64,000 bases of DNA from Vitrella brassicaformis CCMP3155 (lineage: Eukaryota; Protista; Chromerida): assembly GCA_001179505.1 (NCBI GenBank), contig CDMY01000964.1, positions 124,001-188,000 on the forward strand, in the 5' to 3' direction. Under the pieces are notes generated by a model that was given only the letters and a program-made list of their open reading frames with translations, did not search any database and was not told the origin of the DNA. Position 1 is the first letter of the stretch, and the number at the start of each line of letters is the position of its first letter. Positions 1 to 64,000 of the stretch are shown here, one piece after another. The position numbers and the translations under genes were made by a program.

Positions 1-316
1 GAGTAGTTAGTACTGCTGGTCGATCGGTCGACTCACAGCCGGACTCAAACCAACCAACCAGTCACACCCCACCCCAGCACACCCGAGCACACCCAAGCAC
101 CCAGCCAGCCACTCACACACCGGTCCATCCCACCCATCCGATGCATCTCAGTCTGATACTGACCTGCATCGATCGCATCGCGGGCGGCACCAAACACCCC
201 CACACACACGAAGACACAATGAGCGAATGCCTGAGAAGGAAGGCTGGCTGACACGTCATCCATCCCTTCGAGCTTACCGTGCCTGAGTGGGTAGATCCGA
301 TCCGTCCATCCATCCA

Positions 317-924
317 TCAGTCGTATGCCGGTGCGGGTGCGCTCCGGTGTTGGGTGGGCCTGGGCGTCCAGCTGGCGGCCAGGGCGTTCCTCAGGCGCTC
401 GAAGGCAGTGGTCGTCCGCGCGTGATGCAATGGCAGGGGGGAGGGGGCGGGGCTTGCGGGGCGGGCAGACGACACGGCAGCGGGGGCAGACGGCCGCGGC
501 CTCTTGTCCAACACACGGTCCAGGCCCCGCTGCTTCCGCTGCTGCTTCCGGATCGCCTGATTGCAGACAGAAGAGAAGCCCACACACATACACACACGTG
601 ACACATCTGGTTTGTGTTGTGGTGTGGTGTGACCGGCTTGGTTCACATACCGATGAGATGAAGTGGGTGAACAGGATGCCTGCAGGGACGGCGAACCAGG
701 CCGCCTGACACACCTTGCACTTGATCTCCTCGGGCGAACCCAACGGCTGAGCCAACTTCTTGCTCTGACATGACAATACATCACATCAGCGACAGAACGC
801 CACACGCACCCGCGGGCACACGCGGACACAGAGCAGATGCGTGGACCGCTCTCTGATCGCCTCCACACGCCCTCCCTTCGTGTCTCACCAGGTATCGCTC
901 CAACTTGAACCCGTGAATCGCCAT
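317..924 (-). CDS. Small hypothetical protein (~130 aa, 3 exons) with CxxC followed by a hydrophobic helix and a basic tail
   Basis: Exons ~924-889, ~765-649 and ~558-317 join in frame across GT-AG introns: MAIHGFKLERYL|SKKLAQPLGSPEEIKCKVCQAAWFAVPAGILFTHFISS|AIRKQQRKQRG...PAYD*. Confidence 0.5.
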
Positions 925-1163
925 CAGTGCGTCCTCTCAACCACACAACACCTGACACACCACCCACAGCACCGGACAAAGGAACGGTCATTGCCCGGCC
1001 TCGGACCTCCCCCCGCCCCTCCCCCTGCCTCCCTCCCGTCCCTCCCTGGCCGCCCTGTGACCTCCGTGCATTCCTTTGCGTCCATTTCCCCTCCCGGCGT
1101 GTGTGGCGCGCTTACCACGTCAGCTTGGCTACGTAGCGGTTAGGCGTGAACAAAACCTTACTC

Positions 1164-1258
1164 TGCGAGCTTCCCTCGATGTGTGTACTCCTCCTCGACT
1201 TTTCCTTTTCCTTCTCCTTGGGTGCGAGCTTAAAAGAGACGTAGAATCGTAGCTCGCA
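1164..1258. promoter_or_regulatory. Three copies of AGCTCGCA/TGCGAGCT in the divergent region between gene 1 and IDO
   Basis: TGCGAGCTT at 1164 and 1223, TAGCTCGCA at 1250. The same 8-mer recurs in other head-to-head intergenic regions (see findings). Confidence 0.5.
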
Positions 1259-2004
1259 AATTCTCTTGAGACCACTTTTTCGGACCGTAGGGCCTGTGAC
1301 GGTGCAGCACTTCATTCGGGTAAGCTCAGATCTGACAAATGCCGAAACACCCCCACTGTTGGTGGTGATCTCGCCCTTCTCTCTGTGCGTGCGGTCCGTG
1401 TGGCTGGTCGGTCTGGTGCAGGCTGCCTTCCTTCTCGGTTACATTCGAGTGCTGATCATCTGAGCGCGGGGCTTGCTTCGCGCTCATCGTTTTTTGACGG
1501 CCGGGTGACTGCTGTGAGATCAGCAGCAGGAGGCGCCGCCCATGTGCTGGTGGGACAGCTACGAGCGTAGCCGCTTCTCGGGGCTGGTGGACCCCAGACG
1601 AGACCCCAGACGACAGGGGGTCTAGCCGCCCCGCCCTACACTCTCTCACTCTCTTACTTCCCTAGCTACTCTCCTGAGGACTCGCTGACTGACTGGCTGA
1701 CTGACTGACTGACTGACTCGGCGTCTGTGAGTGAAGACAGTGACGTGTTGGTGTTTGTCTGTGTACGGCTATTTGTTCCAAACAAACTGGCTGGCTGGCT
1801 GGCTGAGAGGGGCGTGCCTGTGTTGTGAAGACAGTGGCGTGATTGATGGGTGTGATGGGGGTGCTCATCTGTTCGTTTTAAGAGCTCACTCTCTCTCTCT
1901 CTCTGTCTCTCTGTCTGTGTGTGCCACACACTCTCAGCCGCACTCACACTCTCACTCTCGTCACATTTTGCCTCACACACGCGCTGACCATCATCACACA
2001 CATC

Positions 2005-3760
2005 ATGGCCACTTTCCTCCCTCTCTCTCTGCGTGACTATGGCCTCTCCGCAGAGAGCGGTTTTCTCCCCTCCGAGCCTCCCGTGGGCCGTCTCGCCGAC
2101 CCCTATTTCGAAAAGTGGGAGGAGCTCGCCACGGACGTGCCTTCGCGCGTCAAGGACATGGCTCTTTTTCGGGAGCAGATCGAGGGCATGTGTGTGCTGG
2201 ACAGCTCGCGCATAGGGGCGGGGGATGAGTGTTCGCTGCGTCGGGCGTATGTGGTGCTGTCTGTGTTGGGCCATGCCTACGTGTGGGGCGGCGGGGATGA
2301 GGGCGTCCGGGACGTGCTGCCCAAGAGCATTGCGGTGCCATGGTAAGTACGTCAGTGAGTAGAGTGAGGGGAGTGAGGGAATGGCGCACACACACACCGT
2401 TGTTTTAATGCATTTCTCTCTCTCTCTCTGTGTGTGTGGTGTGTTAAGGTGTGCGGTGAGCGATCGGCTGGGAGTGCCGCCCGTGGTGACCCACGCGTCC
2501 ATGGACCTTTGGAACTGGGCACTCATCGACGCCGACGGACCCATGGACATCGAAAACCTCAAGTAGGCACACACACACACACAGACACAGACAGACGACC
2601 GCGCCAAGGACGAAAGGGGACCCGTTGTCTGTCTGTCTGTCTGTCTGTTGGTCAGGTGCCACACGCACTTCACAGGAAGTCGGTCGGAGGAGTGGTTCCA
2701 CCTGATCCCCACCGTCATCGAGCACGCCGGCGCGCCCCTCATCCACCAAACACTCGACCTCGCACACACGCTCAACAAAGCACCCGAGACACCCACACCC
2801 ACACCCCCGCCGCCCAGCCCCACTGCCACCCATCACCTCCCGCCCTCCCCCGCCCTCACCGACGAGCTGCTGCAGTACCTGGGCTGCCTGGCGTCGACCC
2901 TCCGCAGTGTGACATCGCTCATCGGCCGCATGTACGAGGGATGCTGCCGCTTCGAGTTCTACTTCAAGCAGCGGCCCTTTCTCGCCGGCTTCGGCTCGAG
3001 CGAGGCGCTCCCCGACGGCTTGGTCTACGAGGGGGTGTCCAACGAGGCGAGGACATACAAGGGTGCGTCTGCGGGGCAGTCGAGCCTCATCCAGATGCTG
3101 GACGTCATGCTGGGCGTCAACCATGACGACCCCTTCCTCAGTGAGATGCGCGACTACATGCCAGCCCGACACGCGCGGTTCCTCGAGGACCTGCAGCCGG
3201 TCGGAGAGGCCATGCGCGCACTCATCCGTGCCAGTGAGCCGCCAGCCCCCCTCCTCCCCTCCCCCTCCCCCTCCCCCTGCCCCTCTCCCTCTCCCTCCCC
3301 CCTGGTGGACGCCTTCAACGAGTGCATCGACCTGCTGGCGGCGTTTCGGTCGGCGCACATGGGCCTGGTCTACACGTACATCATCCAACTCAAGCGGCAC
3401 CATGCCGCACCACCGACACCGACAGCCGCCCCCACCACCACCACCAGTACCCCCAATACCGAGGAGGCGACTCCAGAGTGGGTGGTGCAGGGGGGGCACC
3501 AGGAGAGGAGCGAGAGCCTCACCGACGTCGGCACCGGCGGCACTGACCTGCTGCCTTTCCTCAAGCAGTGCAAGCAGGAAACCGTCGAGGCCCGCATGGA
3601 GGGTGCGGACGGGCCGCCTTTGCTGACTGCAGAGGATCGGAGTACCAGCAAGGGCAGCGGCATGACACTGCTGATCGTCGAGGAGCAGGACGACGAGCTT
3701 GACAGGGGGGATGGGGACGGGGAGGGGGAGGACACGCCCACATGTGGCGGCAGTGGGTGA
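2005..3760 (+). CDS. IDO: Indoleamine 2,3-dioxygenase family heme protein (3 exons: 2005-2342, 2449-2562, 2656-3760)
   Basis: IDO-family motifs: RRAYVVLSVLGHAYVWG, LGVPPVVTHA..LWNW, FTGSRSEEWF, GASAGQSSLIQMLD, MRDYMP..H..FL, proximal His in FRSAH, GTGGTDLLPFLK. Splice phases are consistent. Confidence 0.93.
2563..2655 (+). repeat. Representative intron with (CA)n/(GACA)n 5' half and (TGTC)n 3' half; pattern recurs across the window
   Basis: gtaggcacacacacacacacagacacagacagac ... ttgtctgtctgtctgtctgtctgttggtcag. Confidence 0.85.
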
Positions 3761-3966
3761 GGGAGGGTCATAACGGGGGAAGGAAGATTGGAGGGAGGGA
3801 GGCATGGGCGGCGGGGGTCTCTGTCTTGTCTGTCTCATCGCGTCATGCTGCCGTGTCGAGTCGTGTCGTGTCGTGTCGCAGTGCTGGTCTTGGAGTGTCT
3901 TGGCTGGCTTCTTTCTCGATAGCTAATATGATCTATATAACAAGCATCATGGCAAGCCGTGGTTTA

Positions 3967-4270
3967 GTCTTCATAGCGCTTCGATGAATGAGGGAGGGAG
4001 GGAGGGAGGGGAGACGGGGACACGACGGCTTTTGGACATGCACGCACAGTGTCATCACAGCACACCCTCTCGCGTCTCACCTTTCCGATCCTGCTGACTG
4101 ACTTGTGAGCCCGTTTTGCCAGTCTTCGTAGCGCTTCAACGAGGGAGGGAGGGAGGGAGGGAGGGAGAATCTTTTTCGCGAGGCGGGATCGCATCGTCCG
4201 CCGTCACAACACACCCGCTCGCGTCTCGCTTTCCCGATTCTCTGCTGTTTTTTTGGGGCCGTTTTGCCTT
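3967..4270. repeat. Imperfect tandem duplication, ~155 bp unit, in the 3' region of IDO
   Basis: Units start gtcttcatagcgcttcgatg (3967) and gtcttcgtagcgcttcaacg (4122). Each has a (GAGG)n tract, cacaccc.ctcgcgtctc.c.tt.ccgat and ccgttttgcc. Confidence 0.7.
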
Positions 4271-5751
4271 GACGACTCAGTGATTGAGTGAATGAGTGTC
4301 GGCCGGCCGGCGTGCCGCTATCTTTTTCGCAGTAGTAGTGGAAGAATGAGGCCTTTTTGTGTCTGTCTGTCTGTCTGTCTGTCGATTTTCCTCGGGGCAC
4401 TGCAGCGGCTGTGGTGAGCCGCGCCGACTGCCTGCCTTTTTGAGCCTGGTTTAGGTAGGTAGGTATGGCCGGGAAAAAGCAGTAGCAACGTGGCAACGTG
4501 CTTCGTGTCTGTGTGTATGTGTGTGTGTGTGTGTGTTGTGGGATGGCAACGGGGGATGGACACACTGGCTGAATTTGCTTGGCTTGCATCATGATGTGTC
4601 CGATCGGCCCTGAGTGTCGACTTTCAAATGACAGACAGGGGGAGGGAGTGGATGGCTGCCTGCCTGCCTGCCTCCCTGCCGGGATTTTGGGCCGTCGACA
4701 CTTTTAGAGGCCGTGCACGGATGGACCGACCGATCGGTGGCTGATGTTGTACATGTGTGTTGATGAGTGAGTGAGTGCGGCTGCTGCTGCTGCTGCTGGT
4801 GATCGAAGTCCCTTGTGGTGGCCAGAGGGGGCGTGCCGTGTTGTCACTGTTTTCGGCTCCAGTGTGTGTGCATACGATGGATGCGTCATCACGGACTGCT
4901 ACGAGATTTTCTGTGCTCGTGTGTTTCCGCTGCCTTTTTCTTCCTCTCCGTCGGTCTGCGTGTGGTTCGGGTATTCCTCCGCCTCGTCGAAGTTGTCTGT
5001 GTTTTGGCTTGTCAGCACGAAGCTCAGATTACTTCGATCGCTGTGGGGGTGGAAGACACGAGGCCACACGACGCGGCCCCACATTGACACGGAGACGGAA
5101 GATGTGTGCATGGAACCGCCGTGTGCGTCAAGACAAGACAGCCTTTCCAGTTCCTCCGCCACTCAGGGTGTGCGCTCTGCCATTGTGTGTTTCTACTTCT
5201 TCTTGAAGCCGTCTGTGTTTCGGGTTGTCCGCACGAAGGCACAGACGGCTTCGGGGAGGTGGAGCAACACACAGAGGCACGACACGCGAAGGGCGATATG
5301 TCCGTCTGTATGTGACCCATTTTGCATCATCGCGCGTGGCATTCGATGGATGGATGGATGGGTGGATGGGTGGTGTGTCGGTGACGGTGTTTCTCCTTCC
5401 GCGTCGGGCTCCCTGAGTTGCATCCCTTTGTGAGCTCATGGACACCGATGCGTGGGCGGGAGCGCACGCGCTGACATGCTGCTGTGTGTGTTGCTGTGCT
5501 GTGTGTGGCTCACTTCACGGAGAAGAAAAGACTTACTGGAATCGAATCAGTGTGTGCATGGGATGTGACGACCACAGAGACGTTTACGCACGGTATGAGG
5601 TCAACAGCTGAGCTGGTTGCGATAATGTATGTCAGTCACTTGAAGCGAAACACATCACTCATGTTAGTCAAGTCTACACACCCCAGCATAGCATCCATCT
5701 GTCTGTCTGTCCATCCATGTGTGTGTGTGTTCCGGCACTCACTCGTTCACT

Positions 5752-8477
5752 TCACTCCCCCGCCTTCGGGTCTAGATCACCCTCAGAGTACCGGGCCTGC
5801 ACAAACGAAGCCAACACCAGAGTCAGCTGCAGGGCGACAGACAGTGGCTCCCTCTTTGTCTCTCTGTCCACCCAGGTACCTCCTCGAAGAACTTGGCCGT
5901 GACCACCCGGCCACCGAAGAACCGACCGTTGAAATTCTGCAACGCTGCACACACACACACACCCCGGAAATGACGACAACGGACAAACCAGTCAAGTCAG
6001 TCAGCCAATCGGCCTGCCTGCCAGGCATGCCGTCTCTGCCTCCTCCTGTGTGTTTTGTGTGGCGGACCGGACTTACCTTTGGTCGCGTTGTCTTTGGTTT
6101 CGTATTCCAAGAAGATGCGCACAGCCTGGTCGTCTGGCAGACCTGACACCTGAGCAGCGCAGCGCAGCACACAAGGGGAGGGAGGGGACAGGACAGCACG
6201 GGGACCCACATTTCATCGGGAGGATGCCTCGCCAACCCCTCTCTCTCAGTCTCTGTGTGTGTGGTGTGTGTGTGTCTATCAATCACATCACAAGAGCACA
6301 TGTACCCATGTACCTCATGGACGCGGCATCGAACGAGGCTGCCGTACTTGGCCCCCTCCTCGGCAGTCTCCTGCTCCAACTCGGCGTCCACCTCACCGGC
6401 ACCAACCAAGTTCTGATCGATAAAACGACAAGACAGACAAGTGACAGACACAGACAGACCCACACGTGTCGTCGATTTCCTCTCTGGTCAGTCACTTGCC
6501 CACCTGCAGCAGCAGGATGCGTGTCGCCGGCCGGCTGGGCTGCGTCGAACGAGGCTGGTCGACCAGACCGGGCCACAGACAGACAGACAGACAGTGGCTG
6601 AATGAGTGGATGGATCTCTCTGATGTGTGTGATGGGTGTGTACCTTCTTTTTGGCGGCCTCTTCAGGCGGCTGTGCGGCGCCCTGCACAATGACGCCGCT
6701 CCGCTTGTCCACCTTTTTCGCCACCAGGGGGGCGACTATCCCCTGCTTCTGACGACCCAGACCTGTTTGTTCATTCAACAGACAGACAGACAGACGCCCA
6801 CCGCACCGACCCACACAATTCACTCACTCACAAGATGCGGGGGTCTTATCTAAGGGACGCTTTGCTTATTTATGTCTGACCTTACCTTGCCCCTCCTTCC
6901 AGCCCATCTTCTCCATCAGCCGAGCAGCAAAGTCTTTCTTCTTCTCTGACATACATACATGTGTCGTGTGTGTGCATCCGCATCGCATCGCACCCACGCG
7001 CCACCACACCGCACAGACAGACATATACACGGACACGCATGACATGAAGCCATGCCGTTCTTGCCACTCCTCTCCTTGCAGACAGACAGACAGACAGACA
7101 GACCCACCTGGCTCCTTCTCGGCCTCTCCCGCCCCCGTCGGCAAATGAGCGCGGCGCTTCCACGCCTCCTCACCCTGATTGATGAGTGAATCGATCACAC
7201 GCACACAGACCATTGAGGCACACATCCAATGCACACGCATCTGAATGGAAATGTGTGTGTGTGCGTACCGAGACGTTGTTCGGGTGGGCAGCTGTCCCGG
7301 CCCGCTCTCGCTCGCGCCTCTGCCGATCCAGCTCTGCACCAAAGGAGAGAGAGGCAGACGGTACGGTGGTGAAATACATGTGGTCGCTGGCTCCACACAT
7401 CCATCCATCCATCGATCTCTCCTTGCTGCCTGCCTGCCTGCCTGGCTGACTCTCCGACCCTTTTGCATCTTCCTCTGCATATCGTCGTGCTTCTTCCGTC
7501 GCTTCCTCTCCCTCAGTATGGCCTCGTAGTTATTCGGCTTGGCCGGGTCTACAAAACCAGTAGTAAGTAGCCGACACAACACAACCCCGCACCGCAACAC
7601 ACACAACAAACGTACTCAAAGTGAACCAACCAACAACTCGACTCGACACCGCTGCCTCTTCCCGCCTGCCGGCCTGCCCTGCCCTGCCCTGCCCCATAAC
7701 ATAAACAGACACGCAGACAGACGTACGTACCGTATTCCTCGTGCACTCGGTGGTCCTCGCGTTTGGTGGCCGTCGGTGCTGCTGCGGCATCTGGGCTGGG
7801 GGTGGGGGAGGGAGGGGACACCTGGGGGGCCTTCTCGATCTCCATCGGGCTGGCGCCACCTGGGTCGTTGGCACCACTCCCATCTGAATGAAACTCACAC
7901 AACCAAACATCCACCACAGATGGGCGAAAGAGGCGAGTGCTGCAGCCAGCCAGTCAGCCAGTTAGTCAGTCAGTCACCGGCGAATGCCGCGAAGGCCGAC
8001 GCAGCGGGTTTGGGCTCGGCATCCTCCTCACGCTTCTGTAACCAACCAACCCCACCCATACGCCAACAACAAGCAAGGGCGAGAGTGAGCGATGAACACA
8101 CGCCGGTCAAGGACATCCATCCGTCGATTCTGACCGACTGACCTGTATGGGTGCTGCCGAGGGTGCTGCGGTAGGCTGTGGCGGCGGCCTCTTCCTCACT
8201 GTGTGTGGCAAAAATAGTTTGGCACGACTGGAGGACCAGGCTGACACACACACACACACCCGTCAGTCAGGCAGACAGACAGACAGGCAAGTGAAAGCGG
8301 GATGAATCGAATCCATCGGTGCTTCAGTGTGTTTCTACCTGTGGCTGCTGCGCCTTCCAGCGGCCTGGTGCCGTCCTTGCCCTCATCGCCGGCGGATTTC
8401 GACGGCGGCAGGTCGCCGTAGAGGGAACTCAGCAACGGCACGCCGGATGAAGCCACGAACTTGCCGCTCTCCGCCAT
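5752..8477 (-). CDS. RBM17: Splicing factor 45 (G-patch + UHM/RRM), multi-exon
   Basis: EEY|DPAKPNNYE motif; G-patch FAARLMEKMGWKEGQ|GLGRQKQGIVAPL; UHM NLVGAGEVDAELEQETAEEGAKYG, AVRIFLEY, NGRFFGGRVVTAKFFEE; stop at 5752. Confidence 0.92.
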
Positions 8478-8522
8478 GACTACACACTACACACGCCTGA
8501 GTCGAAGAGAACGTTCGATTGC

Positions 8523-8560
8523 TTAGGGTTTTAGGATTTAAGGTCTTTGGGTTTAGACCC
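8523..8560. repeat. Degenerate telomere-like (TTAGGG/TTTAGG) tract, telo-box-like, just upstream of the SPF45 ATG
   Basis: ttagggttttaggatttaaggtctttgggtttagaccc; reads AAAACCCTAA on the SPF45 sense strand. Confidence 0.4.
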
Positions 8561-9257
8561 TGGCGGTCTGGCCCCTTCGGGGTTTGGACTCGCGGTCAAT
8601 TTGTATTATGTACAAATACAGACAGACAGGCAGGCACCAATGAGTGAGTGAGTGACACGCACTGCACCGCACGACAGCCATGCCATCCACACTCACGCAC
8701 AGATAGATGGATGTCCACGGTCACACATGCAGACATACACACAAACATCACACACGGGAAAAAGATCGAATGGACGCCTCTCGCCAGCTGAAGAAACATG
8801 AAGCCCGGCCTGGCCTGGCCGTGATGGATGGATGGATGGATGGTCGGACGGACAGACAGAAGAGTGATTTCGGGATGGATGGATGGAGGGGCGCCCCTAG
8901 ATCACTCATCTGTCCGTCCATCCATCCATCCACCCGTACACACCACACCGTACCGCACACCTTGCAATGCATTCAATGCCATCACATATATCAGTCCTGC
9001 CGGCCTCTATGCACACACCCGTGCGTCAGTCAGGACACGCCGGCGAGCCCTGCCATCGCGTGTTAGCCTGGCTGGCCTGGCCTGGTCGCTTCCCTCACCT
9101 CCTTCCCCTTCCCCCTTGTTGGTGCTATCGGTCAGTCAGTCAGCCAAAGTAGTGCGATCCATGTGTCTGTCGATGTATCTATCTATCGGCTGGTCTGGTC
9201 TTTTGCCTGCCTGCCTGTGTCTCTCTCCGGGGGTGGGTGTGGTGTGAAGCGGGGGAG

Positions 9258-10836
9258 CTAACGGTTGGCCTCACGGAGGATGGAGAGGATGTACAAAAAG
9301 ATCTGACGGGGACACACAGACGGACAGACAGACAGACAGACAGGCAGACAGACACACAGGGCATGGCATGGCATGGCATGGCACACACGAGATACGGCAG
9401 GGAACTCAGTTGCTGCGTGTGTGTGTGCGTGTGTGAGGGTTTCGACTGGCGCACCTGGATGATGTCGATGTAGAGCATCAGAGCGGCGAAGCAGTAGTCA
9501 TCCTGACACAGGCAGACAGACAGACAGACAGGAGGGCGAGAGAGTGAGTGCAGGCGTTCGAGGAGGCCCTGCCTGTTCGTCATCTGTTCTGTTCCTCACC
9601 ACGCTGAAGGCAAAGCGATAGTGCTTCTTGCCCACCTACAGACAGACACAGCAAGACAAACAAAGCAGCACAGCCCCAGCCAGACACACAGATGCTATCT
9701 ATGCTCTCCTCACACCACAGGCAGTGCTGTCTGTCTGTGCTGTGCTCCATTACTCCATGCATGTTATGTTTCTTACGATGAGTTGCGTGTCGTAGACGAG
9801 GTAGATGGAGAAGAGGAGCACCCCCAGGCCGGCGTAAATGATATGGGCCCATTTGAAGTGCAAGCCACACGCCGACATTATCATCAACACCAGTCCCGTC
9901 AGAAACAGGGCGATGCAGCATACGAACAAGTACGGACCAATGCCCGTGAAGTCGTATCTGAGGGACACACGCACAGACACACCAATCCACCCATTCTAGA
10001 ACCACTCCTCTCCCCCTGCCCTGTGTGCGAAGAAAGGAAGCTGCTGACTGACTTGGTCTGGAAGGCGAACAGAGTGAGGGACAGGACGATGCCCGTCGTG
10101 AGGGCCGCGGCGACCAGGACGAGCTGCGGGTCCGTGAAGGCGCAGATGCTGCCCACCAGCAGCCCCTCCACGGCCGTCCACACACCCAGGAGGATATAGT
10201 TGGTCGGGAACTGACGCATCAGGCCGGAGAAACACATCATCACAAAGGTCAGCACCAACTACACACACACACACACACAGGCACACACACACACACACAC
10301 AGGCACACAGAAAGTTGCGAAAGCAATGATCTGTCATTGGTCAATCGGCTTGTGTGTGTGTGTGACGTGTGTGGTGTGTGATGCCCACTTACCTGAACGG
10401 CCATGGCCACCCAGAGAATGGCTGCGTTTTTGGCGATGAAGAGTTTTGCGGCGTCTGTGCAGAGACAGGCGGCCATGACGGTCGTGATGAGCAGCTGCAC
10501 CGACAAAATCCCGTACACCTTCCGGATGAACCCGTGGCGGATCCTGCAGCCAGGCAGCCAGGCAGGCAGGCAGGCATCGCACCGATGAAACCAGCCAACA
10601 CAAGAGGCGACGCACGCCAACGCAACATAACACCACACCCTCGTCTCGTTTGGTGCCCGTAGGAAAGCCACCGCTTGCTTTGCTCCCCTCCCTCCCTGAG
10701 TTGTAAGGCCTTACGTGGTGTGGACATCGTCGGTCAGCACTTGATGTCCGTCTTGGACAGGAGAAATGAGGCCCTTCTCCTCGGCGTCGCTGTCCTGCCA
10801 TGACGCGTAGTTGGGGCTGCGCTGGGTGGTCGTCAT
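9258..10836 (-). CDS. Bax inhibitor-1 / TMBIM (lifeguard-like) multi-pass membrane protein
   Basis: IRHGFIRKVYGILSVQLLIT, QFPTNYILLGVWT, LTLFAFQTK|YDFTG, FSIYLVYDTQLI, DDYCFAALMLYIDIIQ|IFLYILSIL; ATG 10836, TAG 9258. Confidence 0.9.
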
Positions 10837-11147
10837 CCTCACGAGAAGCTGCTCGCTGGTCTCTCCCGATTCAGAAAGCGGAAAGTGGCTCAGGCTACTG
10901 CTGGGGAAAATTCGCTCAACACACGCTTACAGGCGTCCTTGTGGAGGCTCCCTGGCACCGTAAAATGTCCAGAGACCAGGCGACAGCGTGGGAGAGAAGG
11001 AATCGACATCAAAGCTCGCAGAAGTAAGTCAGGAGAGAGAGTTGGGCCTGATTTGAGGCTGACGTGGCCACCGAGGACCTCACACGATGGTCATTTATCG
11101 TGTCTTGATTCCTCTCCCACCCAAGTAGGGAAGGACCCAGACCCATC

Positions 11148-11940
11148 ATGATGATGACTCCCCAGCAGCTGAGGAGCCACGTCCGCACCCTCTGCCCCTT
11201 CGCCAACCCCCACTCAGCCCCCGTCCCCCCCTACCCCGTCGCTTCGGCCTTCTGCCACAGCATCAGGCTGCCCCAGTGGACTCAGAAGACACAGACGCGC
11301 CCGTTCTGCGGCGGCACCTGGCACACCGCCGCGCGGCTGTCGAGAGGCAAGGTGGACGACTATGTCAGCCGGCGCGACACGTACGACCCCTACTGGGGCA
11401 ATGAGAGCCGGCATCTGCTGCGGGCGAGTGACCATGTGTGGCGGGGCGAGGGCGAGGTCGATATGGAGGACTTTGGGAGCGGCAGTGGGAGTGGGAGTGG
11501 CGGTGGGAGCAATGGCGCTGTGACGGAGCGGGGAGGCGGCGGTGTGGTCGGCGGTTGGGGCGGTGGAGGCTCTTCTCACTTCCCCAGTGCGCGCCAGCTC
11601 AAGTATCATTTTCTGAACGCGGCGGTGCCTATGGTTGGGTTTGGGTGGATGGACAACACCGTCATGATACAGGCGGGCGAGATGGTGGACACCACCATCG
11701 GAGGTAGGTAGGCTAGATAGGCTCGGGAGATGGTCAGGAGAGCTACATATAGACCACAATCGAGCCAGTCAATGGTCATGTGTGTCGTGTCGTTGGTGCG
11801 TTTGTGTGCCCGTCACGTACTGCAGTGACATTTGGTTTGAGCACCCTGACTGCGGCGGCCTTCGGGCAAGTCTTCTCAGACGTCAGCGGGGTGTGCTTCG
11901 GAGGGACCGTCGAAGCTATCGCCAAGTGAGTATACAGAAC

Positions 11941-11973
<33 letters not shown>

Positions 11974-14044
11974 GCCACGCCCTCCAGACACACACGCCTG
12001 TGTGTGTTCGTGGCTGGAATGAGCAGCAAGTTGGGATTGCCCCAGCCCAACTTCACCGAGGAGCAGCGGGGCTCGGGGGCAGTGCGGCTTATCGGCACCG
12101 TCGGCAGGGCCGTCGGAGTCGTTGTTGGTACGCCCCGAACACACACACATACACGCCCAACAAACTGCACCGCAACCACCTCATTGGTCCATCCATATGC
12201 GTGTGGATTGGGTGTGTTGTGTCATCATACTCGTGTGCTGTGCTGTGCTGTGCTGTGCTGTGCAGGCTGTGTGATGGGCATGACGAGTCTGTTGTTCATG
12301 GACTTGGAGAAGACGGAGCTCTTGAAGCGGCAGGCCGAGCTAGAGACCATCTTCTCGACCGTCATCAAGAGCGCCGAGCGGCTCATCAAAGCCAACTGCG
12401 TCCTCTACCTCAGGGGTACGCGCCCACCCACACACACACATACACATACGTGGTTGAGACGGGCGCAATCATCCCTGTCCAATCATGGCAGATGAGCTGA
12501 ACCAGGTCTGGATAGAGTATCGCCCAGTGGTTCGGCCCAGCAACGCTACAGCAGCTAGCAGCAGCGGCAGCAAGACCCCCCTCGCACAGTCCCAATCCCT
12601 CCCCCTCTCCCCCTCCACCGCCACGTCAGAAGACATCCCCCCGGCCCCCTCGCCCTTTCTGGCTCTGAGCCTGCCCCCGTTCCCCCTCCCCTCGTTGAGG
12701 TGGTTCTCCCTCTCGTCGCTGTTTCCCTTCTCTCGGTCGAGCTACTCGCAGAGCGCGGCGTCGGTCGAGCAGTCATCTGACGGCAAGAGGGAGAGTGCTG
12801 CTGGTGGTGGTGGTGGGACGGGCATCCTTGGTTGGCGGGGTGAGGGGCGGAGCAAGAAGAAGGGCGCGGAGGGGCCGCGGCAGATACCATTTGTCGACAC
12901 GGAGGGAGGGGTCATTGAGTACACCTATCAGCAGAAAAAGGTGGGCTGTATAAAGCACATGGATGGATGGATGTGTGTGTGTGTGTGTGTGTGTGTGCAG
13001 CCTGTGATCATCGGCCAGAAGCGTTGGACCAAGGAGAGGAGGTTCCAGCTGGAGAGCTCCATCAAGTCGCTCCTCTGCTACCCCGTGTTCGACGACGCCG
13101 ACCCGTCCAAAGTCATCGGCGTGATACAGTTCAGCAACAAGCGCAACACAGACACCGGAGAGACCATCAATTTCAAGCGGTACGCAAGGCAATGCAGGCA
13201 GGGAGAGAGGGATCGGTGTGGATGGAATGTGTGTGTGTATGCGTGTGTGTGTGTGTGTGTGCAGGGACGACGAGAAGCTGGCCAAAATGTTGAGTGAGCA
13301 TCTGTCGCTCTATGTCGCTCTAGCCACACACCACCAACACACCGTAAGCACACACACACACACACACATCCAGGAAGACCTCTCCCTCCCTCCCTCCCTC
13401 CCCCACACCACACACTCACACCATGCCATGTGTGTCCTCACTTGAACGAACAGGAAACCGACGAGCGCACCGACCCGATCATCAACGAAGCCTGGGTGAC
13501 CCCTCTCGAGGACAACCTCTTCCGCGACCCATTCTCCTCACCCACAGCAGTCGATGCACGCGTGGCCCTCTCTGTCTCATCCCCCGCTGCGCCCCCCTCC
13601 CCGTCAGCGGCCACAGCCGCCACCAAGGAGGCCGTCAAGGAGCTGTCGACCAAGGTGACACAGAAGACGCGGGAGCTGATGAACAGTGTCAAGGAGAAGG
13701 TGCGCCTGCCGGCCAGTGACCTCTCCCACCCGCCGCCCATGTCCGACGGCCCGTGTGTGATGCTCTCTCTGGGGTCGGACAGCAGCAGGAGCAGCACCAG
13801 CACCACCACCAGCGGCAGCACGACCACGAGCGTGAGCCCCGTTTCCTCTAGTGCTGCTCACGCTGGCAGTGGTGCTGCTGGTGGTGGTGGTCATGACGGC
13901 CATGCGGGTTCGTTGCTGGCTGCTGCCACCACTTCTGAGGGCATGGTTGACCACAGCCACAACCAAGAGGGCGCGAAGGGACACGATGCGTGTGATGCGG
14001 CGGGGAGCGGAGGAGGGGCCGAACGGAAGTCGGGCGAAGACTAG
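11148..14044 (+). CDS. TMEM65: TMEM65 domain fused to a C-terminal GAF domain
   Basis: TMEM65: NAAVPMVGFGWMDNTVMIQAGEMVDTTIG|VTFGLSTLTAAAFGQVFSDVSG, GVVV|GCVMGMTSLLF. GAF: ELETIFSTVIKSAERLIKANCVLYLR|DE ... IKSLLCYPVF...VIGVIQFSNK...F..DDEKL. The exons linking the two domains are in phase. Confidence 0.85.
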
Positions 14045-16223
14045 CTGGCTTGATTGGATGAGGGAGGGAGGAGTGGCGGGGTGGTGGGTGGATGGATGGA
14101 TGGATGTGTGTGCGTGGTGCCCTAGTTGACGTGTCTGCCTGCCTGCCTGCCTGCCTCCCTGCCTGTGAGAGTGTGTTCTTCTCTTCTGCTGTGTGGTGTA
14201 TGTTATGTAACTCTCTCTCTCTTCTTATCTCTCTGCATAGCTATACCTGCCTGCCTAACGTCAGTAACATATACAGGTGTCTGTGTGTGTGTGTGTGTGT
14301 GTGTACGGCCCCGTAACATACTCTTCCTTCCTGGCTTCATTCCGTCCCTTCATGTGTGCAGCAAGAATTGGTGCCTGCCACCAGGGCGCGGCGCCCCAGC
14401 CAGCCCGTCGCTGTCTATTACTCCCCTCCCCTCCTCCCTCCCTCCCTCCCTCCCTCTTGTCTCATAGTCACCCGAATGCCCCTGACACAGTGATGGTTGG
14501 CCGGTGGGGGGGTGGGTGGGTGGGTGGGTGAGAGACAGAGTGAGAGAGAGGGTGCCTTCGTGCATTCTTGGTTTGTTGGTTCGTTCGTTCCTTCATTCAT
14601 ACCATTCCCCGTGTGCAGGTGAGTGAGTGAGTGGGTGGGTGCGTGAGCAGATACAATGACCGACCGACCGACCGACCGACCTGCCGTCTTGCTGTCCTGA
14701 CTGACACACGCACACATGGATGGATGGATGGATGTAGGGATGGACACACACGCAGGGTTGATTTTGACCTACCTTCATGTCTGTGTGTGTGACGATCTAT
14801 CTATCTATCTTCCTTCCGCCCGCGCTATAGTCACACACACACACACACACGCACACCCTCACATCACACAACACACACGATCAGTTTTGTCGCCCATCCA
14901 TCCACCCACCTACGCGATTCTCTCTCTCCATCTGTATGTCTGTGTGTCTGCCTGTAGCTTTACGTCCGTCCTGCGATCGATCAGGGCCTGGCCTGATCTG
15001 GGCGAGGGGGCTCCCGGCCTCTTTATCGGTTGGTTGCTATGTGTGTGTGGACGTGTGTCTCACCATCTCACTCACTCACTCATCCACCCGTTTCTCGTGC
15101 CGCTAGCTATGCTGTGAAGGGCTCCATCAAGTGGGGCGCAATGGGCACTGCAACGCACTGCAAGCGAGCCACTCCATCTTTTTAAAGGCTATGATTGCAT
15201 GCTTGATTACCGGACCGGGCCACAGAGAGAGAGGAGTGTGTTTGTGGGGTGGGGAGAGAGGCTCCTGTCTCGCAGGGAGGGAGGGAGGGTTGGGGAGCAT
15301 TCGTGGGTGTTTCTGCTGACGCGCACTCCATCCATCCACTCACCATTCGCCACACACACGCTCACACAGAGACATTAGCGGCCATTCGCCAAGCACAAAA
15401 TGCGTCCTCACGCTCTCACTGCTGCTTCCCATTCATTGACTCGCCTGCCTTACCTGCCCATGCCAGCCAGCCAGCCAGCCAGCCATTTTCTGCCCCTTGT
15501 TGTCTCTCTGTCTGTCTAGCTATACATCTCAAGTGTCTCTGTCTGCCTCATTGTCTGACTGTCTGTCTGTCTGTCTGCCACGGGGGGGCACCTCTTTTTC
15601 TCTTTATGAGAGGGAGCGCAGGGAGCGATCTGGTGCAATACGTATATCTGATGATGGTGGCGAACACGGCAACGCCCGGCCTGTCTACAAACCTGTTTGA
15701 CATGAGTGCGTGTGTGTGTGTGTGTGCGAGTGACAATCCATCCATCCATCCATCCACCGTGTGTTGGCTGCCAGCTGTTTGATGGTGTGACGACTGACTG
15801 ACTCACTGACTGACTGACGAGCACAGAACGATCAAGTTTTGCGCGGTTTTGGCGAGGACATGACATGACATCACATGCAGGGTTGCGGTGCATTCTATGG
15901 GGGTGGGAGCGGGCGGAGCGTGGCGCGGTGTGGACATGGCTGGCATATGACTGACAGGCATGGCATGCAAGGGGTGAGACCTATCTACCTCCCTCCAAAG
16001 CTCGTTTTGAAACACCAACTTTCTGTCCAGAGTTTACTCGTTGATAGATTTGCATGCAGAGTTGGTGCCCCCACACCACGCCCATAAGTCCCTCAACCCC
16101 CTTTGGCAATGTGTCGGTCCCTCGCCTACGTCGCCTTCGCACTGAAGCTCCTGTCAACCACACTTGCCGTCTTCCCCTGACGGACATCGTCCGCACAGGC
16201 CGCAATATACCGACCGACCTGCA

Positions 16224-19200
16224 ATGATGAGCAGCGTTTTGGCTGTCTGCCCCCTGCTGGTTCTCGCCAACTGTTTGCAAGCAGCTGTTGCCCTGGACGA
16301 CAACTCGCCCGCGCGCGCCAAGCCACACACACACGAGCCGCCTTAAAATGACAGCACCAGCAGCTGCTGCTGCCGCGCGGATCTTCGTTGACGTGACCGG
16401 CGCAGGGCCGGGGATGGCCGTTCCAGCGTCGGTGGTCGCAAGAAACACCAACACCAGCAGTGCGACAAGCAGAGGGGGAGGGGGGCAATCCAAAGCAGAA
16501 GGAGGCAAGACCAACAGGGTGACGCGAGAGATCACGAGCAAAGAGAGGCCCGCCGAAGACAAGAAAGGCCTCCATGGTGGGGCGGGGGCGTCCCTTGCCC
16601 AGACAAGTGCAAAGGCATCGCAGCTCAACAAGACTGTAATGACGCCAATGCCAGAAGGTGGCTCTGGTCCCGCTGCAGGACGGCAGACGTACCTGCCGTC
16701 GTTTGCATGGGAGTCCTTCTTCTCGCCATCAACAACACAAACTGGGGGGCAGGCAGCGCGTGAGATGAGGGACAAGGAGGGGGTGGCTTTCATCCAGAAC
16801 ACCACTGGCTCGAACAATACAGGTAGGCGACAAGGGCGAGTTACGTTACAGCTGTCAATGGACAAGCAGCCCGACACATCTGAGACACGCACAGACAATT
16901 GATTGCATCGACCGATCGATTGTGTGCATATACAGGGTATCGTGCTGATAGCCAGCAAGAAGATCCCACAGAGCCAAGAACGCCTTCCAACCCAACCACA
17001 GGTGCGGCTGGCTATCCATCCAACGTATGCATGGACGAATGGAATGAGTGCATTCAGCCCAGCCGATCCCTCCTGCTTCTCTCTCTGCTCATCTTATCAT
17101 CTTCATTTCAGAGCAGCACTACTGCGTGTTCTTCGTCAACCGCTGGAATCACGCCGGGCCACACACCGACAAGAACCAGAAGTACTACGCCAGTCAATAC
17201 AGAACAGCCTCGGGTGCCTTCTCCCCCACACCCACATCGGGGTGCGCCAAAGACCCCGTCCCCCAGTTCCCCCCAGCAGAGAACGGAGGGCGGGCGCCCA
17301 CGCCCTTCACGTGTGGGTGTGAGGAGACACGAGGGTACGAGGACTATGAGGGGCAGGAGACGCCGTTTGTGCGGACGGCGTCTCATTTTGATGTGGCCAA
17401 CCCATGGAGGAGGGACACAAGGGACATCGGCTGGCAGCCCGACACAGCGGGTTCCAGAAAGGAGGTGGGGTGAAAGAGAGGGCAGGGCGGGGCAGGCGCA
17501 TGAGATACGGGGGTGAGAGGCTGATTGGTGGGTTGCGTTGTTGGCATGGCAGGCTCGGGCGTTGATGGCCATGAAGGTCCGTGTGTATGTGCCCTTTGAC
17601 GAGACGCGATTCACGGGGTGAGTGAGTGAGCCAGAGGCATGAATGAATGAGGTGCATCATATCCATTAGTGGCAAGTGAACACACGTGTGTGCGTGTATT
17701 TGTGTCATGGTCAAGTTGCGAGGATATGCAGAATCATATGCGGTCGCCGGTCAATGCGAGAAGCTCAGAGGGCTACGTCATCCCGCCAGAGAACTACCTG
17801 GCCACTCTGCTGGGTACGTGTGGAAGATGCATTGCATTCAAGAGTCTTATTTCCGTTTCTTTCCTCTCTCATCGCATACGTGTGTAGATCTGGAAGGCGG
17901 CCCTTATGAGTGGGCAAATGGCGACATCGGGGAGATTTGCATCGACGGCAAATGGCAAGAAAGTGAGGGAGGCCTGGGCCAGACAGACAATCGCACATAC
18001 ATGTCACGGGCATACATATCTGATGCATTCATTCAGCACACCTCTTCCTGGGTCAGGGCCACGGGTCCTACGCCAGCCGGCCATTCAATCGCTGCCTGCA
18101 CGTCACGCCCGCATACGCTACACACACATCGGACATAGAGGATATCCCCGCAGACCCACACATCACACACGGCCTCCTGCAGCCGTCAGACGCACTCCGC
18201 TTCAGCTCTCTGTGTGTGAGGGCGCCGAATGGCCTATATCGACGGCAGCTGGTGTCTGAGGGGCTGCTATACGGGCCGGCTTGGAGGAAACCTGAGCGGT
18301 ATCGTGGATGCGACAGGGATTTGTGGACGAGCCGATGGGGGGAGGATCTATATGTGAGGTTCGTGAAGAGTGCTAATGTGGTGATGGGGGAGGGCAAGAC
18401 GCCGTTCCGGATATCACGATGGAGTGAGGTGGCGAGATCGGTTGCAACGACCACAGAGCCGGGTAGCACGCGCACGCCGGCAGCCAGGCACCTGCCTTAT
18501 CTGAAACTGGCTGGCCCGTATGTTTGTGTGCAGAGTCCCCCTCCCTGCGTCTGCACTCCATTTTGGTGGAGTTCACGGACCACGCCGGCCAGCCGCAGAG
18601 AGAGTGCGTCGTCATGAAGACTTCCACGACCGTCCGCCTCCCCACCGGCCCCGAATCAAAGCTCCCAGCAGACAGAGAGCTGGAGTGGTATGTCTCCAAC
18701 GATTGCGGCGCCAACAAAGGTTTCGGTGGGGGGATTGTGGGCGTGTTGACAGCCTTCAGACAGGGGATGACCGCTGGGGAGGCCGGTGCCGTGGAGGGGA
18801 GATATCGCGTGATGACTTCTGCCAACTGCCCATCTCCTGGCGTGAGCAGCGTGGATGCACCGAACGGTACGCATCCAATCAATCCGCCAGAAAAAACAAG
18901 AACGAGACTCCACCGTTTTTGCCATCCGTCATTCAGGGGTCTCACCGTGCGTCGACATGCTTACATGGCTGGGGTGCACCCCGCCCTACCGTCTGCTCGA
19001 CGACCGGCGCTTCGACACTCACACCTGCGACAAAGACAGCGTGGCCAACCCCATAGTCCCGCCGCATCACGCCTTCACGGACCGCTTCCAGCAAGAGGGC
19101 ATGGGAGAGATCAGCGGCCTAGGGCTGCGGAGAGACATGAGCTGTGGCGTGTGGATATTCCACGGAGCCAAACACTGTGCTGTCGTTATGAGAGCCACGC

Positions 19201-22200
19201 TCTACGTATGTGAGCAGAAAAGGAGGCAGGGAGGGAGGATGGCGACTCTTTTTTCTGCTCAGGGAGGGTGTGGCCTCGGACCGCGAGGGAGGTACCACGT
19301 GTACTGCCCAGAAGCGACGACAGTAAAGATAGACCAGCCCCCGTGGCGACTGACCGAGGACGAGCCGATATGCCAACACGCCCCGGACAAGCCAGAAGGA
19401 GATGCGTGTGAGCACACGTCAGCGCAATCAATGTTTGCGAAGGCGAGGCCCTCTGGCTTGTCTGTGCAACTGAAACCCTAGGTGAGGTGTCGGCACTCCA
19501 GGACGACCTTACAGCGGAGTTTGGACCCAGCCAGTACTACCTCGATGGCAACTGGGAGGCTGCGGAATTGGGCGGCAAGGCAAAGCACCTTTATCGCGTG
19601 CTCAAAAGATGCAGGATGGAGGAGTGCCGTAAGAGACAGAGACAGAGACACGCTACATCCTCTCTTGAATCTTGTGTCGCGCCTTCTCTACCAGCGATGA
19701 ATGCGTATCGGGTTAGGGAGGCCATGAAGGGCCCGTGTGTGGTATCGCACCGCCTCGACGCCAACTGCGGGCCCGGCACACAGACATATATACCCGAGTG
19801 GGAGGTAGGAGACAGGGAAGGCGAACGGCCAAATGCAGACACGTCACTGATGGTTGTGTGTGTCCACAGGATGGTCGTGGTGGGGGAATTCTGATCGACG
19901 ATTTGAGGAGGGGCCACAAGCCGCCCGGGGTATGCCAGCAGGAGTACGAGACCCTCAAGGCAGAGTGGGATCACGACAACAGACAAGAGCCGTGCAACAA
20001 GGAATGCGGTATGCGACATCATGGGCCTTTGTCGTCGACGAATGGGCTCTCGCCGCCTCTGTTCAGAGAGGGAGGGCTGGTGTTTGTACGAAGTGTATAT
20101 GAAACAAAGCCCACATTTCCACCCCGACATCACCCCTTGCAAGGAGCTGCCCATCATTGCCATCATCATGAGGTCCGCTCTGTCGTTCATCTTTCTGTCA
20201 TTGTCTGATCCCTGTCTGTCTATCTTGCCTCGTGTCTCACTCTTGATGCAGTGGTGTGCAGGATATATCTCAGCAGGGCGGTAGCACAGTGCCCATCCCG
20301 CCGCCGGGACCAGATACTGGGCAGGGTAGAGGCAATCTGGAAATTCCTCTTGGCAATCAAAGGTGAGCGACAAGCCCATCTAGCAGGCAGGCACTGCTTT
20401 TGACCGTCTATGTCTGAAGCCCTCGATCAGAGATGGAATTGGAGGTCCATTCACGCTCTTCACGGGGCCTGTTCTGGCTCCCCCGCCGGCGGCGGACTGG
20501 TAGCAGTGCGTTCTTTCCCGAGCGAATGTACTACTGCGACAACTCTCTGCTCCTGCCGGACTTGCTCAAGTGCCTCAAGTGCCGCACCAGCCTCACCTAC
20601 AGTGGGTGTTGTGACAACCTGGAGATTTCCATGGGGTGAGTGGCTGCCACTCTATATGGGATGGATGTATCTATTTGTCTGTCTGTCGGTCCTCTTGTGG
20701 TTTTTCTTCTCAGGCAGTCCATTCATCTGGATGTTGTGACGCTGCCCGACTCCTCGGAGACGTATGTCTCGCTTCCCTGTCCGCCCAAGTACTGCCTGTC
20801 CCTGGCTGTCGATGGAGAGGAACACAAGAAGGCCATGGCACGCAACATCGACCCTCAAAGCGGCCGTCCCCTCTTCGATGACAAGCCCCTGTGGCAGCAG
20901 ATGAGCGACCGGGAGCAGCTCATCCAGACGTTCATGCGGGAAAACACTTCAGAGACAATCGACGTAAGAGAGTACATATATCAATGGATGACGGGCCATA
21001 CCACTTCTCTTGTGCAGAAGGATTCCTTCCACGGTCTGAGCTCCTCCGGCTTTGCGTCCCGTCTTTACGAGGAGGTGTATGCCGGCTTTGGCGTCCCAGC
21101 TGACCAGATCGATGACTACTTCAGGCGCGAGGCGTGCCGGCCGGGACGGCCATACTCATTCAGGCGGGGGTCTCTCATCCACGTCAAAACGACACGCGAC
21201 GGCTCGCAAGTGGACGTGTCGCGGGTGTACCGGAGTCAGCAGACTGAGCAAAAAACCGCTCATGGCGAAAGCTCGGCGCCACCTGTGGTTCTGCACCCGC
21301 CTCTTGTGCTGCATGACGACCGCTGGAACGTGTGCTTCGAAAGTGAGCGGAGAGAGGAGTGCTGGATTTGCTTTCCGTGCCTTCCTGTGAGTGTCTCTGT
21401 GTGTCTCTGTGTGTGTGCAGAGGTGGCCTGTGAGGGCAAGTATGAGGACGATGGTAAAGGGTGTCTGCCAAAAGTGGAGGGGCTGTATTATTGCGGACCC
21501 AAGGCAGGAGTGAGGACTAAGTTCCTCATCTACGGCGCAAGGGGAGACCCCGACAAGGGAGAGGGCGCACCCGTATGCTACACTTTCCACATTGTACACC
21601 GGATAGAGATGCACAGGTGCGCTGCCTGCCTGTCGTTCAGGGTTCGTATCGTGGAGTGTGTTTCGAGCCAGAGGGAAGCGATCGAATGCCGGACATCAAA
21701 CTGATCGACTGCAAAATCGACTGCAGTAAGTCAATGAGACACGGACACGTACGTGTACGTACGTGTGCGTGTCTGTCTGTCTGTCTGGTCAGCCCCTGGC
21801 CCGTTCTGCCAATACAGCTGGACGACAGAAAACGGATGCAGCTCGGTCACTGTATTCATGAGGTAGGGCTAGTTAGAGGACACAGACATAAGCGCATGTG
21901 ACACTGTGTGTCTGGTTTCTCTTGTATTTAGAGGTTTGAGAACAGTGCCTCGCCTGTCGGCCACCGGTGCGACGTCCACGTCAAACATCGTGTGTGACGT
22001 ACAGCAGATACCTCACAGGTAGACAGAGAGGACGCTCTGATGCTCATTGCCGACAACACTGTCACAGGAGACAACACCTGCAGATGGCTCTCAAGCTGCT
22101 CTCACGTTCGCACAACACACACAGACATGACAAAGCTTTCTCTACCGTTCCTTTCTGCTGTGCAGATCTTCCCACTGTGTTTGCGTCATCCGCCAAGAGC

Positions 22201-25200
22201 CCGTCACGCGATGCCATCCCCTGGCTCTTTCCCGAGACAGATTTGCAGGGCTACATCATGGCGATGTGTGACGACCAACTGGTACAGAGAGTCGACTATT
22301 GCCTCTATCGTGACGCATTGGTGCGTCGGTTGGCCGAGGAGCTAGCCGTCGATGCGTTAAAAGGGGGAGAGAAAGGGAAACAAGCAGCGGACTGTGTGAT
22401 TGAAAAGGCCGCCAGTCAAATCGTTTGGCCGGGTAACGATTGACTAATTGTCGCCTGTGTCACTCTCTTTTGTGCGTCTGGTCGTGTAGATGAGGACATG
22501 GAGATTCTTTCAGAGGTGCACGACAGCAAGAGGAACATCGATACAATTCAATACCGCCCCTCACCGAACTGGATGGAAGTCATCCCTGCCCGACCAGAGG
22601 AGAAAGCGTCATCCACACTACCCGACGGGCACTTTGCAAAACTGCTTAACGATGTCGCGGAGCGGACAAACAACACGGACGTCCAGCAGATGTCGCTCGA
22701 GTCATTCTACCTCGCTCTCCCGTAAACGGCTGAGGCATCACATGCATTGCTCCGTCACTCTGTTCTTCTTGTTCTTGGTTCAGCTATCACCGTGACCCAC
22801 CCAGTGGGCAGTCGTCTCGCTGCACCGCCCGGCACCGCGGGAGCTTCCTGCGCGTGCAGATACACATGCATGAAGGATCGGCCGATGGCACTCTCCCGCC
22901 TCATGTGACAATCACACCATACTTTCGGAAGTATCAGGAGCAGTTTGTCGCTGAGGGCTCGCCGGCGACGGAGCCGGTGGCGCTCACACGCCTCACATGG
23001 CCTAGGGGGGGAAGGAGGAATGGCGAGTGTGCTTCTACCGTGAGTCTGGAGGAGCGACGATGAAGACACGGACATTAATGTGTGTGTCTTTATCCACGAT
23101 CCCTTGTCCGCAGCGTATTTGTGTGGCGGCGTGATGTGGCAACGCAACACATCCCTCAGCGGCGCAGACGCACTTGACGATTACGACATCGACTGGTCGT
23201 CGCAGAGAACTTGGAGGATGGAGGTTGTTGAAAAAGACTGCAGGTACATGCCCGAAAGGGCAGACGAGTGTGGCCCACGGTCGAGAGTCCTCAGGAGAAC
23301 GCTGCACGATTCGGTACCGACATTGTAGCTGCTTGGTTGGTTGCCCACAGCGGCGTTCGTGGTGTGTGGCTGCGCGTTGTTCAGGTGTATCAGTGTGTGA
23401 ACAAGAGCATGGAATATCACGACATCAGGCGACGCAGATGCCTCTTCGACAGTAAGCACATCTGGCTGGGCGCCCTCACTGACTCACGCACCGCACACGG
23501 GTCGGGTCGATCTTTTGTCTGTCTATCTATGAAGGTCGCGTCTACAGCGAGGTGCCTGTGCCTGGCGGCCGTCCTTCTCCACTCCACCCGTCCACCATGG
23601 GACTGTTCTCTCCAGCAGACAACTACTACAAATGTCAAACACCATGCAGTGAGTATGCAACCGAACACCACCGGCACAACGAATTGAACATGAATGAGTT
23701 ATATGTCCTCTCCCTTCCATTCTGCCACTCACGCGCAGCTGAATGTCTTCTCGGTGATTGGGAGACGGTGGGCGGTGAGGATGGGAACAACCCTCCCAAA
23801 TGCGAGTACAACAGCGGGCGTCTCAAGTGCGGCAAGAAGGGGGGCTTGGCCGAGTACCAAAGAAGGCTTCTGTGCCGGATTTCACCCAGCCCCTGAATGG
23901 GAAAGAAAAATGCGTCCTGCCGAAAAAGACTGTGCCGTGCGGAAAGCCGTGCAGTGAGCGAAGGCCACACACAGACATAGCTGAAGAAAGGACCCACGTA
24001 CAAGCATTTGTCTGTCTGCTTTGTCGTCAGAGTACGAGGGCGCTTGGTGCAAGTACACGGTCAACATGCTGGCCGACTGTGACAGCAAGTGCTATCAAAT
24101 CATCATATTCCTCAGGTGTAAACCTTCAGGCAGGAAAGGAAACCCAGCATGGAATGACATCTTCTGTGGATGCATCGTAGAGGCGTGCTGCCGGAGGGTT
24201 CTGAGGACTGGAGGCAGACTGTGTGTGAGGGACTGCCGGACAGAGGCTACAAGATAGGCACCGTACTCAGGAGCCTCATTGGTGCACCATAGAGACGCAT
24301 CCACAAACACATCCCGCGATATCTCCTTCTATTCGTCCAACCACTTCAGATCTGGATGAGCAGTGGACATCCATTGCCTCCCAGCATTCCTTCAGAGTGA
24401 CTACCCTCTTCCTGACCGAGGACACCCAGTGCCATGACCACGTGCTGCGGAACGCCAGCATTGACAAGGATAGCTACCTCATCGACCACACCATGCTCGA
24501 GGCGGTCGTGTGCCGCGACAGATACAGAATGGGCGTGGAGTTCGCACTCGTGCAGGAGCCAATAGCGAATGAGACGTATTGGGCCTCGCTCATTCATCGA
24601 ATTGAGGGACCTTTTGAGGGAACAGCCACATTTATCGGTGGGCCCGATGAGGCTTGGCACATCACACTCCATGTCTGTCTTCTACAGGTACAGGGGAGAC
24701 AGGCAGCCCTCCAATGGATCACTCGATCGTCTTCGGTGGGCCTATGGCGTACAATGGTCGCAGCTACTATCTCAAGCCGCGAGTCGAGCAGACGAACAAC
24801 CCAGCCGTCATCAAGCTGAGACCACAGCAGCAGCCAAGGCTGGTCGAGGACCTTGGGAAATTCGCCGAAGAGCTGGAAAGTAAGTGAGCAGAAGAGGGCA
24901 GCAAGCACACACAATCAGCTGTCTCCCTCGTATCTGCCTGCAGCGATTTTCGTGGGTGGGATGGACATTTCCGGCACATGTCAGGGTGTCGCACACACCC
25001 AGCGGATCTCATCCTTTGCCCACCTCCATCTCACATTCAACAAGGCTTCACGAGTGGCGTCGTTTGCCGTCCGGCAGCTCTACCACGACCATCAGATGGA
25101 CGAGAGCCTCGTCACAGAGGGCGCGTGGCCCCATCCGAAAGCGCCCTGGGGGAAGGACGACCAGCCGTGGGGTGACCCGCTCGGCCAGCGGCCCCACAAC

Positions 25201-28186
25201 TACGACCAGATATCTTACACGGACAGGGCCATGATCTGCTTCTTTCGTAAGTTTGTTGGCAGGCAGACAAGACAGAGAAGACCAAGCTTTGATGTGTCTC
25301 CTCCTTCGCTGTGTCTCCTCTCTATCTTCAGCGCGCACGTGTCTGGACGTTCATTGGGCCGGCTGGACTGATTGTCATCCACCACCGGACGGCCCTCAGG
25401 ACCTCTGCGGGCCTGACGCGGGTAGAAGGAGAAGAAAACGGGTGAGCAGAAGACGCTGTCGGTCCACTGGTGACCTTCACCGTATAAAATTGTGCAGAAC
25501 TTGTACGATGAGCACATGAAGTTCAACCCCAAATCGAAGCTAAAAGACTGCGTGCTGCCCGGCGAGATGAGACTGATGGAAGAGGAGCCATGCGAACTCA
25601 AATGCCGTGAGCAAGACCGACACAGATCGAATCATGTGTTGACACATGTCTGTGCTCTCCTGGTCGTGTATCAGCGAAGGATTGCGTAGTATCTGAGTTG
25701 ACGGTGAGAGAGCTGCGGTGCGAGTATGACGATCCCGATGCAGGCTGCGGCATGGGCAGACAACGACTGGAACGATCCATCCTGGTAAGGAAGACTTGAC
25801 GACTGCATTGCCCTGTGGGCATGTCTCTGCATTGAATGGTGGTGCAGGTGCCGGCGGCCGAGGGTTGGGACGGGCGTCAGGGCCGCTGCCCTCCTGTGGA
25901 CGCAGCCGGTAGACCAGTCGCTATGGCCGGCTACAAGAGGTGTTACAACAGATGTGGTGAGTGATTGAAAGAGCCACACATACGCGCGGATGCGTGTGTA
26001 TGCCTCTATTTGATCCGTGCACGCACATAGAGTATGATGGCGAGTGGTGCAAGTACCGCATCGGCCCTAAGGTTCGTCAGGGAGGCACTTGCCCCTCTGT
26101 CACCTTCTACATCAGGTAGGGAGAGCAGCGATCAATGCAGACCCGCTGCAGTGTCTTTCTGTGACGTTTGACTTTCATGCACACAGGGGCATCAGGCGGC
26201 CAGCTGGCGAAGACTCCCGTGAGGGCGAATACACTTACTGTGACGCGACGACCTATTCCCGACTATTCAAGGCGCTCGTCATCACTTACCGTACGCAAGA
26301 ACTCCTCCATGGGGATATCGATGCTTGCCTCTTGCATGTCCCTGTCTCCCAGTTCTCGAATATCATGTGATCAAGGCCGACCCGTCCCGCTCTCCCCAAG
26401 GACTTTTCTTCTTCCCCCGGGAACGCGGTTGGACCCTTGTCAAGCCATCGCTCGAACCACTGACCTTCTGCGAGCCACAGTTGCTCCCCCGAGGCTTTCT
26501 CGCCGCCTTTGCCGCAGCCGATATGCGGGCATCTAGTGAGGGCTACTTTGTGGGACCGGCCCTGCAGGGCGAGCAGAATAAGAATTCCGCAGAAAAACCG
26601 AGGTACGATGTGCTGACTTTGGTGTGTGTCTGTTCTGAATGTATGTCTGTGGTTGTGTGCTGAAGGTTGCTTGAGGAGTCGATCGTCAGCATCATTGTTC
26701 GTGACCATTTGTTTGAAGATGAAGCGCTACCAAGTGCTGACTTCCAGGAGGACCTGAGCGACATCACAGGAGCGGCCAATCCACAGAAGGAGGACGTCTG
26801 TCAGGCGACGCCACAGGTTCACGCAAACACCAGGACATCCGAAGATCGTTGTGTGTGTACTTGTGCCTCATGTATTCAGGTGCTCTATCTGGACGCAGTG
26901 AGCGAGCTGCATCGTGTGTTAAAGAGGTCGCTAACGAAAGAAGACGCTGAGGCGCTGAAGGAATTCTACGTCGGCGAGATCTCGCTCGAGCCATGCCCTG
27001 CCATCACACACCCCAGTGAGCCAGCCACGCTCCATGCCTCGTGAAGCCCTGCTGTGTCGTCGCTTTGGTGCGCTCCCGCAGGCAGTTATCTACGAGTGCG
27101 GTGGAACAGAAGGGGCAGTCCCGGCCTTCCATACACACCCCGCTACTATGAGTCTGATCGGCGCATGCTCGTCAGGCGCCCTCTCAACACTTCTGCCGTC
27201 TCATCCTTCGTCCAGACACAACATGAGTCCCCACAACAAGCACACCGGCTGTACAGAACGACCCAGGCTGACTACGAACACGTGCACTACGTCAACAGTA
27301 CAGGCATCTTCGATGACCACCTGAGCAACAACTCGGCAGCAGGTCTCTCGCAGGCTGATTGGAAAGCCGTAAGAGACCTCCTTGGCCCTGCCGGCGGTGA
27401 GGGCTCAGGATTCATTGAACAAGTGGCCAACATATCAAGAAACGCGTCTTGGAGCGCCGAACACGATAAGCGGACAGCTCCCGGCGGTTTGGCCAGCGTG
27501 GGGGCTACTGAGCGGAACAGAGCCCGTCAGCAGCTCGGGGCAAGCTCTGATGGGACGATCGAGAGCGCCGTCGACACCATTTGTGAGGACCTGGACACAG
27601 GCGGGCTGGGGTTTTTCGAAGTGAAGCAGTGGTACAAGAATCAGGTCAAGAACAAGAAGTTATCCGTTGTTCAAGACCAGTACTTCAGATTGTGCTACAA
27701 AGGTCAGCAAGTGAAGTAACGAGACAGAGGCAGACGCGAGCAGGAAGAATTTCCCCCTCTGTTCGTGGCAGCCCGTGAGTGTGCCGTGGGATACACCGAC
27801 TGGACGGCATGCTCGGCGTCCTGCGGCCCCGGCACCAGACGCCGCAATATACGAATCGCACTCACGCCAGTGGGCCAGAGAGGGAGGGAGACACAGAGAG
27901 ACATTCTATACCACCAGTGTAGCATCCATGTCGTCATCTGTGGCTGGATGTGTGCCTCAAGGGTGAGTTGTCGGATCCGTGTCCCGAGCACGACCACATG
28001 GTGCCTGACGGCTCATGCGTCATCAAGACAGCAGTCCTGCCCGAACAGCAGGAATCGTGCTTCGTCCATTGCCGTACGCATATTATCAACACCACCATGA
28101 TTGCGACTTGTCCTCTATATGTGCATTTGTTGATGTGTGTGTGTGTGTGTGCAGCGAAACGTGCCTGCTGCGACAACGATGAGTAG
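16224..28186 (+). CDS. Very large, many-exon, Cys-rich secreted protein with repeated modules each ending in a TSP1-like domain; possibly frameshifted
   Basis: Signal-like MMSSVLAVCPLLVLANCLQAAVA (16224). TSP1-like segments at ~19720 (CVVSH..NCGPGTQT), ~23740 (ECLLGDW..CG..YQRR), ~25680 (KDCVVSE..CGMGRQRLERSIL|VPAAEG..CP) and ~27770 (DWTACSASCGPGTRRR). Consecutive exons I checked splice in phase; not all were checked, and it may be more than one gene. Confidence 0.6.
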
Positions 28187-28325
28187 ATGGAGAAGGGATG
28201 CGTCTTGGTCGATCGAGGGACCTAGGTTAGCGAATTTCAGTCATGGTCTTCTGCTGGTATTCGCTGTCGGTGCTAAAGGTCTTCTGTACTGGCTGCGGTT
28301 GTCACTAGAAGCACAAGTCCGCTTC

Positions 28326-29327
28326 TCACTTATCCTCACCGGCATGATGACCGACCAGAGGAAAGAATGGCCCAGAACCTCTCATGGACGGAAGCAGAAG
28401 GGCCATTGTCGTCAGATGAGTCGACCCCTTACTCGAACTTTTAGCTCGTGTCTGTTGCCCTTGTGATTCTGCCGCTTTCCTTCGAGGTGCGAGCAGCGCC
28501 GCCGCTTTGTGCATATTCCGTGGCGCCTGCACCATCCGTGTCTCCCCTCTCTCCTCTACATGTACGTCCTCCCCAACCGGCGCAATGCTGTCGGTGGCCT
28601 CGTGCTGCATCCTCCTATCCACAATGGTCCTTCCGTCTTTGATCTGCAAAGTCAGTGTGCCCTTGTCCCACTGCGACTCGTATGTTTCCGGACACACCGG
28701 CTCGCACTGATACCGCGGCTCCCGGCTCTTCGCCAGCCAAACAGCGGTCCACCCAATCATTTCGGCTGTCCTCTCGCCCTCAACCTCGCCTTCATCCAGC
28801 TCCTCACGGCGTAGGCCGGGTATGCAGTATACTGACAGCAGGCGTGTGAGTCGTTGGCACAGGCTGGGTAAAAAGGGTTCCTCTGGCGGATTCGGTCGAG
28901 CATTGCCTCATTCATTCTCTCTACTTCTGCTTCGCAGCCACAGACGGGGGGCGAGTTGACTGTCTTGGTTGCATTCTCGGTCTGCAGCAGTGATGTGGAA
29001 GTCGGCAAGGGGACAAATAAGGGGGAGACAGCCCGAGGCGACCACGACGAAAACAAACCTGTGAGAAGGAAGAGGATCTATGATGACACATGCATGGTGA
29101 ATTGAGCATTTTCCATCTCACCTACCTCTTCTCTTCAGCTTTGGATTGCCTGCTGTTTGTCTTGGTTTCCAAGAGAGGCGGGCACGTAGCGCCGCAGACA
29201 GGGCCGACCCATGGCAAAGAGGAAAGCCGAGGGCTAAAACTCCATAGTCAGTGGCTCTCCTCGCCTTCCTCGCGCCGATTACGACAGAAAAGAACACAAT
29301 GGCTGAGACGGCGTATGTAATGTGCAT
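28326..29327 (-). CDS. Hypothetical protein with an N-terminal signal-like segment; exon structure unresolved
   Basis: MHITYAVSAIVFFSVVIGA at 29327, GT-AG intron into a Cys-containing exon, and a further open frame 28326-28760. The frames are not cleanly joined. Confidence 0.3.
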
Positions 29328-29591
29328 GAAGGCGGATGCTGTGGGTATGTATGTGGGTCAGGCGATGAACCGACGTTGCACTCAAGCGAGAAGGCAACAA
29401 CAGACAGGCTCACTGCAGATGGGCGGGGACTCCTCCGCATGCGACTTGCCGGATCACAGGCGACGTCCAGATCGTTGAGGGAAATGAAATGACGCAGTTC
29501 GCGAGTATCCGCACTGCCAGTTGAGCTCGCACGGGAACGTGCACGGGAGAAAACGGGGCTGAAAGCGCTGCTGCAGAAAAAACGTTGCAGG

Positions 29592-30583
29592 ATGGCTGAC
29601 AGTGAGCAACAAGAAGCCGTGAGGCGATTCGAGGCGAAAGAGGGTAAGATCCTTCAGGTGTGGTCTATCCATCCCACTCGTTGGTCCCTGTGTTGCCATT
29701 CTGCTTTTCTGCAGACCGCAAGGGCGTTGTTTATCTGTCCCAGGTGCCGCCCTACATGCAGGTGGACAAGCTACGGCACACGATGTCACAGTTCGGGCAG
29801 GTCGGACGCATCTTCCTCACTCCAGAAGACGAAGGTCAGTCAGCACAACATACGCTCACACACACACACACACACACACAGACACATTCGGATGGCTGGC
29901 CTGTTTCTTTTGTTGGCCCCATCCGTCAATCAGTGACGTTCGCGCGTCGTGTGAAGAGTGGCGGCAACAGGAAGCGTCGGTTCGTCGATGGTTGGGTGGA
30001 GTTCCTCGACAAGCGAGTGGCCAAGCGTGTGGCGGCCTCCCTCAATAACACCCCCGTGGGCGGCAGGAAGCGCCACAATATCTACAGGGACGACATCTGG
30101 TGTGTGCGGTACCTCCCCAAGTTCAAGTGGCACCACCTCACCGAGCACGCCGTCTACAAGCGCAACGTCCGGCAGTACCGCCTGCAGGCCCAGCTTGCTC
30201 AGAGCAAGAGGGAGGACCAGCACTACCTCGAGCAGGTCGAGAAGGCCAGGCGCCAGGCAAAGATACAGCAGAAGAGGTCTATGAAGGAGGCCAAACGTGT
30301 TGAGGCTGAAGGCGAAGCTGACGACGATGCGGTTGGGAGGGATGAGGAGAAGGAGGAGGAGAGGAAGGACAAGATGCGGAGGCTTCTGGCGAGTCTGAAA
30401 AGAGCCGCTGCTGCTGATGAAAATGCACTATCATCCAGCAGCGGGCGTCCGACGGGCAAGAGAAAGCTTGCCGAGGCCTTCAGGGAAGAAGCGCGGACGG
30501 GGGAGGGGGCAGGGAGGGGCCGAGAGACCGCCGCTCCTGACCAGCCCATCGACATATCGCTGCTGAAGCGATTTGCTGCTTGA
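29592..30583 (+). CDS. ESF2: Pre-rRNA processing protein ESF2 / activator of basal transcription 1 (RRM)
   Basis: GVVYLSQVPPYM..KLRH.MSQFGQVGRIFLTPE, GNRKRRFVDGWVEFLDKRVAKRVA..LNNTPVGGRKR, DDIWCVRYLPKFKWHHL. Confidence 0.93.
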
Positions 30584-30873
30584 GTATGCTTGCTTTTGTC
30601 CGGACCATGTACGGCTCTTTTCGTGCCTAGAGGGACGCGTAACCGTGTGTATATCTTGTATTATGAACACAAGGTGTCCCCGTCGCGTGTCATCACATCA
30701 CCGCACAACAAACAACAAATAAAACGACACAAACACGGAACCACTCACGACAACCGCACCGCACCGCGCGGGACCACAAAGCGCCTGTCGCACGCAGAGA
30801 GAGGCTAGCTACAAAAGAGACGCCATGCACCGACACACTCGGGCCATACCACACACGGCCATGCTGATGCTCA

Positions 30874-33304
<2,431 letters not shown>

Positions 33305-33420
33305 CTTCGCAATCGGCGTGTTCCTTTTCTCTCTCGCCCCGCCGTCTGCGAGCTAAGCGAGGGGGGCAAAACTAGGGGGGCAAAAGACGCCCCCTGGGGA
33401 AGACCTGACGACCCGAAACA

Positions 33421-35689
33421 ATGCTGTGGCTGCTGGTGTTTCTCTCAGCCGCGTCGGTGCTGGCAGGCCACTCGTCGTTCGCACCCCTGTGCGCCTTGAC
33501 GAATGAGGGCGACAGTCTGCCTTCCGCGGCCATGCTCACTGCAGTTGGTGGCCCTGATGAGCCGCAGAGCCCCACATACGACAGACCGCCTCCAAAAGAC
33601 CAAACACAAGGCGGACAAAGCATGGTGAGCCGTGCAGACAGACAGACAGACAGACAGACGACTGCATGCGCTTGGTGTGAGTGGACGATTGATTCATTTG
33701 CAGTGTCCCATGGCTCTGGCGGACATCGCCGACAACGTGCGTGACGTCAATCGGCGGCTCAAGACATTGCTCTTCATCTGTCTTGGCTCGGTCGTCTGCT
33801 ACGTCATCCTGCTGCTCACATGGGTGCTGTCGCCATTCTTCCCTCCCCCAAGGACCCCCCTGTTCCGCACAGCGGTGCAGAGGGACTCCATCGCCTCGGA
33901 AGCGTCGGCTGAACGGGGTGCCGGTGGGGGGAGGCAGTCACGGTCCTACTCGATCGTGCCGGCACCTGAAGACGGCTATGTGGACAAGATGACATTCCCC
34001 GCGCGGCTGCATCTGCCGGCGTTTTGCTGTCTGTTGGTGGTGAATGTGCTGATGCTCATCACACTTGCGTCGAGGCTGCAGCCGTACCTGTGGAACGGGA
34101 TATCCTTCTCGCTTGATGCGAGGGACGACAAGCTGAGGAAGGATCTCATCCGGGGCTTCAGATGGACTCATCGATAGTGAGGCTGGAGGGAAGAGAGGAG
34201 ACGCACACGATCCCGCCATGCCATGGATCGTTTGCTTGTATGCGTTGTGCAGCTGTGTCATGGAGACGGCCCTGCAGTTGCTCGCTGAGTTCTCCGGCCT
34301 CCTCTGGTAACTAACGAGGGCCGTCAGTGCACCAAATAGGTGTCCTTTCTTATCTCTTTTTCTTTTCGTTTGCTGATGTTGGTAAGGATTGCGATGATTG
34401 GGTTCAACATGACGCTGCTGCTGCACTTCCGAGGCGACGAGATCGACCTCGGCAGCATCAGATGCCTAGAACTCTCCTACCACGCGTGAGCCATCTAGAA
34501 TCCCTCTTTGCGTCATCTCTCTGTCTGCGTGCGTTCTATTCAGTGTCATTTGGTCGCTGGGCCTGTTGGGTGCGATCTTCGTCCTCGTGCATCACTACGG
34601 CGCCATCAGGGTCGTTGCCTTGTGAGCGGCAGACGAGCCCCCAGTTCTGCAATCGACGTATGTCGTGTGTGTATTGGGATGCAGCTGCGGCATCGACTCT
34701 CCCGAGTGGCTTCGGCTGACGGTCTATCAGATCCTCCCCATCGTCGTCAGATCACTCATGCTCATATCCATGCTCAGTAAGTATACCAACCAGCCACCCT
34801 CCCTCCCTCCCTCCCTCCCTCCCACCCTCCCACAAATCCCTTGCCCCTCCCTCCCTCCCTCCCTCCCTGTGTCAGTTGTGGGCCACTACCTCATCAGTGA
34901 AACATGCCGCAACATGCGAGAAAAGCGCCGAGGCACGACTACAGCAATGGTGACCGCCCAGCCCGACCACAGCAGCATGCCCGCCCCGGTGGAAGGGCAA
35001 GGGCCACGGGACGATCAAGGGGGGGAGGAGGGCAGCGCTCCCGTGACAGAGAGCGACTCGGTAGACGTGACGGCCGACTGGCAGGGGCGAGTAGAGGAGC
35101 CAGGGAGGCGGCGCAGGTGTCTGGGCAGCTACCGGTACCACCCTGACAAATATGCACCCATAATCCGATGCTGGGCTCTGCTGCTGCTCTTTGGTCAGTC
35201 AGTGGGTTTGGTGGGCGGGGGGGGGTGGGTGAGGAAGACAGACACGGTTTCATTTCATCGATGCATCCAGAGACACACGAGTGTCTCCTTCGTTCGCGCG
35301 GCTGTGTATGTCAGGCATTGGATTGCTGTCGCACGAGATCGTGTCACTGGCGAAATATCTCATGTAGGCTCCGTTCTGTTTCTCTTTCCCTGTGAGCAGC
35401 CACGCATGTCTTTGGTGTGTCTGTGGGCGTGGCGTAGGATGGAGTTCGGATCAGACGAGACCATCGATGTCAAACAGCTATTCGCCGTCGCAACTGGGTA
35501 CCGTACGTATCGCATGTCTGGGCGCTGAAGGGACGACGCTCTTGCACGCCTCTCCTCCCCTCTGCGCGTGTGTGTGAGGGCAGGTACCTGTATTTGATGT
35601 GTTTCGGCATTACGACGGACAACTTCCGCCTGTGGGGCCGCATACTCACGTGCAGATACAGCAAGCCCGGCGGCGGGGGGGACTTATAG
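33421..35689 (+). CDS. Hypothetical multi-pass membrane protein with signal peptide
   Basis: MLWLLVFLSAASVLAG leader, in-phase splice into CPMALADIAD..LLFICLGSVVCYVILLLTWVL, and several later hydrophobic exons. The 3' end is approximate. Confidence 0.55.
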
Positions 35690-35869
35690 CATGGGAAGCA
35701 TAATAGATGTGAGAACGACTTGGGGGCGAGACATGACCTACTTGTCTGTGTGTGTCTGTGGTGCATTCATGGCTTTCTTGATAATACGATCCTCGGAATA
35801 TTAGCAGTATGGCGACAAAGCAGACACATGTCTCACGGCCTATCGGTCTATTCACAGCACAGCCAATGC

Positions 35870-37774
35870 TCACGTCTGCCCCCTCTGCTCCACAAGCAAG
35901 TACGCCGTCTCATCAGCATCACCACCACTCCCACCCTCACCCTCATTAGCACCCTCCTTAAGAAGCGGCTGCCTGTCCTCACCTTGCACACCCAGAAACA
36001 GCCCCTGCTTCCTGAACCTCTCCCGCAGCACATGCATCAACTCCCGCCGTGTTGTCGAGAAATGGTTGATAATCGGGATGGACACAAAAAACAGCGGGAT
36101 GCCCCACCGACGCCAGTCGTCCAGGAAAGACCCCTGCGCAAAGAAGGCGTTAGGGTAGTACTTTTTCGCCAGGATCTCATAGGTCAGCACGGGGCTCTTG
36201 GCGCACTGCAGCCATAGCAGCGCGATGATCACCGACACCAGGATGGGCGGCCATATCTCCAGGAGGGACTGCAGCAGCTCGAATATCACCCAGAAAGGGG
36301 CCAGGAGGCAGTCGCAGAAGGTCACCGCCTGCTTTGCCGTCAGGTAGTAGACTACGGCCAGAATGAGGATCAGCAAGAAGAACTGGACGTAGATGGGAAT
36401 GGCCATCACCAGGGCCACGTACATGCCGATAGTGGCCATGAGCTGGGAGATGGTGTAGTCGGGCTGGGGGTGGGTGGAGGAATAGGGCCGCAGTGTCTCG
36501 ACGATGACCCAACAGTCGGACGGCACCACCATGTTGAGCAGCCCGGGGATGGCTGCGGCGAGGACGGCATCGAAATCGGAGAGCCATATGATGCCCAACA
36601 CCGTCAGGACAGCAAACTGCACGACAGAGAGGGACGGAGGGAGGGAGGGAGGTGGACGAACAAGACAAACACACAGGTGGATACTACCTACCATGGGATC
36701 ATCAGCATTGCCTACGATGAGGTCACAGCCAATCCAGCCAATCCTGATCAGATCCATCCACACAGGAAGGAAAGACACACACCATCGCCACACACGTCGA
36801 TGGATGCACACATTCAGTAATTCTTCCGCTCATACATACCAGAAATCGATGACGAGCTCGAGGACATTGACGAGGAAGCACACAAAGAGAAACGACATCC
36901 CAATGGGCCTCATCTTGCCAGTCAGCCATGTCTTCTCCTCAAACGCGGGGTGCCTCGCCTTCAGGGAGTACCTGCCCCAGAAGGTCTCCGTCTTGGGGAA
37001 GCTGAGACACGTCAGCAGCTCCACGCTCTTGGCCCTCTCGCGGATGTCCTTGGCCAGCATGATGAGCAGAATGCCGATGCTGAAGATGGCGCAGAGCCGG
37101 TTGCTCACCGACTGCCGCAGCAGCGTCTGTATCTGCCGGTCGATGATCGTGTCGATTGTCAGACCTGACTTGTCCTGCGCGCCGCTCTCCAAATGGTGGA
37201 AACTGCTTGCACCCATGGCAATTAACAGACAAAGGGAAGGGCCTGGCGAAGAATTCCCGATGTGTGTGTTCCTGCGCACGGTACGGCACGGTACCCGAGG
37301 GCCGATGTGAAGTCGGGGTCGAGAGTGAAGAGCAGAGAGATCTGCACTGTCAGGACAAAGATGGTCAAGAGGAGGAGCAGAAAGGGCGACAGCTGCAAGG
37401 GCCTGCCGATGGACGTCAGCCCAAACGCTCCCATCAGGCACGCGCTGCACGTACAGTAAGTACAACAGACACTCGATCCAAGAGAGACATACAATGGTGG
37501 GGTGGACGCAATGCATGCGATGCGATCATCGGTGTGCATTACACGCATACATGGACAGGTTGAAGACGTCATGCTGCAGGCCGATGTCCCCCACGTAGCA
37601 GGCGTCCTCATCATCGTCGCTCGAGGTGATGCTCTCGTCCCTCCCAGCCACCACAGTGCTGTCGGCCGAGTCCATCCCTCCGCCTCCTCCCGCCTCGGAT
37701 GCCTCTGGCGACGAGACGACGCGGCCGGCGGCGTAGTGGCGGCGATTCTTCTTGTGCAAACGCGCACCTATCAT
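35870..37774 (-). CDS. Hypothetical multi-pass membrane protein
   Basis: Long GC3-rich exons with several hydrophobic helices (e.g. LCAIFSIGILLIMLA, YVALVMAIPIYVQFFLLILILAVVYYL, IWPPILVSVIIALLWL); acidic N-terminal region; stop at 35870. Confidence 0.7.
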
Positions 37775-37883
37775 CGCACCGCACCCACACGGGCGTCTAG
37801 TCAGATGGCCGGCTCTGGGTGCGACGCGTGTGAGACGCTGCGAGCTCGCCCCCACCGCCCCCTCTCAAGAACCTGGGCTCATC

Positions 37884-40228
37884 ATGTCTGCAGCATCCTC
37901 CCGGAGGGGTTCTGATTCGTTCGGTGCCATTCAGCGCAGCCAGGCCTCCAGAAGACGAGATGCGGCAGAGAAGGCATCGGCTGGCGGCAACTATGACAGC
38001 GCCATTGCTGAGCTGACGCGGGCCATCTACCTGACCCCGGACGACGCCCACCTATACGGTGAGCACAACACCACGAACGAACTGCAATGGATGAATTCAC
38101 GCTTTCTGTCTCTCTCCACATGCAGTTGAGCGTGGCGATGCTTATCTGAATCTGAGAGACCTCAACAGTGCCAAACGCAACTACAAGAAGGCACTCCAGC
38201 TCTCCCCCCACCTCAAGGACGCACAGTCCAGATGGAATCTCCTCACTACAACCATGGCCGCACGCACACTCAACCGCGGGCAGACCAGCACCGCTCGTGC
38301 CGCCCTGAAGACGGCCGACAGGAGCGCAGAGAACCTCTACCTCCGGGCCGTGTGCGAAGTGCGCGACGGCAACCTAAAGGAGGCCCTCGCTTTCACAGAA
38401 GACGCCTTGGGGGAGACCCCGGCCATGGCAGATGCGCATATGCTTCGCGGGGCTCTCTTGCTGCTGCAGAACCAGGCGGGCGAGGGGGTCAACAAGTTCG
38501 CCCAGGCTGTCTCAGCGCTGTGGAAGGCCTTCAGCCACAACCCTGCGGACACGTCGGTGCAGTACTTTCTGCTGGACATGCACAACCGCGCCACTCAGCT
38601 GCACGAGCAGGCCATGAGCCTGGTGTTCCAGCATGACTACTGGAAGGCGCTGGAGGTACAACAGCCATTCGATCCATCACAGAAGGGGTCGTATCGTCAC
38701 TTTCGTGTGTCTGGTGTGTGTTTTGTCTGTCTGTCTTTCTCCTTGTTTAGTCAGATGTTGAACCAGGCGTCAGATGTGGCGCCCGACCATCCCGCGTCAC
38801 TGTTCCTCCGGGCGACTGTGCACAGGCGACTGGATCGGTTCGACGAGGCGCTCACCGACCTTCAACACTGCTCGGCGTGCTGCACAGAGGATATCAGGTA
38901 CCTACCAAGACACACACACACACACACACACACACCATTTCCCTTCTCACAAGCGATGCGATCCGTGTCTCCTGCCTGCGTGTAGGGAGCAGATAATGGT
39001 GCAGGCGGCCCTGACATACGGCGACATGGCGCGGAACCTGCACAAGAATGGCCATTTCAAGGAGGCCATCACCCTCTGCAACGAAGCCGGCACCTTCCAC
39101 CACGTCCCCATGACCAGGCTCCTGCGCGGCGAGTGCCGCCTTCAGCTGGGCCTCCACCAGGACGCCATACACGACTTCAAGCAGGAGCTGGAGCACGCCA
39201 CAAACGCCATACCGCCGGAAGAAATCCTCTCGCCCGACATTCAACGAACAAAGAGCACGAGACAGCACGGTGATGGCCCAGCGGAGGAGTCTTCGTCTTT
39301 GGCGTCAGAGCTGTGGAAGATCCGCAGGTGTCGAAGAATATGCGAGGTGCACGGCGCACTATCGAGGGCCTACCAGCTGCTGGGCATCCACCACTTCAAC
39401 AAGGGCGACTACGTGGGGGCATCGATGGAGCTCACCAAGGCGATCGATCACATCCAGCCGTCACGCTTTCCCCAGATCGCCGGCGAGAAGGCGGCAGCAC
39501 CAATGGAGCAGCTGTGGCTGCCCATTGACGCACAGCTCTTCCTACACAGAGGTCTGGAAAAGGGCGACACACACACACACACGCAGAACACAGAACACAC
39601 ACACCTGTCTGTCTCCTTTTCACTTGCTTATGCAGGCTACGCCGCCTTTTACTCGAAGCGCATGGAGCAGGCCCTGCGTGACTTCGACACTGCATCGCGG
39701 CTCGACCCCTCCATCCCCTTCCCCCTCTGCGAGCCACTCCGGCCCCCCAAACACAACCCCGTCATCGACACCCTCCCAGAGCCCCTCAAGAGAGCCCTCT
39801 TCCGTCCGCGGCAAATCGAGGCGCTGAACCTCACGTCCACTTTGCCAACCGAGCGGCTGCTGGCGGAGGAGAGCATCCGAACGCGCCGATCGCCGCGCAG
39901 AAAGGAGGACCAGACAGAGACATGTCTCGCTTTGACGGACCAGCCTCCCAGCCATCGGCCGTCTGCCACACCCTCTGTGCTGAGCGAGAGGGTTCGGCAC
40001 ATAGAGTTGGAGGGACTGCGGGTGACGCCCACACTGATGGACACCATTGCAGAGGTCACAGAGAGGGAGGGGGAGGGAGAGGGGGACAGCAGCGTTCGCA
40101 GGCGCAGGCGCACGACGCAGGATCACATTACTGTGCGGTTTGCTAAGGAAGAGGCTGAGAGGAAGGCGAGCGTCTATAGACATGATTCCTATGAGAGCAT
40201 TGTTGCAACCATCCGGAGCAGCGCATAA
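37884..40228 (+). CDS. TTC16: TPR-repeat protein, TTC16-like
   Basis: AIAELTRAIYLTP..LY|VERGDAYLNLRDLNSAKRNYKKAL, ASLFLRATVHRRLDRFDEALTD, ALTYGDMA..LHKNGHFKEAITLCN..LLRGECRLQLG follow the order of TTC16 TPRs as I recall them. Confidence 0.72.
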
Positions 40229-40702
40229 GTAAGTGGAGTGGATCGTGTGGGTATATGATATGATATGGGTGTGGTGTTTGCATAATAAATGGCATGACGG
40301 TTGACTGACGGGGGGGTAATTAAGAGGGGGATACGTACACGCCCGTACATGTAAGTGTCTGTGTGTGTGCGTATGTCCATCCATCCATCCATCTCGACTC
40401 ACTCACTTACTCGCTTCAGACAGACCAAAAATCCCTCCACCATGGGAATGCAATCGAATCGATCGACAAGTCGTCGCAACACAAGACGGCCAACACAGCC
40501 AACTCCCAACCCACTCAGTCCGTCCGTCGCGCCGACGGAGTCAGCTGGCCGCTGACTGACACAACAGCCACACACTCTGTCTGTAGGGTTGCCTTACCAC
40601 TCGCTACACAAATACGCTCATACGTCTGTTTGTCTCTATGGCCAAGAACACATATCTCCATATGTCTCCGTCTTCACAACTGCATCTCGGACAGGCCTCT
40701 CA

Positions 40703-43089
40703 TTAACGTGGCGGCTGTTGAGTCTTGGGCGACCCGTCCGGCCGCAGGGCGGGGCACTCGTTGACGAACTCCCTCTCATACAACCTGCATAGGATACATA
40801 ATGCACACACACACATCCACACACACACATTCGTATTTCGCTGGCATTGCACCCCGTGCTTACCTAGTCGCGAAGTTCTCCTTCCCTCTGTGCCACGTGC
40901 CAATCCACCACAGCTTCAGCGGGGTCAGAAACCGCCTGACAGTCACACGACGCACACGCACACAGTGCGATAGCCGACAAAACGCCTCTCGCCCATCTTA
41001 TTTACCCTCCGGCGACCATCCACGCGGCGTTGATCTTGGAGAGGGCGTACAAGTTGTTCGTCCGAGTGTGCCGCAGTCGCTCGAACTTCTTGAGGGCCCT
41101 CTCGATGCGGGCACCGGCATCGCTGCTGTCGCTCCTATCGCTGGCGGTTGCCGGCTGCTGCATGGCCTCGGCAAGCACATTTGCCAGCACATAGGAGGAC
41201 TCCAGAGCCATGTTGCAGCCCTGAACATGCAAACAGCAGAACAGAGAATGGCCGCATGGATGGATGGACGGAAGACCGCGTGTGTAGTACGGCTCTGTGG
41301 CTGGCCAGCCTCACCTGTCCGGCGGTCGGCGGCATGGCGTGGACGGCGTCGCCCGTTAGCACCACTCGGTCGCGGAACCATGTGGGGACCGGCTCACGGT
41401 GGTAGATGCCTAAATGGTAGTGGCGAATGGACCTCGACACCAGTGCTGAGATGAACTCAGGCCATCTGGGTGCATCAGCAGAAGGAAGAGAGTACGTGCG
41501 TTGCGTGCGTGGGGGAATGGTATGCAGTCAGGTCAGATTAAGTGTGTTACTCTTTGTCGACGTTTTCTTTGAAGGCCTCCACCGCCGGCTTGTCATCGGT
41601 CCAGTCCTCCGGCCTCTCGCGGCCTGACAGACACGAAAGGAAAGGAGGGCGAATGAATGGACGTGCCAGAATGAATGAACAAGCGCAATATGTCAGTCAA
41701 AGTGCCTGCCTGCCTTACCAGACTGGATGAGTGTCCACACACGCATCCTTGCGCCTTCTGCACCAGCAGGGTGGCACAGGAACCACTTCTTGGAACCTAG
41801 CAAGCGAATAGAGAAGGATGCAAGCCGGTGGGATGGATGGTCTGTCTTTTCTTTCTCCTCTGCTCTGACGTACCGACAAGCTCCATGAGCTCGTCCTGCT
41901 CGAACGTGGGGTGGTCGTTGAGCTCCGGCTCTGGGCAGACGCCGCACCAGTACTCCATCTCTGAGAAGGTGGGCGGCTTCTCATCGCGCACCACAGCGTC
42001 ACGCACCCTCGAACGAATCCCTGCAGACACACAGGCCTGCACTGCACCCACTCGTTGTACTCGCTGCCCCACCCCTCCAGCGTACCGTACCGTCAGCGCC
42101 AATAATGAGGTCTGCACTTTCAACACAAGTGTCGCCTGAAATGAGGGAGGGATCCATGCATCGCATCAATCATGGTGTCAGACGGCGGACATGCACTCAC
42201 CAGCTAGCTAGCTGCGTACCGTTCTCATCGACGATCTGCACTGAAGGCGTGGGTTTGGTGCTCTCGACCTTCTCGACGGTGACACCCCTCCTGATGCACT
42301 CGGGAGGCACTAGCGCCTCCAGCCTCGCGAGAAGGTCCGCCCGCAACACACCCCCTGGATGGGCACAGACACAGAAAGAAATGATTGATTGGACATCCTT
42401 GTAGGGTGGTCTCCCTCCCGCTCAGCTCACCGGGCACAAGGCCGGTCTTCTCCCTAAAATAGTCGTCCCTGCACAGCACAAGTGAAGCAGACAGCCACAC
42501 CACACCACACCACACCACACCAGACCACACCTACGGCCCATTGGTGGACGGACGGCTACGGGCTGTTCTTCTCTATGTACCACTGAGTGGTTCCGAGAGG
42601 CCGCCCGTCGCTCCTCATGAAGGTGAGCTTGTTAACTGGCGCAATGACCTCCTGGAAGGTGCTCAGCACGCCCCACTCACGCAGCACCGCCTGACCGTTG
42701 ATCCCCAGCTGAATACCTGCACCGGCTGTCGAGTAATACTGCACCCACACGCACGCACACAGCACCCAGGCAGACAGGCAGGCAGGCAAAGTGCGTCCAT
42801 CGTTTGTTTGTCTATGTGGGTGCATGCCATGCGTGGCTGACTTTGAGAGCCCGCTCCAGCACTGTGACCTCAAAGCCCTTCTGGGTTAGCGCACAGGCCA
42901 GGCTGAGCCCAGAGATGCCCCCGCCGCAAACCAACACCTGTTGTGTTGGCCAGTCAGTGTGTTATCACATCAGATCAGGCCAGATGAAGACACCGGCGAA
43001 CCAACCAACATGATTCGTGATGAGTGAATGAAATGAATGCGGTGCTTTCCTCCTCTCTGCCTACCAGCCTGCCCTACCTTCAGTGTCAT
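40703..43089 (-). CDS. Class A FAD-dependent monooxygenase (salicylate hydroxylase / zeaxanthin epoxidase-like fold)
   Basis: MTLK|VLVCGGGISGLSLA (GxGxxG), AGAGIQLGING, VGADG..IRSRVR (DG motif), VVLTGDAVHAMPPTAGQ|GCNMALES (GD motif). Confidence 0.9.
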
Positions 43090-43307
43090 TGTCGTGCGGC
43101 GTTTGTTCTTTTCTTCACCGGATGAGCCGCAGCTTCCGAGACTCTCCACACATGCTGCCACAAAACCAGCGTGCCCGTTATCCAACGAACGAATGAACCT
43201 CCCCTCTTTCCACCTCTAAGCTCGCAGACGGATCGCACGCCAGGAGGAGAATATAGGGAGGCAGGCAAGCCAGAAGGCCAGCAGCAGCAGTGTTCTGGCG
43301 AGATCTG

Positions 43308-43801
43308 ATGTCCGGCTCCACTGCCAAGAGGAATCCGAGCGACTTCCTGAAGCAGGTGCTGGGGAGGCCGGTGGTAGTCAAGCTCAACAACGGCACTGAC
43401 TACAGGGGTCAGTGGAGTGGACACATGCCAGACAGCACGACACACAACGCACCAACGCATTCGTTCGTTCAGGCATCTCATCTCGTGTGTGTGTGTGTGT
43501 GTGGTTTTGTCTGTCTGTCAGGTACGCTTGCGTGTTTGGATGGCTACATGAACATTGCCATGGAGCAGACGGAGGAGTACGTGGACGGCAAACTCAAAGC
43601 CAAGTACGGCGACGCATTCCTCAGGGGCAACAACGGTACGGTACGGGGCGCACCGCACGTGTGGTGGGCGAGGCGATGGTGGGGTGGACCGACCATGGCT
43701 TGGCTGGCCTGGCAGAAGAAACCATCTCATCTGTGTGTGTGTGTGTGTGTGTGTGTGCGTCAGTTTTATACATCTGCGCGCAGAAGACCGTCAAGAAATG
43801 A
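43308..43801 (+). CDS. LSM6: U6 snRNA-associated Sm-like protein LSm6 (3 exons)
   Basis: PSDFLKQVLGRPVVVKLNNGTDYRG|TLACLDGYMNIAMEQTEEYVDGKLKAKYGDAFLRGNN|VLYICAQK. Confidence 0.97.
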
Positions 43802-44163
43802 CGACTGACTCGCTCGCTGCTTGTGCTGCTAATACTAGACCCTCCCTCCCTCCGTTGTACATGCCTCTCTCTCTGTGTGACGGACGAGACCCCTGTGTGT
43901 GACTCTATACCTACAATGTAATTTAGATGCCCGCATTATATTCCATCCTGCTTGCCACTGCTCGGCAGCACATATTCATAGTCGTTACGCTGCGCTGCGA
44001 TCGATTGCGCGTGCCCCCCCATCCACTGACTCACTCACCCGGCCACCAACCGCAAGGCAAGAAAGGCTCACTTCCAGCCAGCCACCAGTCGACTCACCAC
44101 AAACCACACACAAATCCAATATATCCCAAATAGGTCCTGCCCTCGCCCGCCCCTTGTATGTAT

Positions 44164-44436
44164 CTACTTCGCCTTGACAAGTGCGGGAAACTCCTCTGGC
44201 TGAGTGTCCTCCTCGAAGACTTCGCTGAACTTCTCCACGACCACCTTGCAGGCCTGGCACTCCTTGTGGATGGTGGCGTCGTAGTACCTGCCGGGGAAGT
44301 CGTTGAAGTCGTCTCCGAAGGGGTCAGACAGCTCTTGCGATATCGCCAAGATGCCCTGAGTAAGATAGAGAGAGACAGATAAGCAGACAGCCGACGGAGG
44401 GAGGGAGGGAGGGAGGAGCATTACGTCAAGTGATTG

Positions 44437-44476
<40 letters not shown>

Positions 44477-46264
44477 TGGCTGTGTCTCTGTTTCGTCAGG
44501 TACGTTGTAGACGAAAGGGATAACGAACACCACACCCAGGTTGATCACCATCAACACCCAGTGCTGCACACACACATACACACATGTGACAAAGAGGGTT
44601 CACACCACACCGGCCGCCTCAATTGTTCTTTCCTCTGCTGCAGGGAACCAACCTTCTGGTGTGCATGTTAAGGGTGATCTTGAAGCCGAAAGCGATGGCG
44701 ATGAGGATGTTGTTGATCTTGACAATGGTCGATATCATGTGCACATAGGCCAGGGGCAGCGGGCAAGTGATGGCCCTCAATATCACGGCGGCCCCGTCGC
44801 GCCCCCGGGCTGCCGTGGCGTAGAGCGTGTTGACGATGGGCGGCCCGGGCAGTTTCTTCTGCTGGTCGAAATGGGCGATGATGGCAGTCACCCACGCCCA
44901 GATGCAGCACGGCACACGATACTCCACCTCTTCACGCAGGATGTCTTACGATGCACAGAGAGAGATGGGTACAGAGGAACACGGTGCAGCGCATTCTTAC
45001 CGTGTTCCTTTGCCGTTAGGAGTCTGCGATCGACGAGGTCGTCGAATCTCCCTTCGCTGCGGGACGAGAAGATGCACGCGAGCGATGCGCGGCCGTAGCG
45101 GACCACACTGCACACACCAAGAGAGCCAGAGAGAGAGATAGAGGTTGGATGTATTTGTGGTGCGCCTGTGAGTCAGCGACTTGTGTATGAGTCTTTTGTC
45201 CTGTTCCGCCACGCCCCCGCCGTAGCTCTTGACATATGTGTTGAGTAGGAAGCTCAGCTGACACGTGGCACCCCATATCTGCCCAATGCCCTCGGTCCGG
45301 ATGTTCCACCTACACAACACAAACCACAGAGGCGGCCGACTGAATGAATGCGGCAAAGCGATTCGATTCACCATCTGCTGATGTTAAAGTTGGTGAAAAG
45401 TCCCACGATGAAAGCTGTGAGCCCAGTCCATGATGTGTGTGTTCACGACGGACTCACCATCCATTGAAAATGGTGGACACATAACATACCGCTCATGGTG
45501 CAGAGGAACGTGGCGACGGACTTGACGGCGTTGGACTTGTCCTCCAGCCCCTCGTTCTTGTCGCCAGCCACAGACAGGTACATCGTCACCACGAAGAACA
45601 CTATGGCGTAGTACAAAGCAGCCTCTATCCTAAACACACACACCAAAGACACCAACACAGACAGCATCATGATGCACACAGACACACAGACAGACAGACA
45701 CCCACATACACACACACTCATCATTGCATTGCAATGCGTAGGCTCGCGGCGAGAGAGAAGGCCTCCCCCCTCCCCCCTCCCTGCCCCTACCCCTACCCCA
45801 CCCACAGCACACCGCACGCACACATTGCAGACACACTGGGGTACCAGATGTGTGGCGAGGTGAGTGCGGTGCCAGTGAATCAGAAGATGCCCCAGAATGA
45901 GGTGAGCTCCCCCAGCTCGTAGGGCCGGAACTCCTTCTCCTCGTCCGCACCCACATACGTCTCCTCCTCTTCCATCGGCTCAACACCGGGGGGCAGACCT
46001 GCAGGCACCAGATACATCCATCCCATCAAGCAATGCTTCCTCATTATATGCAGGGGTGCTGTTGTGTTAATTGTTGCACTGCACACCTGGAGGGGCAGCG
46101 GGAGGGGCCGTGTCACCGCCCTCCGTTGCAGTGGGTGGCTGCCCGGCTGCTGCAGCAGCGGCTGCTGCAGCAGCGGCTGCTGCAGCAGCGGCTGCTGCTG
46201 GGGGCTGCTGGGCTTGCTGCTCACCGCCTTGCAGTAGGGGCTTGTTCTCTTCGGGGGCCGACAT
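44164..46264 (-). CDS. Bestrophin-family anion channel with poly-Ala N-terminus
   Basis: FNISRW|WNIR (RWW motif), VVRYGRAS, CPLPLAYVHMISTIV, ISQELSDPFGDDFNDFP (cf. bestrophin NPFGEDDDDF). Confidence 0.8.
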
Positions 46265-46398
46265 TTCGGAGAGAAGGGAGGGAAGGGAAAAATGCCCCCG
46301 ATTCGGACGCTTTTGGGGCCAGCTCAACGGCCAGGTTCAATGAACAACAAACCGACCAAGCCAACCAAGGTCATACTATACATCGTCCGTCCGTCATA

Positions 46399-49300
46399 TT
46401 ATATCCATTTCTCATCGGGCCTGCCCGGGTCGCCGCTGACATGAATCCGATACATGCAGTAGTAGATGAACACACACATGCCCAGCATGTAACCCAGGCC
46501 GATGTACTCGCTCCGCTGCCGAATCGCAAACTCGCGGTACTGCACCGGCAGCAGCACGCCGTCCTTGCCGTCGATCGACGAGGGGTTGTACGGTCGCTCT
46601 GTGTTGATGATCTCGTCCAGCTCGGAGCCACTCGTCAGTAACAAGGCGCCCTCGGGAGCACGCTGCACACAGAACAGACACAGAGAGAGAGCGGGGGATT
46701 TGCGTGTGTGGGTGTCTGTCTGTGTAGGTGTGTGTGGGGGAGGAGGGAGGGGGTTGGGTAGGTACCTGGTTGCGTGTCAGCAGGGGTGTGGTGCCGTGTA
46801 TGAGCAGGCTCCTGACGGAGATCTCTTTCTGCTCCTTGTCCAACACGTCTCTGTAGCTCTTGTCGAGGAACTGGATCATGTCTTTGATGCGCAGAAACTT
46901 GGACGCAGTCTTGCCCCTCTCTATCCCCCTGCACCAGACACACACATGGAGAGAGACAGAATGCCCGGCGGCGTAAGATGGCCGACCCGACGCACCTCCG
47001 GATTTCTTCGTTCTTGGTTTGGAAGTAGTCCTTGTCAGTGACGATTCTCCTGGGGATGCGCAGGTCCTCGACCACCTTCTCCACAACCCCCTCCCGCCCC
47101 TTGCTGCGGAAACTGATGTAGATCCGCTCACGCGCCCACAGATCCTTCAAGATCGTGTTGGCCGTCTCCTACACACACACACAGACACACAATCGCATTT
47201 CCCTCCAGAGACCAACCGTGTGTGGACGTGTGTGGATGGGTTGGTGTGTGGGTGAGCTACTCGCCATGGCGTCGGGGATGTTGCTGGCAATAACCCCCTT
47301 GGGGCCGCGCTTCAGCCACCCCGCCACATAGAGGCCCCCGATAATCTGACGGAAGAAAAGAGAGAGAGAGAGAGAGAGAGGGAAGGTGTACGTGCGCACA
47401 CACGCGTCCACCCACACCCACACCCACACGCACCTGAAAAGGTGACTGGTAGGCGAGCTCAACTCGCCCCTCATGATGGCACACGCTGCCGTCCTCCTCT
47501 GACAGTATCAGCCCCGGCACCGCGTCGTGCTTGAAGCCCACCGACTTGATGATAAGGTTGCTCTGGACATACTCAGGCTCGGCGTCGGGGCCATCCAATG
47601 GCACGGCACGCTGCCGGCCTGGCTCTCCCTGAACACAGGACGCATCACACACACACACACACACAAACGAATGCATGAATGGATGGATAGATTTCTGTGA
47701 GCCCGTGGTGTGTCGTGGTTGTGGGCGGTGTGGCTGAGCTGACTTCTAGCCGGTTTCGCCTGAGTTCGATGCCATCGGCGCGCCATGGCTCTGCGGCGTG
47801 TGGGGTGATCCTTACGGGCGAGGTAAGAAACCGCAGCTGGATGATCTTTTTGTCGGTGATCTCGCGACGGTCCCACTGCACACACGCAGAGCAGATGAAT
47901 AAGATAAATGAATGCATCTATGCAGCCATATGCCTTGTCTGTCCAGACAGCCGCGGCGAAGTGGAGTGGGTACGTTCGTTACGTTTTTCATCATGGTTTC
48001 GATGATGGGCATCATGCGCTGTTTGCCCCTGTTGCCCTCCATCTCCTTCTTTGACGCGTCGTTCATGTTCGCCTCGTACTCCTGCACCCACTCATCCATC
48101 CATCCATCCATGTGTGGCAACCCACCCAACCAGGGCAGGGCACACTCATGGTGCCTGCCGTGCTTTGCTGACCGCTGGATCAACAATGGGCAGAACACCG
48201 TCAAGCTGAGTCAGCTGCACACACAACACACACAGACAGGAAGGAGGGCCTCTCTTGACCCCGGAGCAAGGTACTGGTAGTGTTGTGTACTCCCGCCCGC
48301 AGCGCACGGACACATCACATACCTCTCTGAGCTCCTTGTTGGTCCACGCGGCCTGCACCACGCCCCGCCTGCCAACGACGTGCACCCACCGGATGGCACT
48401 CTGGCGCAAAGCGCTCTCGGCCAAGTCGCTGATGTCCGTCTTTTCCAACTCCTACCGCACACACATACACACGGATGGATGGATGGATGTCGATGTGCTG
48501 TGGTGTGTGCACACACCGAGATTTTCCTGGTGAGGACGCGGGCGCAGTCGAGAGCCACGTTGCCGTGCCTGCACACACATGGATGGAGTGGATGGATGGA
48601 TGGTATGTGCACGCCACGCCCATCATGACTGACTTACCCGATGACGACGGCCTCTTCGCTCGAGGTGAGGTCAGGCTGCACTGAGAAGGCCTCGGGGTGA
48701 CCGTTGTACCAAAACACGAACCGACGGGCGGACAAGACGCCTGACATAAGATAGATAAGGGAGGGCAGCACAGCACAGCACATGTGTGTGTGACGGCACG
48801 GGCCTGTCTGTCTGTGTGTATGTATGTGTCTGTTCCTGACCTTCCAGATCCTCGCCGTCCAGGCCGAGCATTTTGTCCTCTGCCAGACAGACAGACAGAC
48901 AGACAGAAAGCACACACATGGGACACACCAGAGAACCCATGCGTACAGGTGAGGCTCTCTCTCTGTGTGTCTGCTGTGCTCGTCCGCTTTGCGTACTTTG
49001 GCAGCCGTAAGCGAGCACGACGACGTGGTACCACTCCCTCAGCTGGTTGATGCCCACCTCCTTTTGCTGCACTCATCCACCCATCCATCCATTCACCGCA
49101 CCAAACCAAGCACACACACATACAGACGGCATTACGCATCAACGCGCGTGTCCAAATGTGTGCCCGTCCATTTCCGTGTTCCGCGGACCAATTCAATGTT
49201 GCCAAAATACCGCACACGCGGATTGTTCATCACCTGGCGGAAGGATGCACACACACACACACAGACACACAGACACACAGACACTGATTGCCTGGCTGGC

Positions 49301-49944
49301 TGGCCGGCATACACACCCACCTCTTCGAAGTCGTTCATGACGTTTTTGACCTCTGGGTGGTCTGGCGCCACGCCATACCTCACCAAACCGCCAGGCATCG
49401 GCAGCTTCTCGATGATGTCAATCTAGAACACAGACACACAGACAGACAGACGCAGATCTGTTTGGTGGCTAGCCGGCTGGGCTCATCGTCCTCCTTCACT
49501 CACTGACTCACTCACTGACCTGCATCATTTCCTCCTTCTTGAGCAGGTACTTGGCCGTGTAGAACCCCGCCGGCCTGCAGACAATGCCAAACAAACAAAC
49601 ATGACCGGAACGAATCAATCAATCAATCAGCCAAATGAATGAGGCTCTCTCTGTCTGGGTAGGTGTAGGTGTGTGTGTTTCTCTTCTCTCTCTCACCCAG
49701 CGCCGACGATGCAGACATTGTAGTCGTCCCACCTAAAGCTGCCCTCCCGCACCTCATCCTCCCACGGCAACACCGTCTGGCGCGGCTGCGGCTCGGACGG
49801 CGGCTGATGCTTCTCCTGGAAGTGCTGCAGCTGGGAGAACCGCCGCACACGAGAGATGAATGGCCGGGGAGGAGGGACGGGCGGCGCAGATGGAAGGCTG
49901 CACAGTGGCAGGACGGGCCTCGCGCGTGTCACCGAACGCCACAT
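46399..49944 (-). CDS. FDXR: Mitochondrial adrenodoxin/ferredoxin-NADP+ reductase with presequence and C-terminal hydrophobic extension
   Basis: VCIVGAG|[51 protein letters not shown]|[47 protein letters not shown]. Confidence 0.94.
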
Positions 49945-50148
49945 TGCTTCTGCGAATCACGCGAAAGCAGCAGCGGTTTCAGGGAGCACCGAAAGGTTTG
50001 CAAGCTCAAACTCTGAGCTAAGCTCGCAGATACAGGAAGGGGAAAATGCAGCGGGGCGGCTAATGTGAGGCGCGTACGCCCTGCCGGAAGACGGTGATTC
50101 ATTTCCAGTCACTCCCGATGAGAGATCAGCAAAACAGCTGTTTGTGAG

Positions 50149-50718
50149 ATGAGGGCGGCGTTCCTGCTGGTGGGTGCCCTATGGGGCGTCACGTCACCCT
50201 TCCTGCGGTGCAATGATGCACACGACACCAGCCCGCAAGAAGACAACATTCTCAAGAGCACGATGAGGCTGCTCACAAACACAAAGGTGGGATAGTCGTA
50301 CGTAACGTGTATCTGTATGTGTGTCTGTGTTTGTCTGTTCATTCAGTTCATCGTGCCATATCTGCTGAACCAGGTGGGCAGTGTGCTCTACTACTTCCTA
50401 CTGAGAGACTACGGTCAGCACCACAGACAGAATCCCAACACTGGTGTGTGCCATGCATTCACACTTGTGTGCGTGTGTGTGCAGAGTTGTCCGTGGCTGT
50501 GCCGCTGGCCAACAGTCTTTCCTTTCTGTTCACGTGCATCACTGAGGTCTGCCTTGACACACAGCTCGTGCAGACATTCACTGACCCAGGTAGGTCCGCA
50601 GAGCACAGAGCAGAGCAGAGCAGCCACTCATGTGCGTGTTGTACTGCTTGTATGTTCAGTCGGTCTTGTTGGCGCATTGTTGATCGTCACGGGAGCTGCC
50701 GTGTGTCTGCAAACCTGA
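50149..50718 (+). CDS. TMEM234: TMEM234 (EamA/DMT-like small membrane protein)
   Basis: LLVGALWGVTSPFLR, FIVPYLLNQVGSVLYY.LL, ELSVAVPLANSLSFLFT, GALLIVTGAAVC*. The upstream ATG at 50118 opens only a short out-of-frame uORF. Confidence 0.88.
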
Positions 50719-50769
50719 CGGCCGCCGGCTTAGCTGCGCTGACTGATTGGATTGGTGCCGATCTATGGC

Positions 50770-51809
50770 GTATTCGCTGCCCGTGGAGCTGTGGCGTGTG
50801 CGTGTCGTGGCATGCCTCCCCCTGCCCGATGCGGCACTCTCCGCAGCACCTCTTGGGCCCTCGGCACATCCATCGTCAATGTAGCTCTGCTGCTGGAGCG
50901 CATCGACGCCCTCCTCGCCCGCCAGCTCACCGGTGTCATCGGTGTCGACCGCACTTATGCACCCCTCCCGCCCACCAGCCTTCTCGCCTTGGGGGTGCGT
51001 TTGGCGACCTCCTTGTTGCGGTGCTACGTTTGTACAGTCACTTTGCGCGTCGACTGAGGCTCTTACTGCCGCCGCCTCTGAGCGGCTTCAGCTACTTGAT
51101 GCGGGCGGCGTATGTGCTGGAGCAGGGCAGCAACGAGTGGCGGGCGACGGGGTGGTTCATCCGCTTGGCTGTCGTCTGTCGGCTGACACCTGCCACCGGG
51201 CTGCCTCTGGTGCTGTCGGCTGATTTGGTATGCCCATCTGCAGAGCAAGGCGGCCTTTCACTGATTGCCTTTCGCCATGGCCATCTACAGCCTATTCGGT
51301 CACCTACTGAGCTACCTGGGGGCCAGCCTTAGCCTCGCCGTGCGGCAAGGCGGCAGCGGGGCTTGCCGGGTCGGAAAGAGTGACTGGTTTTTGTGCTTCC
51401 GTTAGGTCATCTCATCGTCATTCCTGCTGACCATAGTGTGTGCCAGGTGGTCGGGTGAAGTGCCGCAGAAAAGACCGGTGCTGGAAGCATCCATCGGCCG
51501 TGACGACAGCCGTCACCGCTCTCTGCTGACGGCCGAGGACATTCGGGAGAATGATCGTGGCATCGTTGTGACTATCGAGGTGACTATCGTGATGTGATTC
51601 TGAGTGGCTACCGGCCCAACGAGACGATTGCCGCCGGTTTGCGTGTGGGGGAAGGCTTCATGTCGCTGCTCACGACCGAGCCACCTGCCGCTGATCGGTC
51701 CCAGCCGCTCGCCGTCCGCTTTCCGGTGTCAATGCCCCTGTGGCGGCGTGTGCTGCGGCCATTCAAGCTGGAGAGCGATGTCATTGAGAGGGGAGAGGTG
51801 CTGCGGTGA
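50770..51809 (+). pseudogene. Decayed intronless coding sequence, probably a member of a lineage-specific multicopy family
   Basis: Protein-like segments in successive frames, broken by stops or shifts near 51055, 51330 and 51590: LLERIDALLARQLTGVIG / YLMRAAYVLEQGSNEWRATGWFIRLA / VILSGYRPNETIAA..TTEPPAADRSQPLAVRFPVSM. No microsatellite introns. Family membership is from recollection, not a search. Confidence 0.5.
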
Positions 51810-52549
51810 GTGGTGGTTGCCGATAGTAGCTGGCTTCGCGTCTGAGAGAGAGCATCTGCTCAATCGGACTCGTTTGCGATGTGTGAGAGAGACTGCGTTA
51901 TATGTTTCATTGCTCAACGCTTCGCTAAGTACGGCTTGCTGGCTTGGGGGCAATGTATTACATTGGACAGTACGTCGTCCAGACCAGAGGCACATATCGA
52001 AACTCGTTGCTTCGTATGCATCACGTGATGCACATGCCGTCTGAATATAAAATGTAGTCAGCGATGACTGACTGTTGATACCATGCATCTTCTCAGTGTC
52101 TGTGCTCGGAGTGTTGAGGACATACTCGAAACCTTGAAGCCCCTTGACCCGACACGAACGCAGCAGCAGCAACACCAGCGGCCAGCAGCAGTGCGCTGGT
52201 GTTGTTGCGGTCGCTGCATTGGTGTGTGTCGCTCCAGTCGTGAGAGGCAGCTTGGACAGGCACAACAGGACGACACGAAGCAAAGCGAGAGCAGAGAGTG
52301 GAGAGGGCGGGAGAGAAGTGGAAAAGGTGCATGAATGGCACTGGACGTCCTGGTCTTTCGAAGAACACTGCATCCGTGAATTCAAGCAGACAGAGACCCC
52401 AAACACAACACACAGACACACGTCCGCCATGCGAGATTCCTACACGCACACAGCAAAAAAGAAACACAAAGAGAGACGCATGGCAGACAGGAAGGCCCAT
52501 GCATTTCCACACTCACCTGCTTGTCGTGCGTGTATGTGGGGTGGCGGGT

Positions 52550-54614
52550 TCACATGCCGAGCGACTCTGAACTCGTTCCGGCCGCTGTTGTGGTGGTATG
52601 CTGGTGGTCCAGCTGTAGTATGCATTCATAGGGACAGATGGTTGTGTGTATATGCCCATGTGACCAGCCACCTACCGGTGCCGTCTTGCAACCGTCTCGA
52701 ACAGTGATAGTGAATGTCGTCTCACCCTAACACACACGGCATGGGTGTAGATCGTCTCTCTCTCTCTCTCTCTCTTTGCTCTCCTACCTTGGCCTCGTCA
52801 TGGTGCACTGTTGCTGCGAGCAAGTCCGTACCATCTCCATCAGACATAGCCTCTAAGTGAGTGAATTGAATGTGTAGACAGACCGTTAAACTAGTTGAAC
52901 ACCCACCTGGTTGTGGTGTGTTTGTGTTGCTAAGGGGATTAAGAATGTGGCGCCGGCTGCTGTAGTGGTGGTGCTCTGGTGCTCCATAGCAGCTGCAATC
53001 TCCATGGATAAGGACAGATGGCTGTGTGTGTATGCCCATATGACCCAGCCAGCTACCGGTGCCGTCTTGTCATCCCGAATCGTGACGTGAAGTGTGGTCT
53101 CGCCCTGCACACACAGAGACGTACTTGGGTGTAGACTGCTTGCTGGTCTGCCTTTGTGTCCGTCTCGCTCTCTCTCTTTGCTGACCTACCTTTGTCTCGT
53201 CCCGCTCCGTGGAAGTGTGTATGACTTCATCGATCTCAAGTTGCTCGACCATGGCTTCCAACGCCTTCACCTTCAAACACATTCGAATGAACCGTCAGAT
53301 CAATGTGGTGAGGTAGGGAGAGAGGGACGTACTATCTTCTCAGCCGTAGTGCGAGTGTGTGGTGGAGTGTTAACGATGCCCACGGTGGTGGTGCCGCCCA
53401 GCTCGGGGTCGACCGGCTGAGCGGTCATCATCCCCGTCAGGAACAGGTGACGACCGATCACCTGGAACTGCACGAACACAGACACACACACACACACACA
53501 CACAGACAGACAGAGAGAGGGAGAGGAAGGAAAGTGGTGGACAACTGTTTGTGGGTGTGTGGGTAGGGGTGGGGGGGGGGCTGACCCTGAGTTGCCCCAT
53601 GGCCTTCCTGACGGCACAGTTGAGATACTGGATGTTCTCCTGGTCCAGCGCACCCTCTGTTGCAGACACACATTGATGGACGAAGGGACAGCAACAAGAG
53701 AGGGACACACACAGAGAGAAAGAGACGTGTACCCACGTGTGTGCGTTATCTCCCCCATTCTCCCCTGCCCTGCCCTCCGTACGCATGTCGATGGTATGCC
53801 TGGCGATGAAGTTGATCGTCTGAGGCGCCCCCGTCTGCAGTCCAAGAGACACAATGACCGACACACACACACACACAGATCCTCCCATCCCCTCCCAGCC
53901 CCCAACCCCACCCCCACACCCCGCACTCACGTCAGTGGTTTGTGGGAGCGTCACGGAAGCCGTGTGGTTCGGCTGTATGTTGGTGTCGACCTTGCCAAAC
54001 GTGTTCATGCCCTGGTACAGCAGCGCACCCCCAAACGCATTCAAACTCTGCAATATCTGACATGAGAAAAGCGGGAACACACCAGGGCAAAAAAGGCCCC
54101 CCGCCCGGCCGGACCATGCATCTTCTTGTGCGGAGAGATCCCCCACTGGCCATCATCTGTGTTGTACCTGCTCAGTGTTTCGGTAGATCAGCGCCCGCTG
54201 CGGCCCGAGGGCGTTCACGGGCGGGTCAAACTCTGCACCACAACCACCACAACCCCACACAAACGCAGCGCAATACGGCGCGTATGGAGACCTTCTCAAC
54301 GACTTATCCTACGGGATGCCGACTAAAGGGGAGGCAACAGCTCCAGTGACTTCGTGTGTGCTGCCTACCGGAGCCTGCAGGCGCCTGTTCCGGACTTGCC
54401 CGGCTATATTTGTGATATCATTGGGGCTGTTCCTATACCTGTAGACAGCGTTCACCTCAGCGGGTTCCAAGCGATACCAAGGCACAAGGATGGGTGGTTG
54501 AAAGCCGGCATTCAAGAGCACCCGCCGCGCCAGCAGTCTCTTTCGAATACAGAACAACAGGCGTGAGGGGCTCTTTACAGGCGAAGGAAAGTGCGTGAAA
54601 TGCGTTTGACCCAA
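52550..54614 (-). pseudogene. Piwi/Argonaute N-domain-only gene or relic followed by two exon-duplicated repeats
   Basis: Spliced peptide EFDPPVNALGPQRALIYRNTEQ|ILQSLNAFGGALLY..|..QENIQYLNCAVRKAMGQLR|FQVIGRHLF resembles the Piwi N/L1 region. No PAZ/MID/PIWI exons follow, and I could not join the 5' exon or find an in-frame ATG. Confidence 0.5.
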
Positions 54615-54691
54615 TCGAGACAGCGTCGCAGAATTCTCGCCGCCCGTAAATCCTTCGGCGTGAATCCTTCGGCCTCCCCTTCGTCTACAGA

Positions 54692-56616
54692 ATGGACGAC
54701 GATGAGTGGGATGGTGGGGACACTGCTGGTGGCGTAGAGTCGGATTTGTCGCGAGCGACGCTGGCGGGCCGCAACTGGCGACAAATGGACCACCTCAAGG
54801 GCAAGGAGGTCTTCGTAGGTACGCAGGTGATCAAATGGATGGGTGGATGGATGGATGGATGGATCCATCACACACGCAGCAGGGCGGAAAGCAACCACAC
54901 CATCCACACGCACACAGCTGGACGGGGTGTGCTGGTGTGCGCATCCATCCATCAGGTGTGGATGAGGCGGGCAGGGGTCCTGTGTTGGGTCCGATGGTGT
55001 ACTCGGCGTTCTTCTGCCTCACAGGCAGCGAGCAGCGCCTCAAAGACCTCAGAGTAGATGGTACGCTACGCTATCCACATCGATCACATTGGATGGATGC
55101 AATTGGGTGGATGCATCTGTGTACTCTACGTGTCTGTCTGTGTGCCTATAGATTCCAAGAAGCTGACAGAGGCGGACCGTGAGCGCATATTTGGGGAGTT
55201 CCACACAGACGATATGCAGCACCACCACTGCGGGTGGGTGCGGCACACAAGACGCGGCCATTCCTGTGTATCTGTGTGTGTGTGTGTGTGTGTGTGAATG
55301 GGTTGTGTCGTGTTGCTATGTACCATGCGGTGCAGGTGGCTCGTCCGCCCACTGTGGCCGCAATATCTGAGCGCCAAACAGCTGTCCAAAACGTATGTAC
55401 CACCGAGAAACGAAACACACACATGGATGGATGGAGAAAGGGCTCTGTGTGGGTGTGGGTGTGGGTGTGTATACTACCTGCAGGTGTCACATGAACTTGA
55501 ATGAGTTGTCCAAGGGCACCGTGATGGACATGCTGCAGGAGGCACTCGACGCCGGACTGGAGATCAAACACGTAACGTACACACGCACTCGTCAAGTACG
55601 GCCATGGCCGACCCGACCCGGACACAATGGATGGATGGATGAATGGATGGATGGATGTGCGTCTGTCTGTCTGTCTGTCTGTGTGCAGGTGTATGTTGAC
55701 ACGGTGGGCCATGCGGTAGCGTACCAGAAGCAGCTCACCGCCAGGTTCCCGTCTCTGCACGGAAATATCACGGTAGGTACACACGCAGAGAAGAGAGAGG
55801 CCACGCCACAGACACATCCGTTTGCCTTTCTTGCCACCCACTCACTCTTTGGTGCATTCATGTCATGGATCGGACGCCTGCAGGTGACCGACAAGGCCGA
55901 CTCAAAATATGTGGTGGTCGGTGCTGCGTCCATCGCTGCCAAGGTGCGCGTGTGTGAGGGTGTGTGGGTGTGGCCGGCCACATGCCATGCCTCCTCACGC
56001 GCACATTACTACCCCCAATGCCACACAGGTGTCTCGCGATCTGCTACTGCGCCATTGGGTGCCGGAGGAGCCTTCCAAGCGAGACGGGGACGGTGAGTAT
56101 GGCTCTGGCTACCCTGGGGACAGCACCACCAAACAGTGGCTGCAGGACAACTACCACCCGGTGCGCGTGCGCTTTGGTGTGTGTGTGGGTGGGGGGAGGG
56201 ATGGATGGATGTGTGTGTGGATGTGTGTGTGTTTAGGTGTTCGGCTTCCCCAGCCTGGCGCGTTTCTCATGGGGCACGGTGCAGAAGCTGCTGGAGGACA
56301 ACAACGGCCCCGCACTTGAATGGTCCATCCCACCCACCCACCACCCCTCGTGTGTGTGTGTGTGTGTCCATCTCTCTCTCTCTCTCTCTCCGTATGTGTG
56401 TGTGTGTGTGTGTGTAGGTGTGACGACCAGGATGATGAAGACCCCTCCCAGACACACATGACGCAGTTCCTCATATCCGCACCGCAGGACAAGAAGAACA
56501 CAAGCCAGACCAAGAAGGGGCCCAAGAGGGGTCCCAGGGGTGGGGGAGAGGTGATGAAGCGCAGCGGGTTCTTCACTGCACGGCACATGAGCATCGTTAC
56601 AGACAGTGAGTGGTGA
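54692..56616 (+). CDS. RNASEH2A: Ribonuclease H2 catalytic subunit A
   Basis: GVDEAGRGPVLGPMVY, VD|DSKKLTEADRE, SHNLNELS-like exon, VYVDTVG, DKADSKYVVVGAASIAAKV|SRD, GSGYPGD.TTKQWL..NYHP|VFGFPSLARFSW.TV. Confidence 0.96.
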
Positions 56617-57428
56617 GGGGTATATGGGTGCTGGCTGCATGGCATGTGGGCTGGGCTGCCTGGGGTGGGTGGATGGCAACACATACATCTAGATAATGAA
56701 TCGGAGGCCGGCGTGTCGGTGGGCTGGTGTAGGCTCATTTGGTCTCACAGCGTTGATGAGGCCAAATGACACACAGAGAGACAGACAATGACACACACAC
56801 AGACACACAGACACACAGACAGACAGACAGCTGTGCACGCACACACAAACACGCATTCACTCACGGACGAGTCCATCCCTTCGCACGTCACAAGTGACGT
56901 ACTGCTCCACACGGCGAGGCTGACCATGCAATGCACTCACCTCACCGCTGATCAAGATGACAGACAGCACGAGTCCATTCACTGGCCCCTCCAGCTCACT
57001 GACCAGCAGCCGCCTTACTCCTTTATCCATGAGACACACACAGTCGGTACACACAGATTCTCTCCTTCTCTACACTACACTAGGCAGCCATCTGCTCAAG
57101 GGCGGGAGGGGCAAAAACACCTGAGGTCTCTCCCTCCGTCATCCATTTACCCTGGGTGTGGCTGCTGTTGTGTTGTGTGGTGTGTGGTGCCAGGCCGCGT
57201 GACGCCCCTGTTGTCCGTGTGCAGGACCCTCCGCCATGAGCAAGACACATGGGAGACCCAGCACTCCGGCCAGAGGCGTGACACACAGCACAGCACAGCA
57301 CTCCAGCGGCAGCAGCCAACACTGGTGTGTCCCGCCACCTCATCAGCCATGGGTCTACACGCCATCCCCCATCTAGCTATAGCTATATGCCAGCCAGCCA
57401 GCCAGCCATCTGTCTGTCTGTCTGTCTA

Positions 57429-59954
57429 CTATGATTGTGTGGCCACCGGCTGCTTGGTGAACTGTGTGGCGAGTATGTGCATGAGGTCCTTGAGCAGCGT
57501 TGGGTGCCGGTCCAGCTTGCTGAAGCCCTCCGTCTTGGACACAGCACGGTAGTGCTTGGCAGCGAACCGAAGACCTGCACGCCACGGCACGGGAGGGACA
57601 CGCACAGTCGTCTCTCCCGCTACGCCCCTCTCTCTCTCTCTGTGTGTGTGTACATTGTTTCTTGAGGGTTTCTGTGCCGTGTAGCGACGCCTCTATGAGC
57701 AGGTGTGCGACGTTCTGCACAGACAACTCCTGCACCAACGCCTCGCCGCAACGCTCACGCAAACCCTGCAGACACATCGACCCCCACCACCACACACACA
57801 CAGACGACACACGACACACAGAGATACAGAGGAAGCGTGTGTCTTGTGTGTGTGTTTTGTGTGTACGTGTATATTGAATCTATTGGCGGCTTTGAGGATG
57901 TCGACTACGGTGGCGTGGGGGAACGGACTGGCCTCCAACTCCTTGCAACTGACACACATCACCACACATCACCACACCAACACATATCACTCCATCCATC
58001 CACCCCCCATCCCTCTCGCCCTCTCACCTATCGCAGTAGATGTATCTCAGAAGGACTTTGAGGATGTTCGGGCTGACGTCGCTCACAACCAGCCGCTGCT
58101 GCTGCTGGGAAGGCACCTCACCGCCCACACCCACACCAACCTGCCCACCACCACCACCAGCACTGCTAGCAGCAGCAGCTGCTGCTGCTGCAGCAGCCGC
58201 TATGCCCTCAGTTGACGACTGTGAGGTGGATGCCCGCAGCGCCGACAACATGTTGCGAAACACCTGACACACACAGACGGACGGACGGACGGACGGACGG
58301 ACGGATGGATGGATGGACAGGCAGACCTGCCTCTCTGGGTGTGCATTTGCCCCCACACACATACCGTCGATCTGGCGGCGAGAATGCACCGGTGCGCGGG
58401 GATGTCCTCGTTGTTGCAAACCAACACCACATCTGCCACACACACAACACACAACACACCGACAGGCGCAATACATACCAGCCATCCCTCCGCACACACA
58501 CACCCAACTCTCGCTCACCAGAGTGCATGGTGCTTCCCGTGTCGATGAGGCTCCCCAAATCGTTGCCGAGCGCCTTGCCCTGCACGCCGCCGGCCATGTC
58601 GCTACACGCCTTTGCCAGCGCCCTTGGCTCCTCGTGTTCGCTCTGTGGTATGGTGCGCATCTCGCAGTAGATGGTCATGCGGTCGTTGAACAAGACGTCG
58701 TCCAGCTGGTCGGCTGACAGAAACTCAGAGAAGCCACGGTTGGACTCTGCAGATACATGGATGGATGGATGGATGGATGGGGGACAAGGGAGGAGGGAGT
58801 GTGTTGTGTGATGGGGCTTGCCTTTGCCCTCCTGGTGCGAGAACTTGCGAACGCGGGTCTGCATCATGGTCGAGTCAACTGACAATGCACCCACCACACA
58901 GACACACACACAGAGAGAGAGAGATGCATGCATCACCCTATCTACGCCACCCTCCCTCTCCCTCCCTCCCTCTCTCACTCTCATTCTGGTCGTTGTCGAG
59001 GCAGGCGAAGTGAGCACTGGCGACCACCTCCACCTCCTGCGGCGACACCAAATGGCAGAACAGGCTCACCGGCCGCTCCTCGTTGTTGGCCGGAGGCGGT
59101 GGCTGCCCCCCTGCCCCTCCTAGATGCATCAACCAACCAAAACGAAGATATCCCCAATACGAGAGAAGCTTGCTTTGCTTGCCTGCTGCGTTGGCGTCCT
59201 GTCGGTCCTCGCCCGCCGGCCACAGACAGAGGCGCCACCGGCCCGTCATCTGGTCGCTCCCGAAGGGCGGCGAGAACACACGATTGTCGTCTCCAACTGA
59301 CACACACATGACAGACACACGGCAGACAGACAGACAGAGGGACACGTGTATGTGTGTGTGTATGTGTGTGGGGGGGGCGTGGGGGAAACGGGGGAGAGGG
59401 TACTGACTTTGCTCTGCCATTGCTCGCGCCCTGAGGATGCTGCACCGTTGACGTGCGACGAAAAGGGATGGATGGATGGATGGATGGATGGATGTAGGCA
59501 CATAGGCACAAAGGCACATGGGATGCACAGACACACATACTCGTTCGTATACTCACTCACCTGAAGTTGCGGATCTCCCAGGTGTACTTGAGAATGACCT
59601 CCTTGGTCTCCGTCACCTGAACGAAAGAACGAACGAACGCACCAACGCACCAACGCCAAGAATGCATCCACTCCACGTCACGTACGAATGCATGGGGGTG
59701 CGCTGCGCGCGTGTGTGTGTTGTCCCGTGCTGTGGGTGTTTAGCTTACGCAGTCGGTGACCTTCCTCTTCTTGACCGGCGGCACCTCCGTACCTACACAC
59801 CACAAAAGCCAAAGGATTGTCATGCCAAAGGATGGGATGCCATGCATGTGGCCCACCCAGTGGATGCCTGACCTTGGCCCTGCGGTGTGCCGTTGGGCGT
59901 GCCGCCGGCGCTGTTGGTGACGCCCACGCTGCTGATCTCCATGGGAGTGCTCAT
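57429..59954 (-). CDS. MATH-BTB/POZ-BACK protein (SPOP/BPM-like Cullin-3 adaptor)
   Basis: MATH: YTWEIRNF, FSPPF..GRWRLCLWPAG, NRGFSEFLS..L. BTB: DVVLVCNNEDIPAHRCILAARST|VFRNML, VLLRYIYCD, ILKAANRF, LRERCGEAL..LSVQNVAHLL. NLS-like PPVKKRKV near the N-terminus. Confidence 0.9.
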
Positions 59955-60344
59955 CCTTCTGTTCTGTGTCTGCTGGATCTTCCTACGCCTACTGTGCGTG
60001 TAGCTGTGCGCTGTTGTTATTCCCTTCCTCCCAAATGCTATCGATCGAGCCAGCACGCTACACGGACAGGCACACAGCGCGCCGCTGACACACGCACTCA
60101 CTTACCCTCCTCGGAAAACGATGCGAGATCAGGGACAAGCTCGCTTGTTTGTGAGGATTCCCTGAAACCGCTGCTGTGAGGATTCAGCGGGCGCTTTCCG
60201 AGGGCGTGAAGTGGTGTAGGAGGCGAGGCGAAGGCGTTTTCAGCTGTGATCTGCTCACTCATCGACCGCATCTAGACACGCGCTGACCCTCAGTCAGCAA
60301 CACTCTGCAGAAGAAGGAGCCGCAGGCTGACAGACAAGAAAGAA

Positions 60345-63101
60345 ATGGCGAAAGAGGTGCAGACGATGCACCAGTGGATGACAGCGGAGCTGGGCCGCAT
60401 AATCGGTAACACAGACACAGCTCAGACAGAACAGACAGACAGACAGACAGACAGACAGGCAGGCAGACAGACACAGAGAGGGAGGGAGGGAGGCAGACAC
60501 AGAGAGGGAGGGAGGCTGGGCATGAATGCATTAATTCATTGACACGCACAAGAAGCAGACTGAGTGTGCGTCTGTGTGTCGGGACGCCCTGTGGGGTGTA
60601 TGTGTCTGTGTGTTTGTGTCATGGTACCCATGTAATATCATCAGGTGTCGCCGACGAGATGGTGGTAGAGAACGTGGCCACGTACACGAATGAGGCCGAG
60701 CTGCGCGACTTCCTCGAGGCCTTCACAGAGGAGGGACACGCACGCACCGAGATCGCCGCCTTCGTCAAGGAGCTCTTCAGACGGAAGAGAAGGACACCGC
60801 CAGCCGGTCAACAGAACGGGAGTGTGCCTGGTGAGAAGAGAGAGGGAAACAAGAGAGAAGACGTGACGGACGTGAGAATGAATCTTCTCTGTCTGCGTGT
60901 GGATGTATGTGCCCTTGTCAGCCCCGCCACCCCCACCCCCCGCAGCAGCAGCAGCAGCAGCAGCAGAGGGCCCGGTCCCTCCACCATCAGCGCCATCAGT
61001 GCACCAGACGGTAAACTATCCCAGCGGCTTCGTCCCTCCCCCTTCCAAGAAACCCCCGCCAAATGTGCTGCCCTCCGACGACCATGACCACCCCCAGCTG
61101 CCCGTTTCTCCCACAACGCACCCCTCCAAACAGCACAAGAAGGGCAAGAAGATCATGCAGTCCGCTATCGGCCATGACTCATCCGCCATCGCGACAGAGA
61201 GGACACAGAGAAAGGGCAAAGCCGGCGGGGGCGGTGCTGATCAGCAGCGGCTGATGTGCGACTGCCAGGCGCGGGAGCACGAGCTGGTGGGCAACTGTCT
61301 GGCGTGCGGCAAGATCGTGTGTGCGCAGGAGGGGCCGGGTGTGTGTCTGTTTTGTGGGAGGTATGAGGTGCGCGGGAAGGGCCTGGTGGGGAAGTATCTC
61401 ACGACTGGCACTAGTGACGGTGGTGGGGGTGGTGGGGGCGATATGGCGCCTGGCGATGCGGATCTGTATGATGGGCGGAGCGGTGAGGAGAGGGACAAGA
61501 TCGACAAGGCCATCAAACTCAGAGACCAAATCATGGAACAAGGTCCGTGGGGCGGGGCGGTAGGGGGGTGGGATGCACACACATGCAAGATGGTCTGTTT
61601 GTCTCTCTCTCTCTCTCTCTCTGCGTTTCCGTGTGTGTGTCCAGCGCGCAACAAGTCGGTGTTGACAAAAGTGTACGACGACCAGAGTGACTGGTACAGC
61701 GCCGCCAACGACCCATGGCTCACGCGCGAGCAAAGGCTCAAGGCCATACAGAAACAAAAAGAGCTCGAAGACCGAAAACGACAAGAGCAACGTAACCAAC
61801 ACCCCCCTCCCCCCAACACACACACACACACACACACACTTTGTCCCCATGTGTGTCTGCAGGGAGGGTCAACGTCAACTTCGATTTCGCCGGGCGCCGC
61901 ATCACAGAGGCCGACTCCACCATCGAGCAGGACAACAAGGCCGCCCTGGACGCCTTTGACGATGAAGTCCGCCAGCCGCAGTCCTCCTCTGCCAACCAGA
62001 GGATCAAGGCGGTCTACGAGCAGCTTGAGGAGGACCGGCGGCTGTTCATGGAGACGCTGCAGTCGCGGATGAGGGCCTTTAACACTGGCACCTGGGTGGA
62101 GAGGGAGGGGAGGGAGGGGGAGGCGGAGGGGGGGAGGAAAATGAGATATGGGGGAGTCGAGACACGGACCGATGTCGAGGTCAGCAGCTTTAGAATACAC
62201 CTTCAGACGTACACGCACATACTCTCTCTCTGTGTGTGTGTGTGTGTGTGTGTCTGCAGGAGATGCTTGACGAGCTGGACGTTGCACGCCGCGAGAGGGC
62301 AGCAGAGGAGGCAGCAGCGGCAGCGGCAGAGGCAGCAGAAGCAGAGGCAAGACAGCGCCAGCTCGACCAACACCACGAGCAGCAAGAGGCAGAATCCGCC
62401 CTCTCCGCAGCACCACCAAGCCGCTACACAGACGTCACTGACCGGGGCGTGTGTCTGTCGATGCACCAGCCGTGGGCCTCTCTGCTTGTGGCCGGCTTCA
62501 AGCGAGTCGAGGGACGGTCATGGCCCACAGAGCACAGAGGCAGGCTGTGGGTCCACGCCACGGTCAAGGATCCGCTCCCGGCGCTCACAGAGCAGCTGCT
62601 GGCCCACTACAGCGACATGTATGGCGGGAACCACGCCCCATTGCCAAGCAGCTTCCCCACGGGCATGGTGCTTGGGTGTGTCGATCTGGAAGAGTGCATT
62701 ACACAGGTGGGTGGGTCAGTGTAGTGTGTGTTGATGCGGGTCGATGAGTTGGTGTGTGTGTGTTTGTTAGGAAGAGTGGCAGATTCGTTTGGCGGCTGAT
62801 CCTTCTCTGCCGAGGGAGGAGAATGAGAGCGCGTTCCTCTTTGTGTGCAGCAACCCCAGACAGCTGCTCATTCCACATCGCGTAAGTGGGTGGGGTGGTG
62901 GTGGGGCGACCATCCATCCATCCATCCATCCATCCACACATAGACAGACACAGGGCTGTGACGCGTTAATATGTACAGATGTCCGGCGACCACAAGCTAT
63001 GGAAGCTGCCGCAAGACAAGCTCAAGCACCTGCAGAAGGCTCTCAGGCCAGTCAAGTGGCCACCACCCCTCCCACCTTCTGATAATAATGCCCCCACCCC
63101 C
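60345..63101 (+). CDS. TRIP4: Activating signal cointegrator 1 (C2HC5 zinc finger + ASCH domain); no stop before the assembly gap
   Basis: CDCQAREHELVGNCLACGKIVCAQEGPGVCLFCG, VYDDQSDWY, ASCH CLSMHQPWASLLVAGFKRVEGRSWPTEHRGRLWVHA, PTGMVLGCVDL, SAFLFVCSNP, SGDHKLWKL. Confidence 0.95.
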
Positions 63102-63401
63102 NNNNNNNNNNNNNNNNNNNNNNNNNNNNNNNNNNNNNNNNNNNNNNNNNNNNNNNNNNNNNNNNNNNNNNNNNNNNNNNNNNNNNNNNNNNNNNNNNNN
63201 NNNNNNNNNNNNNNNNNNNNNNNNNNNNNNNNNNNNNNNNNNNNNNNNNNNNNNNNNNNNNNNNNNNNNNNNNNNNNNNNNNNNNNNNNNNNNNNNNNNN
63301 NNNNNNNNNNNNNNNNNNNNNNNNNNNNNNNNNNNNNNNNNNNNNNNNNNNNNNNNNNNNNNNNNNNNNNNNNNNNNNNNNNNNNNNNNNNNNNNNNNNN
63401 N
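63102..63401. other. Assembly gap (300 N)
   Basis: Run of n; both flanks are C-rich and encode Pro-rich sequence. Confidence 0.99.
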
Positions 63402-64000
63402 ACCCCCTCCCCGCCCACACACAACGGCCTCACCACAGAGATGGCCCAGAACGGCCCACACGAGCCAGATGACGCATCGCCACGAGAGAGGGAGAGGCGG
63501 GGCGGTCGTCTGCAGCTGGTCAAGGAGCCATTTGAGCGGGTTGCCGTCGGTTTTGACCTCTGGCCGACGGGTGAAGGTGCTGAGGATGGTAGTGGTAGTG
63601 GGGGTGGCGGAGGTGAGAAGCGGATGGTGCAGGTGGGCAAGACCAAGTTCGCCAAAGGCGACACCGATGACGGGGTACGTCAGGGCACGCCACACACACC
63701 CGAACACGCACACACGAACCCAGTGCGTGTCCATCATATGTGTGTGCATGCTGCAGCTAGTCGTGTTGCGTGACGGGATGGTGCTGCTTCGCGAGTACAT
63801 GGACCTCCCCACTCAGCAGAGGATCATTGACACGGTGCGGGAGATGGGCGTCGGCAAGGGCGGCTTCTACACACCCACTTACGAGGCCAAGAAGCAGGGC
63901 GACCAAAAGGTCTGTCGACCCTTCCCCCCGAACACCCGCAGCCACCCACATACCCCTTTCTCTCTCCGCGTGTGTGCAGTCGTCATTACACTTGCGGATG
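63402..64000 (+). CDS. AlkB-family 2OG-Fe(II) dioxygenase N-terminal part, runs off the window; possibly the C-terminus of TRIP4
   Basis: Exon 63757-63909 LVVLRDGMVLLREYMDLPTQQRIIDTVREMGVGKGGFYTPTY and 63980-64000 SSLHLRM match the plant ALKBH1-like pattern LRPGMVLLK.YL...Q..IV...R.LG.G.GGFYQPGY....LHL.MM. The catalytic HxD..H is outside the window. Confidence 0.75.

Follow-up and report, generated by a model that had tools for sequence, protein, structure and literature searches.

The end of the window (the whole 64,000-nucleotide stretch of Vitrella brassicaformis DNA that was analysed) holds on its forward strand a run of TRIP4-like exons, an assembly gap and the first exons of an AlkB dioxygenase, and these most probably belong to a single fused TRIP4-AlkB gene. 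The predicted gene would have at least 13 exons and a product at least about 970 residues long, in which TRIP4/ASC-1 (N-terminal region, C2HC5 zinc finger, TRIP4 third domain and ASCH) is followed by a Pro-rich/acidic, low-complexity linker and then AlkB, with the assembly gap lying inside the linker. The features are given below in window positions; RNA joints, RNA records and the parts past the window end are in the coordinates of L003, which are the window position minus 60000.

60345 to 60405, forward strand: TRIP4-like exon 1, N-terminal region, beginning at ATG 60345; open reading frame, donor g/gtaaca, RNA joint from 404 to 644 (run X7)
60645 to 60830, forward strand: TRIP4-like exon 2; record 17 of X7 spans 644-830, its loose end at 830 being the exon 3 start
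60922 to 61542, forward strand: TRIP4-like exon 3, Pro/Ala-rich tract and zf-C2HC5; Pfam PF06221, RNA contig (X7 record 18)
61645 to 61791, forward strand: TRIP4-like exon 4, TRIP4 third domain; Pfam PF23134
61863 to 62095, forward strand: TRIP4-like exon 5; X7 record 18 spans 1863-2092, with phase arithmetic from the sequence
62260 to 62706, forward strand: TRIP4-like exon 6, acidic/Ala-rich linker and first half of ASCH; Pfam PF04266, RNA joint from 2704 to 2769
62771 to 62881, forward strand: TRIP4-like exon 7, mid-ASCH; RNA joints from 2704 to 2769 and from 2881 to 2979, matching P0035 residues 657-676
62979 to 63101, forward strand: left part of exon 8, with the last ASCH strand MSGDHKLWKL, the conserved ALRPVKWP tail and a Pro-rich tract whose frame is still open at the gap; no stop, RNA contig to 63069
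63102 to 63401, no strand: assembly gap of 300 N, nominal length, with both flanks C-rich
63402 to 63674, forward strand: right part of the linker exon, holding ATG 63441; exonic from 63402 in X7 record 20
63757 to 63909, forward strand: AlkB exon with the N-terminal strands LVVLRDGMVLL...QQRIID...GGFY; RNA joints from 3673 to 3756 and from 3907 to 3978 (X1, X7), aligning to P0030 residues 108-145
63980 to 64000 within the window, forward strand: next AlkB exon, continuing beyond the window to L003 4149; sequence, translation and RNA joint from 4147 to 4209
L003 4211 to 4359: AlkB exon with LHQD; RNA joints from 4147 to 4209 and from 4358 to 4426
L003 4427 to 4671: last AlkB exon with YHAV and RLNVTLR, ending in the stop TGA; RNA joint from 4358 to 4426 and Pfam

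Sequence searches were run exon by exon, the exons never being joined into a spliced protein. In the TRIP4 half exon 3 carries zf-C2HC5 (E 1.2e-12, 48.1 bits against a 25.8-bit cut-off, 61197-61544), for which this locus is the sole match genome-wide, and the TRIP4 third domain follows the zinc finger (TRIP4_3rd; E 1.1e-6, 29.4 bits against a 27.7-bit cut-off, exon 61647-61790). From the frame and a GT we infer the exon 5 donor between 62095 and 62096. The ASCH profile was matched on exon 6 over positions 1-54 (E 4.8e-9), this exon being 46% identical to residues 491-595 of the Amoebophrya protein P0035, with the remainder of ASCH, including its last strand, recognised via alignment to the TRIP4 homologues P0002 and P0035. 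The left part of exon 8 is 66% identical to residues 1-32 of the Tara Oceans protein P0030 and 75% identical to residues 679-706 of P0035. A metagenome relative in ENA (L004, 89% identical) stops in the intron that precedes this exon and leaves the gap region uncovered.

Human TRIP4 (ASC-1) and yeast Rqt4, each a subunit of the ASCC/RQT complex, have the same C2HC5 zinc finger, TRIP4 third domain and C-terminal ASCH in identical order. Canonical TRIP4 proteins, as in human, stop shortly past the KLWKL strand, whereas the frame here has no stop at that point and, on the most likely interpretation, leads on into the AlkB domain. In keeping with the original prediction, in which ASCH ended and the frame ran stop-free into the 300-N gap, the last TRIP4 exon (62979-63101; MSGDHKLWKL...RPVKWPPPLPPSDNNAPTP) enters the N run in phase 0 and without a stop.

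On the other side of the gap the open frame of the right flank leads through four RNA-confirmed introns to a complete AlkB dioxygenase with its catalytic motifs just past the window end. 2OG-FeII_Oxy_2 (PF13532) was recognised on the last exon alone (E 4.9e-18, 66.5 bits against a 31.2-bit cut-off) and on the exon preceding it (E 3.2e-6, 27.9 bits), with NCBIfam AlkB models giving partial matches to the AlkB exons. The iron triad HxD...H is intact, LHQD and YHAV aligning with their counterparts in E. coli AlkB and rice OsALKBH1 (PDB 5XEG), as is the 2-oxoglutarate-binding RxxxxxR, the C-terminal RLNVTLR aligning with RLNLTFR of 5XEG. Among solved structures OsALKBH1 was the closest relative by a wide margin, with E 8e-13 for one exon here and 1.4e-37 for the Tara orthologue, E. 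coli AlkB giving about 1e-9. Thus the ALKBH1-like N-terminus that had been proposed on the same strand is indeed the start of an AlkB domain, and the motifs HxD..H..RxxxxxR, on the downstream presence of which the fusion had been made to depend, are all found. OsALKBH1 and E. coli AlkB share the 2OG-FeII_Oxy_2 signature, HxD...H and RxxxxxR with this domain but in their solved forms are stand-alone catalytic domains, unlike the fused protein read here.

The gap itself probably contains a C-rich, Pro-coding tract of low complexity. A Logan DNA contig (L005) extends the right flank 11 nt into it (tccctcccccc, PPP in frame) and an AlkB-side RNA contig reaches 4 nt into it, past 63402 on the right, while the TRIP4-side RNA contig passes the end of ASCH with neither a stop nor a poly(A) and ends at 63069. 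No contig bridging the gap was found among the RNA and DNA contigs of four runs, and exact look-up of a 56-aa ORF returned just two Logan contigs, neither of which bridges it. Word searches with the right flank and with an X-bridged ORF were blank, the libraries being without this organism's own proteins and the result hence uninformative. No other copy of either flank and no stray contig with gap sequence was found in the assembly, in which each flank is unique. A spurious gap was rejected, the left tail and the right head having no overlap by eye. Both flanks are open in the relevant frame and are exonic in spliced RNA contigs; this openness is weak evidence because the GC-rich genome has a second frame open across the region too, and in-frame passage through 300 N, or 100 codons, is uninformative because the gap length is nominal.

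To the right of the gap, from 63402 onward (TPSPPTHNGLTTEMAQNG...), the reading frame that contains ATG 63441 stays open and is spliced in phase 0 to LVVLRDGMVLLREY... at 63757. Of the in-phase splice originally placed at 63686/63757 the phase and the acceptor therefore hold, but the donor lies after 63674 (GG/gtacgt; RNA joint from 3673 to 3756). No Pfam domain was found in the right part of the linker exon, which aligns weakly to P0030 residues 28-92 and contains the motif FDLWPTGEG, which the Tara linker shares as DLELWPEG.

The single-gene reading is most likely because the TRIP4 and AlkB parts form one continuous gene in two related protists, a Tara Oceans eukaryote and Amoebophrya. In the Tara metagenome gene (proteins P0030 and P0033; loci L007, L008 and L010) the ASCH exon, present on all three contigs, is 44% identical to the ASCH exon here, and the intron after it, poor in GC and carrying in-frame stops, has its acceptor at the same codon position as here. 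A single exon of 1014 nt then runs from MSGEHKLW, the last ASCH strand, through a linker and a full AlkB domain (Pfam E 2e-33) to the stop, with 8 and 4 stops in its other two frames. The two genes have in common the intron position before MSG[DE]HKLW, the ALRP..WP tail, an acidic/Pro linker in which a (D/E)LWPxG motif occurs, and an AlkB domain whose catalytic motifs are complete. They differ in that the end of ASCH, the linker and AlkB share one exon in the Tara gene and are spread over five or more exons here, and in that the Tara linker has about 80 aa, while the one here has at least 108 aa in addition to whatever the gap holds. Within the V. brassicaformis genome P0030 matches this locus only, and a scan of JGI metagenomes with P0030 returned solely a bacterial stand-alone AlkB (L011).

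In Amoebophrya sp. A120 the annotated protein CAD7950463.1 (1165 aa) has zf-C2HC5, TRIP4_3rd, ASCH and 2OG-FeII_Oxy_2, the four-domain order found here, and is colinear with the pieces here while differing in its long Ser/Thr/Asn-rich inserts. A second Amoebophrya assembly, GCA_014466275.1, holds an unbroken ORF of 791 codons that reaches from the zinc finger into the N-terminal strands of AlkB; its 104-codon linker would stay open by chance with a shuffling probability of 0.012. The His of HxD is not conserved in the Amoebophrya AlkB and its second Arg is Lys, whereas the copy here keeps all catalytic residues; the Amoebophrya domain may, as judged from these substitutions, be inactive. Catalysis is therefore not conserved in every fused protein. 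A query of the ESM Atlas with Amoebophrya residues 480-1165 gave sub-threshold leads only.

In piecewise BLASTP the parts found here match P0030 and P0035, the two fused proteins, in colinear order, and this locus is the sole match in its genome to the fused Tara and Amoebophrya genes as well as being colinear with them. The TRIP4(ZnF-ASCH)-AlkB fusion that had been proposed thus has strong support as an architecture, contiguous in two other organisms and matched in order at this locus; its continuity through the gap, which no contig spans, we infer from those relatives.

It is possible, at a low probability, that a fused mRNA coexists with a shorter transcript of AlkB alone, initiated internally in the gap or close to it. 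Candidate starts are present in ATG 63441 and in a conserved Met further downstream (KRMVQ here, GRMVA in the Tara protein), and in each of the three RNA runs word depth was greater on contigs of the AlkB part than on TRIP4-part contigs. However, contig depth is one figure per contig and unfit to rank parts of a gene, and the depths in X1 and X2 climb steadily 3′-ward, as simple 3′ bias would give. The depth difference was for these reasons set aside as a sign of two transcripts.

Less probable again, and rather unlikely, are two tandem genes, a TRIP4 gene with its stop and 3′ UTR in the gap and an AlkB gene with its own promoter there, translated from ATG 63441; such a pair would represent either secondary gene fission or neighbours that were ancestrally unfused. 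Since no contig bridges the gap, a stop codon, poly(A) site and new promoter could all lie in it. ATG 63441, 39 nt to the right of the gap, is a potential start for an AlkB protein extended N-terminally by about 78 aa, and these 78 residues are without a Pfam domain. Canonical TRIP4 proteins end just past the KLWKL strand, unfused TRIP4 genes are present in other protists, and an unfused TRIP4 with a similar C-terminal tail was found in another protist (P0002/L012), so fission or non-fusion does occur. Against this, a stop, 3′ UTR, promoter and 5′ UTR would have to fit into a nominal 300 nt when the UTRs at the locus are at least about 130-190 nt, and the region past ATG 63441 can be aligned to the linker inside the fused Tara protein, DLWPxGEG motif included. 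The orthologues are moreover fused in two other myzozoan lineages, and the TRIP4 RNA contig runs beyond ASCH to 63069 without meeting a stop or poly(A). A scaffolding artefact, in which sequences that are not chromosomal neighbours were joined across the gap, is extremely improbable: scaffolders can misjoin at gaps and both flanks are low-complexity and C-rich, but each flank is unique in the assembly, and it would be a most remarkable chance for a misjoin to put the two sides on one strand, in the same order and colinear with the fused orthologues.

A related combination is found in plants. An ESM Atlas cluster of 54 members, mostly Streptophyta, has 2OG-FeII_Oxy_2 with TRIP4_3rd and zf-C2HC5, and Ginkgo GbALKBH1B has been reported with zf-C2HC5 (PMC13296198), these proteins resembling the one here in joining TRIP4 N-terminal modules to an ALKBH1-type AlkB domain. 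The plant zf-C2HC5/TRIP4_3rd-AlkB proteins differ in being about 626 aa, with ASCH not among the common Pfam families listed, and from this size and Pfam list ASCH appears to be missing or replaced. No description of a TRIP4/ASCH-AlkB fusion was found in the literature, the nearest being the passing domain listing for Ginkgo ALKBH1B (PMC13296198).

Read as one gene, the locus would likely encode an AlkB demethylase tethered to the ASCC3/RQT helicase via TRIP4. By analogy with human TRIP4 the zinc finger would dock the protein on an ASCC3/Slh1-type dual-cassette helicase, and docking would put the ASCH domain at the helicase exit. Two loci with paired Sec63 domains are present in this genome, which fits a Brr2 and an ASCC3-like helicase. 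Because AlkB would hang from the C-terminus of ASCH at the helicase exit, it could meet the single strand leaving the helicase, whether unwound DNA or the mRNA of collided ribosomes. Substrates of E. coli AlkB are m1A/m3C. The domain here could oxidatively remove methyl lesions or marks of the m1A/m3C type, possibly also N6-mA, since demethylation of N6-mA has been reported for rice OsALKBH1 (PMC8118384).

Within the human complex, ASCH is located where the DNA leaves ASCC3, and TRIP4 and ALKBH3 are separate proteins whose binding to ASCC3 is mutually exclusive (PMC10076317). These two ASCC3 clients are reported to serve different processes, TRIP4 acting in ribosome quality control and transcription versus ALKBH3 in alkylation repair, and TRIP4 knockout did not sensitise human cells to MMS (PMC10076317). 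Given the exclusive binding and the lack of MMS sensitisation, functional coupling is therefore not a given, and a link between ribosome-stall sensing and demethylation would here be an extrapolation from human and yeast ASCC/RQT biology.

More tentatively, TRIP4-AlkB may be an old, recurrent covalent module, with ASCH in Myzozoa and apparently without it in plants, by which the sole TRIP4 subunit of ASCC/RQT carries its own demethylase and would couple every ribosome-collision or unwinding event to direct dealkylation of the mRNA or DNA strand extruded. If true, the fusion would resolve the mutually exclusive binding of TRIP4 and ALKBH3 known for human ASCC3. For the annotation of this genome the locus is a probable gene model cut in two by an assembly gap. 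The fusion appears to be shared by chromerid-like and syndinian lineages, has an echo in plants and here would involve the genome's only TRIP4 gene. As a natural fusion it would offer independent evolutionary evidence that a TRIP4-bound helicase complex can work with an AlkB demethylase, and would be a ready-made system in which to ask whether the rescue of collided ribosomes is coupled to mRNA dealkylation.

Sequence searches were run exon by exon, no spliced protein being joined as query, on G000:C964:124001-188000 of a 72.7-Mb eukaryotic assembly of 1064 contigs. A spliced TRIP4-type gene begins on the + strand at ATG 60345 and encodes three Pfam domains, the zf-C2HC5 zinc finger (E 1.2e-12), TRIP4_3rd (E 1.1e-6) and ASCH (E 4.8e-9), the first of which was found at this single locus in a genome-wide search. 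The gene most probably continues across a run of 300 N (63102-63401, of nominal length) into an AlkB-type dioxygenase, such that the gap would lie inside the Pro-rich linker of a single fused TRIP4-AlkB gene. The parts on either side are as follows, positions in L003, the fetched downstream sequence, being window positions minus 60000:

62979-63101, + strand, last visible TRIP4 exon, translation MSGDHKLWKLPQDKLKHLQKALRPVKWPPPLPPSDNNAPTP
Donor after 63674 and acceptor before 63757, + strand, splice joint leading into the AlkB-type dioxygenase
L003 3980-4149, 4211-4359 and 4427-4671, + strand, AlkB exons past the window end, terminal stop TGA

The original prediction that the frame closing the ASCH domain runs into the gap without a stop was confirmed, the exon entering the N run in phase 0 at 63101/63102, and from 63402 onward the same nominal frame is open, beginning TPSPPTHNGLTTEMAQNG. 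The joint placed at 63686/63757 was right in its acceptor and wrong in its donor. The catalytic residues, expected outside the window, were located just downstream, where LHQD and YHAV make up the HxD...H iron triad and RLNVTLR the RxxxxxR 2-oxoglutarate motif. The final AlkB exon matches Pfam 2OG-FeII_Oxy_2 (E 4.9e-18) and, among solved relatives, rice OsALKBH1 comes first (5XEG, E 8e-13 from one exon), with E. coli AlkB behind; the motif content of the AlkB part speaks for an intact enzyme. At least three other AlkB-type (PF13532) loci occur in the genome (G000:C343:20601-21164, C385:363390-364170 and C862:6751-7134). On the minus strand 3′ of AlkB, and convergent with it, lie two similar genes with hydrophobic, Cys-rich ORFs (L003 5214-5828 and ~7600-7850, 1.2-3.9 kb past the window end).

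Contigs from three sequencing runs (X1, X2 and X7) carry GT..AG joints, indicating that these runs contain spliced RNA, while none was found in the DNA run X3. All four introns of the AlkB part and three of the TRIP4 part are confirmed by such joints, and transcription was seen up to the gap on both flanks, a 702-nt TRIP4 contig crossing the last intron and ending at 63069 and a 1744-nt AlkB contig starting 4 nt left of 63402. From the right-hand flank, Logan DNA contig L005 extends 11 nt inward (tccctcccccc), adding PPP in frame. Since RNA and DNA contigs break at nearly identical places beside the gap, the break is most simply explained by a C-rich low-complexity tract rather than a transcript end. 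AlkB-side contigs are deeper than TRIP4-side ones, with depth climbing toward the 3′ end, an excess set aside as evidence because contig depth cannot rank gene parts. Microsatellites with four-nucleotide units, (CAGA)n/(GACA)n and (CCAT)n, occur in introns and intergenic DNA at window 60420-60500 and 62900-62935 and again at L003 6300-6330, 6480-6500 and 7880-7960, coinciding with short-read contig breakpoints.

The two gap flanks, joined by X and used as query in a profile-free search against 1.84 billion representatives, gave two proteins, P0030 and P0031. P0030 (337 aa, Tara Oceans metagenome contigs) has the N-terminus MSGEHKLWTIPKDKLKSFQHALRPAAWP, which shares 66% identity with the last TRIP4 exon of the window, followed by a stop-free acidic/Pro linker and an AlkB domain that is complete (Pfam, E 2e-33) and keeps HQD, H and RxxxxxR; it has no match elsewhere in the Vitrella genome, the other AlkB-type loci included. 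Its 1995-nt contig, L010, carries on the preceding exon an ASCH domain with 44% identity to its counterpart exon in the window, then an intron (46% GC, with in-frame stops) whose acceptor falls at the same codon position as in the window (cag/ATG AGC GGG versus cag/ATG TCC GGC). The final exon (1014 nt, 67% GC) has the terminal stop as its only in-frame stop, against 8 and 4 in the other frames. As this one exon holds the last ASCH strand and the whole AlkB domain, fusion in the Tara organism is independent of the choice of gene model.

Two tandem genes, arising by fission or never fused, are a rather unlikely alternative. No contig of the RNA runs, the DNA run or Logan bridges the gap, ATG 63441 is usable as a separate start, and another protist has an unfused TRIP4 with a similar tail. 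Open frames are also cheap here: a non-coding second frame holds a 388-codon ORF on the + strand (window 62971-64137, L003 2971-4137) that runs through the gap as well as several exons and introns, which shows how little an open frame by itself says about coding in this GC-rich genome. However, the segment after ATG 63441, which would be the AlkB N-terminus of a separate gene, aligns with the internal linker of the Tara protein, the common motif (D/E)LWPxGEG included. It is possible that a fused mRNA exists together with an internal AlkB-only transcript. Very little weight is given to a scaffold misjoin at the gap; the locus pieces are colinear with both P0030 and the Amoebophrya protein P0035, and no second copy of either gap flank was found in the assembly.

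The proposed fused architecture has further counterparts. P0031 (791 aa) is an uninterrupted genomic ORF of assembly GCA_014466275.1, running from zinc finger through ASCH and ~100 linker codons to the opening strands of AlkB (FIHLHD...QQQIIDYL...GGFF...CRMSLG); shuffling gives a chance of 0.012 that the linker stays open. Its cluster mate P0035 is annotated in Amoebophrya sp. A120 (CAD7950463.1, 1165 aa) with zf-C2HC5, TRIP4_3rd, ASCH and 2OG-FeII_Oxy_2; at residues ~1030-1060 the HxD lacks its His and Lys takes the place of the second Arg in RxxxxxR, such that this AlkB domain may be catalytically dead and binding-only. One ESM Atlas cluster among the structural neighbours of P0030 has 54 members, mostly from plants and ~626 aa long (2OG-FeII_Oxy_2 in 100%, TRIP4_3rd in 96% and zf-C2HC5 in 56% of members), and zf-C2HC5 is mentioned in passing for Ginkgo ALKBH1B in a 2026 survey (PMC13296198). 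Together with the fused protist proteins, these domain assignments indicate that TRIP4 modules and ALKBH1-type AlkB domains have come together in two or more large groups of eukaryotes. An unfused TRIP4 gene in another uncultured eukaryote (L012, ENA ERZ23489310 scaffold_1469, 2387-4419; a zf-C2HC5 ORF and an ASCH ORF) stops 51 aa past KLWKM with an opposite-strand gene directly after, so both forms coexist among protists. The TRIP4 gene studied here also appears in the metagenome contig L004 (ENA ERZ893784 contig k147_3867159), which aligns to window 59194-62915 at 83-89% nucleotide identity, terminates in a CCAT microsatellite in the intron preceding the last TRIP4 exon and suggests as its source an uncultured organism closely related to V. 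brassicaformis. TRIP4 and AlkB are each well-known families, and public databases already contain unnamed fused proteins; no paper describing or interpreting a TRIP4/ASCH-AlkB fusion was found in a literature search.

TRIP4, ASCC3 and ASCC2 form the RQT complex, which splits collided ribosomes, and E. coli AlkB removes m1A and m3C. N6-mA removal has been reported for OsALKBH1, the closest solved enzyme (PMC8118384). In humans, the TRIP4 zinc finger docks on ASCC3 and sets ASCH beside the exit of the C-terminal helicase cassette, stimulating unwinding, while ALKBH3, which obtains single-stranded substrate via ASCC3, binds in a mutually exclusive manner with TRIP4 (PMC10076317). Paired Sec63 domains were found at two loci in the genome, as expected for Brr2 and an ASCC3-like helicase. 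By analogy, an AlkB domain tethered to the ASCH C-terminus would be placed where the strand emerges from the helicase, and the fusion would permanently couple dealkylation of the extruded mRNA or DNA with the helicase in its TRIP4-bound form. The loss of the His in Amoebophrya cautions against taking activity as the selected feature. A TRIP4-AlkB fusion bears directly on the question of TRIP4 versus ALKBH3 at ASCC3.
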